A DNA stretch of 53,106 bases, the filler included, from Caldilineae bacterium (GTDB lineage: Bacteria; Chloroflexota; Anaerolineae; DTLA01): NCBI GenBank assembly GCA_037446815.1. It is 21 parts of 21 records of this genome, joined end to end, with 100 filler letters (N's around TTAATTAATTAA, not from the genome) between each part and the next. Parts side by side here need not be neighbours in the genome. Positions count along the whole stretch, not along the records: positions 46,750 to 48,826 come from JBBIHX010000263.1; 20 more parts are not named here. The stretch is one strand, 5' to 3'. Positions 1 to 53,106 of the stretch are shown piece after piece. The translations under genes and the position numbers were made by a program. The notes below the pieces were generated by a model. That model saw only the letters and a list, made by a program, of their open reading frames with translations. It searched no databases and was not told the DNA's origin. Positions within the stretch are counted from its first letter, which is position 1, and each line of letters begins with the position of its first letter.

Positions 1-66
1 CCGCCGAGGCGCGGAGAATGCTGACAATATGCTCTCTGCGGTGTGTTCTTGGTTACCCGCGCGGCG

Positions 67-672
67 TCAAATCTCCCGCCGCCCCTCCAGCGCCCGCAGG
101 AGCGTGATCTCGTCCGCGTACTCCAAATCGCTCCCCATGGGCAGGCCGCGGGCCAGGCGCGTGGCGCGAACGCCCAGCGGGGCCAGGAGCCGCGCCAGGT
201 ACATGGCCGTCGCCTCGCCCTCCATGTTGGGATTTGTCGCCACGATGACCTCGCGCACGCCCCCCTGCCGGATGCGGTCCAGGAGCGGATCAATCTTCAG
301 GTCCTCCGGCCCGACGCCGTCCACCGGCGAAATCACCCCGTGCAGAACATGGTACACGCCGCGAAACTCCCGCGTGCGCTCCACCGCCACCACGTCCAGC
401 GGCTCCTCCACCACGCAGATGAGGCCATGATCCCGCGTCTCGTCGGCGCAGACGGGGCACGGCGACGTTTCGCTGATGTTGTAGCACACCTGGCAGAAGG
501 TGATGCGCTCGCGCAGTTGTTGCAGGGCTTCGGCCAATTGCGCCGCCTGGTCCTTCGGTGCGCGCAGCAGATAGAACGCAAGCCGCGACGCCGTCTTGGG
601 CCCGATGCCGGGCAGGCGACTGAACTCCTCTATGAGCCGTTCTACGGGTTCGGGAAGGACGCGCGAACCCAT
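67..672 (-). CDS. recR: Recombination mediator RecR
   Basis: LPGIGPKTA HhH motif, C4 zinc finger (CQVC...CPVC), TOPRIM motifs YHVLHG and ATNPNMEGEATA; ATG at 672 follows GGAGGTGAGG; third gene of dnaX-ybaB-recR. Confidence 0.97.
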   Translation of the reverse strand: MGSRVLPEPVERLIEEFSRLPGIGPKTASRLAFYLLRAPKDQAAQLAEALQQLRERITFCQVCYNISETSPCPVCADETRDHGLICVVEEPLDVVAVERTREFRGVYHVLHGVISPVDGVGPEDLKIDPLLDRIRQGGVREVIVATNPNMEGEATAMYLARLLAPLGVRATRLARGLPMGSDLEYADEITLLRALEGRREI

Positions 673-723
673 CCTCACCTCCGAGTCTTCCCACCGCCTT
701 CGCGGGGATGCGACTGCCCGACG

Positions 724-1073
724 CTACATGAGTCCCGGCACGGAAATCCCGCCGGTAACCGCGCCCATCCGCTCGGCGGCCAGCGCGCGGGCCTGCTCCT
801 GCGCGCTCTTGAAGGCCGCGATGATGAGGTCCTGCAACATCTCCACGTCGTCCGGATCCACCGCTTCGGGGTTTATGGTCAGGGACACCAGTTCCTGGTG
901 GCCGTTCATCACGACAGTAACCATCCCGCCGCCGGAGGTGGCCGTTACGGTTTCATCCTTGAGCGATTCCTGAATTCGGACGACTTCCTCTTGCATGCGT
1001 TGCAACTGCTGCAACAGGCCGCCCATGCCACCCCCGCCTCCACCGGGGGGCCTCCACCCACCTTTTCCTTTGC

Positions 1074-1077
<4 letters not shown>
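724..1077 (-). CDS. ybaB: YbaB/EbfC family nucleoid-associated protein
   Basis: SGGGMVTVVMNG and DPDDVEMLQDLI motifs; GTG start overlaps the dnaX TGA (GTGA); the upstream extension in the ORF track is not needed. Confidence 0.94.
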
Positions 1078-2819
<1,742 letters not shown>

Positions 2820-2837
2820 GTTCTTCCTCCGGCGCGT

Positions 2838-2866
2838 AGTGTAGCATCGGTGCGGGATTTGCGCAA
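2838..2866 (-). promoter_or_regulatory. Putative sigma70 promoter of the dnaX operon
   Basis: TTGCGC-N17-TACACT on the minus strand just upstream of the RBS. Confidence 0.55.
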
Positions 2867-2889
2867 GACGGGAGGGGCGACACCATCGC

Positions 2890-2914
2890 GTAGGGGCAAC
2901 CGGCCGGTCGCCCC
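2890..2914. repeat. GTAG-type REP-like palindrome (GTAGGGGCRACCG...CGGTCGCCCCTAC class)
   Basis: Related copies at 14377-14404 and 20117-20144. Confidence 0.75.
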
Positions 2915-2990
2915 GGCATGCTACATGCGCAATGATCATTCTCAGCGGCGAAGCCGCGAAGAATCTCGCCCCTCACCCCAGCCCTCTCCC

Positions 2991-3090
2991 NNNNNNNNNN
3001 NNNNNNNNNNNNNNNNNNNNNNNNNNNNNNNNNNTTAATTAATTAANNNNNNNNNNNNNNNNNNNNNNNNNNNNNNNNNNNNNNNNNNNN
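2991..3090. other. Artificial contig linker (first of 20)
   Basis: N44-TTAATTAATTAA-N44 with stops in all six frames. Others start at 6080, 9107, 11829, 14550, 17244, 19918, 22582, 25211, 27825, 30290, 32731, 35150, 37509, 39857, 42123, 44388, 46650, 48827 and 50988. Contig lengths decrease monotonically. Confidence 0.99.
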
Positions 3091-3145
3091 CGCGGCTTCG
3101 CCGCTCAGAATGACGGTAGATGCTAACAGACTTTGGAACCGACTC
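3091..3145 (+). mobile_element. Partial MITE, subfamily B right end
   Basis: GCTCAGAATGACGGTAGATGCTAACAGACTTTGGAACCGACTC matches the right end of the complete copy at 44204-44378. Confidence 0.8.
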
Positions 3146-3313
3146 CCCTCGCATGTTGTGCGTTCTCCGAATCGGTCGCGGGCCAGTGCTGCAACCGCAG
3201 TTGTCATTCTGAGGAGCGACGAAGAATCTTGCTCCGCAGTAATGCGGAGTTGCGCAACGCCGGGAGATTCCTCGCTTCGCTCGGAATGACAAGGTAAGGC
3301 TGTGGTTGTAGTG

Positions 3314-4741
3314 CTAGTACGCCCCCCGCGCGAAAATCACCTGCGGAATCGTCCGCAAGAGAATCTTGAAGTCCAAGAAGAGCGACCAGTTTTCAATGTA
3401 GTACAAATCCAAGAGCACCATCTCGTCAAATGTGAGGTCGCTGCGGCCGCTGACCTGCCAGAGGCCCGTGAGGCCCGGGGCCACGGCCAGCCGGCGGCGA
3501 TGCCAATCCTGGTACTGGGCCACCTCGCGCGGCAGCGGCGGGCGCGGCCCCACCAGGCTCATGTCGCCCTTGAGCACGTTGTACAACTGGGGCAGTTCGT
3601 CAACGCTGGTGCGTCGCAGGATGCGCCCCACGCGCGTGATGCGCGGGTCGTCCTTTATCTTGAACAGCGGCCCCGAGGCCTCGTTCTGCGCCTGAAGCGA
3701 CTCCAGCCGCTCTTCCGCATCCTTGTACATGGTGCGGAATTTGTACAGCGTGAACCGCGACTCGCCGCGGCCCACCCGCTCCTGGCGGAACAGAATCGGC
3801 CCAGGCGAATCCAGCCGTATGGCCAGGGCGGCCAGGGCCATGAAGGGCGCCGTGATGACCAGCACAACGGCGGCCCCGACTACGTCCAACATCCGCTTGG
3901 CGATCTGCCCGGAGGTGCTGATGCGCGGCTCCTGCACGGACAACAGGGGCAGGCCGTTGAGGTTGTCCATGTCCAGCCGCCGCACCGACATTTGGAACAG
4001 GTCGGGCACGATGCGGGCGCGGATGTCGGAGCGCGCGCACTCGTTGACGATGCGCAGGATTTTGCGGTGGTACATCCACGGCAGCGTTACGATGACCTCG
4101 TCCACGTTGCCCGCGGCCAGAATCCGCGCGAGGTCGTCCACCGTCCCCAGGCCGGAGAATCGGCCCACGGCCCCATTGGCCTTCTTCGGGTCGTCGTCCA
4201 CGTACCCCACGATGCGGTAGCCCAGTTCGGGCTGGGCGACGATGTTGCGCATCAGCATTCTGCCCGTTTCGCCCGCGCCCACCACCAGTACCCGATCCAC
4301 GCCGATGCCTCGCCTGCGCAGGGCGTTGAGAATCCAGTTGCGCACCGCTCGCCCCAACCCCAGCACCAGCACCACCGCGACCGCCGCGTACAGGAAAATC
4401 AAGCGGGAATACAGGGGCGACCCCGAGACGAAGAAGAACACGATGAGCAGAATCACCCCGTTGGTCGTGCCGTTGAGAATCGCGTACACCTCGTCCAGCC
4501 AGGGGCGACCGCGGCGCACCTCGTACACGCGCTCCAGGAGGAAGGTCAGCAACAGCACGCCCGTGAACAGCGCCGCAATGGGGATGAACGTCCGGTAAGG
4601 CACGTAGTACTCGTCAATGACCGGGCGCGGCCACTCCAACTGATACCGGACGAAGTAGGCCAGCGCGAACGCCACGTTGATGAGCAGGATGTCGCCCACG
4701 GCCGTGAGCAACCCCACCAGCCGCCGATATCGCCTAGACAT
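3314..4741 (-). CDS. Undecaprenyl-phosphate sugar phosphotransferase (WcaJ/WbaP-like priming glycosyltransferase)
   Basis: N-terminal TM helices, VVGAG CoA-binding-like domain, C-terminal sugar transferase motifs KFRTM, DDPRITRVG, DELPQL, SLVGPRP, PGLTGLWQVSGRS. Confidence 0.93.
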   Translation of the reverse strand: MSRRYRRLVGLLTAVGDILLINVAFALAYFVRYQLEWPRPVIDEYYVPYRTFIPIAALFTGVLLLTFLLERVYEVRRGRPWLDEVYAILNGTTNGVILLIVFFFVSGSPLYSRLIFLYAAVAVVLVLGLGRAVRNWILNALRRRGIGVDRVLVVGAGETGRMLMRNIVAQPELGYRIVGYVDDDPKKANGAVGRFSGLGTVDDLARILAAGNVDEVIVTLPWMYHRKILRIVNECARSDIRARIVPDLFQMSVRRLDMDNLNGLPLLSVQEPRISTSGQIAKRMLDVVGAAVVLVITAPFMALAALAIRLDSPGPILFRQERVGRGESRFTLYKFRTMYKDAEERLESLQAQNEASGPLFKIKDDPRITRVGRILRRTSVDELPQLYNVLKGDMSLVGPRPPLPREVAQYQDWHRRRLAVAPGLTGLWQVSGRSDLTFDEMVLLDLYYIENWSLFLDFKILLRTIPQVIFARGAY

Positions 4742-5864
4742 GGTGCCTCTCCGATAGCACGCTGTCGTATGCTCGCACGGTGGCCGCCGCCGTTCGCTCC
4801 CAGGTGAACTGGGCCGCGCGGCGAAGTCCCCGCTCGCGCAGCCCATCGGCCAGGGCGCGGTTCCGGAGGATGGCCGCCATGGCCTCGGCGAGGGCCGACA
4901 CGTCGTCGGGCACCACCGTCAGCCCCGCGTCGCCCACCACCTCGGGCAGCGACGCGCGATCCGACACTACGACGGGCGTCCCGCAAGCCATCGCCTCCAG
5001 CGGCCCCAGGCCAAACCCCTCGTACAGCGACGGATACACGAAAACCCCCGCCCCATTATACCACAAAGGCAGTTCCTGTCGCGGCACGAAGCCGGGGAAA
5101 ATCACGTCGGACGCCAGGCCCAGCCGCTCCACCGCTGCGAAGATGGGCTCGTACATCCAACCCTTGCCCCCCGCCAGGACGAGTTTGTGCGGAAGGCCCT
5201 GCCGCTTCAGGAGCGCGAACGCCTCCACCAGGCGCACTACGTTCTTGCGCGGCTCCAGCGTGCCCACGAACAGGATGTACTGCGAGGGTAGGCCCTTGGC
5301 GGCGCGGAATGTCTCCACCTCAACGGCGGGCGCGGGGCGGAAGATGGCGTCCACGCCGCAGTAGGCCAGGTGAATCTTGTCGCGCGGCACGCCCCACAGG
5401 CGGTGCAGGTCGTTCGCCGTGTTCTGGGAGATGGCGATGACCGCGCGGGCCTTGCGTACCGAGCGCCGCGTCATGGTGGTCAGGTACCACCGATTGAACG
5501 GGCGAAAACTCTCGGGAAACAGCGCAAAGGAAACGTCGTACACGGTTACCACCGAAGGCACCCGCGATAGGGCCGGCGTAACGAAGGCCATGGCGTGGAG
5601 CAAATCAATGCGGCGCCGCGCCAGTTCCACCGGCAGGCACGCCTGCTCCCAGAGGATGCGCACGGGCGGGCGGGCCGTGGGCAGGCGCGAAGACACAATC
5701 TCCAGGCCATCCGCCTGGAAGGCCCTGTCGGCCACAAAGGCCACGTACCGATGCGCACCTACGCGCGGGAGATGAAGAAGGGTCTGATGAATGTAGTGCG
5801 CGATGCCTGCCCCGCGATAACTGTCGGACAGGGACAAGAGTTGAGCGTTCAGGCCGATTCGCAC
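4734..5864 (-). CDS. Glycosyltransferase family 4 (GT-B)
   Basis: VGTLEPRKN and YPSLYEGFGLGPLEAMACGTPV motifs; its stop overlaps the start of the phosphotransferase. Confidence 0.94.
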   Translation of the reverse strand: MRIGLNAQLLSLSDSYRGAGIAHYIHQTLLHLPRVGAHRYVAFVADRAFQADGLEIVSSRLPTARPPVRILWEQACLPVELARRRIDLLHAMAFVTPALSRVPSVVTVYDVSFALFPESFRPFNRWYLTTMTRRSVRKARAVIAISQNTANDLHRLWGVPRDKIHLAYCGVDAIFRPAPAVEVETFRAAKGLPSQYILFVGTLEPRKNVVRLVEAFALLKRQGLPHKLVLAGGKGWMYEPIFAAVERLGLASDVIFPGFVPRQELPLWYNGAGVFVYPSLYEGFGLGPLEAMACGTPVVVSDRASLPEVVGDAGLTVVPDDVSALAEAMAAILRNRALADGLRERGLRRAAQFTWERTAAATVRAYDSVLSERHHV

Positions 5865-6025
5865 AGGCGCTGCCCCACCTCCGGATGCCCTCTTGGGATG
5901 CGATGTGTGCCCGCATTATAGCCGCGCGCCGCCCAGGGCACAAACGGGCGCGTTCCACGACAACGCGCGACGCCCCTCGCAGACCCAGCGCACGTTCCCC
6001 TGGAACCGAGGCCCTTGCCCTGCCC

Positions 6026-6079
6026 GAGTCGGTTCCAAAGTCTGTTGGCATCTACCGTCATTCTGAGCGGCGAAGCCGC
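6026..6079 (-). mobile_element. Partial MITE, subfamily B right end (inverted)
   Basis: GAGTCGGTTCCAAAGTCTGTTGGCATCTACCGTCATTCTGAGC runs into the contig end. Confidence 0.8.
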
Positions 6080-6179
6080 NNNNNNNNNNNNNNNNNNNNN
6101 NNNNNNNNNNNNNNNNNNNNNNNTTAATTAATTAANNNNNNNNNNNNNNNNNNNNNNNNNNNNNNNNNNNNNNNNNNNN

Positions 6180-6436
6180 GCGAAGAATCTCGCCCCTCAC
6201 CCCAGCCCTCTCCCAGCGGGCGAGGGAGCGACACCCTCACCCCCGCCTCCGGCATCTCCGTCTCCGCCGCGGAGAGGGGGAACGAGCGGGGTGAGGTCTG
6301 TTGGCCTTTCCCCAGACCTATCTGTGCAATCCGTGTTATCCGTGGATCCAACCCTGGAGATGCTCCGCCTTCGGCTCAGCATGACAGAGCGGGGAGGCGG
6401 CGTGCGGGGCAGACCAACACAAGATGAAACCGAGTC
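6180..6436 (-). mobile_element. Partial MITE subfamily B (inverted) with extra nested palindromes
   Basis: Ends in ACCAACACAAGATGAAACCGAGTC (reverse complement of the left TIR); interior has CCCTCACCCC hairpins and an ATCCGTGTTATCCGTGG motif. Confidence 0.75.
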
Positions 6437-6451
6437 ACTCGGGCGATTCGG

Positions 6452-6480
6452 TTGGACTTCCTCGCCGCATGTGGTACACT
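6452..6480 (+). promoter_or_regulatory. Putative sigma70 promoter of corA
   Basis: TTGGAC-N17-TACACT with extended -10 TG; starts 15 bp after the MITE terminus. Confidence 0.6.
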
Positions 6481-6514
6481 ACACCCCAGCACCCACTAGG
6501 ATTCAGGAGGGCCT

Positions 6515-7507
6515 ATGATCCGAGCACTCTACCGCGCCCGTGACGGCCGCCTGCGCACCGACGTGCGGCCCGAGGAGTTCGCCGCGCTGCTCGCCAAGCC
6601 CGACGGGCTGCTCTGGGTGGACTTCGTCGGCGAAGGTCCCGAGACCTGCGAGCACATCCTGCGCGGCGTATTTGGCTTTGACCCGTTGGCCGTGGACGAC
6701 GCCCTGCAGGAGTCGCACGTGCCCAAACTGGACGACTGGGGCCCGTACCTGTACGTCGTCCTGCACGCCGTGGCGTTTGACACCGACGGCGGCGAGCACG
6801 TGGACACGCTGGAGGTGGACCTCTTCCTAGGGCACAACTACCTGGTTACGCACCGCGACACGCCGGTGCCGGCCATGGATCGGGTCTGGACATCGTGTCA
6901 GCGGGAGGAGCGCCACACGTCGCGGGGCCCATCGTACCTGGCCTACCGCATCGCGGACGAGATTGTGGCGGGCTATATGCCCGTGTTTGAGGAGATTGAC
7001 CTGGCCATAGACCACATTGAAGACCAGGTGCTGGGCGGGGCCTTGCGGACGGCCACGCTGGAGCGGCTGCTGGCGCTCAAGCGGGCGCTCCTGAATCTGC
7101 GGCGCATCATTGCCCCGCAGCGCGAGGTGCTGAACAAACTGGCTCGCGACGACTACGAGGTGGTGGACGCGCGCGGACGGCTATATTTCCGCGACGTGTA
7201 CGATCACCTGGTGCGCCTGCACGACATCAACGAGTCCATGCGCGACCTTGTTTCCGGCGTCCTGGACACGTACCTCTCCGTCGTGAACAACCGCCTCAAC
7301 GACGTGATGAAGACCCTGACGCTGATTACGACGCTGTTCATGCCCATCTCGTTCATCGCCAGTTTCTTCGGCATGAACTTCTTCGGCCCTGTGGATGTGG
7401 GGCTCGCTCCGTGGACGGACCGTCCTGCGCTGTTGCTGACCCTGCTGCTGATGGTTGCTCTGCCCGCCGCGATGTACGTGTGGATGCGGCGGCGATTGCT
7501 GGGGTGA
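6515..7507 (+). CDS. corA: CorA family Mg2+/Co2+ transporter
   Basis: YFRDVYDHL, MKTLT and GMN signature (FFGMNF), two C-terminal TM helices; AGGAGG RBS. Confidence 0.95.
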   Translation: MIRALYRARDGRLRTDVRPEEFAALLAKPDGLLWVDFVGEGPETCEHILRGVFGFDPLAVDDALQESHVPKLDDWGPYLYVVLHAVAFDTDGGEHVDTLEVDLFLGHNYLVTHRDTPVPAMDRVWTSCQREERHTSRGPSYLAYRIADEIVAGYMPVFEEIDLAIDHIEDQVLGGALRTATLERLLALKRALLNLRRIIAPQREVLNKLARDDYEVVDARGRLYFRDVYDHLVRLHDINESMRDLVSGVLDTYLSVVNNRLNDVMKTLTLITTLFMPISFIASFFGMNFFGPVDVGLAPWTDRPALLLTLLLMVALPAAMYVWMRRRLLG

Positions 7508-7521
7508 TGCGTCCGCGCGCC

Positions 7522-8145
7522 CTATCGCCCAACGACGGAGATGAGAGCCGCAACGCCGAATCCCGCGATGAGGATGCCGGAAACGCGGTTCACCCACCTC
7601 ATGAGCGGGGCCGACACTCGGTCGCGTAGGAGGGCCACGCCGCTGCTGAGCGCAGTCCACCACGCAGCCGAGCCGAGGAATACCCCCGCCACCAGCGCGG
7701 CCGCCCGCTCGGGGCTTCTATCGCCGCCAGCCAGACCCAGCCCGGCGAAGGCAGCCGCAAACGCCAGGATGGTTATCGGATTGGTGAGCGTGAGGCCCAA
7801 CGTGGAGGTGTACGCTCCGATGAGGCCGCCGGCATGGGACGGGGTGGCGCCCGGCGCGGGTCGCGTCAGAAACGCCCGCGCGCCAAGATACAGCAGCAAC
7901 AAGCCGCCGATGAGCCGCAATGCGTCCTGGTGATGGATGAGGAAGCCGGAAACGGCGTTCAGGCCGAACGCCGCCACGCTGCCGTAGATGGCGTCGGCGG
8001 TCGCGGCCCCAAGCCCCGACGCCAGGCCCACCCAGCGCCCATGGGCCAGCGTGCGGCGGATGCACAGCAACCCGATGGGCCCCACAGGCGCGGCGATGGA
8101 GAAGCCCAGCGCGAACCCCTGCGCGAGCACCACGAGCGTGGCCAC
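7522..8145 (-). CDS. LysE family translocator
   Basis: IAAPVGPIGLLCIRRTL, GAATADAIYG and LTLTNP motifs; six hydrophobic segments; GTG at 8145 is the inferred start. Confidence 0.9.
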   Translation of the reverse strand: MATLVVLAQGFALGFSIAAPVGPIGLLCIRRTLAHGRWVGLASGLGAATADAIYGSVAAFGLNAVSGFLIHHQDALRLIGGLLLLYLGARAFLTRPAPGATPSHAGGLIGAYTSTLGLTLTNPITILAFAAAFAGLGLAGGDRSPERAAALVAGVFLGSAAWWTALSSGVALLRDRVSAPLMRWVNRVSGILIAGFGVAALISVVGR

Positions 8146-8159
8146 GGATCGGCCCGGAA

Positions 8160-8597
8160 TCAGGCCCGCGGCTTCACGCCCTGGGCCGAGAGCATCTCCA
8201 GCAACAAGCGCACCGCGCCGACAACAATCGGCTCGCAGCGCTTGTCCACGTCGGGCAGGCTGTCGCGGATGGCCTGGCACTGGGTGTAGCCCGCCAGCGC
8301 GCGGAACCGCTCGCGGTACTCGCGGGCCAGCGCCTGCACCGCGTCGTCGCTCTCGTCAACCGACACGCGGCCCAGGAGCGCGCCGAGGATCATCAGGCCG
8401 CCGCTCAGCAGGCCGCACATCTCCTCGTAGCAGCAGCCGCCACCCCCGGCCAGCGGGCACGCGGCGCGAATCAGGATTTCGGGGGCCTTGCCAAAGTAGT
8501 AGTCGCCCACGGCGATCACGATGGTCTCGGATCAGTGATGGCACGAGAGGAAAACTCGGCGGGCATGTTCCACTGCGGTGTCCACGTTGTTCGTCAT
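8160..8597 (-). CDS. C-GCAxxG-C-C family redox protein, probable selenoprotein (UGA at codon 22)
   Basis: GGAGG RBS, ATG at 8597, frame MTNNVDTAVEHARRVFLSCHH-[TGA 8534-8532]-SETIVIAVG continues in frame into ORF 8160..8519, which has CGLLSGG, TQC and KRC motifs. Confidence 0.8.
8499..8519 (-). promoter_or_regulatory. Candidate bacterial SECIS hairpin
   Basis: GUG-A-UCGCC-[GUG]-GGCGA-C-UAC stem-loop starting 12 nt after the UGA; the G-led apical loop starts 21 nt after the UGA. Confidence 0.6.
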
Positions 8598-8635
8598 CTT
8601 GCCTCCAAGGGTTGCCCGGATGGGGTACTGGCGAC

Positions 8636-8664
8636 AGTATGGCACAGGCGCGGCGTCCTGTCAA
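8636..8664 (-). promoter_or_regulatory. Putative sigma70 promoter
   Basis: TTGACA-N17-CATACT upstream of ATG 8597, supporting the longer gene model. Confidence 0.6.
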
Positions 8665-8694
8665 AGAGCGGGGGAGGCATCCACGAATGGCAGT

Positions 8695-8729
8695 AACGTG
8701 CGACGCACCTCGGAGGTGCGCCGCACGTT
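8695..8729. repeat. Palindromic repeat AACGTGCGACGCAC...GTGCGTCGCACGTT
   Basis: Near-perfect hairpin; copies at 9318-9354 and 25466-25500. Confidence 0.8.
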
Positions 8730-8744
8730 GTCTTCATCTGTCTG

Positions 8745-9055
8745 CCCTCACCCCAGCCCTCTCCCGTACGGCGGGCGAGGGCGTATCGCCTTCGGCCCAG
8801 CATGACAGGGCACATGGAAGGGCTGCGCGTGGGCCGTTACTGTCATTCTGAGCGGCGAAGCCGCGAAGAATCTCCCGCCCTCACCCCAGCCCTCTCCCAG
8901 CGGGCGAGGGCGTATCGCCTTCGGCCCAGCATGACAGGGCACATGGAAGGGCTGCGCGTGGGCCGTTACTGTCATTCTGAGCGGCGAAGCCGCGAAGAAT
9001 CTCCCGCCCTCACCCCAGCCCTCTGCCGAAGGGCGAGAGGGTATCGCCTTCGGCT
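8745..9055. repeat. Tandem array of a ~130-bp composite palindromic unit (about 2.4 copies)
   Basis: CCCTCACCCCAGCCCTCT recurs at 8745, 8878 and 9007 with near-identical intervening sequence. Confidence 0.9.
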
Positions 9056-9362
9056 TGGGCAGCCCAAAACAAGAGGGAACCCGGTTGGAACCCGCCGACC
9101 TTGCCANNNNNNNNNNNNNNNNNNNNNNNNNNNNNNNNNNNNNNNNNNNNTTAATTAATTAANNNNNNNNNNNNNNNNNNNNNNNNNNNNNNNNNNNNNN
9201 NNNNNNGTGTCGCTGCGCGTCAGTATACATTACAAGGCCAGGCGCTGGCAAACGCCACCCGACGGCGATTCGGTTGGGGGATGGCAACCGCGAATAACAC
9301 GAATTCACGCGAATAGGTAACGTGCGACGCACTTCCGAAGTGCGTCGCACGTTATCCCCAAC

Positions 9363-9465
9363 TCTGTCATGCTGAGCCGAAGGCGAAGCATCTCGGGCAG
9401 CCAGATTCTTCGCGGCTTCGCTGCTCAGAATGACGGTAGATGCCAACAGACCTTGGAACCGAATC
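9363..9465 (+). mobile_element. MITE subfamily B interior and right end, abutting the next element
   Basis: GTCATGCTGAGCC...GCTCAGAATGAC interior and right TIR CCAACAGACCTTGGAACCGAATC, followed by CACAACCC. Confidence 0.75.
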
Positions 9466-9473
9466 CACAACCC

Positions 9474-9623
9474 GAGTCGGTTTCATCTTGTGTTGGTGAA
9501 ACGCAAGGGCACTCTCCTCGTGTGTCGTTGCGAGCGAAGCGAAGCAACCTCACGCCCCAGAGATTGCTTCGGGCGCTCCGCGCCCTCGCAATGACAAATA
9601 CCAACAGACCTTGGAACCGAATC
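9474..9623 (+). mobile_element. Complete 150-bp MITE, subfamily A
   Basis: TIRs GAGTCGGTTTCATCTTGTGTTGGT and ACCAACAGACCTTGGAACCGAATC; perfect 8-bp direct repeat CACAACCC at 9466-9473 and 9624-9631. Confidence 0.92.
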
Positions 9624-9638
9624 CACAACCCAGCGGCG

Positions 9639-9667
9639 TTGCTCAGCCGGCACAAGTGTGGTATCAT
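9639..9667 (+). promoter_or_regulatory. Putative sigma70 promoter of cupin-FAH genes
   Basis: TTGCTC-N17-TATCAT with extended TG; 15 bp from the MITE end. Confidence 0.6.
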
Positions 9668-9703
9668 AGCGCCCAACGACGACCGAATCGCAGGAGGAAC
9701 GCC

Positions 9704-10024
9704 ATGGGCGATTTGCACGCGCAGGTGCTGCCCGCGTCGGACCTGGTGGCCTATCAGGACGGCGCGGTGGTCAGCCGCGAAATCGTGAGCCAGAAGACAG
9801 GCACCGTAACGCTGTTCGCCTTTGACGAGGGGCAGGGACTGAGCGAGCACACCGCGCCGTTTGACGCGCTGGTGCTCGTCCTGGACGGCGAGGCGGAAAT
9901 CACCATTGCAGGGACGCCGTTCCGGGTGCGGGCAGGCGAGATGATTCTCATGCCCGCGCACAAGCCCCATGCGCTGAAGGCCGTCCGGCGATTCAAGATG
10001 ATGCTGGTGATGATTCGGGCCTAG
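9704..10024 (+). CDS. Cupin domain protein
   Basis: LFAFDEGQGLSEHTAPFDA and MPAHKPHAL cupin motifs; AGGAGG RBS. Confidence 0.92.
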   Translation: MGDLHAQVLPASDLVAYQDGAVVSREIVSQKTGTVTLFAFDEGQGLSEHTAPFDALVLVLDGEAEITIAGTPFRVRAGEMILMPAHKPHALKAVRRFKMMLVMIRA

Positions 10025-10066
10025 ATGCGACAGGGCCGCTCAGACGACCGTCTCAAGGAGGCTACA

Positions 10067-11017
10067 ATGAAACTGGTACGGTACTGCCCCGCGAAAAGCC
10101 GCAAATGCGGCAGGCTTGGCCTGCTGGTGGAGCGCCCCGACGGGCCTTACGTGCTGGACGTGGCGCGGGCCCGCGTATGGGTGTCGCCCGGCAGCCGGTT
10201 CGCGCCGATTCCAAACGACATCCACTCGCTCCTGCGTTCGTGGGACAAGGCCCTGGACATGTTGCGCGGGGTGCAGGACGCCGCCCTGCGTCGCTGGGAT
10301 GCGCTGCCGTTCGGCGTGGCCATGCCGCTGAGTAGCGTGCGCCTGGAAGCCCCCATCGCCCGACCGGGCAAGATCATCTGCGTCGGCCTGAACTTCCGCA
10401 AGCACCTGGTGGAGGCGCGGGGGCCGAACGCCACGCCTCCCCCCAAACCCTACGGCTTCCTCAAGGCCCCTTCGTCGGTCATCGGCCCCGACGACCCTAT
10501 CCTCGTGCCCCCGTGGACAACGAAACTGGACTACGAGGTGGAACTTGCCGCGGTCATCGGGATGGGCGGCGCCAATATCCCGCGCGAACAAGCCTTGCGC
10601 CACGTCGCGGGGTACGTCATCCTCAACGACGTGAGCGCCCGCGACGTGCAGGCCGAAGAGCACGCGCTGGGCTTTCTCACCCTCGGCAAGAGTTTCCCCA
10701 CATCCTGCCCCATGGGGCCGTACCTGCTCACGGCGGACGAACTGCCCGACCCGCACGTGCTGGAGATGGAGTCGCGCGTCAACGGGGAGGTGCGCCAGCA
10801 TGGCCACACCAGCGACCTCATCCACGACTTCCCCGCAATCATCGCCTACTGGTCGCGCATGGGGCTGGAGCCGGGGGACGTGATCGCATCGGGCACGCCG
10901 GCGGGCGTCGCGTTGGGGCGGGAGCCCGACACCTCCTGGTACCTGAAGCCTGGCGATGTGGTAGAGGCTAGCATAGAACGCTTGGGGACGCTCCGCAATC
11001 CCGTCGCTGCGGGTTAG
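10067..11017 (+). CDS. Fumarylacetoacetate hydrolase family protein
   Basis: KIICVGLNF, LDYEVELA, NDVSARD, GDVIASGTPAGV. Confidence 0.94.
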   Translation: MKLVRYCPAKSRKCGRLGLLVERPDGPYVLDVARARVWVSPGSRFAPIPNDIHSLLRSWDKALDMLRGVQDAALRRWDALPFGVAMPLSSVRLEAPIARPGKIICVGLNFRKHLVEARGPNATPPPKPYGFLKAPSSVIGPDDPILVPPWTTKLDYEVELAAVIGMGGANIPREQALRHVAGYVILNDVSARDVQAEEHALGFLTLGKSFPTSCPMGPYLLTADELPDPHVLEMESRVNGEVRQHGHTSDLIHDFPAIIAYWSRMGLEPGDVIASGTPAGVALGREPDTSWYLKPGDVVEASIERLGTLRNPVAAG

Positions 11018-11041
11018 CGCGTGTTCGGCAGATGCAGCGCG

Positions 11042-11614
11042 CTACCGCACGCGCCAGCGCACCGACGTTTTGTGAACGGCCACCGGCCACAAGCGGTCGG
11101 CCAGGGTGTGCAGGATATCCGCCAGACACTCCCCTGCAATCCACGCGCCTGCCTGGGCGGGCTTGTGGATAATCCAGAGGATGAGCGATAGCAGCAGATG
11201 GCTCCACCCCTTGGGCGTGCCGAAGATGATCCAACGCCCAATGGTGTTGATGAGCGTGAACACGAGGAGAATGTATCCGAGGCGCAGCAGCGTGCCGATG
11301 ACAGGCTGGTGCGATAGGCCGCGGTGGCGCGTCTGCTTGGCGTAGGGGTACCAGAAGGCGACGAACGCCAGGTACAGCGGCAGGCCGATGACGGGCCAGC
11401 GGCGGATTCGCGCCTCGGTCCGCGTGATGTGGTCCTGATCCAGATCGGGGTCCGCGAAGTAGGTGCCGAACAGCATCCCCGCCACCGCGTACCCCGTGAT
11501 TTCCAGCGCCATCCGGACGTCGGACGTGGCGTGCCAGGTGAGGGCAAAGGCGGTCGGCGCGCCGAGCAGGATCGCGGCCTCGTTGATGCGCTGATGGAGT
11601 TTCCCCGAGGGCAT
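11042..11614 (-). CDS. Putative metal-binding membrane protein (DUF2227-like)
   Basis: MPSGKLH, PDLD, HRGLSH and HTLAD motifs with TM segments. Confidence 0.8.
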   Translation of the reverse strand: MPSGKLHQRINEAAILLGAPTAFALTWHATSDVRMALEITGYAVAGMLFGTYFADPDLDQDHITRTEARIRRWPVIGLPLYLAFVAFWYPYAKQTRHRGLSHQPVIGTLLRLGYILLVFTLINTIGRWIIFGTPKGWSHLLLSLILWIIHKPAQAGAWIAGECLADILHTLADRLWPVAVHKTSVRWRVR

Positions 11615-11724
11615 CGTTTCCTCCGATGGCGTGCTGGACCGATGGCTACTGGAGCGCATTTTCTCCCGCCGCGCCCGAATGTCAAATCACAATGCCTGCG
11701 CTCTTGCGTCTTGGCCGATCAAGG

Positions 11725-11828
11725 GGCTCGGTTCCACCTTGTGTTGGTCTGTCCCGCGCGCCGCCTCCCCGCCCTGTCATGCTGAGCCGAAGGCGGTACG
11801 CCCTCGCCCTTCGGGAGAGGGCTGGGGT
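11725..11828 (+). mobile_element. Partial MITE, subfamily B left part
   Basis: GGCTCGGTTCCACCTTGTGTTGGTCTG...GTCATGCTGAGCC matches 44204 onward; cut by the contig end. Confidence 0.8.
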
Positions 11829-11997
11829 NNNNNNNNNNNNNNNNNNNNNNNNNNNNNNNNNNNNNNNNNNNNTTAATTAATTAANNNNNNNNNNNNNNNN
11901 NNNNNNNNNNNNNNNNNNNNNNNNNNNNGGCTGCGCTCGCGATGACGGACAGGGGGCGCGCCCCGGTCCGCCATCGCGAGATGGGGTCGACTCGCGC

Positions 11998-12801
11998 CTA
12001 CAGGATGCTCGCGCCCAACGCCACGAGGCCCACCGCCCAGCAGTAGATGGCGAAGGGCCACAGCCTGCGCCTTCGGACGAAGCCCAGCAGGAAGTGAATG
12101 GCCAGGTAGCCGGAAATGGCCGCGCTGGCGAACCCCAGCGCCAGCGGCAACAGCGCCGTGTCCTCGGGCCCGCGGATGGCGTGCGCCACCTGCGTCAGCC
12201 CAGCCCCCAGGATGATGGGCACCGACAGCAGGAAGGAGAATCGCGCCGCCATCTCGCGGGTCAGGCCCCGGAACACGCCGGCCGCGATGGTCAGCCCGCT
12301 GCGCGAAAGGCCGGGACAGATGGCCGCTGCCTGCGCCAGGCCGATGACCAGCGCATCGGGCAGGCGCACCACGGTGCGCTTGCTGCGTCGGGGGTACACA
12401 ACCTCGCTCGCCGCCAGGATCGCGCCCGTGGCGATGAGGAACCCGCCCACCGCCGCCGGCGCCGAGAACAGACCCTCAAAGAAATCCTGCAGAAGGAAGC
12501 CAACGACCGCGGCGGGAATCGTCCCCAGGATGATGAGCCACGCCATCCACGCCTGCGGCGTATCCACGCGCCTGCGCCGCACGCTGTCCACCCACGCGCG
12601 GATCATGCCCCACAGGTCCTCCCAGAAATACACCACAACCGCCAGGAGCGTGCCCCAGTGCACCAGCGTGTCGTACAGCAGCCCAGGCTCGCCCCATCCC
12701 AGCGCCTGGGGAATCAGCACCAGGTGGCCGGAACTGCTCACGGGCAGGAACTCCGTCAGCCCTTGCACGATGCCCAAAATGACGGCCTGCAATGAGTTCA
12801 T
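11998..12801 (-). CDS. uppP: Undecaprenyl-diphosphate phosphatase
   Basis: QGLTEFLPVSSSGHL, PGLSRSG, ARFSFLLS; start at 12801 or 12807. Confidence 0.96.
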   Translation of the reverse strand: MNSLQAVILGIVQGLTEFLPVSSSGHLVLIPQALGWGEPGLLYDTLVHWGTLLAVVVYFWEDLWGMIRAWVDSVRRRRVDTPQAWMAWLIILGTIPAAVVGFLLQDFFEGLFSAPAAVGGFLIATGAILAASEVVYPRRSKRTVVRLPDALVIGLAQAAAICPGLSRSGLTIAAGVFRGLTREMAARFSFLLSVPIILGAGLTQVAHAIRGPEDTALLPLALGFASAAISGYLAIHFLLGFVRRRRLWPFAIYCWAVGLVALGASIL

Positions 12802-12853
12802 CCTCATCTCCCCTCAACAGATGATGACACCGCCGAGGCGCGATCCATCGGGG

Positions 12854-14053
12854 CTATCTGCCGCCCTTGCCTTCGGGGTGGTTTCTTCGGCGAGCCTGCT
12901 GCTTGCTCCCACGGAGGGCGCGGTTTCGGGCGCGCACCTGTTCGTCGGGAACGCGAAACTCGGCGAGGAATTGCTCTTTGAACGCCAAGAACGTGTCCTC
13001 GGCGATGGCCTTGCGAATGTCGCGCATCAGTTGGAGCAAGAAGTGCACGTTATGGATGGTGGCCAGGTGCAGGCCGAGAATCTCGTCGCTCATGACCAGA
13101 TGGCGCATGTACGCGCGGGAGAAGTGCTGGCAGGTGTAGCAGGTACAGCCTTCCTCAATGGGCCGGGGGTCGCGGGTGTACTGCGCGTTGCGCAGGTTGA
13201 GGCGACCCGTGCGGGTGAAGACGGCGCCGTTCCGCGCCAAGCGCGTGGGCAGCACGCAGTCAAACATATCCACGCCCCGCGCCACGGCCTCCAGCACATC
13301 CTCCGGCGCGCCGACGCCCATTAGGTAGCGGGGCTTGTGCCGGGGCAGGTGCGGCTCCAGGAGTTCCAGCGTCCGGTACATGTCCTGCTTGCTCTCGCCC
13401 ACGCTGAGGCCGCCAATGGCGATGCCCGGGAAATCCAGGCCCGCGATGAACTCCGCGCTCTGGCGCCGCAAGTCTGGGAAGATGCCCCCTTGCACGATGC
13501 CGAAGAGCGCCTGGTCGGGGCGGGTGTGGGCCTCTCGGCAGCGCTCGGCCCAGCGGTGGGTGCGCTCCATGGCCGCCCGACTGTAGGCGTAGTCGGTGGG
13601 CGTGGCGCACTCATCAAAGCACATGATGATGTCGGCTCCCAACTGCTCCTGAATGCGCATCACCTTCTCCGGCGTGAAGATGTGCTCGGAGCCGTCCACG
13701 TGCGAGCGGAACACGACGCCGTCCTCGGTAACTTTGCGCAGGCCTTCCATGCTGAAGACCTGGAACCCGCCGCTGTCGGTGAGGATGGGGCCACGCCAGC
13801 CCATGAATCGGTGCAGCCCGCCCAACTCGGCCACGATGTCCGGCCCGGGGCGCAGGTACAGGTGATAGGTGTTCGCCAGAATCAGCGTCGCGCCCAGGCA
13901 TTCCAGGTCGCGGGGCGCCAGCGTCTTCACGGTGGCCTGGGTGCCCACGGGCGCGAAGACCGGCGTGGGGATGTCGCCGTGGGGCGTGTGCATCATGCCC
14001 AGCCGCGCGGCGGTCTGTGTGCATTCGTGTTGGAGTTCAAAGAGGAACTGCAT
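12854..14053 (-). CDS. tgt: tRNA-guanine(34) transglycosylase
   Basis: PVGTQATVK, NTYHL, TDSGGFQ, GIVQGG, DCVLPTR and the CxCxxC...H zinc site. Confidence 0.97.
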   Translation of the reverse strand: MQFLFELQHECTQTAARLGMMHTPHGDIPTPVFAPVGTQATVKTLAPRDLECLGATLILANTYHLYLRPGPDIVAELGGLHRFMGWRGPILTDSGGFQVFSMEGLRKVTEDGVVFRSHVDGSEHIFTPEKVMRIQEQLGADIIMCFDECATPTDYAYSRAAMERTHRWAERCREAHTRPDQALFGIVQGGIFPDLRRQSAEFIAGLDFPGIAIGGLSVGESKQDMYRTLELLEPHLPRHKPRYLMGVGAPEDVLEAVARGVDMFDCVLPTRLARNGAVFTRTGRLNLRNAQYTRDPRPIEEGCTCYTCQHFSRAYMRHLVMSDEILGLHLATIHNVHFLLQLMRDIRKAIAEDTFLAFKEQFLAEFRVPDEQVRARNRALRGSKQQARRRNHPEGKGGR

Positions 14054-14166
14054 TCTGCCTTTAGCCTCTGGCCGTTCGCCTTGGGCGCCGGCGTGCTGCC
14101 CTGGACGGTGGGCACGTTCCCTGACCGTTGCGGGCAGTCGGCCGATGCCAACGGCTGCTTGCGGCG

Positions 14167-14195
14167 ATTATATCACAACGCGCCATCGGCGCGAA
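14167..14195 (-). promoter_or_regulatory. Putative sigma70 promoter of tgt-uppP
   Basis: TTCGCG-N17-TATAAT with extended TG; 15 bp from a MITE TIR beginning at 14211. Confidence 0.6.
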
Positions 14196-14210
14196 ACGCG
14201 CCGGGGCCCG

Positions 14211-14495
14211 AATTCGGTTCCAAACTGTGTTGGTCAAGTTCACGCGAATTCGCGTCGCGCACAATGCCGCAAGACGCGAAGCAGCCTCGGAGGAGTGCAA
14301 CCGCCAATAACGCGAATCCACGCGAACAGGGTTGGGGTGCATCCACGGATGGCACGGATTGCGGGGATTGGGGAGAGTAGGGGCGACCGATCGGTCGCCC
14401 CTACGCGATGGCGCCCCGCATTCGGTTCCAGCGTCTGCGGGTGGCTGTCATTGCGAGGGCGTGGAGCGCCCGAAGCAATCCCCGGGGCGTGAGGT
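14211..14495. repeat. Cluster of MITE TIR remnants and palindromic repeats
   Basis: TIR-like AATTCGGTTCCAAACTGTGTTGGT at 14211, CACGCGAAT/CACGGAT motifs, GTAG REP at 14377-14404, degenerate inverted subfamily A end near 14419-14495. Confidence 0.7.
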
Positions 14496-14649
14496 TGATT
14501 ATATGAGAGCGCTGCACCTCCCGAGTATAATGGGGTTGCAAAAGGCCAANNNNNNNNNNNNNNNNNNNNNNNNNNNNNNNNNNNNNNNNNNNNTTAATTA
14601 ATTAANNNNNNNNNNNNNNNNNNNNNNNNNNNNNNNNNNNNNNNNNNNN

Positions 14650-14701
14650 GGCGCTCCGCGCCCTCGCAATGACAAATACCAACAGACTTTGGAACCGAAT
14701 C
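14650..14701 (+). mobile_element. Partial MITE, subfamily A right end
   Basis: CTCGCAATGACAAATACCAACAGACTTTGGAACCGAATC. Confidence 0.85.
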
Positions 14702-14716
14702 CGCCAGCGCCCGCGG

Positions 14717-14744
14717 TTGCGCCGCCGGCAATGTGGGCTATAAT
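14717..14744 (+). promoter_or_regulatory. Putative sigma70 promoter
   Basis: TTGCGC-N16-TATAAT; 15 bp from the MITE end. Confidence 0.6.
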
Positions 14745-14825
14745 ACACTCGCGCGAGAGGAGAAGCGGTTCCAGCAAGCGAGTCTGCAAGAACTCGGGCC
14801 AAGTCGTCCCGAAGGAGGGTCTGAG

Positions 14826-15806
14826 ATGAAAAGGTTACCGGTGCTGATGATTCTCACTGTAGTAGCGCTATTGGTTGCGGGGTGCGGCTTGCTGCCGAGC
14901 CAGCAAGCGCCCGCCCAGCCGACGACAATCCCGGCCCAGCCCACGCAGCCTACCGTGGGCGGCGACACCCTGCCCACAGCCGTGATTCCCACGCCGGGCG
15001 CGGAGGTGGGCACCGTCGCCGCGCGGGTCAACGGCCAGGACATCCCCATGGCCGTATTCCAGAAGCAGTTCTTCCAGTTCAAGGTCGCGCTGACGGACCA
15101 GAACGTGGACCTCACCACGGACGAGGGCAAGGCCGCGCTGGCCCAGGTGCGGACGCAGGTGCTCAACTCGCTGATTGAGTTGGCGCTCATCCAGCAGGCC
15201 GCGGCGCGCATGGGCATCTCCATCTCCGACGAGCAACTGGAGGCGCGCGTTCAGGAGACGGTCGCATCCGGCGGGGGCGAGGAAAAATTCCAGGAGTGGC
15301 TTGCCGAAAGCGGCATCACGCCCGAAGAGTTCCGCGAGCAACTCCGCGCCGAACTGTTGACCGAGATGGTCATCCAGCAGGTAACCGGCTCGGTGCCGGA
15401 GAAGGCCGAGCAGGTGCACGCGCGACACATCCTGTTGAGCACCGAACAGGCGGCCCAAGAAGCCCTGCGCCGAGTCCAGGCGGGCGAGGATTTCGCCAAG
15501 GTGGCCCGCGAGATGTCGCAGGACGACATCACCCGCGCCGATGGTGGCGATTTGGGGTTCTTCCCCAAAGGCATGCTCAGCGTGCCGAAGGAGATAGAAG
15601 ACGCGGCCTTCGCGTTGCAGCCCGGCCAGGTCAGCGGCATCGTCCGTAGCCCCTACGGGTACCACATTATCCAGGTGCTGGAGCGGCAGACGGGACGACC
15701 GCTCCCGCCGGACGTGTACCAGGCGATGAAGCAGAAAGCCTTTGACGATTGGCTGCAACAGCAGCGCGCCGCCGCGCAAGTAGAGATTCTGGTGCCAACA
15801 GAGTAG
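14826..15806 (+). CDS. PrsA/SurA-like parvulin peptidyl-prolyl isomerase lipoprotein
   Basis: Lipobox LVAGC, SurA-like N domain, ARHIL, FAKVAREMSQD, GGDLG, YGYHII. Confidence 0.9.
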   Translation: MKRLPVLMILTVVALLVAGCGLLPSQQAPAQPTTIPAQPTQPTVGGDTLPTAVIPTPGAEVGTVAARVNGQDIPMAVFQKQFFQFKVALTDQNVDLTTDEGKAALAQVRTQVLNSLIELALIQQAAARMGISISDEQLEARVQETVASGGGEEKFQEWLAESGITPEEFREQLRAELLTEMVIQQVTGSVPEKAEQVHARHILLSTEQAAQEALRRVQAGEDFAKVAREMSQDDITRADGGDLGFFPKGMLSVPKEIEDAAFALQPGQVSGIVRSPYGYHIIQVLERQTGRPLPPDVYQAMKQKAFDDWLQQQRAAAQVEILVPTE

Positions 15807-15814
15807 CAAGGGAT

Positions 15815-15895
15815 TTTCACCGCAGAGCCGCAAGACCCAGAGCACGCAGGGAAGACTCAAGACTCCTCTGCGCCCTCAGCGTCTCCGCAGTGAAA
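15815..15895. repeat. Intergenic palindromic element (TTCACCGCAGAG...CTCCGCAGTGAA class)
   Basis: Imperfect long hairpin; related element at 36221-36291. Confidence 0.65.
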
Positions 15896-15917
15896 GCAAA
15901 CCGATGGAAGGTGCACC

Positions 15918-17057
15918 ATGACGCTGGTTCTGGGCATAGAAACGTCGTGCGACGAGACGGGCGCGGCCGTCGTGGAGAACGGCCGGCGCATCCTGAGCAA
16001 TGTGGTCGCCTCGCAGATTGACCTGCACAAGCAGTACGGCGGCGTGTTTCCGGAGATCGCCTCGCGCCAGCACATCCTCACCATCGTGCCGGTCATCCAG
16101 CAGGCCATGCGCGACGCTGGCGCGGAGTGGCGCGACCTGGACGCCATCGCCGTAACCTACGGCCCCGGGTTGGCCGGGTCGCTCCTGGTGGGCGTCAACG
16201 CGGCCAAGGCGCTGGCATTCGCCCACAACATCCCCCTGGTAGGCGTGAATCACATTGAGGCGCACATCTACGCCAACTGGCTCATCCCCACCAGGCCCGC
16301 GCCCACCGACTTGGGCAGCGCGCCGGATGCGCCCGCACAACCGCCCGCACCGTCCCCAGAGCCGCAATTCCCGCTGGTGGCCCTCATCGTCTCCGGCGGG
16401 CACACGGAACTCCTGCTGATGACCGATCACGGTCAATTCAAGCGCCTGGGCGCCACCATTGACGACGCCGCGGGCGAAGCCTTTGACAAAGTGGCGCGGC
16501 TGCTGGGCCTGGGATTCCCCGGCGGCCCGGCCATCCAGCAGGCGGCGTCGCGCGGCAGCGCGGAAGCGTTCCAGTTCCCGCGCGCCTGGCTCAAGGGGAC
16601 GTATGACTTCTCGTTCAGCGGGCTGAAGACGGCCGTCCTCCGCACCGTGCGGAAATACGAGGCGAAGATGGGCGCGCCCGCTGCCGACCGCAAATCCAAA
16701 CTCGTCTCCTCGCAGACGCCGCCCGTCATGCACCAGATACCGGTTCCTCACCTCGCCGCCAGTTTCCAGGCGGCGGTTGTGGACGTGCTGGTGGAGAAGA
16801 CGCGCCAGGCCGCCGAGACCACCAGGGCTAGGCAGGTGCTCCTGGCGGGCGGCGTGGCCGCGAACGCCCTGCTCCGCAAGGAGATGACCGCTCGCCTCGC
16901 GCCCTTGCCGGTGCTGGTGCCGCCGCCCGCCCTGTGCACCGACAACGCGGCCCCCATTGCCAGCCTGGGCTACTTCCGCTTCATGCGCGGCGAGCGAGCC
17001 GGTCATGGGCTAGACGTGGACCCGAATCTCAAACTCGGCGTCGCGCCAACCGCGTAG
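15918..17057 (+). CDS. tsaD: t6A37 threonylcarbamoyltransferase subunit TsaD
   Basis: [49 protein letters not shown]. Confidence 0.97.
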
Positions 17058-17343
17058 AGGCTGCCCGCCGCGGTTCCAAAGGCTGTCGGTAGCCGTCCTT
17101 GCGAGGGCGCGGAGTCCCGACGTATCCACGAGTAACACGAATCTACACGAACACGGATGACGCGGGCACAGCGCGGGGCCTACCCCAGCCCGCATAGGCT
17201 TCGTGCGTTTAGCCCGATGCTTCAGTGTCGGGCGGCCCGCGCGNNNNNNNNNNNNNNNNNNNNNNNNNNNNNNNNNNNNNNNNNNNNTTAATTAATTAAN
17301 NNNNNNNNNNNNNNNNNNNNNNNNNNNNNNNNNNNNNNNNNNN

Positions 17344-17425
17344 AAGCAATCGCACGCCCCGGAGGTTGCTTCGGGCGCTCCGCGCCCTCGCAATGACAGC
17401 CATCACCAGACTCTGGAACCGAATC
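17344..17425 (+). mobile_element. Partial MITE, subfamily A right part
   Basis: CTCGCAATGAC...ACCAGACTCTGGAACCGAATC. Confidence 0.8.
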
Positions 17426-17486
17426 CAATCCAAAATCAATTTGACAGCGGTAGTATAATGGGCGAAAAGTCTGGGAGGTTTTGCCC

Positions 17487-18191
17487 GTGCGTTTTTCCTT
17501 CGCACCCGACTTCGCAGCCCTGTTCCCGGAGTACAGCCGCTGGCTCGTGGTGGCACACCGCATGAACAACCGCGGCGACCACCCCGAGGTGGCCCGCCTG
17601 CTGGAGGAAGCCAGCGCCCGCGTCCGCGCCGACGCGGCCCTCGCCTCCAACCCCGCCGCCCACCCGCGCCTGGCCGCCTGGCGCGAAGCATTCCGTCAAT
17701 TCGGCGCAAAGCCGGCGGACACCCGTCCGGCGCTGGAATCGCTGGTGCGCCGCGTTGTCAAAGGCGACACCATCCCCTACATCAACACCGCCGTGGCGCT
17801 GATGAACGCGCTCTCATTGGCCCATCTGCTGCCTTGCGGTGGCGATGACCTGAATCAGGTGGTGGGCGACTTCTCGCTCCGCCTGGCCCGCGGCGACGAG
17901 CCGTTCACCCCGTTCATCGGCGGCGAGACCGAGTATCCCGCGCTCGGCGAGGTGATTCTGGCCGACGATGCCCGCGTCATGTGTCGTCGTTGGATTTGGC
18001 GGCAGGGCGACGCCACCAAAATCACGCCCGACACCACTGCCGTCGCCATCAATGTGGATGTCCTGCCCCCGGCCACCGTGGCCGAAGGGGAGGCCGCCGC
18101 CCGCGAGATCGCCGAGCGGCTGCGCACCTTCTGCGGCGCAGACGTTCGCATCTACCTGCTGAACCGCGAGCACCCCATCGCCGAGTGGTAA
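17487..18191 (+). CDS. Stand-alone B3/4 domain protein (tRNA-editing-like)
   Basis: AWREAFRQFGAKP, ESLVRR, PYIN, LPCGGDDL, CRRWIWRQ; start at 17481 (TTG) or 17487 (GTG). Confidence 0.88.
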   Translation: MRFSFAPDFAALFPEYSRWLVVAHRMNNRGDHPEVARLLEEASARVRADAALASNPAAHPRLAAWREAFRQFGAKPADTRPALESLVRRVVKGDTIPYINTAVALMNALSLAHLLPCGGDDLNQVVGDFSLRLARGDEPFTPFIGGETEYPALGEVILADDARVMCRRWIWRQGDATKITPDTTAVAINVDVLPPATVAEGEAAAREIAERLRTFCGADVRIYLLNREHPIAEW

Positions 18192-18209
18192 CGGCGAAAG
18201 GAGGCCGAC

Positions 18210-19748
18210 ATGTACATGCAGAACCACCGCAAGTTCGGCGTCGGGAACGCCGTCGTTGCCCTCGTCTGCGTGGCCGCCATCGTCGTGTGCGCCTACCAGA
18301 TTCAGGCCGCAGGAGAGGGCATCGCCCGGGAAAACCTCACGGTCGGGAGCACGCCTGTGGAGATCTTCCGGCCAGCGGGGGGCGCGTCCGAGCCAGCCGT
18401 CGTGGTGGCGCACGGGTTCTCCGGCTCGCGGCAAATCATGTACAGCATCGGCTACACCCTCGCGCAGAACGGCTACCTGGCCGCGCTGCTGGACTTCCCC
18501 GGCCACGGCCGCAACCCCATCCCGCTACGCCAGGCAGGACATGTCCGCGACGTTACCCAGTTGACCGACGCCTTCGGCCAGGTGGTGGACTATGTACGCG
18601 CACGCGACGATACGTTAGACGACCAGATCGCCGTGCTGGGCCACTCCATGGGCACCGCGGTGGTGATGACCTACGGGCTGAATCATAGCGACGTGGGCGC
18701 AACCCTCGCCCTCTCGGCCATCTTCACCGACATCACGCCGTCCATGCCGCACAACCTCTTGCTTCTCACCGGCGCGTTGGAGTTCGGCAACCTCAAGCAG
18801 AACGCCCTCGCGGCGCTGCGCAACGGCGGGGGACAGGAACCCGATGTGCTATACGGCGACTTCGCCACGGGCACCGCGCGGCAACTGATGTTCGTGCCGA
18901 ATACCGAGCACGTTACCATCCTGTTCAGCCGCGAGACCCTGAAGCGCATCACCGACTGGCTGGACGCGGCGTTCGGACACGTGTCGCGGGGCTGGACCGA
19001 TGGGCGCATGGTGTGGGTGCTGGTGCTCCACGCTGCGGCGCTAGGGCTGTACCTGCCGTTGAGCCAATGGGTGTGGTGGAAACGCGCGCCCATCCGCGGG
19101 CGGCGGATGCGGGCGCAGGACCTGCTGCTGTTCAAGGGCGTGCCCGCGCTGCTGACGCCGCTGGTGCTCTGGGCGCTGTCGCCGGTGACCACGCTGATTC
19201 CCCTGGCGGTCGCCAATTACCTGGCGGTCTACTTCTTCCTGGCGGGCATCGGGAGCCTGGCCCTCCTGCGGTGGCGCGGCCTGCTGGAGCGGCGCACGTG
19301 GCGCGGCTGGCTTCGCCCTGGATGTATCGGCGCGGGGCTTGTGCTTTTCGCCTACATCGTGCTCGCCCTGTTCATCCCCGGCGACCAGACGTGGACGAGC
19401 CTGATCCCCACGGGGAAGCGGGCACTGTGGTTCGCCGTGCTGGCCGTGTTGTGCTTCCCTTACTTCCTGGCCGATACGTCGCTCACCTACGCCAGAGGCC
19501 GAGGCCAGACGCTGTGGCGCTTTGCCCTCACCAAGGCCCTCTTCCTGGCGTCCATGTTCCTCGCGCTGCAACTGAATCCGGGGCTATTCTTCATCCTGCT
19601 GCTGTTGCCCTTCCTGCTGGTGGCGTGGATCATGTTCGGCGTGTATGCCACGCGGGCCACGTCGCGGCTGGCGTCGCCGATACCCGGGGCGATCGCCACC
19701 GCGTTCGCCTTCGCGTGGTTCATGGCGTCGCTGTTCCCCATGGTGTAG
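18210..19748 (+). CDS. Alpha/beta hydrolase with C-terminal multi-pass membrane domain
   Basis: HGFSG oxyanion motif, GHSMG nucleophile elbow, EH catalytic His candidate, about 8 C-terminal TM segments; AAAGGAGG RBS. Confidence 0.88.
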   Translation: MYMQNHRKFGVGNAVVALVCVAAIVVCAYQIQAAGEGIARENLTVGSTPVEIFRPAGGASEPAVVVAHGFSGSRQIMYSIGYTLAQNGYLAALLDFPGHGRNPIPLRQAGHVRDVTQLTDAFGQVVDYVRARDDTLDDQIAVLGHSMGTAVVMTYGLNHSDVGATLALSAIFTDITPSMPHNLLLLTGALEFGNLKQNALAALRNGGGQEPDVLYGDFATGTARQLMFVPNTEHVTILFSRETLKRITDWLDAAFGHVSRGWTDGRMVWVLVLHAAALGLYLPLSQWVWWKRAPIRGRRMRAQDLLLFKGVPALLTPLVLWALSPVTTLIPLAVANYLAVYFFLAGIGSLALLRWRGLLERRTWRGWLRPGCIGAGLVLFAYIVLALFIPGDQTWTSLIPTGKRALWFAVLAVLCFPYFLADTSLTYARGRGQTLWRFALTKALFLASMFLALQLNPGLFFILLLLPFLLVAWIMFGVYATRATSRLASPIPGAIATAFAFAWFMASLFPMV

Positions 19749-20017
19749 GGCGCGCACGGCGTCCCGCTGCCGCGGCGCGGGCTACAACCGCGAACAGAAA
19801 CGGTATCCACGGATAACACGGAGTGCGCGACTGGCGGGAGATTCTTCGGCGCTTCGCCGCTCGGAATGACACAAGTGCCCCCTCGCCCGCCTCAGCGGGA
19901 GAGGGCCGGGGTGAGGGNNNNNNNNNNNNNNNNNNNNNNNNNNNNNNNNNNNNNNNNNNNNTTAATTAATTAANNNNNNNNNNNNNNNNNNNNNNNNNNN
20001 NNNNNNNNNNNNNNNNN

Positions 20018-20232
20018 GCGAACCGCGCCGCGAAGAATCCCGTAGAGCAAGTTGCCAACTTGCTATACCTCGCCCCATCCGTGCAATCCGCGCTGTCGGT
20101 GGGTGCTCTCCCGCGAGTAGGGACGACCGGCCGGTCGCCCCTACATGCGCGCAGCCGCGAAGAATCTCGTAGAGCAAGTTGCCAACTTGCTCTACTGTGC
20201 CCCATCCGCGCAATCCGTGTTATCCGTGGGTA
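20018..20232. repeat. Duplicated composite REP-like module
   Basis: Two copies of GCGAAGAATC + GTAGAGCAAGTTGCCAACTTGCT(A/C)TAC (20042-20068, 20169-20195) + ATCCG..CAATCCG, separated by a GTAG REP at 20117-20144; an inverted relative lies at 51088-51170. Confidence 0.8.
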
Positions 20233-20265
20233 CGCCCCACCCCGGCGCTTCGCCGTCGGCGCGCC

Positions 20266-20294
20266 TTGACGCCCGCGCCGCCTTCCGCTACACT
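20266..20294 (+). promoter_or_regulatory. Putative sigma70 promoter
   Basis: TTGACG-N17-TACACT. Confidence 0.6.
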
Positions 20295-20334
20295 GTCGGC
20301 AGGCATTCGCGGGCATTCTACTGAGGAGGCGCAT

Positions 20335-21258
20335 ATGGCAGGAACCGTTTATCGCTACGCCGAACTGACCCAACCCCAACTCCTGGCCCTGGACAAGGAG
20401 CACACGCTGGCCGTCATGGCCCTGAGTCCGCTGGAGACCCACGGCCCCCATCTGCCGCTGGGCACCGACGTATTCATCGCCGAGGCGCTGCGCGACCGCG
20501 TCATCCAGAAACTCCAGTCGGCCATGCCCGAATTGGACTATCTCGTCTTCCCCAGCGTGGCCCTGGGCGCCGATCCCATCCCTGCCCCGGGCTCCGTGAA
20601 GATTGACAGCCGCGCGATCCACCTGCTCCTGGTATCCACGGCGGCGAGCCTGGCCCAACTCGGCTTCAAGTGGATGCTGGTAACCGACAACCACGGCGGG
20701 GCGCGACACCAAGCGGCCATTGAGAAGGCCGTCCGCAAGGCGTGGAAGAAGCACCGCTTCGCCCTCATCTGCCCGTTCCTGAACTTCTACCGCCGCATGG
20801 TGGAGCACGACCCGGCGCTGCTGGCAGCCACCGGCACCGGCCCGCGCTCCTGCGGCGACATTGACGACGCCCACGCCGGCACCAACGAGACCTCGCTCAT
20901 GCTGGCCACTGCCCCCGACCGCGTCGCCCCCGACTGGCAGCAGGTGCCCCCGGCCACCATCAACCGCGACAACCGCCTGTATCGCGTCTTGTCGCTGTTG
21001 GGGAGCGTCATCGGCCTTCTGGGCGCGGACACGCTGGGGCGCGACTTGGAGTACATGGGGTCGGGCCTATCGTGGCAGAACGCCAACCCCATGCCGCCCT
21101 ACATGGGCGCGCCCGCCAACGCCGACCCCGAACGCGGCCGGCGCATGTTGGAGGCCCACGCGGAGGAGGCCGTCGCGCAGGTGCGCCGCGCGCTGGAAGG
21201 CCACCCGCCCTTCAGTATGCCGCTCCTCTGGGGGCTGCGCTTCGCCGAGCCTAGTTAG
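20335..21258 (+). CDS. Creatininase/creatinine amidohydrolase family protein
   Basis: ETHGPHLPLGTD, NHGG and HAGTNETS metal-binding motifs; GAGGAGG RBS. Confidence 0.88.
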   Translation: MAGTVYRYAELTQPQLLALDKEHTLAVMALSPLETHGPHLPLGTDVFIAEALRDRVIQKLQSAMPELDYLVFPSVALGADPIPAPGSVKIDSRAIHLLLVSTAASLAQLGFKWMLVTDNHGGARHQAAIEKAVRKAWKKHRFALICPFLNFYRRMVEHDPALLAATGTGPRSCGDIDDAHAGTNETSLMLATAPDRVAPDWQQVPPATINRDNRLYRVLSLLGSVIGLLGADTLGRDLEYMGSGLSWQNANPMPPYMGAPANADPERGRRMLEAHAEEAVAQVRRALEGHPPFSMPLLWGLRFAEPS

Positions 21259-21359
21259 GACTTCGCGCCCAACTGGGACTTTTGTTACTGCCCGAGGCCG
21301 CGCCGATGCGTATAATCGGCGTCGCTGGTGCATAGAATGTTACCCTTTCGGAGGTATCC

Positions 21360-22565
21360 ATGAGCGAACTTTTCGGCAATCAGAAGGAAATGTTGAAGCA
21401 ACTCATCAAGGCGCTGCACCTGGGCGCAGACCCCGAGATGCTCAAGGGCCGCTTCCGCACGCTCCTGGGCGAAATTGGCCCTGCCGACATCGCGCGCGCC
21501 GAGCAGGAACTCATCGCCGAGGGCATGCCGGCGGAGGAGATTCACCGCCTGTGCGACGTTCATCTCGCCGTGCTGCGCGAGGCCGTGGGGAAAGAAAAGC
21601 CCGGCGAAGGCCCCGGCCACCCCATCTACATCCTGCTCAAGGAGCATGAGTACATCAAGGGCGCTGCGAAGGACCTGGCTGAGGTCCTTGCCGTTCTGAA
21701 CCGCGCTGGGGATTGGAGCGCCGTGGAGGGCGACCTGGAGCGACTGGACGCGCTGCTTCGGGACTTCCACGAGTACAACAAGCACAAGGTGCGCGAGGAG
21801 AACTGCCTGTTCCCCGTCCTGGAGAAGCACGGCGTAACCGGCCCGCCGTCCATCATGTGGATGGAGCACGACCAGCAACGCGCCGCCGCCAAGGGCGCCA
21901 CCGACGCCCTGGCCCAGCGCGGCGCGCTGTCCTTCGCCGATTTCAGGGCGGCCATCCTGCCCCACCTGCGGGCGCTGGCCGAGGGCGTGCCCAGCCACTT
22001 CTACAAAGAGGAGAACATCCTGTTCCCCACAGCCCTGCGCGTCATCTCCGAGGACGAGTTCAAGACCATCAAGGCGTCCATGGATGACCTGGGCTACTGC
22101 TACTTCACGCCGCCCGATGCCATCGGCGCGCGCGAAGAACTGCGGGCCGAAGTCGGGGAGGGCGAGATTCGCCTGCCGTCGGGCGCGCTCACGGCGTCCG
22201 AGTTGGAGGCCGTCCTCAACACCCTGCCGGTGGACATCACCTTCGTGGGTGCCGACGACACCGTGCGCTATTTCAGCATGGGCAAGGAGCGTATCTTCCC
22301 CCGGACGCCTTCCATCATCGGGCGGTCGGTGCAGTTGTGCCACCCCCAGAAGAGCGTCCACGTGGTCAACCGAATCCTGGAGGAGTTCAAGGCGGGGCGG
22401 CGAGACGTGGCCGAGTTCTGGATTCAGATGAACGGCCGCATGATTCACATCCGCTACTTCCCCGTGCGCGACGCCGAGGGCCGTTACCTGGGCACGCTGG
22501 AGGTAACCCAAGACATCACGGACATCCAGAAGATCACGGGGCAGAAGCGCCTGCTGGACGAGTGA
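21360..22565 (+). CDS. DUF438 - hemerythrin-like - PAS domain protein
   Basis: RLCDVH, GHP...EH, REEN.LFP, MWMEHD, KEENILFP; C-terminal PAS with CHPQKS. Confidence 0.88.
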   Translation: MSELFGNQKEMLKQLIKALHLGADPEMLKGRFRTLLGEIGPADIARAEQELIAEGMPAEEIHRLCDVHLAVLREAVGKEKPGEGPGHPIYILLKEHEYIKGAAKDLAEVLAVLNRAGDWSAVEGDLERLDALLRDFHEYNKHKVREENCLFPVLEKHGVTGPPSIMWMEHDQQRAAAKGATDALAQRGALSFADFRAAILPHLRALAEGVPSHFYKEENILFPTALRVISEDEFKTIKASMDDLGYCYFTPPDAIGAREELRAEVGEGEIRLPSGALTASELEAVLNTLPVDITFVGADDTVRYFSMGKERIFPRTPSIIGRSVQLCHPQKSVHVVNRILEEFKAGRRDVAEFWIQMNGRMIHIRYFPVRDAEGRYLGTLEVTQDITDIQKITGQKRLLDE

Positions 22566-22682
22566 GGCAGCAGCGGGGGCGNNNNNNNNNNNNNNNNNNN
22601 NNNNNNNNNNNNNNNNNNNNNNNNNTTAATTAATTAANNNNNNNNNNNNNNNNNNNNNNNNNNNNNNNNNNNNNNNNNNNNC

Positions 22683-23867
22683 ATCATCCGCCATCACTTC
22701 GGCCTTCCGGCGGATACCATTGAGCCGACGGTGGAGGGGATTCGGCAAATCTCCGAGGCGGGCGTGCTGGATGTCATCTCCCTGGGCCCCGATCAGGACG
22801 CGCAGGAGAACTTCTTCCACCCGGAGCGCCAGAATCCCAAGCGCAAGGGCGCGGGCGGCGTTCCCTTCCGCACGGAGGAGGATCTTGTCCGCCTGTACGA
22901 GGCATCGCGCTGCGGGAATTATCCCCTCATGCGCTCCTACTCGGGCACGTCGGACTTGTTGGAGTATGCCGAGGTCTTGTGGCGTACCATCCGCAACGCT
23001 TGGTGCGCCACGTCGCTGTTCTGGTTCAACGTGGTGGACGGGCGCGGCCCCCTGAGCCTGCGCGACTCCATCCGCGACCATATGCTCCTCATGAAGTGGC
23101 ACGGCGAGCGGGGCATCCCCGTGGAGGGCAACGAGCCGTACCACTGGGGGCTGCGCGATGGGCACGATGCGGTGGTGTGCGCGGTGTCGTACATTTACGC
23201 CCACGTGGCCAAGGCCATGGGCGTGCGCGAGTACATCAGCACATATATGTTTGAGACGCCGCCCAACACGTCCAACAAGATGGACCTGGCCAAGGCGCTG
23301 GCGCAGATTGAACTGACCGAGAGCCAGCAGGACGCGAACTTCAACGTCGTGCGCCAGACCCGCACAGGGCTGATGAGTTATCCGGTGGACATGGACTACG
23401 CCAAGGGACACCTGGGGTCTTCGGTGTACTTGCAGATGGCGCTCAAGCCCTCCATCGTGCACGTGGTCGGATACTGCGAGGCCAATCACGCCGCCACGCC
23501 CGAGGATGTCATTGAGAGTTGCAAGATGGCGCGACAGGTCATCCAGACGGCGCTGGCGGGCCAGCCGGACATGACCGCCGACCCCGAAGTGCAACGCCGC
23601 AAGGATGAACTGGTGCGCGAAGCGATGGTCATCGTGGATGCGGTGCGGCAACTGGGGAGCGGCGTCGCCGACCCGCTGACGGATGTGGAGGTGCTGGCGC
23701 GGGCGGTGGAGATCGGGCTGCTGGACGCGCCGCAACTGAAGGGGAATCCCCACGCATGCGGGAAGGTGCGCACGCGGCCCATCAACGGCGCTATCGTAGC
23801 GGTGGATGAGGAAGGACGGCCCCTGTCGGAGGCGGAGCGGGTTGCGAAAATCTTCCACTCGTTGTAG
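22683..23867 (+). CDS. Uncharacterised enzyme of a family usually annotated cobalamin B12-binding protein (5' truncated)
   Basis: Frame is open from the contig edge (IIRHHFGLP). Motifs DVISLGPDQ, GAGGVP, GNYPLMRSYSGT and HVVGYCEANHAA recalled from that family. The B12-binding domain itself is not in the window. Confidence 0.65.
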   Translation: MIRHHFGLPADTIEPTVEGIRQISEAGVLDVISLGPDQDAQENFFHPERQNPKRKGAGGVPFRTEEDLVRLYEASRCGNYPLMRSYSGTSDLLEYAEVLWRTIRNAWCATSLFWFNVVDGRGPLSLRDSIRDHMLLMKWHGERGIPVEGNEPYHWGLRDGHDAVVCAVSYIYAHVAKAMGVREYISTYMFETPPNTSNKMDLAKALAQIELTESQQDANFNVVRQTRTGLMSYPVDMDYAKGHLGSSVYLQMALKPSIVHVVGYCEANHAATPEDVIESCKMARQVIQTALAGQPDMTADPEVQRRKDELVREAMVIVDAVRQLGSGVADPLTDVEVLARAVEIGLLDAPQLKGNPHACGKVRTRPINGAIVAVDEEGRPLSEAERVAKIFHSL

Positions 23868-23890
23868 AATGTAGTCGGAACTTCCGACTA
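23842..23890 (+). promoter_or_regulatory. Promoter with perfect dyad operator candidate
   Basis: TTGCGA-N17-TAGAAT (23842-23870) directly followed by TAGTCGGAA-C-TTCCGACTA (23872-23890). Confidence 0.6.
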
Positions 23891-24018
23891 TGAGGTTCTG
23901 CATACAGACGGGCGCCCATTGCGGGGAAAGGAGGTGATGCGCAGAACAGACCGGCGCGAGCGTCTTGGAGCCTATCGGTTATTGGTTCGTTCCGTGAGCA
24001 GCAAGAAGGAGGAAACAG

Positions 24019-25210
24019 ATGGCTAGAGCACGATTCAGGCTTTTCGCGTCCGTTGCGATGTTGGCGATGATCCTGCCACTCATCGTCGCCTGCGGACAGG
24101 CAGGCCCCACACCCACGCCGGAAAAGGTCATCGTCAAAGAGACTGTGCCCGTCAAAGAGACCGTCGTCGTCCAGATTACCCCGACCCCTGGGCCGAAACG
24201 GGGTGGCACCCTCATCGTTGGCTTGATGAGCCCCGTGTTGAGCCTGGACCCCGCCGACTACCGCGACCGCCAGACCGAGACGGTCATCCGCAACATGTTT
24301 GACGGCCTGGTAACCCGCACCAAGGACAACCAGGTCGTCCTGGAGATGGCGCAATCGGCTACGCTGATTGATCCCCAGACGTGGGAATTCAAACTGAAAG
24401 AGGGCATGACCTTCCACAATGGGGATCCTGTAACGGCCGAGGACGTCAAGTTCACCTTTGACCGCATCATCACGGAGAAAGCGATTGAGTATCCAGAGCC
24501 CCACACCGCCGCCCGCAAGGGCCTCATTGCCCCGCTGGAGAGCGTAGAGGTGGTGGACCCGCTCACTGTGCGTTTCCACCTGAAGGCGCCGTGGCCGGTG
24601 TTCATGCAGATGCTGTGCCACCAGCAAATCATCCCGAAGAAGTACTTTGAGTCGGTGGGTGGCACCAAGGGGTTCATTGAGAAGCCCGTTGGGGCAGGGC
24701 CGTTCAAGTTCGTGGAAGGGAAACTGGATGACCAGATCGTGCTGGAGCGGTACGAGAACTACTACGGCGGCGCCGATGACCTGCCGCCCGTTGGGCCGGC
24801 CTTCGCCGACCGGGTGATCTTCAAGATCATCCCCGAGCGGTCCTCCCGCGTTGCGGCGCTGCAGGCGGGCGAGGTGAATATCATCCAGGGCGTGCCCTCC
24901 TACGTCGTGCCGCAGTTGCTCAGCGATCCAAGACTGCAGGTGAAGACCTGCGCCGGCACGCGCCCGCACTTCATGGAAGTGAACGTCAAGCAGAAGCCCT
25001 TTGACGACGTGCGCGTCCGCCAGGCCCTCAACTATGGCATCAACGTGGACCTCATCCTAGCCAAGATTTTGAGCGGCTACGGCGTGCGCCTGCCGGGCAT
25101 CCTGTCCCCATTCAACAACTTTGCGGACCCCAACATCAAGCCGTATCCGTTTGACGTGGAGAAGGCCAAAGCCCTGCTCAAAGAGGCGGGCTACGAAAAC
25201 GGGTTCTCCT
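24019..25210 (+). CDS. ABC transporter substrate-binding lipoprotein, family 5 (peptide/nickel), 3' truncated
   Basis: Lipobox IVACG, GGTL, FHNGDPVTAEDVKFTFDR, GAGPFKF, PFDDVRVRQAL. Confidence 0.92.
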
Positions 25211-25310
25211 NNNNNNNNNNNNNNNNNNNNNNNNNNNNNNNNNNNNNNNNNNNNTTAATTAATTAANNNNNNNNNNNNNNNNNNNNNNNNNNNNNNNNNN
25301 NNNNNNNNNN

Positions 25311-25382
25311 GCTTCGCTTCGCTCGCAATGACACACGAAGAGAGTGCGCATGCGTTTCACCAACACACGATGAAACCGAATC
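25311..25382 (-). mobile_element. Partial MITE, subfamily A left part (inverted)
   Basis: ...TTTCACCAACACACGATGAAACCGAATC; followed by further palindromic repeats to about 25575. Confidence 0.75.
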
Positions 25383-25684
25383 GCGGGCTTGAGATTCCTC
25401 GCCGCTTCGCGGCTCGGAATGGCGGTTCTTGTAACCGCGAATGCGCGCGAATGCACGCGAAGAGGAACGTGCGACGCACCTCCGAGGTGCGTCGCACGTT
25501 GCACCCATCCGTCATTGCGGGCGAAGGGAAGCAAGCCCGGCGATTGCTTCGGGCGCTGCGCGCCTTCGCAATGACACCTCCCTCCCATGCCCGATTTGTT
25601 GTTTTTATCGTTTGGGTGATATAATGTCAAAGGTTCCCTCTGCGGGGATTGCCTCTGACGAGAACGCGGGTGGCGGGAGTACGC

Positions 25685-27824
25685 ATGCCAGGGCTCAGTC
25701 TGGTCAAGAAGACGAAGATTCTCATCCCACGGCGACGCCCGGAGTTCCTGCGCCGCCAGCGGCTGATAGACTTCCTGCACTCCCGCATAGACCGCCGGCT
25801 CCTGCTGGTGTCGGCGCCCGCAGGGTATGGCAAAACCACACTCCTCGTGGATTTCGCCAACGACACCGATTTCCCCGTGTGCTGGTATTCGCTGGACGGC
25901 AGCGCCCAGGAGCCCCGCACGTTCCTGGAACACTTCACCGCCTGCATCCGCCAGCGTTTTCCCGAGTTCGGCTCCCGCACCGTGGAGATGCTGGACAACC
26001 TGACCGACGTGGGCGAAGCGGGGTTGGATGCCATCCTGGTAAGCCTGGTCAACGAGATTCTGGACGAGATTCCAGAGTACTTCGCCATCGTCCTGGACGA
26101 CTTTCATCTCGTGGAGCAGAGCACGGCCGTTACGCGATTCATCACGCGGTTCTTGGAGGACGCGCCGGAGAACTGTTGCCTTATCCTGGCCGGGCGCACC
26201 GTGCCGGGTCGCCTTCCCATCGTGGCCCTGGCCGCCAAGCAGCAGGTGGCGGGCCTCGGCAGCAACGACCTGCGGTTCACCCCCGACGAGATCCAGGCCC
26301 TCGTGCAGCAGATGTACGACGTGCACATCGGCGAGGAGGACGCCCGCGCCCTGGCCCAGGACACCGAGGGCTGGATCACGGGCATCCTCCTGTCCACGCA
26401 CCAGTTGTGGCAGGGCCTGATGGAGGGGCTCCTCCGCGGCAGAGGCACCATGACGGTGTACGACTACCTGGCCAGCGAGGTCTTCAGCAAGCAAGACCCG
26501 AAGGTCCAGGAGTTCCTGCTGGGGACATCCATCCTAGACGACATGACGCCGGAGTTGTGCGATGCCGTGCTGGGGACCAACAACTCGTGGGCGGTGCTGA
26601 ACCTCCTGGAGGAGCGCAACCTGTTCCTGAACCGACTGGGGACCGAGGGACATTGGTATCGCTATCACCGCCTGTTCCAGGGGTACCTGGTGTCGCGCCT
26701 CCAGCGGGAGCAGCCGGCGCGGTACGCGGAACTGCATCGTCGGGCGGCGGCCTACTGGGAAGGCCAGAACGACCTGCCGCAGGCCATTTCGCATCTCCTG
26801 TCGGCGAACGAATACGCGGCAGCGGCGGATCGCATGGAGCGCATCGCCAGCGCGATGATCGCGGCGGGGCGGCACATGTGGCTCATGCAGTGGCACGAGA
26901 CGCTGCCGCCCGAAGTCTGGCGCGCGCGCCCGTGGCTCCTGGTGCACACGGCGAAGGCCTATGCCCAGTACGGCCAGGCCGACATGGCTCTCTCCCTGCT
27001 GGACGCTGCCGAGAGCGCGTTCCGCCAGGCGACAGACGCCAAAGGGACTGTGAACGTGGCGGTGCAGCGCGGGACCATCTTCCGGCTTCAAGGCCGCTAC
27101 AGGGACGGCGCGGAGGAGTGCGGGCGCGCGGCAATGCTCGCCTCGCAGATGGATACGCCCACGGTGGCCGAACTGGAGCGGTGCTGGGGCATCTGCCTGG
27201 GCCAGATGGGGCGCTTGCAGGAGGGCGTGGAGCACCTGGAACGGGCGCTGCAATTGCACCTCATCTCCGGCGGGGAATTCAACGCAGCCCTGGCGCGCAC
27301 GGATTTGGGCGCGTTCCTGGAGCGCATGGGGCGGCTGGAAGATGCGCTGGAGCATTTTGAGAAGTCGGCGGCGGTGCTGAGGCGCGCCCGAAACCCGAGC
27401 GAGCTGGCCAATACGCTCAACTCCATGGGCGTCATCTACTACTACCGCGGCGAGTACCAACGGGCGCGGGAGACGTTGCAGGAAGCGCTGCAGGCGGCCC
27501 GCGAGGCTGGGAGCGGACGCTGGACCGCCTACATCCTGGCCGGCCTGGGCGACATAGAGCGCGACAGTGGCAACTCCGCCGAAGCATTGGATCACTATCA
27601 GAAAGCCCTGGCCCTGCTTGACGAAAGGCGGGAAGGGTTCCTGACCATGTACATCCACGCGGCCCAGGCGGAACTGTATGCCGCCCTGGGCGAGCCGCTC
27701 CGCGCGCACGACCTGGCGCGGCAAGCACGGGAACAGGCCGAAGCGCACCGCTCGTCCTACGAGCAAGGCCTGGCGGGCGTAGCCATGGGCCTCGCGTGGC
27801 TGGGTCGGGATGCGGCCCGGGCGG
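25685..27824 (+). CDS. MalT-like STAND ATPase/TPR transcriptional regulator, 3' truncated
   Basis: APAGYGKTT, VLDDFH, DLRFT, TEGW, WYRYHRLF, then TPRs; the DNA-binding domain is not in the window. Confidence 0.9.
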
Positions 27825-27924
27825 NNNNNNNNNNNNNNNNNNNNNNNNNNNNNNNNNNNNNNNNNNNNTTAATTAATTAANNNNNNNNNNNNNNNNNNNN
27901 NNNNNNNNNNNNNNNNNNNNNNNN

Positions 27925-28007
27925 GAAGCAATCCCACGCCCTGGAGATTGCTTCGGGCACTGCGTGCCCTCGCAATGACGGGTACCAACAGACTTTGGAA
28001 CCGTGTC
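27925..28007 (+). mobile_element. Partial MITE, subfamily A right part
   Basis: CTCGCAATGAC...ACCAACAGACTTTGGAACCGTGTC. Confidence 0.8.
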
Positions 28008-28024
28008 AGGCAACGCGCCAGGCG

Positions 28025-29902
28025 CTACTCCAGGAACCCAGGCGCGTACAACGCGATGGTGAGAAACGCATCTGTCGCGCCGAACACAAGATACGCCGCC
28101 AGGAGCGAGCGAGCCTCGGCGCGCCGCACGTACAGCGCCATGACCCCCAGCGCCGCGCCCAGGATGGCAACCGGCAGCCCGATGACCAGCACATTTGCCC
28201 ACGCGGGCGACAGTCGCTCCGAGAACGGCGGGAACGCCAGCAAATCAGGCGGAAGCAGGAAGAACTTGGCGGGCACGTACAGGAGCACGGCGACGGCCAA
28301 AGCAACGCGCGGCCCACGGAACCGCAGGCTCCCTTCGGCAGTGGCGACGAGGTACGCCACAATCCACACCAGCGGCGCCAACAGCGCGAGAAAGGCCATG
28401 GGGAACAGACTCACGGCCTCCACGATTCGCCAAAGCCCTTGCAGGAGCGCATCCCCTATGTCGCGAACCGTCAGCCTCCCCAACGCCGCCCGCGTCTCCG
28501 GTGCGGTGCCCGCGTAGTAGACCGTGTACCGCCGCACGCCCCCCGGCTCCAGCCACGCCAAATGCAGATGGCCGCGCGCGTCCGCCGCGAGGGTCGGGCG
28601 GATGGCCTGAGTCGTGGCCCGCCCTGCGATCTGGTAGCCCTTGATGGCGTCGCCGGACAAGTAGGCCACGCCGACAACCAGGTTTTGGCTGCGCTTGGTG
28701 GCGGTGAGAACGACCACGCTCACCGCCAGTTCGTCGCCCGACCCGGCCGCAGGCGCGGGCGAGTGCACGGCCATGCTGTTGATGCCCACCAGTTGGGTGT
28801 AGCGCGGCGGCATGCTTGCCCCGGGCATTGTCGTGCGGATTGCCGGCAGCGGCCCGTACACCTGCACCAGCGTATGCTCATCCCGCACGGGTTCGGCCAG
28901 CGCGCTGTATGCATACGCGCCTGTCGCCGGCGCGTATGTGGGGCGCGCGATGATGGGCACGTTCAGCACCCGCTCCTCCGATGGCTGGCCGCCTTCCGCC
29001 AGCGGCAAGGCCGCGTAATGGCACTCTCCCTCGCCCGCCTCGGGCGCCGACAGCAGGTAAATCGGCGCAACCAGTCGCTCCCATGCCCAGAACACATAGG
29101 CGTGGGACCGGGTCAGCGCGACCTCCGGCCCGTAGATGCGCACCTTGCTGCCCCCGACGAACGTCCCCACCTCGCGCGGGGACTCCAATTCCCGCGTGTC
29201 GGGGTCAAAGCGCGTGTAGAAGACGTGCTCCTCGCCCGGTCTCGGCTCGTAAATCCAGGCAAGGTGCGCGTCGTTGTCGTCGCCCATCGCCGCGTCGGGG
29301 CTGATGCCGCCGGGCACAATGCGCGTGCAGGGAGTCGCCGGTATGCCCGTTGAGTCCAGGCGCACGTGGTAGATGCCCCGCGCCTCCCCTGGGCTTTCGT
29401 GGCTCCAGAACAGTTCAATGCCGCTTGGCCCTGTCGCCACGGCGAAGGCGTCGGCCTCGGGCGCGGACGCCGATGCCAGCGCGGGCGTCCCCAGCGGCTC
29501 GCCCGAAGCATCCAGCCGCGCCGCCAGGACGCGCCGCTCGGCGCCCGTCCCGTTCAGCCACAGGAGCAGCAGGCCACCCCGCCCATCCGACGTGAGCCGC
29601 ACGTTGCGCGGCGAGTGCACCGCGAAGGGCAGGATGCGATTGCGCACGATTCGGGCCTGGGCGTCCAGTTGCACGTAGCGGATTCCGTCGCCTTCGGGCG
29701 AGACCTCGCCCCACGCCAGGTGAACGGCGCTACCGTCCGGCGCAGCGTACAGGGCCACGGGGGCGTTGAACGAGGTTGCGCCAATGGCCAGGCCGCGGCT
29801 CCAGTCGGCGCACGCGCGCGGGCTCCGCACCGGCCCGCCGCAACCCGTCAGCAAGACTGCCAGCGTGAACAAGATGGCGACGCGAACAGACATCCTCGCC
29901 AT
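28025..29902 (-). CDS. Hypothetical lipoprotein-like protein with beta-rich domain and C-terminal TM bundle
   Basis: Lipobox-like LLTGC, repeated HLAW/LLLW/LFW beta motifs, about 5 C-terminal TM helices; GGGGAGG RBS. Confidence 0.75.
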   Translation of the reverse strand: MARMSVRVAILFTLAVLLTGCGGPVRSPRACADWSRGLAIGATSFNAPVALYAAPDGSAVHLAWGEVSPEGDGIRYVQLDAQARIVRNRILPFAVHSPRNVRLTSDGRGGLLLLWLNGTGAERRVLAARLDASGEPLGTPALASASAPEADAFAVATGPSGIELFWSHESPGEARGIYHVRLDSTGIPATPCTRIVPGGISPDAAMGDDNDAHLAWIYEPRPGEEHVFYTRFDPDTRELESPREVGTFVGGSKVRIYGPEVALTRSHAYVFWAWERLVAPIYLLSAPEAGEGECHYAALPLAEGGQPSEERVLNVPIIARPTYAPATGAYAYSALAEPVRDEHTLVQVYGPLPAIRTTMPGASMPPRYTQLVGINSMAVHSPAPAAGSGDELAVSVVVLTATKRSQNLVVGVAYLSGDAIKGYQIAGRATTQAIRPTLAADARGHLHLAWLEPGGVRRYTVYYAGTAPETRAALGRLTVRDIGDALLQGLWRIVEAVSLFPMAFLALLAPLVWIVAYLVATAEGSLRFRGPRVALAVAVLLYVPAKFFLLPPDLLAFPPFSERLSPAWANVLVIGLPVAILGAALGVMALYVRRAEARSLLAAYLVFGATDAFLTIALYAPGFLE

Positions 29903-30062
29903 ATTGCCCTCCCCTATGTTCATATCCCGGGGCTGACACGCTCCCTAACAATACTACGTGAGCAGCGGCGGCGAGGTTCACAGGGCGGAACGGAACAACC
30001 AAGAGTCTCCCAGGGAAGAATGGTGCTTTCGGCGAGGGCGCACGGGGCGCCGGAAGAGGCCC

Positions 30063-30289
30063 GGGTAAGGGCGACGCTCCCTCGCCCGCAGCAATCTGTC
30101 ATTCTGAGCGGCGAAGCCGCGAAGAATCTCGCTGCCCGAGATGCTTCGCCTTCGGCTCAGCATGACAGAAGTGGGGAGGCGGCGCGCGGGGCAGACCAAC
30201 ACAAGATGGAACCGACTCAGGGTAAGGGCGACGCTCCCTCGCCCGCAGCAATCTGTCATTCTGAGCGGCGAAGCCGCGAAGAATCTCGC
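30063..30289. repeat. Duplicated composite repeat containing an inverted MITE B left end
   Basis: GGGTAAGGGCGACGCTCCCTCGCCCGCAGCAATCTGTCATTCTGAGC... occurs twice around a TIR that ends at 30218. Confidence 0.8.
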
Positions 30290-30413
30290 NNNNNNNNNNN
30301 NNNNNNNNNNNNNNNNNNNNNNNNNNNNNNNNNTTAATTAATTAANNNNNNNNNNNNNNNNNNNNNNNNNNNNNNNNNNNNNNNNNNNNAACCGACGGGT
30401 GCTCTTGCCGGAG

Positions 30414-30442
30414 TTGACAACCCGGCGCGAATGGTGTATACT
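30414..30442 (+). promoter_or_regulatory. Strong sigma70 promoter
   Basis: TTGACA-N17-TATACT. Confidence 0.8.
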
Positions 30443-30467
30443 GGCATAGAACATAGGTTCTATGCCA
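30442..30467. promoter_or_regulatory. LexA (SOS) box, GAAC-N4-GTTC type
   Basis: TGGCATAGAAC-ATAG-GTTCTATGCCA with perfect 11-bp arms, overlapping the expected transcription start. Confidence 0.8.
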
Positions 30468-30537
30468 CGCGGCGCTCGGAGTCGTCTCCGCTCACTTCGC
30501 CTCGCCCGACGCCGTGTACCATGCAGGGAGGCGACCA

Positions 30538-31274
30538 TGAAACGAGAAGATTTGGTGAACCTGTGCCGAAAAGCCCGCGACGTGGGCAAGGTGCGCCACG
30601 AGGACTTCGTGGACTATGTCATCGGCCTGGAGAAAAGGCGCCGTATCGGAGACGAATGGGTAACTTCCGAGGCGGCCTATATGTCCGTGGACGGCAAACT
30701 GGCCATGGCGAACGAGGATCACCGCCTCCAGGGCAAGCGCCTGGACTTTGAGGATCCCATCGTGCTGCTCAACAACGACGAGCAACTCACGCTCATGGTT
30801 ACGGTGGTCAGCGAAATCTACGGGCGGAGGCATGGCATTGCGACATCCCGCAAGGTCGGCGGGAGTTCGGTGGAGCGGGACTTCCCGTGGGAAGTCGCCG
30901 AGACATCGGCCATTGGGCGGGCGCTGTCGGCGATGGGCTATGGCCTGTTGCCGGGCGCGGGGCTGGCCTCCGCCGAGGACATGGAGCGGGTGATGGCCCG
31001 CGAGCAGGTGCGCGAGGCCAAGCCTGCGGCCTATGCACGCACCGCGCCGTCTCAGCGCCCCGGCACGCTCACCGACTTCCAGCGAGCCGAGATGGTGCGG
31101 CTGTACCGCGAGGTGCACGGCGTTGCGGATGACGCAGCCGCGCTGGAGGCGGTCAAGGCGCGGTTCCAGGAGAAGTTCGGCCACGAACTGGACACGGCCA
31201 CCTACCGCGAAGGCCAGGAGATGATACGCCTGCTCAACGAGGAGCGCCGCTCGCAGAAGCCCGCGCAGACATAG
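30538..31274 (+). CDS. Hypothetical protein, probable Rad52/Sak-like single-strand annealing protein
   Basis: GGGAGG RBS; motif EVAETSAIGRALSAMGYG...ASAEDM resembles phage-type annealing proteins; LexA box upstream. Confidence 0.6.
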
Positions 31275-31294
31275 GCGATTCGGGCCTGCCGGGC

Positions 31295-32668
31295 CTACTT
31301 CCCGATGCAGAAATTGGCGAAGATGCTATCCACCAGGTCGGGGGTTACCGTCTGGCCGGTGATTTCGCCCAGGGCGTCCAGCGACGCGCGCAGGTCTATG
31401 GTAACGAAGTCGGCGGGCAGGCCCTGGCGCAGCGTGGCCTCGGCGCGCTCCAGGTGATTCAGCGCGCGGGCGAGCGCCTCTTTGTGGCGGACGCTGCTCA
31501 CCAGGATCCCGTTGCCGGCCATCACCTCGCCGCCCAGGGCCGACTCCAGCATGGCCGCCCGCAGGTCATCTAGCCCTTCGCCTGTCAGCGCCGAGATGCG
31601 AACCCGTGGCGCGTCGGGCAGGAACCCCGTCAAGTCGGCGGCTGTCGGCAGGTCGCACTTGTTCACCACCACGATGATCGCTCGCCCCTCGGTCAGATCG
31701 GCAATCGCCGCGTCCTCGGCGCGGAGCGGCTCGCTTCCATCCACGACGACGAGGACGAGGTCAGCCTGGCGCACGGCTCGGCGGCTGCGCTCAATCCCCA
31801 GTTGCTCCACCGGGTCGGCCGTGGCCCGCGCCATCCCGGCAGTGTCAACGAGGACAAACGGCACGCCTTGCAGGTTCAGGGTCTCCTCCAGCGTGTCGCG
31901 CGTGGTGCCGGGGATGGGGGTTACGATGGCGCGATCCGTGCGGAGGAGCGCGTTGAGGAGGCTGGACTTGCCCACATTGGGGCGGCCGACGATGGCGGTG
32001 CGGATGCCCTGTCGGTAGACGATGCCTTGCTCCGCGCCGCGCAGCAAGTCGCGCAGGGCGTCGCCCGCCTGCCGCAGGACGGGGCCGATGTCCTGCGGCG
32101 GGATTTCATCCTCCACGAAGTCAATGGTGGCTTCCAGATACGCCAGCGCCGCCAGGAGACTTGCGCGGACGCGACGCACCTCGGTGGAAAGTCTGCCCTC
32201 CAGTTGGCCGACGGCCAGGCGCAGCGCGGCATCGGTCTGGGCGTTCACGATGTCCAGGACCGCCTCGGCCTGGGCCAGGTCTATCCGCCCGTTCACGAAC
32301 GCGCGCAGGGTGAATTCGCCCGGCTCGGCCAGGCGGGCGCCTTCGCGAAGGGCCAGTTCTAGGATGCGGCGCAGCGCCACGATGCCGCCGTGGCCGTTGA
32401 TCTCCACGATATCCTGCCGCGTGTAGGTGCGGGGCGCGGGCATGTAGGCGGCCAGGACTTCATCCACGCGCTCGTCAGTGGCCGGGTCCACGATGAACCC
32501 GTGGCGCAGACGGAAGGCGGGCCAGGGCGCGTCGGCGCGCCCGCGTGATGGCCGGAACAGTCGCAGCACCATGCGGAGAGCGTCCGGCCCGCTGATGCGC
32601 ACGATGCCGATGCCGCCCTGCCCGAGCGGCGTGGAGATTGCCGCGATGGTGTCGTCCAGGCTTTTCAC
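31295..32668 (-). CDS. mnmE: tRNA modification GTPase MnmE (TrmE)
   Basis: DTIAAISTP, GEFTLRAF, GRPNVGKSS, GTTRD, DTAG, NKCD, terminal FCIGK. Confidence 0.98.
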   Translation of the reverse strand: MKSLDDTIAAISTPLGQGGIGIVRISGPDALRMVLRLFRPSRGRADAPWPAFRLRHGFIVDPATDERVDEVLAAYMPAPRTYTRQDIVEINGHGGIVALRRILELALREGARLAEPGEFTLRAFVNGRIDLAQAEAVLDIVNAQTDAALRLAVGQLEGRLSTEVRRVRASLLAALAYLEATIDFVEDEIPPQDIGPVLRQAGDALRDLLRGAEQGIVYRQGIRTAIVGRPNVGKSSLLNALLRTDRAIVTPIPGTTRDTLEETLNLQGVPFVLVDTAGMARATADPVEQLGIERSRRAVRQADLVLVVVDGSEPLRAEDAAIADLTEGRAIIVVVNKCDLPTAADLTGFLPDAPRVRISALTGEGLDDLRAAMLESALGGEVMAGNGILVSSVRHKEALARALNHLERAEATLRQGLPADFVTIDLRASLDALGEITGQTVTPDLVDSIFANFCIGK

Positions 32669-32830
32669 CGTTCACCTCACGGGGCTATTCTAGCCGTTCG
32701 CCCGGCGACGCGCAACTGGGGGCGCTCACGNNNNNNNNNNNNNNNNNNNNNNNNNNNNNNNNNNNNNNNNNNNNTTAATTAATTAANNNNNNNNNNNNNN
32801 NNNNNNNNNNNNNNNNNNNNNNNNNNNNNN

Positions 32831-33040
32831 CTTCGCGGCTTCGCCGCTCAGAATGACAGATTGCCGCGGGCGAGGGAGCGTGGCCACGCGGGGCTGAAGC
32901 CGCCGCGCTGAGGGTCGAGTCTTCGGGGACCCAGCCCGATCCTGTCACCCTGAGCGAAGCGAAGGGTCTCGGGGTGCGAGATTCTTCGCGGCTTCGCCGC
33001 TCAGAATGACAGATTTCCGCGGACGAGGGGGCGTGGTCGC
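32831..33040. repeat. Composite palindromic repeat block
   Basis: Two GCTCAGAATGACAGAT units about 153 bp apart with GTCACCCTGAGCGAAGCGAAGGGTCTC between; an inverted relative lies at 42223-42350. Confidence 0.8.
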
Positions 33041-33048
33041 GAGGGGCG

Positions 33049-33306
33049 CTATTCGGCGACGGCTTCCCCTTCCTCCTCGCTCGCGGCCAGTTCGGCCAGC
33101 GTCTGCAACGTCAGTCGCGCCTCTTCCTCGTCCAGCAGGCTTATGGCGAAACCGGCGTGGACGATGACCCAGTCGTCTGGCTGCGCCTCAGGGGTGTAGG
33201 CCAGGCATACCTCGCGGGCCACACCCCCGAACTCCACCGTCCCCATTTTGAGGCCGATGGGATTATCCTGCACGCTGACAACCTTGCCGGGTATGCCCAG
33301 GCACAT
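33049..33306 (-). CDS. hypC: Hydrogenase maturation chaperone HypC/HupF
   Basis: MCLGIPG N-terminus and WVIVHAGFAI; GGAGGAG RBS. Confidence 0.95.
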   Translation of the reverse strand: MCLGIPGKVVSVQDNPIGLKMGTVEFGGVAREVCLAYTPEAQPDDWVIVHAGFAISLLDEEEARLTLQTLAELAASEEEGEAVAE

Positions 33307-33362
33307 GTGCTCCTCCGTATGTCTGTTTGCGCGGCACACCGCGGCGGCGGGCAATCGCCACC

Positions 33363-35129
33363 CTACCGCTGGTCCTCGTCCACGATTCGCAAGTGCAACT
33401 CGCGCAGTTGTTGCTCCGTGATCTCCGATGGCGCGCCGGTCATCAGGTCAATGGCGCGGCTGTTCTTGGGGAAAGCGATAACCTCGGACATGCTCTGCTC
33501 GCCGGCGAGGATCATGACCAGGCGATCCACCCCTGGCGCGATGCCTCCGTGCGGCGGCGCGCCGTACTCAAAGGCCTCCAGCATGTGGCCGAAGCGGGCC
33601 GCCGCTTCCTCCTTGGAGTAGTTGAGAAGCGCGAAGACCTTCTCCTGGATGTCGCGGCGGTGGATGCGGATGCTGCCGCTCGCCAGTTCGTAGCCGTTGC
33701 ACACCAGGTCGTAGCAGTCGGCGCGAACGCGGGCCGGGTCGGTGTCCAGCAGGGGAAGGTCCGCCTCTTTGGGCATGGTGAAAGGATGGTGCACGGCGTC
33801 CCACCGTCCCTCCTCCTCGTTCCACTCCACCAGTGGGAAGTCCACCACCCAGCAGAAGGCCAGCAGATGGGGATCGGCCAGGTTGAGCGCGCGCCCCAGT
33901 TGCACGCGCAGCGCGCCGAGGACGGTGTTGGCCCTAGGCAGGTCATCGGCGACGATGAACATCATGTCGCCAACTTGGGCCTCCAGCCGTGCGGCGAAGG
34001 CGTCCAGTTCCTCGGGCGAGAAGAACTTGGCCGGGCCGCCCTTGTAGCCTTCGGCGGTGCGGGCGATGGCGACCAGGCCCTTGGCCCCCAGGGCCTTGGC
34101 GCGCTCGGTCCAGTCGTCAATCTCCTTGCGGGTGAAGCCCGCGCAGCCTGGGGCCAGGATGCCCTTCACCGCCCCGCCCGCGGCCAGCGTCTCCTGGAAC
34201 ACGCGGAACTGGGATTGCGCTGCGAGGTCCGAGAGGTCGGTCAGGGGCAGGCCGAAGCGCAAGTCCGGCTTGTCGGTCCCGTAGCGGGCCATGGCCTCGT
34301 CGTAGGTCATGCGCGGGAAGGGCGACAGGATCTTCCACTCGGGCGTAACCGTGCGCACCAGTTCGGTGTACAGGCCCTCAATCAAGTCCAGAATGTCCTG
34401 CTGCTCCACGAAACTCATTTCCAGGTCCAACTGGGTGAATTCGGGCTGGCGGTCGGCGCGCTGGTCCTCGTCGCGGAAACAGCGGGCGATTTGGAAGTAG
34501 CGGTCAAACCCCGCCACCATCAGCAGTTGTTTCAACTGCTGGGGCGACTGGGGCAGGGCGTAGAACTTGCCCGGGTACAGGCGGCTGGGCACCACGTAGT
34601 CGCGCGCGCCCTCGGGCGTGCTCTTGATGAGGATGGGCGTCTCTATCTCCACGAAGCCGCGCGCGTCCAGGTAGTCGCGGATGAACTTCACCACGCGGTG
34701 GCGCAGGACGATGTTGCGCTTCATCCGCTCGCGGCGCAGGTCTAGATACCGGTAGCGCAGGCGGGCCGCCTCATCGCCCTCGCGGTCCTCGGTGATGTAG
34801 AATGGCGGCGTCTTGGCCTCGTTCAGGATCACAGCGCGCGTCGCCAGGACCTCTACCTCGCCCGTGGCGAGGTTGGGATTCGGCTTCACGCGCTTCTGGA
34901 CGGTTCCCGTAACCTGGAGGACGTACTCGCTGCGCGCACGCGAGGCGACCTCGTGGGCTTCGGCGGAAACCGAGGGGTCAAAGACGACCTGCGTGATGCC
35001 ATATCGGTCGCGCAGGTCCAGGAACGTCAGGCCGCCGTGATCGCGCCAGCGGTGCACCCACCCCGCCAGGGTAACGGTTTTCCCCACATCGCCGATGCGG
35101 ATTTCACCGCAAGTGTGCGTGCGAAGCAT
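33363..35129 (-). CDS. aspS: Aspartate--tRNA ligase
   Basis: [41 protein letters not shown] domain, PPHGG. Confidence 0.98.
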
Positions 35130-35250
35130 ACATCCTCCCCAAACGTCTANNNNNNNNNNNNNNNNNNNNNNNNNNNNNNNNNNNNNNNNNNNNTTAATTA
35201 ATTAANNNNNNNNNNNNNNNNNNNNNNNNNNNNNNNNNNNNNNNNNNNNC

Positions 35251-36219
35251 ACCTTCACCATCCACCACCTGCGGTTCACGGCGGAGGTGGAGACGACGAT
35301 AGAGATGGGCGAGTTCAAGGGGTCGGCGCTGCGCGGCGCGTGGCAGTCGCACCTGCGCACGCTGTATTGCGCCGAGCGGGATTCCACGGACCCGCTGCAC
35401 GCGACGCTGTGTCCGGTGTGCTACCTCCTGTCGCGCGAGGCCGACCCCCGGGACAACCGCCGCCCCTACGCCTTTGAGCCGCCCCTGACGCCGCAGACGG
35501 TGTTCGGGCCTGGGGAGCGGTTCACGTTCGGCATCAGCATGTTCGGCAAGACGATTCAGTTCCTGCCCTACATCGTCCTGTCGGTGCAGCAGATGGGCCA
35601 GGCCCAGGGGCTGGGGAAGCCGATTCATCCGCGGAACCGCCGGGGGACTTTCAAACTGGCGCGCCTGGAAGAGGAGAACCCGCTGACGGGCACGGGAGGG
35701 GTGCTGTACGAGGACGGGAAGCCGATGGTGCAGATGCCCCGGCATCCCGTTACGGCGGAGCAGGTGTCGGCGGCGAGCGAGGCTTTGGCGGCGCGGCTGG
35801 CCGAGCGGGAGAATCGCCTGACGCTGGAGTTCCTGACGCCGACGCGGATCGTCCAAGACGATCGCCTGGTGCATCGGCCGGAGTTCGTGCCGCTGATGGC
35901 GCGCCTGGTGGATCGCATCGGGACGCTGCAGTCGCAGTTCGCGGATGACGCGCCGGTGTCCTACGAGGAGAAGGGGGCGCTGCTGGCGCTGGCCGAAGAG
36001 GTGGAGTGTGTGCGGGACGAGACCACCTGGTGGGACGTGAAGGGGCTGTCCACGAGGTTGGGCCGGCCGCAGCCGTTGGGGGGATTCGTGGGGCGGGCGA
36101 TGTATCGGGCGCGGGATTGGCGGGCGTTTCTGCCGTGGCTGGTGTGGGGGGCCAGCACGCACGTGGGCAAGAACGCGGTGAAAGGGGAGGGGTGGTATCG
36201 GGTCGTGTGGCCGGGCTGA
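35251..36219 (+). CDS. cas6: CRISPR-associated endoribonuclease Cas6 (slightly 5' truncated)
   Basis: FKGSALRGAW, CPVC, FLTPTRI, GGFVG and the C-terminal G-loop HVGKNAVKGEG; adjacent to cas1. Confidence 0.9.
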   Translation, partial: TFTIHHLRFTAEVETTIEMGEFKGSALRGAWQSHLRTLYCAERDSTDPLHATLCPVCYLLSREADPRDNRRPYAFEPPLTPQTVFGPGERFTFGISMFGKTIQFLPYIVLSVQQMGQAQGLGKPIHPRNRRGTFKLARLEEENPLTGTGGVLYEDGKPMVQMPRHPVTAEQVSAASEALAARLAERENRLTLEFLTPTRIVQDDRLVHRPEFVPLMARLVDRIGTLQSQFADDAPVSYEEKGALLALAEEVECVRDETTWWDVKGLSTRLGRPQPLGGFVGRAMYRARDWRAFLPWLVWGASTHVGKNAVKGEGWYRVVWPG

Positions 36220-36311
36220 TTCACCGCGGAGATGGCAAAGCGCGTAGAGGAGGATGAAATCTCTGTGCGGTCTCGGCGTTCTCCGCGGTGAGCGAGGCAG
36301 AGGGGCATAGA

Positions 36312-37334
36312 ATGGACGCGGAATACCTGGTCGTGGACGAGTGGGGCGTCTTCGTGGGGCTGCACTCGGAGCGACTACGGGTGAAGAAGGGCGGTGAAGT
36401 CCTGCGGGAAGCGCCGCTGGTGAACCTGGAAGGCGTCATCGTCGCCGATAGGGGTGTCACGGTATCGTCGGACGCCATCGCGGCTTGCGCCGATGCGGGG
36501 ATTCCGGTTCACGTCGTGCGCCTGGGCGGCGGTGTGGCGGCGAGCCTGTTCTCCGCGGGGCTGACGGGCACCATCCAGACGCGGCGGGCGCAGGTGGAGG
36601 CGGCGCGCGATCGCCGGAGCCTCGTGCTGGCCAAGGCGTTTGTGGCTGGCAAGATCGCCAACCAGGCGGCGCTGGTGCGGTACCTGGCCAAGTATCGCAA
36701 GGAGGCGGAGCCCGCGCTGCATCGCGAGTTGGAATGGCGGGCGGGGGAGATTCAGGATTGCGCGGCGGAGGTGGACGGATTGGACGGGGAGACCGCCGAA
36801 GCGGTTCGCGGGCTGCTCTTGTCCGTTGAGGGCCGCGCGGCGGAACGGTATTGGGGCGCGGTGCGCCTGGCGGTGAGGGTGCCGGAGGATTGGGCCGGGC
36901 GCACGGGGCGCGGGGCGACGGACCCCGTGAATGCGGCGCTGAACTATGGCTACGGCATCCTGTACGCGCAGGTGGAGCGAGCGGTGGTGCTGGCGGGGCT
37001 GGACCCCTACGCGGGGTTCATCCATGCCGACCGGCCAGGCAAGCCGAGCCTGGTGCTGGATATGGTGGAGGAGTTTCGCGTGCCCGTGGTGGATCGGACG
37101 GTCTTCGCGATGATCAATCGCGGGACGAAGTTGGAGATGGACAAGGAGAACCTGCTAGTGCAAGAAACCAGGCGGGCGATTGCGGACAGCGTCCTGGAGC
37201 GGCTGGACAAGCCCGAGCGGTACGAGCGCAAGAAGGTTGCGCTGCGCCACATCATCCAGAACCAGGCGCGGCACGTGGCGACGTTCGTGCGCGGGGAGCG
37301 CGCGGTGTACAAGCCGTTTGTGGTGAGGTGGTAA
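36312..37334 (+). CDS. cas1: CRISPR-associated endonuclease Cas1
   Basis: VEGRAAERYW, DPVNAALNYGY, GLDPYAGFIH, SLVLDMVEEFR. Confidence 0.97.
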   Translation: MDAEYLVVDEWGVFVGLHSERLRVKKGGEVLREAPLVNLEGVIVADRGVTVSSDAIAACADAGIPVHVVRLGGGVAASLFSAGLTGTIQTRRAQVEAARDRRSLVLAKAFVAGKIANQAALVRYLAKYRKEAEPALHRELEWRAGEIQDCAAEVDGLDGETAEAVRGLLLSVEGRAAERYWGAVRLAVRVPEDWAGRTGRGATDPVNAALNYGYGILYAQVERAVVLAGLDPYAGFIHADRPGKPSLVLDMVEEFRVPVVDRTVFAMINRGTKLEMDKENLLVQETRRAIADSVLERLDKPERYERKKVALRHIIQNQARHVATFVRGERAVYKPFVVRW

Positions 37335-37355
37335 CTCCATGGCTTTCTACGGACA

Positions 37356-37385
37356 TTGACCGTTCTCAGCAAGACGTGCTATTAT
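37356..37385 (+). promoter_or_regulatory. Putative sigma70 promoter of a downstream effector operon
   Basis: TTGACC-N18-TATTAT with extended TG. Confidence 0.5.
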
Positions 37386-37416
37386 CAGAGCGATTCACAT
37401 AACCCAGGAGGTTGCG

Positions 37417-37508
37417 ATGACCCAACTAAAAATTCGGCTCAAGACCTTAACCCCTGTGTGGACGGGCGGGGTGGACCAGACGTGCGACCGGTTGCACGAG
37501 ACCGGCCT
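37417..37508 (+). CDS. cmr1: N-terminus of a type III-B RAMP protein, Cmr1-like (truncated; not in ORF track)
   Basis: AGGAGG RBS then MTQLKIRLKTLTPVWTGGVDQTCDRLHETG, the RAMP beta1 L.TLTP..TGG signature; directly after cas1. Confidence 0.7.
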
Positions 37509-37690
37509 NNNNNNNNNNNNNNNNNNNNNNNNNNNNNNNNNNNNNNNNNNNNTTAATTAATTAANNNNNNNNNNNNNNNNNNNNNNNNNNNNNNNNNNNN
37601 NNNNNNNNCCCGCGCAACATGGCCGCATCCCGGATGGGGTCCGCGCCGCCAACCTAGCGCAGGGTTCGACGCTTGATAAGGGCGAAGGGG

Positions 37691-38536
37691 TTAGAATCCG
37701 AAGGCGAGGGCGTCCAGCATGTATTTGCCCTTCTCACGCCCCACTTCTTGGTAGATGTCCAGCAACTCCGCGTATGCTCTGGGCCCGCCGATGATGTCCC
37801 AGAACTCGTGCCCGATGAGCACTGCATCCGCGAAGGGTAGGTACATGCGGCCGAAGGACCACCGGTAATCGGCACGTGTAGGGCCGTAGGGGTTGTACGC
37901 CATGGCGTAGTAGGCTTGCGCAGTCGGCCTTTGCTGGCCCAGCAGGAGATGGATTCTGAGAATGCGTTGGGTTACTTCCAAGCATTGGCCCTTGTTGGGC
38001 TGCGGGGACTTCATCTCAAAGAACAGCCGTGTGCCGTCCTTTGTGAGAACATAGAGGTCCGCCCGAGTGCCCCTCTGCTCCAGGTCCTCGCGCCTACGGG
38101 CGTCCAGTACGCGCTGAACCATGTGCGCCAAAGGGGGCGGGGGTTCGCCCCGGGTTGCAGCCTCATCCAGCGCCGCCACCTGGCTCTCTATCTCTGCGAG
38201 GGCCGCGAGGCTGACTTTCTCCACGAGGGTGTACCCGCGTTGCGCATCCGCCTGGTGCTCCAGCGCAATCAGACGAGCGCATTCCTCAAATGTGGTGCCG
38301 AGAGCCGTGCTGAAGCCTCTCTCAAAGGCGCTGACTCGCATAAGTTCCGCCGGGACGATGGCAGCATGGAAGGGCTTCAACTGGCCCTTGGATGAGGTCT
38401 TTGCCAGGTACTGATCGGGCGAGTCCAACGAGGGAACGGGCTGCTCTCGGTATCGGTTGACCACGTGCTCAATGAAGGTCTCCAAGTAGGCTTTTATCTG
38501 AGCGCGCGTCGTCCGGCTAATGGCCTTCTTTGCCAT
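37691..38536 (-). CDS. Type II restriction endonuclease, TdeIII/MjaII-like
   Basis: FERGFSTALG, PD-(D/E)xK core ADLY...FEMKSPQPNKGQ, YNPYG, EFW; directly downstream of a DNA methyltransferase. Confidence 0.82.
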   Translation of the reverse strand: MAKKAISRTTRAQIKAYLETFIEHVVNRYREQPVPSLDSPDQYLAKTSSKGQLKPFHAAIVPAELMRVSAFERGFSTALGTTFEECARLIALEHQADAQRGYTLVEKVSLAALAEIESQVAALDEAATRGEPPPPLAHMVQRVLDARRREDLEQRGTRADLYVLTKDGTRLFFEMKSPQPNKGQCLEVTQRILRIHLLLGQQRPTAQAYYAMAYNPYGPTRADYRWSFGRMYLPFADAVLIGHEFWDIIGGPRAYAELLDIYQEVGREKGKYMLDALAFGF

Positions 38537-38546
38537 GACGTATGCC

Positions 38547-39776
38547 TCACGGTTTCCGCCAGATGAACACGGATTCAAAGAACTCGCTGGCGCGGCGGCC
38601 TGTGCGTCGGTTTACGTGTCGCTGCAGGATTGCCTCCACTTCCACACCAACCATGGCGGCGATCTCGCCGTACAGGTTGTCGCGGTCGCCTGCGACAACA
38701 ATGAGCCGCCCGCCAGATGGCATGGCCGCCAAGCATCGGCGGAACACCTCGGCGATGTCCTGCTGGTATTGCTTCTTGGCCCGCAGGCTGGACCCATTGG
38801 CCGCCGCGCCGATTTCCTTTTCGCGCGCATCGCCCAGGCCCAGCAGATGGTACGCGTAAGCGTGTTGTTCGTGGTAATCAATCAGGCCCACATAAGGCGG
38901 GCTGGTGATGACCCCGTCTACCGGCGGGAAGTCGGCATGGCGCGAATCGCCGTGCACGATGGTTACCCGCGCGTCGGTGCGAAGCGCGGAGAATTCGCGC
39001 ACCCTTCGCAGAGTATCCAGGCTGTAGCGGTGCAGGAATTTGAATGCCTCGGTCGTAGGCTGGCAGATCCGCGAGTGCTTGTAGCAGTAGTAGGGCTCGG
39101 TCTGGGGCTTCTTCGGAAAATCCAAGTCAAAATGCGTCGTGAGGCGGGCGGAGCGGGCGGAACGCGACAAGATGATTCTCAAAAGGTCCTTGTACTCGTA
39201 GTCGCCGGTCTCAATCCAGTGCCTGTAGGCGAGGAGTTCACGGAGCGCTTGGGGCGCGAACCAGAGCCGCAAATAGGCGTTGTCGGTCTCGGATAGCGAT
39301 GCGATGCGAGCTTCTTCTTGCCCCCACAGGGGCAACTGGCCCGTCTGTTGTTGTGTTGCGCTACGGACTCGCTCCAGGATGTTCAGGACCTCTTTGCGCA
39401 GGCGCGGATAGTCGTAGCGCGCGGTCTTGGCGCGGCACAGAAGGACGTTGAATGCCGAGACGTCGTAACCCAGGGCGTGAATGCCCAGTTCGTTGGCCTG
39501 AACCAGCGTTGTCCCTGAGCCGCAAAAGGGGTCCAACACCGTCTGCCCTGGGCGAGAATACTTGCGCAAGAACACTTCCACCAACTGGGGGATGAACTTG
39601 CCCAGGTAGGGGTGCAGCCGGTGCACGTGCTTGGTGCGTTCGCGCTCTGGGAGGTCGCGCTCTCGCCAGTTCAGGTTGAGCGACTCCAGCGGGGTGTCGG
39701 GGGTTACCTCGCTGGCCACGGTCGGCGGCACATCGGCCGCGTAGAGCACGACCCGCTTCTCCTCTTCTGTCAACAT
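38547..39776 (-). CDS. DNA amino-methyltransferase, probably N4-cytosine, alpha motif order
   Basis: HPYLGKFIPQ and motif I DPFCGSGTT precede motif IV TSPPY. Confidence 0.9.
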   Translation of the reverse strand: MLTEEEKRVVLYAADVPPTVASEVTPDTPLESLNLNWRERDLPERERTKHVHRLHPYLGKFIPQLVEVFLRKYSRPGQTVLDPFCGSGTTLVQANELGIHALGYDVSAFNVLLCRAKTARYDYPRLRKEVLNILERVRSATQQQTGQLPLWGQEEARIASLSETDNAYLRLWFAPQALRELLAYRHWIETGDYEYKDLLRIILSRSARSARLTTHFDLDFPKKPQTEPYYCYKHSRICQPTTEAFKFLHRYSLDTLRRVREFSALRTDARVTIVHGDSRHADFPPVDGVITSPPYVGLIDYHEQHAYAYHLLGLGDAREKEIGAAANGSSLRAKKQYQQDIAEVFRRCLAAMPSGGRLIVVAGDRDNLYGEIAAMVGVEVEAILQRHVNRRTGRRASEFFESVFIWRKP

Positions 39777-39956
39777 ACCATTCGCCCAGCCTTGCGGTGT
39801 GTGCGGCTATTGTAGCGCAGAAGCAACCGACGGTCAACCTGCTGCGCCCACCGAGTNNNNNNNNNNNNNNNNNNNNNNNNNNNNNNNNNNNNNNNNNNNN
39901 TTAATTAATTAANNNNNNNNNNNNNNNNNNNNNNNNNNNNNNNNNNNNNNNNNNNN

Positions 39957-39987
39957 GACAAATACCAACAGACTTTGGAACCGAATC
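39957..39987 (+). mobile_element. MITE subfamily A right TIR
   Basis: GACAAATACCAACAGACTTTGGAACCGAATC at the contig start. Confidence 0.8.
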
Positions 39988-40002
39988 ACCGCCCGAGACG
40001 GG

Positions 40003-40031
40003 TTGACTTTTTTGCCGACCTGTGGTAATAT
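40003..40031 (+). promoter_or_regulatory. Putative sigma70 promoter
   Basis: TTGACT-N17-TAATAT with extended TG; 15 bp from the MITE end. Confidence 0.65.
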
Positions 40032-40099
40032 ACGGGCGCGGTTGGAAGGTCTTCGGGCCGGCGGTGCAAAACGCACCGGCCACCCAGGGAAGTGAGGAG

Positions 40100-40130
40100 G
40101 GCGTGAGGGTTATCCTTACGCCTTTTGTTT
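40100..40130 (+). terminator. Intrinsic terminator-like hairpin inside a leader
   Basis: GGCGTGAGG-GTTAT-CCTTACGCC followed by TTTTGTTT. Confidence 0.6.
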
Positions 40131-40191
40131 GACAACTGGACAGAAGCCTTCCGCAGATTTGTATGGAACTATCCAGTAGAGGTGTAGATAG

Positions 40192-40539
40192 ATGAACCGG
40201 TTGACCGAACTGTTCTTCCCACACAGGCTGTTGGGACAGTTGCGCGACGTTGCGGGTCCCCAGTGGCAGGCGCTGGTGGACCGCGTCGCCGCGCTTCCGC
40301 CGACGCACGAGGACAGCCTGGCGCTGACGCTCATGATCATCCGCGCCGCCGGCTGCATCGGCTGCGAGGCCGGCAGTTACCGCGCGGGCTTGGGGTGTGT
40401 CGTGTGCGCTCAGCGGGCCATCCGCGCCATGAACGCGACCGATGCCACCCTCATCCGCCGCTTCAAGCGCACCCAGGCTGAGGTCCACAAGTTCCTGGAG
40501 GAATCTCAACAGGCACGGGCCGACGACAAGGCTGCGTAG
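40192..40539 (+). CDS. Hypothetical four-cysteine protein
   Basis: 115 aa with CIGC and CVVC motifs; GAGGTG RBS. Confidence 0.75.
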   Translation: MNRLTELFFPHRLLGQLRDVAGPQWQALVDRVAALPPTHEDSLALTLMIIRAAGCIGCEAGSYRAGLGCVVCAQRAIRAMNATDATLIRRFKRTQAEVHKFLEESQQARADDKAA

Positions 40540-40564
40540 GCCGAGCGACTTCCCACGGCTCACG

Positions 40565-40595
40565 AACAGGAGGCGGCGCGCCCGCCTCCTGTTTT
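40565..40595. terminator. Terminator hairpin between convergent genes
   Basis: AACAGGAGGCGG / CCGCCTCCTGTT stem followed by T residues. Confidence 0.75.
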
Positions 40596-41911
40596 CATTT
40601 CGCGTTCGGCAGCGCGATTTCAATCTCCTCCAGCCGCGCGCCCCGCCGACGGGTAACCCGCAGGCGGACTCCCTTGCAGTCGTACACCTCCCCCTCCTCG
40701 GGTATCTTCTGCATCCGCGTCATCAACAGCCCCGCAAGGGTCTCGTACAGCTCACTCTCGGGCAGCGAAAGCCCTAGAATCTCGTTCGCCTCGTCCACGC
40801 GGAGTTGCGCGTCCACCCGAACCGTGTGCGCGTCCATTCGCCGAACGGCAGGGCGCACCGTGGCCACCTCGTCGCTCAGTTGCCCCACGATCTCTTCCAC
40901 CAGTTCCTCCAGCGTTACCAGCCCCGCGGTGCCGCCGTACTCATCCAGCACGATGGCCATCTGCACCTGCCGATTGCGCATCTCCGTGAACAGTTCGCTC
41001 ACCAACTTGGTCTCCGGCACCACCAGCGGCGGGGTGCGCATGATCTCCTTCACGGCCTTGTCCAGGACGTCAGGCGACCGCGCAAGCCACAGGAGGATAT
41101 CCTTGACCGACAGAAAGCCCACAATGTTGTCCAGGTCGTCCTTGTACACAGGAAAGCGGGCGTGCCGGGATTCCGAGAACTGCCCCAAGAACTCGCGCAC
41201 GGTCTGGTTCTGCTCCAGGGCGACGATTTGATTGCGCGGAATCATGACCTCGTGCACGCGACGGTCGCGCAGTTCAAACACGTTCTGGAGCATCGCCCGC
41301 TCCGTCTCGCGCACCGCGCCTTCTTTGCCGCCGATGTCTATCAGCATGCGCAACTCGTCCGTGGTAACGATGGGGGGATGCTCCTTTTGGGACCCGCTGA
41401 GGAGCCGCACCAGCGCGTTCGTGAGACGGGTCAGCAGCCACACGGGCGCCGCCATGACCTTGATGGCGATTTCTATCAGGCGGCCTTCTATGAGCGCCAT
41501 GCGCTCCGCGTTGGCCGCGGCGAAGGTCTTGGGCGTGATCTCGCCGAACGTTACCAAGACGATGGTCATGACAAAGGTGGCGACGTATTGCCCGCCCTCG
41601 CCCAACAGGCGCAGAGCCAGGGCCGCGCCCACCGACGACGCCAGGATGATGAAGGCGTTTTCGGTGAGCAGAATCGTGGCGAAGAGGCGGTCATGATTGG
41701 CCACCGCCCGCAGCGCCGCTTGGGCGCCGCGATTGCCCTTGTCGGCAAGGCTGCGCAGGCGAATCTTGCTCACCGAGATGAGCGCCGCCTCCGAACTGGA
41801 GAAGAAGGCCACGCAAATCACGCTCACCACCAGCAGGATGATCTGCAATGCCGCGCTGGAACTTCCCACAGGTACTGTCGCTTCCATAGGAACGCACTCC
41901 GTTCTATCCAC
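40595..41911 (-). CDS. Hemolysin-family CNNM/CorC protein (DUF21-CBS-CBS-CorC)
   Basis: AFFSSSEAAL, FGEITPK, EVMIPR, VLDEYGGTAGLVTLEELVEEIVG, ETLAG; the true start may be the downstream ATG near 41887. Confidence 0.93.
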   Translation of the reverse strand: MDRTECVPMEATVPVGSSSAALQIILLVVSVICVAFFSSSEAALISVSKIRLRSLADKGNRGAQAALRAVANHDRLFATILLTENAFIILASSVGAALALRLLGEGGQYVATFVMTIVLVTFGEITPKTFAAANAERMALIEGRLIEIAIKVMAAPVWLLTRLTNALVRLLSGSQKEHPPIVTTDELRMLIDIGGKEGAVRETERAMLQNVFELRDRRVHEVMIPRNQIVALEQNQTVREFLGQFSESRHARFPVYKDDLDNIVGFLSVKDILLWLARSPDVLDKAVKEIMRTPPLVVPETKLVSELFTEMRNRQVQMAIVLDEYGGTAGLVTLEELVEEIVGQLSDEVATVRPAVRRMDAHTVRVDAQLRVDEANEILGLSLPESELYETLAGLLMTRMQKIPEEGEVYDCKGVRLRVTRRRGARLEEIEIALPNAK

Positions 41912-41975
41912 AACTTGCGATGCCGCCCGAAGTATACAACGGAATGGGGCGGGTTGCCACTTGCGCGCACGCTGT

Positions 41976-42122
41976 GATTCGGTTCCAAAGTCTGTCGGTA
42001 TCTGTCATTGCGAGGGCGCGGAGCGCCCGAAGCAATCTCCGAGGCAGCAATCTCCGAGGCGTGAGGTTGCTTCGCTTCGCTCGCAACGACACACGAGGAG
42101 AGTGTCCTTGCGCTTCACCAAC
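41976..42122 (-). mobile_element. Nearly complete MITE subfamily A (inverted)
   Basis: Starts GATTCGGTTCCAAAGTCTGTCGGT and runs through the GTCATTGCGAG palindrome to TTCACCAAC at the contig end. Confidence 0.85.
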
Positions 42123-42351
42123 NNNNNNNNNNNNNNNNNNNNNNNNNNNNNNNNNNNNNNNNNNNNTTAATTAATTAANNNNNNNNNNNNNNNNNNNNNN
42201 NNNNNNNNNNNNNNNNNNNNNNGCGGCGAAGCCGCGAAGAATCTCGCAAACCGAGACCCTTCGCTTCGCTCAGGGTGACAGGACCGGGCCGCGCCCCGAA
42301 GGGCCCCACCCTCAGCGCGGCGGCTTTAGCCCCGCGCAGCCTCGCCCCCTT

Positions 42352-42380
42352 TTGCCCAAACCCGCCGGTGCCGCTATAAT
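42352..42380 (+). promoter_or_regulatory. Putative sigma70 promoter of tyrS
   Basis: TTGCCC-N17-TATAAT. Confidence 0.6.
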
Positions 42381-42444
42381 GCTAACGGCGGGCCATCGCC
42401 GCCCCGCGCCATGCCGAACCCCACCCAGGCAAGGAGACGAAACC

Positions 42445-43626
42445 ATGCGCGACAACCTGGAATGGATTCTCACACGCGGCGTCGCCGAAATCATCGTCAA
42501 AGAAGAACTGTTGCAGAAACTGCGGTCGGGCCAACCCCTGCGCCTGAAGCAGGGATTTGACCCCAGCAAGCCCGACCTGCACATCGGCCACGCCGTCGGC
42601 CTGCGCAAACTGCGCCAACTGCAAGACCTCGGCCATCAGGTCGTGCTCATCGTCGGCGACTGGACGGCCCAAATCGGCGACCCTTCCGGCCGCGATGAGT
42701 CGCGCACCATGCTCACCCCCGAAGAGGTCAAGGCCAACGCCAAGACCTACATGGACCAGTTCTTCAAAATCGTGGACCGCAGCCGCACCGAGGTCCGTTG
42801 GCAGAGCGAGTGGTTCGGCAAATTCACCCTGGCCGACGTCTTCAACCTCACCAGCCGCTTCACCCTGGCCCAGATGATGGCCCACGAGACGTTCCGCAAG
42901 CGATGGGAAAGCGGCTCGCCGCTGACCCTCATGGAACTCATGTACCCCCTGCTCCAGGCCTACGACTCCATCGCTATCCAGGCCGACGTGGAGTTTGGCG
43001 GCACCGACCAGAAGTTCAACATCCTTGCCGGGCGCGAACTCCAGGCCATGCTCGGCCAGCGGCCCCAGGATGTGTTCCTCGTGCCCCTGCTCCCCGGAAC
43101 CGACGGCCGCAAGATGAGCAAGACCTTCGGCAACACCGTGGACCTGAGCATGTCGCCCGAAGACATGTACGGCAAACTCATGTCCATCTCCGACGAGATG
43201 CTCATGGACTATCTGACGCTGGTTACCGACGTCCCCGACGAGGAATTGGCGCAGATTGAGACGGACCTGCGCGCCGGAACGGTCAACCCGCGCGACGTGA
43301 AGATGCGCCTGGCCCGCGAGGTCGTCGGCTACATCCACTCGCCCGAAGCCGCCGCCCGCGCCGAAGAGGAGTTCGTCCGCGTCTTCCAGCGCCGTGAACT
43401 CCCCACGGACATGCCCGAATTCACCGTGCCTCCGGAGGGCCTCAACATCGTGGACCTCATGGTACAGGCCGGCACCGCTGCCTCCAAGAGCGAGGCGCGG
43501 CGGCTTGTCCAGCAGGGTGGCGTGCGCCTCGGCGATGCCACAGTGGACAGCGTTGACCTCATCGTGGAGCCGCGAGAGGCCGTGCTCCAGGTGGGCAAGC
43601 GGCGCTTCGTGCGGTTGCGAGGGTAA
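42445..43626 (+). CDS. tyrS: Tyrosine--tRNA ligase
   Basis: GFDP...LHIGH, YPLLQAYD, GGTDQKFN, KMSK, C-terminal S4 domain ending VGKRRF. Confidence 0.98.
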   Translation: MRDNLEWILTRGVAEIIVKEELLQKLRSGQPLRLKQGFDPSKPDLHIGHAVGLRKLRQLQDLGHQVVLIVGDWTAQIGDPSGRDESRTMLTPEEVKANAKTYMDQFFKIVDRSRTEVRWQSEWFGKFTLADVFNLTSRFTLAQMMAHETFRKRWESGSPLTLMELMYPLLQAYDSIAIQADVEFGGTDQKFNILAGRELQAMLGQRPQDVFLVPLLPGTDGRKMSKTFGNTVDLSMSPEDMYGKLMSISDEMLMDYLTLVTDVPDEELAQIETDLRAGTVNPRDVKMRLAREVVGYIHSPEAAARAEEEFVRVFQRRELPTDMPEFTVPPEGLNIVDLMVQAGTAASKSEARRLVQQGGVRLGDATVDSVDLIVEPREAVLQVGKRRFVRLRG

Positions 43627-43636
43627 GAAGAACGCC

Positions 43637-44179
43637 ATGAGCACCGTGCTCCCAACGCCGCGAGGCCCCGTCGCCATTCGCTACGCCGTTCCCGCCGACG
43701 CCTCGGCTCTGCGCGAAGTCCGCCTGCAAGCCCTGGCGGGCGAGCCCATCGCCTTCTCCGCGGACTATGACACCACAGCCGCCCAGCCTGCGGAGACGTG
43801 GGCCGAGCGAGTCGCCGCCTACGCCGCCGACTCCTCGGGCGTCATCGCCGTCGCGGATGCCGAGGGCCGCCTGGTGGGCATGGCAGGGCTGGCCCGCGGC
43901 CACTGGCCCAAGACGCGCCACCTGGGCGAAATCTGGGGCGTTTATGTCAAGCCCCAGTGGCGCGGACTCCACGTAGGCGAAGCCCTCCTGGAAGCCTGCG
44001 CCGCCTGGGCGCGCGTCAACGGCATCGTCATCCTCAAACTCGGCGTCGCCAAGGTCAACGCGCCGGCCATCCGATGCTACACCCGCAGCGGCTTCACCGT
44101 CTGCGGCGAGGATCACATGGCCCTCTACGTGGACGGCGCTTACTACGACGAGTTGCTCATGGAGCGCGTGCTGCGCTAG
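43637..44179 (+). CDS. GNAT family N-acetyltransferase
   Basis: GVYVKPQWRGLHVG acetyl-CoA motif and NAPAIRCYTRSGF. Confidence 0.9.
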   Translation: MSTVLPTPRGPVAIRYAVPADASALREVRLQALAGEPIAFSADYDTTAAQPAETWAERVAAYAADSSGVIAVADAEGRLVGMAGLARGHWPKTRHLGEIWGVYVKPQWRGLHVGEALLEACAAWARVNGIVILKLGVAKVNAPAIRCYTRSGFTVCGEDHMALYVDGAYYDELLMERVLR

Positions 44180-44203
44180 GCCGATTCCCTCGCCTCAGCC
44201 CGC

Positions 44204-44378
44204 CATTCGGTTCCATTTTGTGTTGGTCTGCCCCGCACGCCGCCTCTCCACTCTGTCATGCTGAGCCGAAGGCGATACGCCCTCGCCCTTCGGGAGAGGG
44301 CTGGGGTGAGGGGCGAGATTCTTCGCGGCTTTGCCGCTCAGAATGACGGTAGATGCCAACAGACTTTGGAGCCGAATC
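44204..44378 (+). mobile_element. Complete 175-bp MITE, subfamily B
   Basis: TIRs CATTCGGTTCCATTTTGTGTTGGT and GCCAACAGACTTTGGAGCCGAATC; flanks CAGCCCGC (44196-44203) and CAGCCTGC (44379-44386) match 7/8. Confidence 0.88.
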
Positions 44379-44487
44379 CAGCCTGCCNNNNNNNNNNNNN
44401 NNNNNNNNNNNNNNNNNNNNNNNNNNNNNNNTTAATTAATTAANNNNNNNNNNNNNNNNNNNNNNNNNNNNNNNNNNNNNNNNNNNN

Positions 44488-44787
44488 TTCATTGACTCCA
44501 CCGGCCACTGCCTCTTCATCGCCTTCGCCATCCTGGACATCGCCAGCGGGTTTGAGGGCATGATGGAGGAGTGCAACGGCGTGCTGGGCACCAACTGGAA
44601 GTCCGAGGATGCCGCCAAACTGGGCGCCGAAATCCTCAAGGTGGAGCGCGCCTTCAACGAGGCTGCCGGCCTCGGCAAGGAAGCAGACCGCATGCCCGAG
44701 TTCATGAAGTACGAGCCGCTCCCGCCGCACAACGTGGTCTGGGACGTGCCCGACAGCGCCCTGGACTCCGTGTTCGGCGAACTGTAG
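44488..44787 (+). CDS. C-terminus of an aldehyde:ferredoxin oxidoreductase family enzyme (5' truncated)
   Basis: Open from the contig edge: DSTGHCLF, ERAFNEAAG, DRMPEF, EPLPPHN; upstream of a tungsten-cofactor maturase. Confidence 0.85.
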   Translation, partial: FIDSTGHCLFIAFAILDIASGFEGMMEECNGVLGTNWKSEDAAKLGAEILKVERAFNEAAGLGKEADRMPEFMKYEPLPPHNVVWDVPDSALDSVFGEL

Positions 44788-44799
44788 ATTCGGCCTCCG

Positions 44800-44838
44800 C
44801 AGACCTCCCGCGGCTAGCCCTGCGGGAGGTCTGTCTTT
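44800..44838 (+). terminator. Intergenic hairpin (partial terminator or mRNA stabiliser)
   Basis: CAGACCTCCCGC / GCGGGAGGTCTG stem followed by TCTTT. Confidence 0.6.
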
Positions 44839-44850
44839 GGAGAGGGAGCC

Positions 44851-46038
44851 ATGCCCAAAGTTGTCGCTGATGAGCAAGGACGCCTCGTCCTTCCCGAAGA
44901 TTTTCTGCAGCGCCGCCATATTCCCCCGCGGGCGGAATACTGGCTGGACGAGCGCGAGGGCGACCTGATCCTGCACCCCTGCGCCCGCGACGCGCGAAAA
45001 CTGTACGTGGAGCCCACCACCGGCTGCAACCTCCACTGCCGCACCTGCATCCGCAACGTCTGGCAAGACCCGGAAACCCAGATGAGCATGGCAACCTTCC
45101 AGCGCATCGCGGAGGCCCTGGGCGACTTCCCTAGACTGGAGCGCGTCATCTTCACCGGCTTCGGCGAGCCGCTCACCCATCCGCGCATCGTGGACATGAT
45201 TGAGGCCGTGCGCAAGAAGGACATCGCCGTAACCGTCGGCTCCAATGGGTTGCTGCTGGACAAGGCGATAGCCGAAGAAATGGTGCGTCTCGGCGTAGAT
45301 CGGCTGGTCATATCCCTGGACGGCGTCAAGCCCGAGACCTACGCCGACGTGCGCGGGGCCATGATCTCGCAGGTGTTGGAGAACATCCGCCACGTCCGCG
45401 AGGCGAAGACCCGTCTCGGCTCCCTAATACCCGCCATCGGAATTGAGTTCGTCGCCCTCAAAAGCAACGTGGCCGAGTTGGGGCAACTGGCGGGGCTCGC
45501 GTCGCGACTGGGGGCCGCCCGCGTCCTTGTGAGCAACGTCCTGGCCTACACCGAAGACATGCGCGACGAGATGCTGTACGGCTACGAGCCGCGCCCGCCT
45601 CTCAATTCGGGCGGCTGGCCCGTGTCGCTGGATGCGTGGGTTACCTGGGGCACCCTGGAACTCCCCCGCATGCACTGGGGCGCGGAGCGGCGCTGCCGAT
45701 TTGTACAAGACCGCGCCATTGTGGTAGGATGGGACGGCGGCGTATCACCCTGCTATGCCCTGTCGCACAACTACACATACTTCGCCATTGACGGCAGGCA
45801 GAAGCAGGTAACCCGCTACATTCTCGGCAACGTCAACCAGCAGAACCTGGCCGACATCTGGACTTCCGAGGAATACGTTCGCTTCCGCAGCGAGGTGCGC
45901 GGGTTCCACTTCCCCTCGTGCCCCGACTGCGACCTGCGCGAAACCTGCGACCTGCGCGAGCGGAACGAAGGCTGCTGGGGCTGGAACCCGTCTTGCGCCG
46001 ACTGCCTGTGGGCTCAGGACATCGTGCGTTGCCCGTGA
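44851..46038 (+). CDS. Radical SAM/SPASM protein, tungsten-cofactor oxidoreductase maturase type
   Basis: CNLHCRTC, Cys-rich SPASM tail (CPDC...C...PSCADCLWAQDIVRCP), AbrB-like N-terminus, AOR/MoaD context. Confidence 0.88.
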   Translation: MPKVVADEQGRLVLPEDFLQRRHIPPRAEYWLDEREGDLILHPCARDARKLYVEPTTGCNLHCRTCIRNVWQDPETQMSMATFQRIAEALGDFPRLERVIFTGFGEPLTHPRIVDMIEAVRKKDIAVTVGSNGLLLDKAIAEEMVRLGVDRLVISLDGVKPETYADVRGAMISQVLENIRHVREAKTRLGSLIPAIGIEFVALKSNVAELGQLAGLASRLGAARVLVSNVLAYTEDMRDEMLYGYEPRPPLNSGGWPVSLDAWVTWGTLELPRMHWGAERRCRFVQDRAIVVGWDGGVSPCYALSHNYTYFAIDGRQKQVTRYILGNVNQQNLADIWTSEEYVRFRSEVRGFHFPSCPDCDLRETCDLRERNEGCWGWNPSCADCLWAQDIVRCP

Positions 46039-46045
46039 GGTAGGG

Positions 46046-46285
46046 ATGCGCGTTCAAGTCAAACTTTTCGCGGGATTGGGACGGTATCTCAAGGGACAGG
46101 CGTCGGGGGCTCCCGTTGAGGTGGACTTGCCGGCAGGGGCCACCCTTGAGGCGCTCATCCGCCAGTTGGGCCTGCCCCCGGACGAGGTGCGCGTGATCTT
46201 CGTCAACGGGCGCGCACAGCCAGTAACCTACGAACTACGCGATCAAGACGAAATCGGGATTTTCCCACCGGTGGGAGGAGGCTAG
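46046..46285 (+). CDS. MoaD/ThiS family sulfur carrier
   Basis: 79-aa beta-grasp protein ending IFPPVGGG. Confidence 0.92.
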   Translation: MRVQVKLFAGLGRYLKGQASGAPVEVDLPAGATLEALIRQLGLPPDEVRVIFVNGRAQPVTYELRDQDEIGIFPPVGGG

Positions 46286-46286
46286 C

Positions 46287-46649
46287 ATGGCAGATATCAT
46301 GGTAGACGTTTGGCTCTATGGCGCGCTGGCGAAATATGGCGGAGATGCCGCCGGACCGGCGCACGCCAACCTCAAGGTAACGCTCCCGGAGGGCAGCACC
46401 ATGGCCGACCTCCTCGCCCGCATCGGCGTGCCAACGGAGGAACGCGGCATCACCTTCATCAGCGGCAACCTCAGCGCCATGCCGGGCCTCCAGCCCGACC
46501 TGAGCCATGTCCTGAAGGACGGCGACCGCGTGGGCATCTTTGACCCCCGCAGCATGTGGCCGTTCCAGTATCGCCACGGCGCGGCCATGATCCCCGAAAT
46601 GGCCCGCGCCATCAACGAAGCCGAGGATCTGGGCCTGCACCACGCGTAC
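46287..46649 (+). CDS. Second MoaD-like beta-grasp protein with C-terminal extension (3' truncated)
   Basis: VWLYGAL...LPEGSTMADLL...LKDGDRVGIF continues as SMWPFQYRHG instead of ending in GG. Confidence 0.75.
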
Positions 46650-46822
46650 NNNNNNNNNNNNNNNNNNNNNNNNNNNNNNNNNNNNNNNNNNNNTTAATTA
46701 ATTAANNNNNNNNNNNNNNNNNNNNNNNNNNNNNNNNNNNNNNNNNNNNTCCGCCCAATCCGTGTTGTCCGTGGGTACAACCCCGGAGATGCTTCGCCTT
46801 TGGCTCAGCATGACAAAAGACA

Positions 46823-46972
46823 GAGTCGGTTTCATCTTGTGTTGGTGAACCGTGGGCGCACTCTCCTCGTGTGTCATTGCGAGCGAAGCGAAGCAATCGC
46901 GCCCCCCGGGGATTGCTTCGGGCGCTCCGCGCCCTCGCAATGACAGCGCCAACAGACTTTTGGAACCGTGTC
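46823..46972 (+). mobile_element. Complete 150-bp MITE, subfamily A
   Basis: TIRs GAGTCGGTTTCATCTTGTGTTGG and CCAACAGACTTTTGGAACCGTGTC; perfect 8-bp direct repeat AAAAGACA at 46815-46822 and 46973-46980. Confidence 0.93.
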
Positions 46973-46987
46973 AAAAGACAACAATAC

Positions 46988-47036
46988 TTGACAAAGACGC
47001 AATTCAGTGGTATACTATATGCAAATTGCATGTAGT
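46988..47036 (+). promoter_or_regulatory. Strong sigma70 promoter with overlapping dyad operator candidate
   Basis: TTGACA-N17-TATACT with extended TG; ACTATATGCAA-A-TTGCATGTAGT at 47014-47036. Confidence 0.75.
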
Positions 47037-47086
47037 CGCATTCTGCAATTAGCGCGACCACGCAGATTCACATCAGGAGGAACATC

Positions 47087-48163
47087 GTGGCCACCGAGAA
47101 ACAAATCATGGCAGCCTTGAGCAACGTCATGGACCCTGAGTTGCGCAAGAGCATCACCGAGTTGGGCATGGTGCGCAGCGTGCAGGTGCAGGGCGACCGG
47201 GTGAACGTTACCCTCGCCCTCACCACCCTCGCGTGCCCGCTGTCGGGCTCCATCGCGGAGGATGTGCGCAAGGCGATCCAAGCCCTGGACGGCGTCGCCG
47301 CCGTGGACGTGAAACTGGAGGAGATGACGGACGAGGAGCGCGCCCGCGCCTTCGCTTCGGTCAGGGGCCAGCCGCAGGAGGAAGGCATGGCCGCCCACCT
47401 GAACCGCATCCAGCACGTGCTCGCCGTCATGAGCGGCAAGGGCGGCGTGGGCAAGTCGCTGGTAACGGCCCAACTGGCCGTGGCGCTGCGCCGCAAGGGC
47501 CTGCGCGTCGGCATCCTGGACGCCGACATCACCGGCCCCAGCATCCCCAAAATCCTTGGCCTCACCGACCGTCCGGAGTCCACGCCCCTGGGCATCGCGC
47601 CGGTCAAGAGCAAAACCGGCATCCGCGTCATGTCCATCAACCTGCTGCTCCCCAACGAGGATGACGCCGTCATCTGGCGCGGCCCGCTCATCGGCGGCGC
47701 CATCAAGCAGTTCTGGGGCGATGTGTTCTGGGGCGACCTGGACTACCTGCTCATTGACCTGCCGCCCGGAACCGCCGACGCGCCGCTCACCGTCATGCAG
47801 AGCATCCCGCTCAACGGCATCATCCTGGTAACCTCGCCGCAGGAACTGGCGGGCATGGTGGTGCGCAAGGCGGCGCAGATGGCGCTGCAACTGCACGTCC
47901 CCATGCTGGGCATCGTGGAGAACATGAGTTACGCCGTCTGCCCCCATTGCGGGGAGCGCCTGGAAATCTTCGGCCCCAGCCACACGGCAGAGGCGGCGGC
48001 CCTCATGGGCGTCCCCCTGCTGGGCCAGATACCCATAGACCCGCACATTGCCACCCTGTCGGACGAGGGAGCGCTGGAGGACTACGAATCGGCGGCGTTT
48101 GAGTCCGTCGCGGATGAACTGTTGAAGCGCGTGCCGGAAAAGCAGACGAAACCCATGTTGTAG
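47087..48163 (+). CDS. mrp: Mrp/NBP35 (ApbC) Fe-S cluster carrier ATPase with N-terminal DUF59
   Basis: DPEL...LTTLACP, SGKGGVGKS, DADITGPSIP, WRGP, DLPPGT, ENMS...CPHC. Confidence 0.94.
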   Translation: MATEKQIMAALSNVMDPELRKSITELGMVRSVQVQGDRVNVTLALTTLACPLSGSIAEDVRKAIQALDGVAAVDVKLEEMTDEERARAFASVRGQPQEEGMAAHLNRIQHVLAVMSGKGGVGKSLVTAQLAVALRRKGLRVGILDADITGPSIPKILGLTDRPESTPLGIAPVKSKTGIRVMSINLLLPNEDDAVIWRGPLIGGAIKQFWGDVFWGDLDYLLIDLPPGTADAPLTVMQSIPLNGIILVTSPQELAGMVVRKAAQMALQLHVPMLGIVENMSYAVCPHCGERLEIFGPSHTAEAAALMGVPLLGQIPIDPHIATLSDEGALEDYESAAFESVADELLKRVPEKQTKPML

Positions 48164-48189
48164 TGCCAAAGGTGAGGAGGTGAAAACCC

Positions 48190-48402
48190 ATGGCGATGCG
48201 AAAGTTCCGCTGTTCCGACTGCGGCCACACGTTTGAGATCGCATACGGGACGGGCACGCCTGGCGCGGCCATGACGTGCCCCAACTGCGGCGGCAAGAAC
48301 GTGCACCGCGCCGAGGAGGACCGCGGGTACAACCGCGGCGGTCGGGGCGCTGGCCGTGGCCGTGGCCCTGCCAGCGCGGGGCGCGGGCGCGGCGGCGCAT
48401 AG
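48190..48402 (+). CDS. FmdB-like zinc ribbon protein with Gly/Arg-rich tail
   Basis: CSDCGHTFE...CPNCG and RGGRGAGRGRG tail; GAGGAGGTG RBS. Confidence 0.8.
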   Translation: MAMRKFRCSDCGHTFEIAYGTGTPGAAMTCPNCGGKNVHRAEEDRGYNRGGRGAGRGRGPASAGRGRGGA

Positions 48403-48426
48403 TCCTTGACAAGGGAGGTCCGATCC

Positions 48427-48639
48427 ATGTGTCAGGCGACGGTCTTTATGCAGCGAGGTGCGCAAAAAGAGGAAATCATGCGCGACGTGATTGTGCTGGA
48501 AGCCGACGGCGACGAGGTGCGCATCCGCAGTTTCTTTGACGCGCCCCAGACCCTGCGCGCGCGGCTTCGGCAGATAGACTTTCTGAAGCACACCGTAACC
48601 CTGGAACCGTTGGAACAAGCCGGAGAGGAGAACACATAG
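48427..48639 (+). CDS. cooT: CooT family nickel-binding protein
   Basis: MC N-terminus, IMRDV and IDFLKH C-terminal pattern; 70 aa; GGGAGG RBS. Confidence 0.78.
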   Translation: MCQATVFMQRGAQKEEIMRDVIVLEADGDEVRIRSFFDAPQTLRARLRQIDFLKHTVTLEPLEQAGEENT

Positions 48640-48640
48640 C

Positions 48641-48826
48641 ATGGATGACTTGAAGAAACTGGCCGTCCTGTTGCCGCACTGGTCGGAGCACAACGCCGAA
48701 CACGCCGAGGAGTTCCGCGAGTGGGCGCAGCGCGCCGAAGCCGCGGGGAAAACCGACGCGGCCCAGCACATCCGCGCTGCCGCCGACGCGCTGGAACAGG
48801 CCAATCGGGCGCTGGCCGCCGCTATC
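48641..48826 (+). CDS. Small His-containing helical protein (3' truncated)
   Basis: KLAVLLPHWSEHNAEHAEEF; starts 1 nt after the cooT stop. Confidence 0.75.
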
Positions 48827-48926
48827 NNNNNNNNNNNNNNNNNNNNNNNNNNNNNNNNNNNNNNNNNNNNTTAATTAATTAANNNNNNNNNNNNNNNNNN
48901 NNNNNNNNNNNNNNNNNNNNNNNNNN

Positions 48927-48957
48927 GACAAATACCAACAGACTTTGCAACCGAGTC
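48927..48957 (+). mobile_element. MITE subfamily A right TIR
   Basis: GACAAATACCAACAGACTTTGCAACCGAGTC at the contig start. Confidence 0.8.
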
Positions 48958-48972
48958 CGCGGTGAATTTCGC

Positions 48973-49001
48973 TTGACACCGCGCGAGAGTCGTGGTATGA
49001 T
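48973..49001 (+). promoter_or_regulatory. Sigma70 promoter of M23-bactofilin genes
   Basis: TTGACA-N17-TATGAT with extended TG; 15 bp from the MITE end. Confidence 0.75.
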
Positions 49002-49086
49002 ATACACGGTTCCGCCTGCGTCTGAGAGGCTAGTCCCACCCCGCGCTGCGCGGGCTTCTTTGACCTTGTGGGGAGAGGCCAGAGAA

Positions 49087-50172
49087 TTGGCGCGAAAGCG
49101 AGAGAAACAACCGATAACGTTGCTTATCGTTCCGCCGCAACCTGAACGCGCGCCGGTTAGTTTGCGCTTCCCTCGGTGGACTCTTCCCCTGTTTCTCATC
49201 CTTGGCCTTGCGTTCTTCCTGGCGCTGGGTTACTTTGTGGACTCGCGGGCGAACCTGGAGCGCGAACTGGCCCATTACCGTCGCATGGTGGAACTGGAGG
49301 CCTCCCGCCAGCGGGAGATGCGCGATACTATCCTGGCCCAGCAAGAAGAGACCAAACTCCTCGCCGAGCAGGTTACCGAGTTCCAGGCCAGCCTCGGCGA
49401 GGTGGATCGCCTGGCCGAGCAGGTGGAGCAGATGATGGGCCTGGCCACGCCGACACCGACCCCCACGCCCGAGCCTGCCTCCGAGAGCACACCGACCGAG
49501 AGTCAGGGCTCGGTGGGCGGGCAGGCTGCTGCGCCGCCTGCGCCTACCCCCGTGCCCGCGCCGCGCACCTTCAGCAGCCGCGGCGCCCGCCCGACAATGG
49601 GCCTGGTGGACACCAACATGGCTGAAATCGCCGCGCTGGAGGCTTCGCTGCCCGCCCGCATCGCGCGCCTCAATGACCTCATCGCCGAGGCCAACAAGCG
49701 CCTGGAACGCATTGACCCCGAGAAGCGGACGACGAAAGAGCAACTGGAGCGCGAACTGCGACTGCTGGCGGCAGCGCCGCATGGCTGGCCGTTGGACGGC
49801 AAGGTGCAGATTACGTCCGAGTTCGGCTACCGAGTGCTACAGGGCGTTCGCGAGTTTCACGAAGGTGTTGACCTGAACGCGTGGTACGGCACGCCCGTGA
49901 AGGCAACCAAGGACGGCACGGTAACCTTCGCCGGCTGGCGGGGCGGGTTGGGCTGGACCGTGGAGATCAAGCACGAAGAGGGATTTGTAACCATCTATGG
50001 GCACAACTCCCGCTTGCTGGTGAAGAAGGGCACTCAGGTCAAGGCGGGCGACGTTATTGCCCGGTCCGGCTCCACAGGGCGAAGCACCGGGCCTCACGTG
50101 CACTACGAAATTCTCCTCAACGGCAAGCCGGTAGACCCGATGAAGTACATCGGACTGGACAGCGGCAAGTAG
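49087..50172 (+). CDS. M23 family metallopeptidase with TM anchor and coiled coil
   Basis: TM helix, coiled coil, HEGVD, YGH and STGPHVHYE; TTG at 49087 inferred because the ORF-track start coincides with the -35 box. Confidence 0.9.
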   Translation: MARKREKQPITLLIVPPQPERAPVSLRFPRWTLPLFLILGLAFFLALGYFVDSRANLERELAHYRRMVELEASRQREMRDTILAQQEETKLLAEQVTEFQASLGEVDRLAEQVEQMMGLATPTPTPTPEPASESTPTESQGSVGGQAAAPPAPTPVPAPRTFSSRGARPTMGLVDTNMAEIAALEASLPARIARLNDLIAEANKRLERIDPEKRTTKEQLERELRLLAAAPHGWPLDGKVQITSEFGYRVLQGVREFHEGVDLNAWYGTPVKATKDGTVTFAGWRGGLGWTVEIKHEEGFVTIYGHNSRLLVKKGTQVKAGDVIARSGSTGRSTGPHVHYEILLNGKPVDPMKYIGLDSGK

Positions 50173-50271
50173 CCCCTTTGGGGCGCGGCGCTCCCCAACC
50201 CCACTCGGCCGTTGTGCGCGTGGCCGCCCCGAAGGTTTCGCATACAACTCGCACGGCAAGGAGATACGACG

Positions 50272-50709
50272 TTGAGTCTAGGCAAAGATAAGCAGCGCGG
50301 TTCTGACCGCATAGAAACCGTGATTGGCCCCAATGCGCGCTTCTCCGGGAAATTGGAGACCGACGGCGGCCTGCGCATTGACGGCCTATGCGAGGGGTCC
50401 ATCCAGGCGGGGGGCAACGTCATCGTTGGCGAACAGGGGCGCGTCCTCGCCGACATCAAGGCCAGCAACGTATCCGTCTCGGGGGCCGTCAAGGGCAAGA
50501 TCGTCGCATCGGGGAGGCTGGAAATCCTGTCCACGGGCAAGGTGTGGGGCGACATCGCCGTGGCATCCTTCCTCGTGGAGGAGGGCGGATTCTTCCGCGG
50601 CCAGAGCCTGATGGCCGGGGCCGAGGAGCCGCCGCTGCTCAAGGCGCCGGAAGGGAAGGGCGAGCCGCCTGTCCTGGAAGGGGAAGTGGTGGACGCCGAA
50701 GAGGCGTAG
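50272..50709 (+). CDS. Bactofilin (polymer-forming cytoskeletal protein)
   Basis: TVIG...G.L...LRIDG...G.I beta-helix repeats ending EEGGFFRG; AAGGAG RBS before TTG. Confidence 0.92.
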   Translation: MSLGKDKQRGSDRIETVIGPNARFSGKLETDGGLRIDGLCEGSIQAGGNVIVGEQGRVLADIKASNVSVSGAVKGKIVASGRLEILSTGKVWGDIAVASFLVEEGGFFRGQSLMAGAEEPPLLKAPEGKGEPPVLEGEVVDAEEA

Positions 50710-50714
50710 GCTCC

Positions 50715-50826
50715 GGAAAAGGGGGCCCCCTCTCGGTGGCACCTACCGAGAGGGGGATCAGCAAAGGAGGCAACCAGAAGCCCTGGCTGAGCATCTGGGT
50801 AGCCAACAACGGTGATTGTGCAACTT
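50715..50826 (-). ncRNA. Candidate small RNA (~110 nt)
   Basis: Minus-strand TTGACA-N16-TATACT (50860-50833) points at the hairpin; the interval contains CCUCCUUU and no convincing ORF. Confidence 0.4.
50717..50756. terminator. Terminator hairpin
   Basis: CCCCCTCTCGGT / ACCGAGAGGGGG 12-bp stem; the A4 run on its left gives a U tract on the minus strand. Confidence 0.7.
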
Positions 50827-51310
50827 GGCACAAGTATACACGACTTGTGGAGATTGTCAAGAAATGCACAATCGCCGTGAGCCCCCTAGCGCTGCAATGC
50901 ATCTCCGCGGATGCATCTTGCGTGCGCCCCAACGCCCCGGGTGAAGCCAACGGTCGCGGTGGCGAGACTCGTCGCTCTCCGCCGCTCNNNNNNNNNNNNN
51001 NNNNNNNNNNNNNNNNNNNNNNNNNNNNNNNTTAATTAATTAANNNNNNNNNNNNNNNNNNNNNNNNNNNNNNNNNNNNNNNNNNNNGGATTGCACGGAT
51101 CGGGCAAAGTAGAGCAAGTTGGCAACTTGCTCCACGAGATTCACCGGCGCTTCGCGCCTGAGAATGACAACTGGGCTTTGAAACCAAGTCGGTTGCGTAG
51201 ATAGGCCGGTGATACTGGACAGCGGGCGGGATCGGGATACAATGGGCGTGTGTGTACCACAGTGGCCGGGCGTTTGGCAGCAGGCGCGCCCGCGTCTCAA
51301 GGAGGTGGTA

Positions 51311-51859
51311 GTGTCGGAAATGGGGGACATTGCGTACAGGGTCAACGGGAACGACCAAATCGTGTACGTGAGCGAGGCGTGGGACGCATTCGCCGTCGCC
51401 AACGGCGGGGAGGGTGTCCGCGCGACGCGGGTCATCAACCGCCCGCTGTGGGAGTTCATCACGGACCTCAGCACGCAGGAGATTTATCGGGCGCTGATGC
51501 GGAAGGCGCGGGCAGGGCACCTCGTGCGCTTCACCTTCCGCTGCGACGCTCCGTGGCGGCGGCGGTTCCTGGAGATGACCATGCTCGGCGGGCCGGACAA
51601 CGCTGTGGAGTTCCACACCCGCACGCTGCTGGAGGAGGAGCGGCCCGTGCCGGTGCTGTTGGACCCCGACGCGCCCCGCTCGGATGAACTGCTCCGCTCG
51701 TGTGGCTGGTGCAAGAAGATTCACGTGGGCGACGAGTGGGTGGAGGTGGAGGAGGCCGTCCATCGGCTACGGCTATTCCACCGGCGGCTTCTGCCCGCCA
51801 TCACCCACGGCATCTGCGACGAGTGCTACGCGAGGATGAACGCGGCCGCCGAGGGGTGA
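51311..51859 (+). CDS. Hypothetical PAS-like protein with C-terminal CxxC...HGICxxC motif
   Basis: IVYVSEAWDAFA..N, FRCD.P..RR, CGWCKKI, THGICDEC; AAGGAGG RBS. Confidence 0.75.
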   Translation: MSEMGDIAYRVNGNDQIVYVSEAWDAFAVANGGEGVRATRVINRPLWEFITDLSTQEIYRALMRKARAGHLVRFTFRCDAPWRRRFLEMTMLGGPDNAVEFHTRTLLEEERPVPVLLDPDAPRSDELLRSCGWCKKIHVGDEWVEVEEAVHRLRLFHRRLLPAITHGICDECYARMNAAAEG

Positions 51860-51893
51860 GCGGGGCAGGCGCACATGCTGCGCCGAGGTGAGC

Positions 51894-52253
51894 ATGGAAG
51901 GCAGACCGTTGCGGTTTATCGGCGAGCCGATAGAGGTTGTGTTTGACGAGCCGCCCACGCTGGAGAAAAAGCCCGGCTGCCCCAATGGGTTCGTGTGGCG
52001 CGGCGAGACCCATCGCGTTGCGGAGGAACTCGCCGCGTGGGTGGACTACACGCGCCGCGGACGCATGGCGCGAAACATGAGCCCGCGCCATGCCACCACC
52101 GCCACGCTGCGGGGGTCGTGGGGGGTGGGACGGTTCTACTTCCGGGTGCGCACCGACGCGGGCCGCATCTTTGACCTGTACTACGACCGCGCCCCTGGCG
52201 GTGCGGATGATCGCAAGGGGCAGTGGTTCCTGTTCCGCGAGATGGAATCGTAG
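51894..52253 (+). CDS. DUF6504-like protein
   Basis: P..FVWRGETHRV, YFRVRTD.GRIFDLYYD, W.L pattern. Confidence 0.72.
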   Translation: MEGRPLRFIGEPIEVVFDEPPTLEKKPGCPNGFVWRGETHRVAEELAAWVDYTRRGRMARNMSPRHATTATLRGSWGVGRFYFRVRTDAGRIFDLYYDRAPGGADDRKGQWFLFREMES

Positions 52254-52306
52254 GGCCGGGTTTGGGGCCTGCTGCCTGGCTCTTCCGTCCCATCAGGGAG
52301 GTGCGT

Positions 52307-52975
52307 ATGGCTTCTGTCCAGGAAGTTCTCGCGATGCTGCAGGCTCGCGCCAAGCCCGAAGCGGTGGAAGGTATGGCGCGCTTCGGCATGACGCCCGACG
52401 CCCGCCTGGGCGTGTCCGTAACCGACATGCGCCGCATCGCCAGGTCGCTCGGCAGGGATCATGCCCTGGCCCTCGCCCTGTGGGAGACGGGCATCCCAGA
52501 GGCCCGCATCCTGGCGTCCATGGTGGACGAGCCGGCGCAACTGACCGAGGCGCAGATGGAGCGCTGGGTCGCGGACTTCAACTCGTGGGATGTGTGCGAC
52601 CAGGTGTGCCTGAACCTGTTTGACAAGAGCCCTCTGGCGTGGCGGAAAGTGGGCGAGTGGGCGGAGCGCGAGGAGGAGTTCGTGCGCCGCGCGGCCTACG
52701 CGCTCATCGCCTGCCTGGCCTGGCATGACAAGACAGCCCCCGATGAGGCCTTCATCCGGCTCTTTCCCGTCATCAGGGCAGGCGCGACGGATGGCCGCAA
52801 CTACGTGAAGAAGGCGGTGTCGTGGGCGCTGCGGCAGGTGGGCAAGCGCAACGCGAACCTTCGGCGCGCCGCGCTGGAGACCGCTCGCGAAATCGGCCAC
52901 ATGGGCGCCAAACCCGCGCGGTGGATCGCGTCCGACGTGATCCGCGAATTGGAGCGGTCGGCCAGCCGCGAATAG
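52307..52975 (+). CDS. DNA alkylation repair protein (AlkD-like HEAT repeat)
   Basis: EARILA, FNSWDVCDQ, EEFVRRAA, DGRNYVKKAVSWALRQVGK. Confidence 0.9.
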   Translation: MASVQEVLAMLQARAKPEAVEGMARFGMTPDARLGVSVTDMRRIARSLGRDHALALALWETGIPEARILASMVDEPAQLTEAQMERWVADFNSWDVCDQVCLNLFDKSPLAWRKVGEWAEREEEFVRRAAYALIACLAWHDKTAPDEAFIRLFPVIRAGATDGRNYVKKAVSWALRQVGKRNANLRRAALETAREIGHMGAKPARWIASDVIRELERSASRE

Positions 52976-53027
52976 CCCGCAGCGGGCGGCTCGCAGCGGG
53001 CGGCGATGAGCACGCAAGTCGCCGTTG

Positions 53028-53106
53028 GACTCGGTTCCAAAGTCTGTTGGCATTTGTCATTGCGAGGGCGCCGAGCGCCCGAAGCAATCTCCGGGGCGTG
53101 AGATTG
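53028..53106 (-). mobile_element. Partial MITE, subfamily A right part (inverted)
   Basis: GACTCGGTTCCAAAGTCTGTTGG...GTCATTGCGAGGGCG; runs off the window. Confidence 0.82.

Follow-up and report, generated by a model that had tools for sequence, protein, structure and literature searches.

Our analysis supports that the short repeats in the window, by which we mean the whole stretch of DNA analysed here (53,106 nt, filler included), are non-autonomous transposons with 8-bp target duplications, and confirmed that eight previously listed ends of these repeats stand exactly 15 nt from predicted -35 boxes. The register is sharp to a single base in four related Anaerolineae genomes, and element-free counterparts showed that the elements were inserted upstream of predicted promoters that already existed. 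The best explanation overall is very probably that these repeats are non-coding MITEs which arose by deletion from a ~1.53-kb insertion sequence, are mobilised in trans by a Mutator-like transposase and land close to promoters.

The window is not a single molecule, which corrects the reading in an earlier note on this DNA. It consists of 21 contigs sorted by size (2,990 to 2,019 nt) and joined by 100-nt N/TTAATTAATTAA linkers, and distances between loci therefore carry no meaning. The linkers cut several element ends (39965, 48935 and 30390). Many MITE copies lie at contig ends, and the MITEs account for the breakage of the MAG into 2-3-kb contigs with repeats at both ends. The Chloroflexota host, which the earlier note had considered probable, was borne out. 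Searches of the window for RNA genes gave no Rfam match at gathering thresholds and no tRNA.

The MITE units in the window are 150-175 bp long, with inverted ends of ~23 nt and no coding capacity. Their inverted ends and those of the ~1.53-kb insertion sequence have the form GA(A/G)TCGGTTCC....TGTTGG, and the inverted ends in the window finish in ...GGAACCG plus 4 nt, mostly AATC. We rejected the possibility that AATC is target DNA, because the duplications abut these four letters, which thus belong to the element. The target duplication of the MITEs is 8 bp long. Among 57 candidate end pairs, 25 had 8-bp flanks with at most one mismatch, and the remaining pairs were mostly false pairings across linkers or between different elements; the duplications were perfect in all five full-length copies of the long-read genome G001. 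The element singled out in the earlier note is 90% identical to the copy at 9474-9623 (family D13). The features of its locus, and two further element loci, are as follows.

46815..46822, unstranded: left copy of the target duplication AAAAGACA; at the joint of the empty allele, 7 letters fit both sides
46823..46972, unstranded: MITE copy of 150 bp, the earlier note's own element, with a long GC-rich hairpin as its interior
46823-46845 and 46949-46972: left and right inverted ends of this copy, the right end with a 1-nt insertion
46973..46980, unstranded: right copy of the target duplication AAAAGACA, which makes up the 15-nt gap together with 46981-46987
46988..47016, plus strand: predicted sigma70-type promoter, TTGACA (46988-46993), 17 nt, TATACT (47011-47016), with TGG just before the -10 box
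47087..48163, plus strand: gene preceded by this predicted promoter, for an Mrp/NUBPL-type Fe-S cluster carrier ATPase of 358 aa (Pfam FeS_assembly_P plus ParA/NUBPL), with a GTG start after AGGAGG
9443..9631, unstranded: two insertions in one target, giving two elements in tandem (right end 9443-9465, CACAACCC 9466-9473, complete 150-bp MITE 9474-9623, CACAACCC 9624-9631)
44204..44378, unstranded: 175-bp copy with the duplication CAGCCCGC/CAGCCTGC; neither flank has a promoter at gap 14-17

At 9443..9631, the 8 bp next to the first element became the target duplication of the second. The copy at 44204..44378 had been named as an exception to the spacing, and it remains one.

The earlier note had placed a -35 box exactly 15 bp past the terminus at eight loci, which are spread over 7 contigs (ends 6436, 9623, 14211 on the minus strand, 14701, 39987, 41976 on the minus strand, 46972 and 48957). 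All eight hold base for base: the end is followed by 15 unrelated bases, a TTGnnn-like hexamer, 16-18 nt and TAnnnT. The three ends regarded as weaker, namely 17425 (with an odd 7-nt spacer), 30398 (cut by a linker) and 9267 on the minus strand, are also at gap 15. A same-strand ORF of at least 80 aa follows 10 of the 11 predicted promoters, and the eleventh is located at a contig edge. Besides the promoter listed above, the end-to-promoter stretches include the following.

6414..6480, plus strand: element end 6414-6436 and predicted promoter TTGGAC (6452-6457)-17-TACACT (6475-6480)
9222..9289, minus strand: degenerate left-facing end 9267-9289 and predicted promoter TTGCCA (9246-9251)-18-TATACT (9222-9227)
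9639..9667, plus strand: predicted promoter TTGCTC-17-TATCAT, 15 nt beyond end 9623, 10.8 bits, followed by an ORF
14167..14233, minus strand: left-facing end 14211-14233 and predicted promoter TTCGCG (14190-14195)-17-TATAAT (14167-14172), 9.7 bits
14679..14744, plus strand: element end 14679-14701 and predicted promoter TTGCGC (14717-14722)-16-TATAAT (14739-14744), 11.5 bits
30390..30442, plus strand: final 9 nt of an element end, located where a contig begins, then 15 nt and predicted promoter TTGACA (30414-30419)-17-TATACT (30437-30442)
39965..40031, plus strand: end 39965-39987 of a linker-cut element and predicted promoter TTGACT (40003-40008)-17-TAATAT (40026-40031), 16.1 bits
41931..41998, minus strand: left-facing end 41976-41998 and predicted promoter GTGGCA (41955-41960)-18-TATACT (41931-41936)
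48935..49001, plus strand: linker-cut end 48935-48957 and predicted promoter TTGACA (48973-48978)-17-TATGAT (48996-49001), 17.0 bits

Flanks were scored with our own -35/-10 matrix, the frequencies of which are approximations for sigma70. Scores of at least 7 bits were found at gap 15 in 8 of 23 pattern-defined ends (binomial P = 9e-16). At the other positions of these flanks, such scores occurred at a rate of 0.0026 per position, compared with 0.0009 in shuffled sequence. The 23 ends leave out 46972 because of its 1-nt insertion. Seven of the eight best predicted promoters in the window (at least 9 bits) were at gap 15-16. Two features at positions unscored by the matrix speak for genuine promoters: of 35 promoter-facing ends, 77% have G at -14 and 15 have TG at -15/-14. 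An outward logo, which the earlier note had expected to peak at the -35 and -10 boxes, was built for the window and relatives; with all 23 window ends included unselected, its first maximum is T,T at +16/+17 and a second follows at +34-44. The 8 bases adjoining the element hold almost no information, and positions +3 to +9 are near background, in agreement with the earlier observation that the gaps share no sequence. A weak C/G bias at +1/+2 in the 23 window ends is absent from 86 ends of the related genome G003.

In G003, 19 of the 86 ends have a promoter at gap 15 and 12 at gap 16. When the best promoter per flank is taken, 27 of 39 strong predicted promoters in this genome are at gap 14-17, including 22 at gap 15-16; the flank promoters at gap 15-16 number 3/5 in G006 and 5/8 in G007. 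These three genomes are close kin of the window's organism (88-93% identity of the Mrp protein), and they provide replication across loci, not across deep phylogeny. Elements have been classed as promoter-targeting when more than 20% of junctions have a -35 box 13-17 bp away from the end (PMC3942029). The window and G003 exceed this share, with the best promoter of at least 7 bits at gap 14-17 in 8/23 and 27/86 ends, respectively, and full-length metagenome copies fall below it (5/107 flanks at gap 14-16, most at 2-11). Among 16 complete G003 elements with a clear duplication, eight have a promoter of at least 7 bits at gap 14-17 and eight do not; promoter targeting is a preference, not a rule. 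Of 300 other Chloroflexota genomes sampled, five had one or two matches to the exact degenerate end pattern, no more than with a reversed-pattern control, and the ends are thus confined to few lineages. One of these single matches sits in the unpublished genome G234.

The comparison of empty sites in relatives, which the earlier note had proposed, revealed promoters kept without the element at five loci, as empty alleles or orthologues. In a contig from sequencing run X1 with 96% identity to the window, position 46813 is linked directly to 46972, so that 158 nt (150 + 8) are missing; this empty allele, represented by one Logan contig, lacks the copy at 46823-46972 and one duplication. The Mrp promoter and its palindromic leader are conserved in G006, G007 and G003, all without the MITE (alignment A4). 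At four G003 loci, the element is present in G003 and G005. The same loci are all empty in G007, with the promoter kept; in G006 three are empty, and the fourth carries a different insert at the same spot.

Elements of 1,528 bp in G001 encode a transposase, P0001, which matched Pfam Transposase_mut at 28 bits (cut-off 21), and PF00872 was precomputed on most of the 120 homologues listed. D202, D265, E385 and a CxxC...CxxC finger are invariant in nine diverse members; in the C286-x-x-H289 motif, H289 is invariant and C286 is replaced by Ser in two of the nine. The distance between the second D and E in P0001 (120 aa) is inside the 99-138 aa reported in PMC3942029, and its C-x-x-H motif follows the second D by 21 aa, versus 11-19 in the same source. 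The transposase of the ~1.53-kb parent belongs to the Mutator-like superfamily of prokaryotic DDE enzymes, and it scores below the thresholds of all curated IS families. The earlier note had anticipated an ISLre2/TnGBS-type enzyme: the superfamily is right, but the protein is not ISLre2/TnGBS by HMM.

Both ends are present at 62 of 80 metagenome loci, and at one of these full-length loci (L216) the end core is identical to that of the window and the terminus is AATC. As many as 120 of 124 full-length-element termini were counted as ending in C, namely AGTC (101), AATC (8), AGAC (4), AAAC (4), AGCC (2) and one reading AGT, which lost its fourth base at a contig end and hence has no visible terminal C. 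A promoter was predicted within 40 nt in 41 of 107 full-length flanks, versus ~9 in shuffles; 36 of the 41 are at gap 16 or less, with 31 at 2-11 and five at 14-16. The transposase-bearing relatives are mostly ~5 bp, not 15 bp, from the -35 box, with a duplication often ending in TTG, so that the cut overlaps the -35. The copies in G001, G002 and G004 are at gap 4-15. No transposase was found in the window (best tblastn E-value, 1.8), as the earlier note had stated, and a search of the incomplete MAGs G003 and G002 with P0001 found none. The long element with the same ends and a Mutator/IS256-superfamily transposase that the earlier note had envisaged was found only in other genomes (G001 and metagenome loci). 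We infer that the same enzyme family moved the window's copies, with no gene copy seen in this genome's pieces.

A transposase supplied in trans would make an 8-bp staggered cut with its near edge 7 bp upstream of the -35 hexamer; if so, the inserted end would come to lie 15 bp (sometimes 16 bp) from the -35, and the core promoter would be left intact. We lean towards the view that the functional promoter as a whole serves as the cue, rather than a DNA word, with bound sigmaA holoenzyme or sigma region 4 as the likeliest signal. Alternatively, insertion is targeted but the transposase reads DNA, either the TTG of the -35 or promoter DNA shape at a fixed distance, without contacting RNA polymerase. 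We consider this alternative unlikely. In its favour, TTG is by far the strongest signal of the unselected logo, the duplication of the full-length relatives often ends in TTG with the cut overlapping the -35, and ISH6, among the nearest HMM matches, has been reported to target a duplicated AT-rich word (PMC3942029). Nevertheless, any genome contains thousands of copies of a word of three bases, whereas around half of the well-defined insertions face a complete promoter whose spacer has the proper length of 16-18 nt. Promoter-facing ends are also enriched for the extended -10, and the duplication plus the 7 bases up to the -35 are uninformative in the logo. Registers of ~5 and ~15-16 bp, roughly one helical turn apart, better fit docking on one protein face.

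If insertion were random among intergenic regions and selection then removed copies that break promoters or genes, the DNA just upstream of promoters would be a tolerated place, and elements without a recognisable promoter, which make up half of the complete ones, would be expected. Such a filter, however, would permit any position upstream of about -40, and the observed spike is one to two bases wide (gap 15-16 for 22 of the 39 best promoters in G003 and for 7/8 at 9 bits or more in the window). Two elements on the very same 8 bp also speak against selection, and we regard this scenario as quite improbable.

Some insertion sequences carry outward promoters, and the promoters described here could in principle be mobile promoters of the elements themselves or, in a variant of this idea, the inverted end could be a regulator site recruited by genes. 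Gap, spacer and downstream sequences show no likeness between copies, however, and the duplication lies between the element and the -35. The same promoters are present in element-free relatives and in the empty allele, which refutes the promoter as part of the element; the idea in either form is very improbable. An artefact of assembly or contig joining, suggested by a window made of 21 short contigs with many elements at contig edges, has a negligible chance of being the explanation, as no end-to-promoter stretch crosses a contig boundary, complete copies with duplications occur within contigs (e.g. 9474-9623 and 46823-46972), and other assemblies, among them the long-read genome G001, show the same pattern.

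Targeting by Mutator-like transposition close to promoters is itself a published phenomenon. Guerillot et al. (2014) reported that the ISKra4 group (p-MULT 4) inserts in both orientations and 13-17 bp upstream of sigmaA -35 boxes, that p-MULT 3 is likewise promoter-targeting, and that ISKra4's larger family, p-MULT 4, occurs in phyla including Chloroflexi (PMC3942029). Targeting has been linked there to a signature motif of the transposase located between its domains N1 and N2 (PMC3942029). TnGBS/ISLre2 were reported there to belong to the Mutator superfamily and, in agreement with the earlier note, to produce 8-9-bp duplications on insertion 15-17 bp upstream of the -35 (PMC3942029). These Firmicutes elements insert in a single orientation that places the right end beside the promoter. 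ISLre2 and ISKra4 prefer positions 50-250 bp from genes (PMC9208149). As targeting at 13-17 bp has been reported for both TnGBS/ISLre2 and ISKra4 (PMC3942029), the Anaerolineae MITEs join a known kind, and the family is a MITE-form example of already published promoter targeting. The earlier note knew of no description of such a family, which is overstated, as the 13-17-bp targeting of the ISKra4 group had been described (PMC3942029). Promoter-targeted MITEs were not found in the titles and abstracts searched on ISLre2 MITEs and on Chloroflexi MITEs and promoters.

With ISKra4, the family shares a DDE Mutator-like enzyme, an N-terminal zinc finger, 8-9-bp duplications and a terminal C, as these are given for ISKra4 in PMC3942029. 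However, P0001 had no NF033572 match at E of 1 or below (cut-off 205 bits; best relative, E 0.0077), and profile-profile comparison by hhalign detected remote homology only (probability 94.8%, E 5.5e-8, 16% identity). Six ISKra4 proteins have D-x-x-H where the P0001 family has C-x-x-H, and the window copies differ from ISKra4 in being non-coding MITEs. Searches of G001 and G003-G006 revealed no ISKra4 gene above the cut-off, and eight ISKra4 loci from other genomes had no matching ends or clear inverted repeats. Of 151 Chloroflexota genomes sampled, 17 had a match above the cut-off of the ISKra4 HMM. At locus L136, one end match with two mismatches is located ~750 nt from an ISKra4 gene.

The family differs from ISLre2/TnGBS in that both MITE ends face promoters (6/14 vs 2/9 in the window, 10/47 vs 17/39 in G003) and in falling short of the NF033529 cut-off of 200 bits (no match for P0001; best relative, 22.4 bits). 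The best HMM matches of P0001 and eight diverse relatives were IS256 and ISH6 (p-MULT 1 and 2), with E-values of 4e-9 to 2e-17 and down to 2e-13, respectively. The order D, D, E with a C-x-x-H motif and the 8-bp duplications are shared with these families, but scores were 35.8 bits for P0001 and 26-63 bits for relatives against the NF033543 cut-off of 150 bits for IS256, and 24-50 bits against 240 for ISH6. IS256 insertion has been reported as random and ISH6 as targeting an AT-rich word (PMC3942029); the P0001-related family, in contrast, hugs predicted promoters. We offer, as a tentative proposal with the balance slightly against it, that the family represents an unclassified third promoter-homing lineage of prokaryotic Mutator-like transposases, below all curated thresholds and only remotely related to ISKra4, with two lineage-fixed registers (~5 bp, the duplication overlapping TTG, and 15-16 bp) about one helical turn apart. 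If this is the case, the two registers would suggest that the transposase docks on one face of RNA polymerase bound at the promoter, and the MITE swarm would be a sequence-only marker of sigmaA promoters in uncultured Anaerolineae.

Classical bacterial MITEs, such as Correia/NEMIS of Neisseria, are short, non-coding elements with inverted ends, target duplications and many copies, whose transposase is made elsewhere. The Anaerolineae MITEs resemble them in their short, non-coding, multi-copy form, but the classical MITEs are not known to stand at a fixed base distance from promoters.

Promoter homing allows a transposon to spread without gene breakage. An additional enzyme lineage with this habit offers comparative material for finding the determinant of recognition at the promoter, comprising hundreds of natural insertions, clean empty sites and two spacing classes. 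To our knowledge, no promoter has been mapped in uncultured Chloroflexota, where TTG at +16 from an element end marks a likely promoter. The consensus gained from the element flanks is TTGnnn, 17 nt and an extended -10.

The window is not a single molecule: it comprises 21 contigs, sorted by length from 2,990 down to 2,019 nt and joined by twenty linkers of 100 nt each, in which N runs surround TTAATTAATTAA (2991-3090, 6080-6179 and 18 more). Many contigs start or end within one repeated element, as is expected of a short-read assembler at a multi-copy element; anything that crosses a linker is an artefact, repeat family D1 for example. The ends of the element share a 19-nt core, CGGTTCC....TGTTGG from outside to inside, which occurs 24 times in the window at up to five mismatches; one of these occurrences lies within a gene and was rejected as a chance match. 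An end consists of the core and a 4-nt terminus, chiefly AATC or AGTC, and the element thus terminates in C. The complete copies and the 8-bp duplications outside their termini are as follows.

9474-9623: complete MITE, 150 bp, 90% identity with the copy at 46823-46972
9466 and 9624: 8-bp duplication, CACAACCC
44204-44378: complete MITE, 175 bp
44196 and 44379: 8-bp duplication, CAGCCCGC/CAGCCTGC
46823-46972: complete MITE, 150 bp
46815 and 46973: 8-bp duplication, AAAAGACA

Of 57 candidate end pairs across all the loci studied, 25 are flanked by 8-bp sequences that differ by no more than one base; most of the others are spurious, pairing ends from either side of a linker or ends of two different elements. 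At 9443-9631, the same 8 bp adjoining the first element were hit again by a second one.

The earlier note had claimed that the gap between element terminus and -35 box is exactly 15 nt. All eight ends it named bear this out, each being followed by 15 unrelated nt, a TTG-type hexamer, 16-18 nt and a TAnnnT hexamer, and the gap is also 15 at its weaker cases (30398, 9267 on the minus strand, and 17425). At 17441-17459, TTGACA stands at gap 15 with TATAAT only 7 nt on, maybe owing to a small deletion or to a true -35 box elsewhere. Flanks were scored with an in-house -35/-10 log-odds matrix, the frequencies of which are approximations for sigma70. At least 7 bits at gap 15 were reached by 8 of the 23 pattern-defined ends in the window (6414, 9601, 14215, 14679, 17403, 39965, 41980 and 48935; P = 9e-16). 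Such scores occurred at a per-position rate of 0.0026 for the other gaps in these flanks, 0.0009 for shuffled sequence and 0.0008 for the reverse complement. The end at 46972 is outside this count because the repeat has a 1-nt insertion; this end was read by eye. Built from the full set of 23 ends, some of them unable to face a promoter, the logo has maxima at +16/+17 and at +34-44 and stays near background from +3 to +9; its weak C/G bias at +1/+2 is not shared by 86 ends of the close relative G003. Same-strand ORFs of at least 80 aa follow 10 of 11 predicted promoters, often with AGGAGG ahead, and the predicted promoter by 46972 serves a gene for an Mrp/NUBPL Fe-S ATPase. The observed spacing between ends and promoters is correct, and lies far beyond what chance could produce.

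Close kin of the window organism display the same register, and these genomes (G003, G006 and G007) add loci rather than deep phylogenetic independence; the Mrp protein of the window is 93% identical to that of G006, 92% to G007, 88% to G003 and 40% to the long-read genome G001. G003 carries 78 ends, against one for a reversed control pattern, and its element copies are ~101 bp long. A predicted promoter of at least 9 bits lies within 56 nt at 39 of its 86 unique ends, with gaps of 15 (14 cases), 16 (8), 14 (3) and 17 (2), the remaining 12 being scattered; at a threshold of at least 7 bits, 19 of the 86 ends have one at gap 15 (P = 2e-28). Of the flank promoters, 3 of 5 in G006 and 5 of 8 in G007 lie at gap 15-16. 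The spacing is a preference and no strict rule. Among 35 promoter-facing ends from the window and G003, 77% have G at -14 and 15 have TG at -15/-14, an extended -10 element to which the scoring matrix gives no weight. Of 16 complete G003 copies with a clear duplication, eight have a predicted promoter of at least 7 bits at gap 14-17, always beside a single end, and the other eight have one at neither end. Either end type may face the promoter (6/14 vs 2/9 in the window; 10/47 vs 17/39 in G003, P = 0.04).

A scan of public genomes found element ends in Chloroflexota MAGs, among the matches listed. Exact end matches in other Chloroflexota numbered one or two in only 5 of 300 genomes, not above control; the ends are patchy among genomes. 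One of the at least eight genome matches, L004, is in a MAG titled Pseudomonadales, a lone match of the 1-mismatch type for which no partner end was observed; chance or a binning error may explain it.

The promoters could in principle be carried by the element itself, which is ruled out by element-free loci that retain them. A single contig of the sequencing run X1, compared with 46750-48826, joins 46813 to 46972 and matches the window at 96% identity along 487 nt; the 158 nt it skips equal the 150-bp element plus one duplication, with 7 letters fitting either side. The Mrp promoter (TTGACA-17-TATACT) and a conserved palindromic leader occur in G006, G007 and G003, none of which has the element upstream (alignment A4). 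Likewise, at four loci compared, G003 and the closely related G005 carry the element; G007 lacks it at all four, with -35 and -10 conserved, and G006 lacks it at three (alignment A1). Promoters standing in relatives and in an empty allele indicate that they predate the insertion. At the fourth G006 locus (L116, G006:C77; A1 columns 150-265), the spot taken by the 101-bp MITE in G003 and G005 holds a different insert of ~95 nt, whose core is a hairpin and whose end is degenerate; it is either a second hit on one target or an old decayed copy. The Mrp leader (47017-47060) contains a TATGCAAATTGCATATAG-like palindrome conserved in four genomes (also L256, L257 and L258; A4), possibly an operator bound by a regulator that controls Fe-S assembly genes. 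In G007 (L257, G007:C281; A4 columns 345-480), a hairpin-repeat insertion of ~135 nt, absent in the window, G006 and G003, lies in this 5' leader between the -10 box and the ribosome site.

A long element with the same ends and a Mutator-type transposase, as the earlier note had anticipated, was seen in G001 and in metagenome loci. In G001, a 1,528-bp element is present five times, each time with a perfect 8-bp duplication. Two of these copies, in L012 (3100-4900) and L013 (G001:C7), are interrupted close to the start of the transposase gene (5' end) by a different insertion sequence, whose 367-aa ORF has rve_3 and Mu-transposase C-terminal domains. There are also two 140-bp MITEs in G001, each with one end equal to the left end of the long element and another whose core is the commonest end in the window. 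The product of the element's single gene, P0001, is 459 aa long if the longest frame is taken (427-428 aa in relatives) and passed Pfam Transposase_mut (28 bits, cut-off 21). A CxxC...CxxC finger, D202, D265, E385 and H289 are retained in nine members down to 29% identity; in the C286-x-x-H289 motif, two of these members have Ser in place of C286. P0001 fell below the cut-off of every curated NCBIfam IS model (IS256, 35.8 bits, cut-off 150; ISH6, 25.5 bits, cut-off 240). The ISLre2 affiliation proposed earlier did not hold, as the ISLre2 model gave no match for P0001 and only marginal ones for its relatives, and the same was true of the ISKra4 model. The family profile aligns with six Chloroflexota ISKra4 proteins (probability 94.8%, E 5.5e-8), a relationship of remote homology within the superfamily. 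In its core the earlier reading stands: the element is non-autonomous, belongs to a Mutator-type family and is aimed at promoters. Promoter-bound RNA polymerase, the landing cue suggested in that note, may play this part.

The transposase family is large in metagenomes, with 1,613 matches among 8,000 candidates scored and 424 representatives at 50% identity. Both ends lie ~1.53 kb apart at 62 of 80 metagenome loci, and the end core of L216 is identical to that in the window, with the terminus AATC. Only eight full-length metagenome loci have perfect duplications, which fits short-read contigs joining flanks of different copies.

Full-length copies have a predicted promoter of at least 7 bits within 40 nt in 41 of 107 unique flanks, against ~9 in shuffles. 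Among these 41, the gap is 2-11 in 31 (mode 5) and 14-16 in only five; copies in G001 and two further genomes, G002 and G004, have gaps of 4-15. The whole family therefore hugs promoters, but a strict 15/16 register is a property of the Anaerolineae lineage from which the window comes. A search with P0001 found no transposase in G003 and fragments only in G004, and no enzyme variant behind that register was seen there. In gap-5 insertions, the TTG of the -35 box falls inside the duplication. Many full-length copies (L144-L223) have adjoining 8 bases ending in TTG; the first half of the -35 box is thereby copied to the opposite flank as well, next to the terminus GA(G/C)TC, where it possibly forms a hybrid promoter for the transposase.

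This behaviour is of a published kind. Guerillot et al. 2014 (PMC3942029) report that TnGBS/ISLre2 (p-MULT 3), together with 13 ISs from the ISKra4 group (p-MULT 4), insert upstream of sigmaA -35 boxes at a distance of 13-17 bp, and that the p-MULT 4 family occurs in phyla including Chloroflexi. Both groups are described with 8-9-bp repeats and a terminal C, and ISKra4-type elements with near-perfect end repeats insert in either orientation. The authors propose that the initiation complex of RNA polymerase is contacted, and give IS256 insertion as random. The earlier note, which cited TnGBS and ISLre2 but knew of no description of a non-autonomous family of this kind in a Chloroflexota host, overstated the novelty; the MITE form and the present transposase lineage were not found in the published literature searched.

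A second family, small GC-rich hairpin repeats of the form GTCATT[CG][TC]GAG....CTC[GA][GC]AATGAC, is very abundant, both inside MITEs and free-standing. The hairpin repeats (families D3, D4, D7, D19 and D20) include the following, among others.

2922-2969: hairpin repeat
8807-9005: hairpin repeat
19833-19871: hairpin repeat
30063-30289: hairpin repeat
32831-33047: hairpin repeat
42064-42280: hairpin repeat

At 8771-9028 lies a tandem duplicate of a 129-bp unit with 98% identity (family D10).
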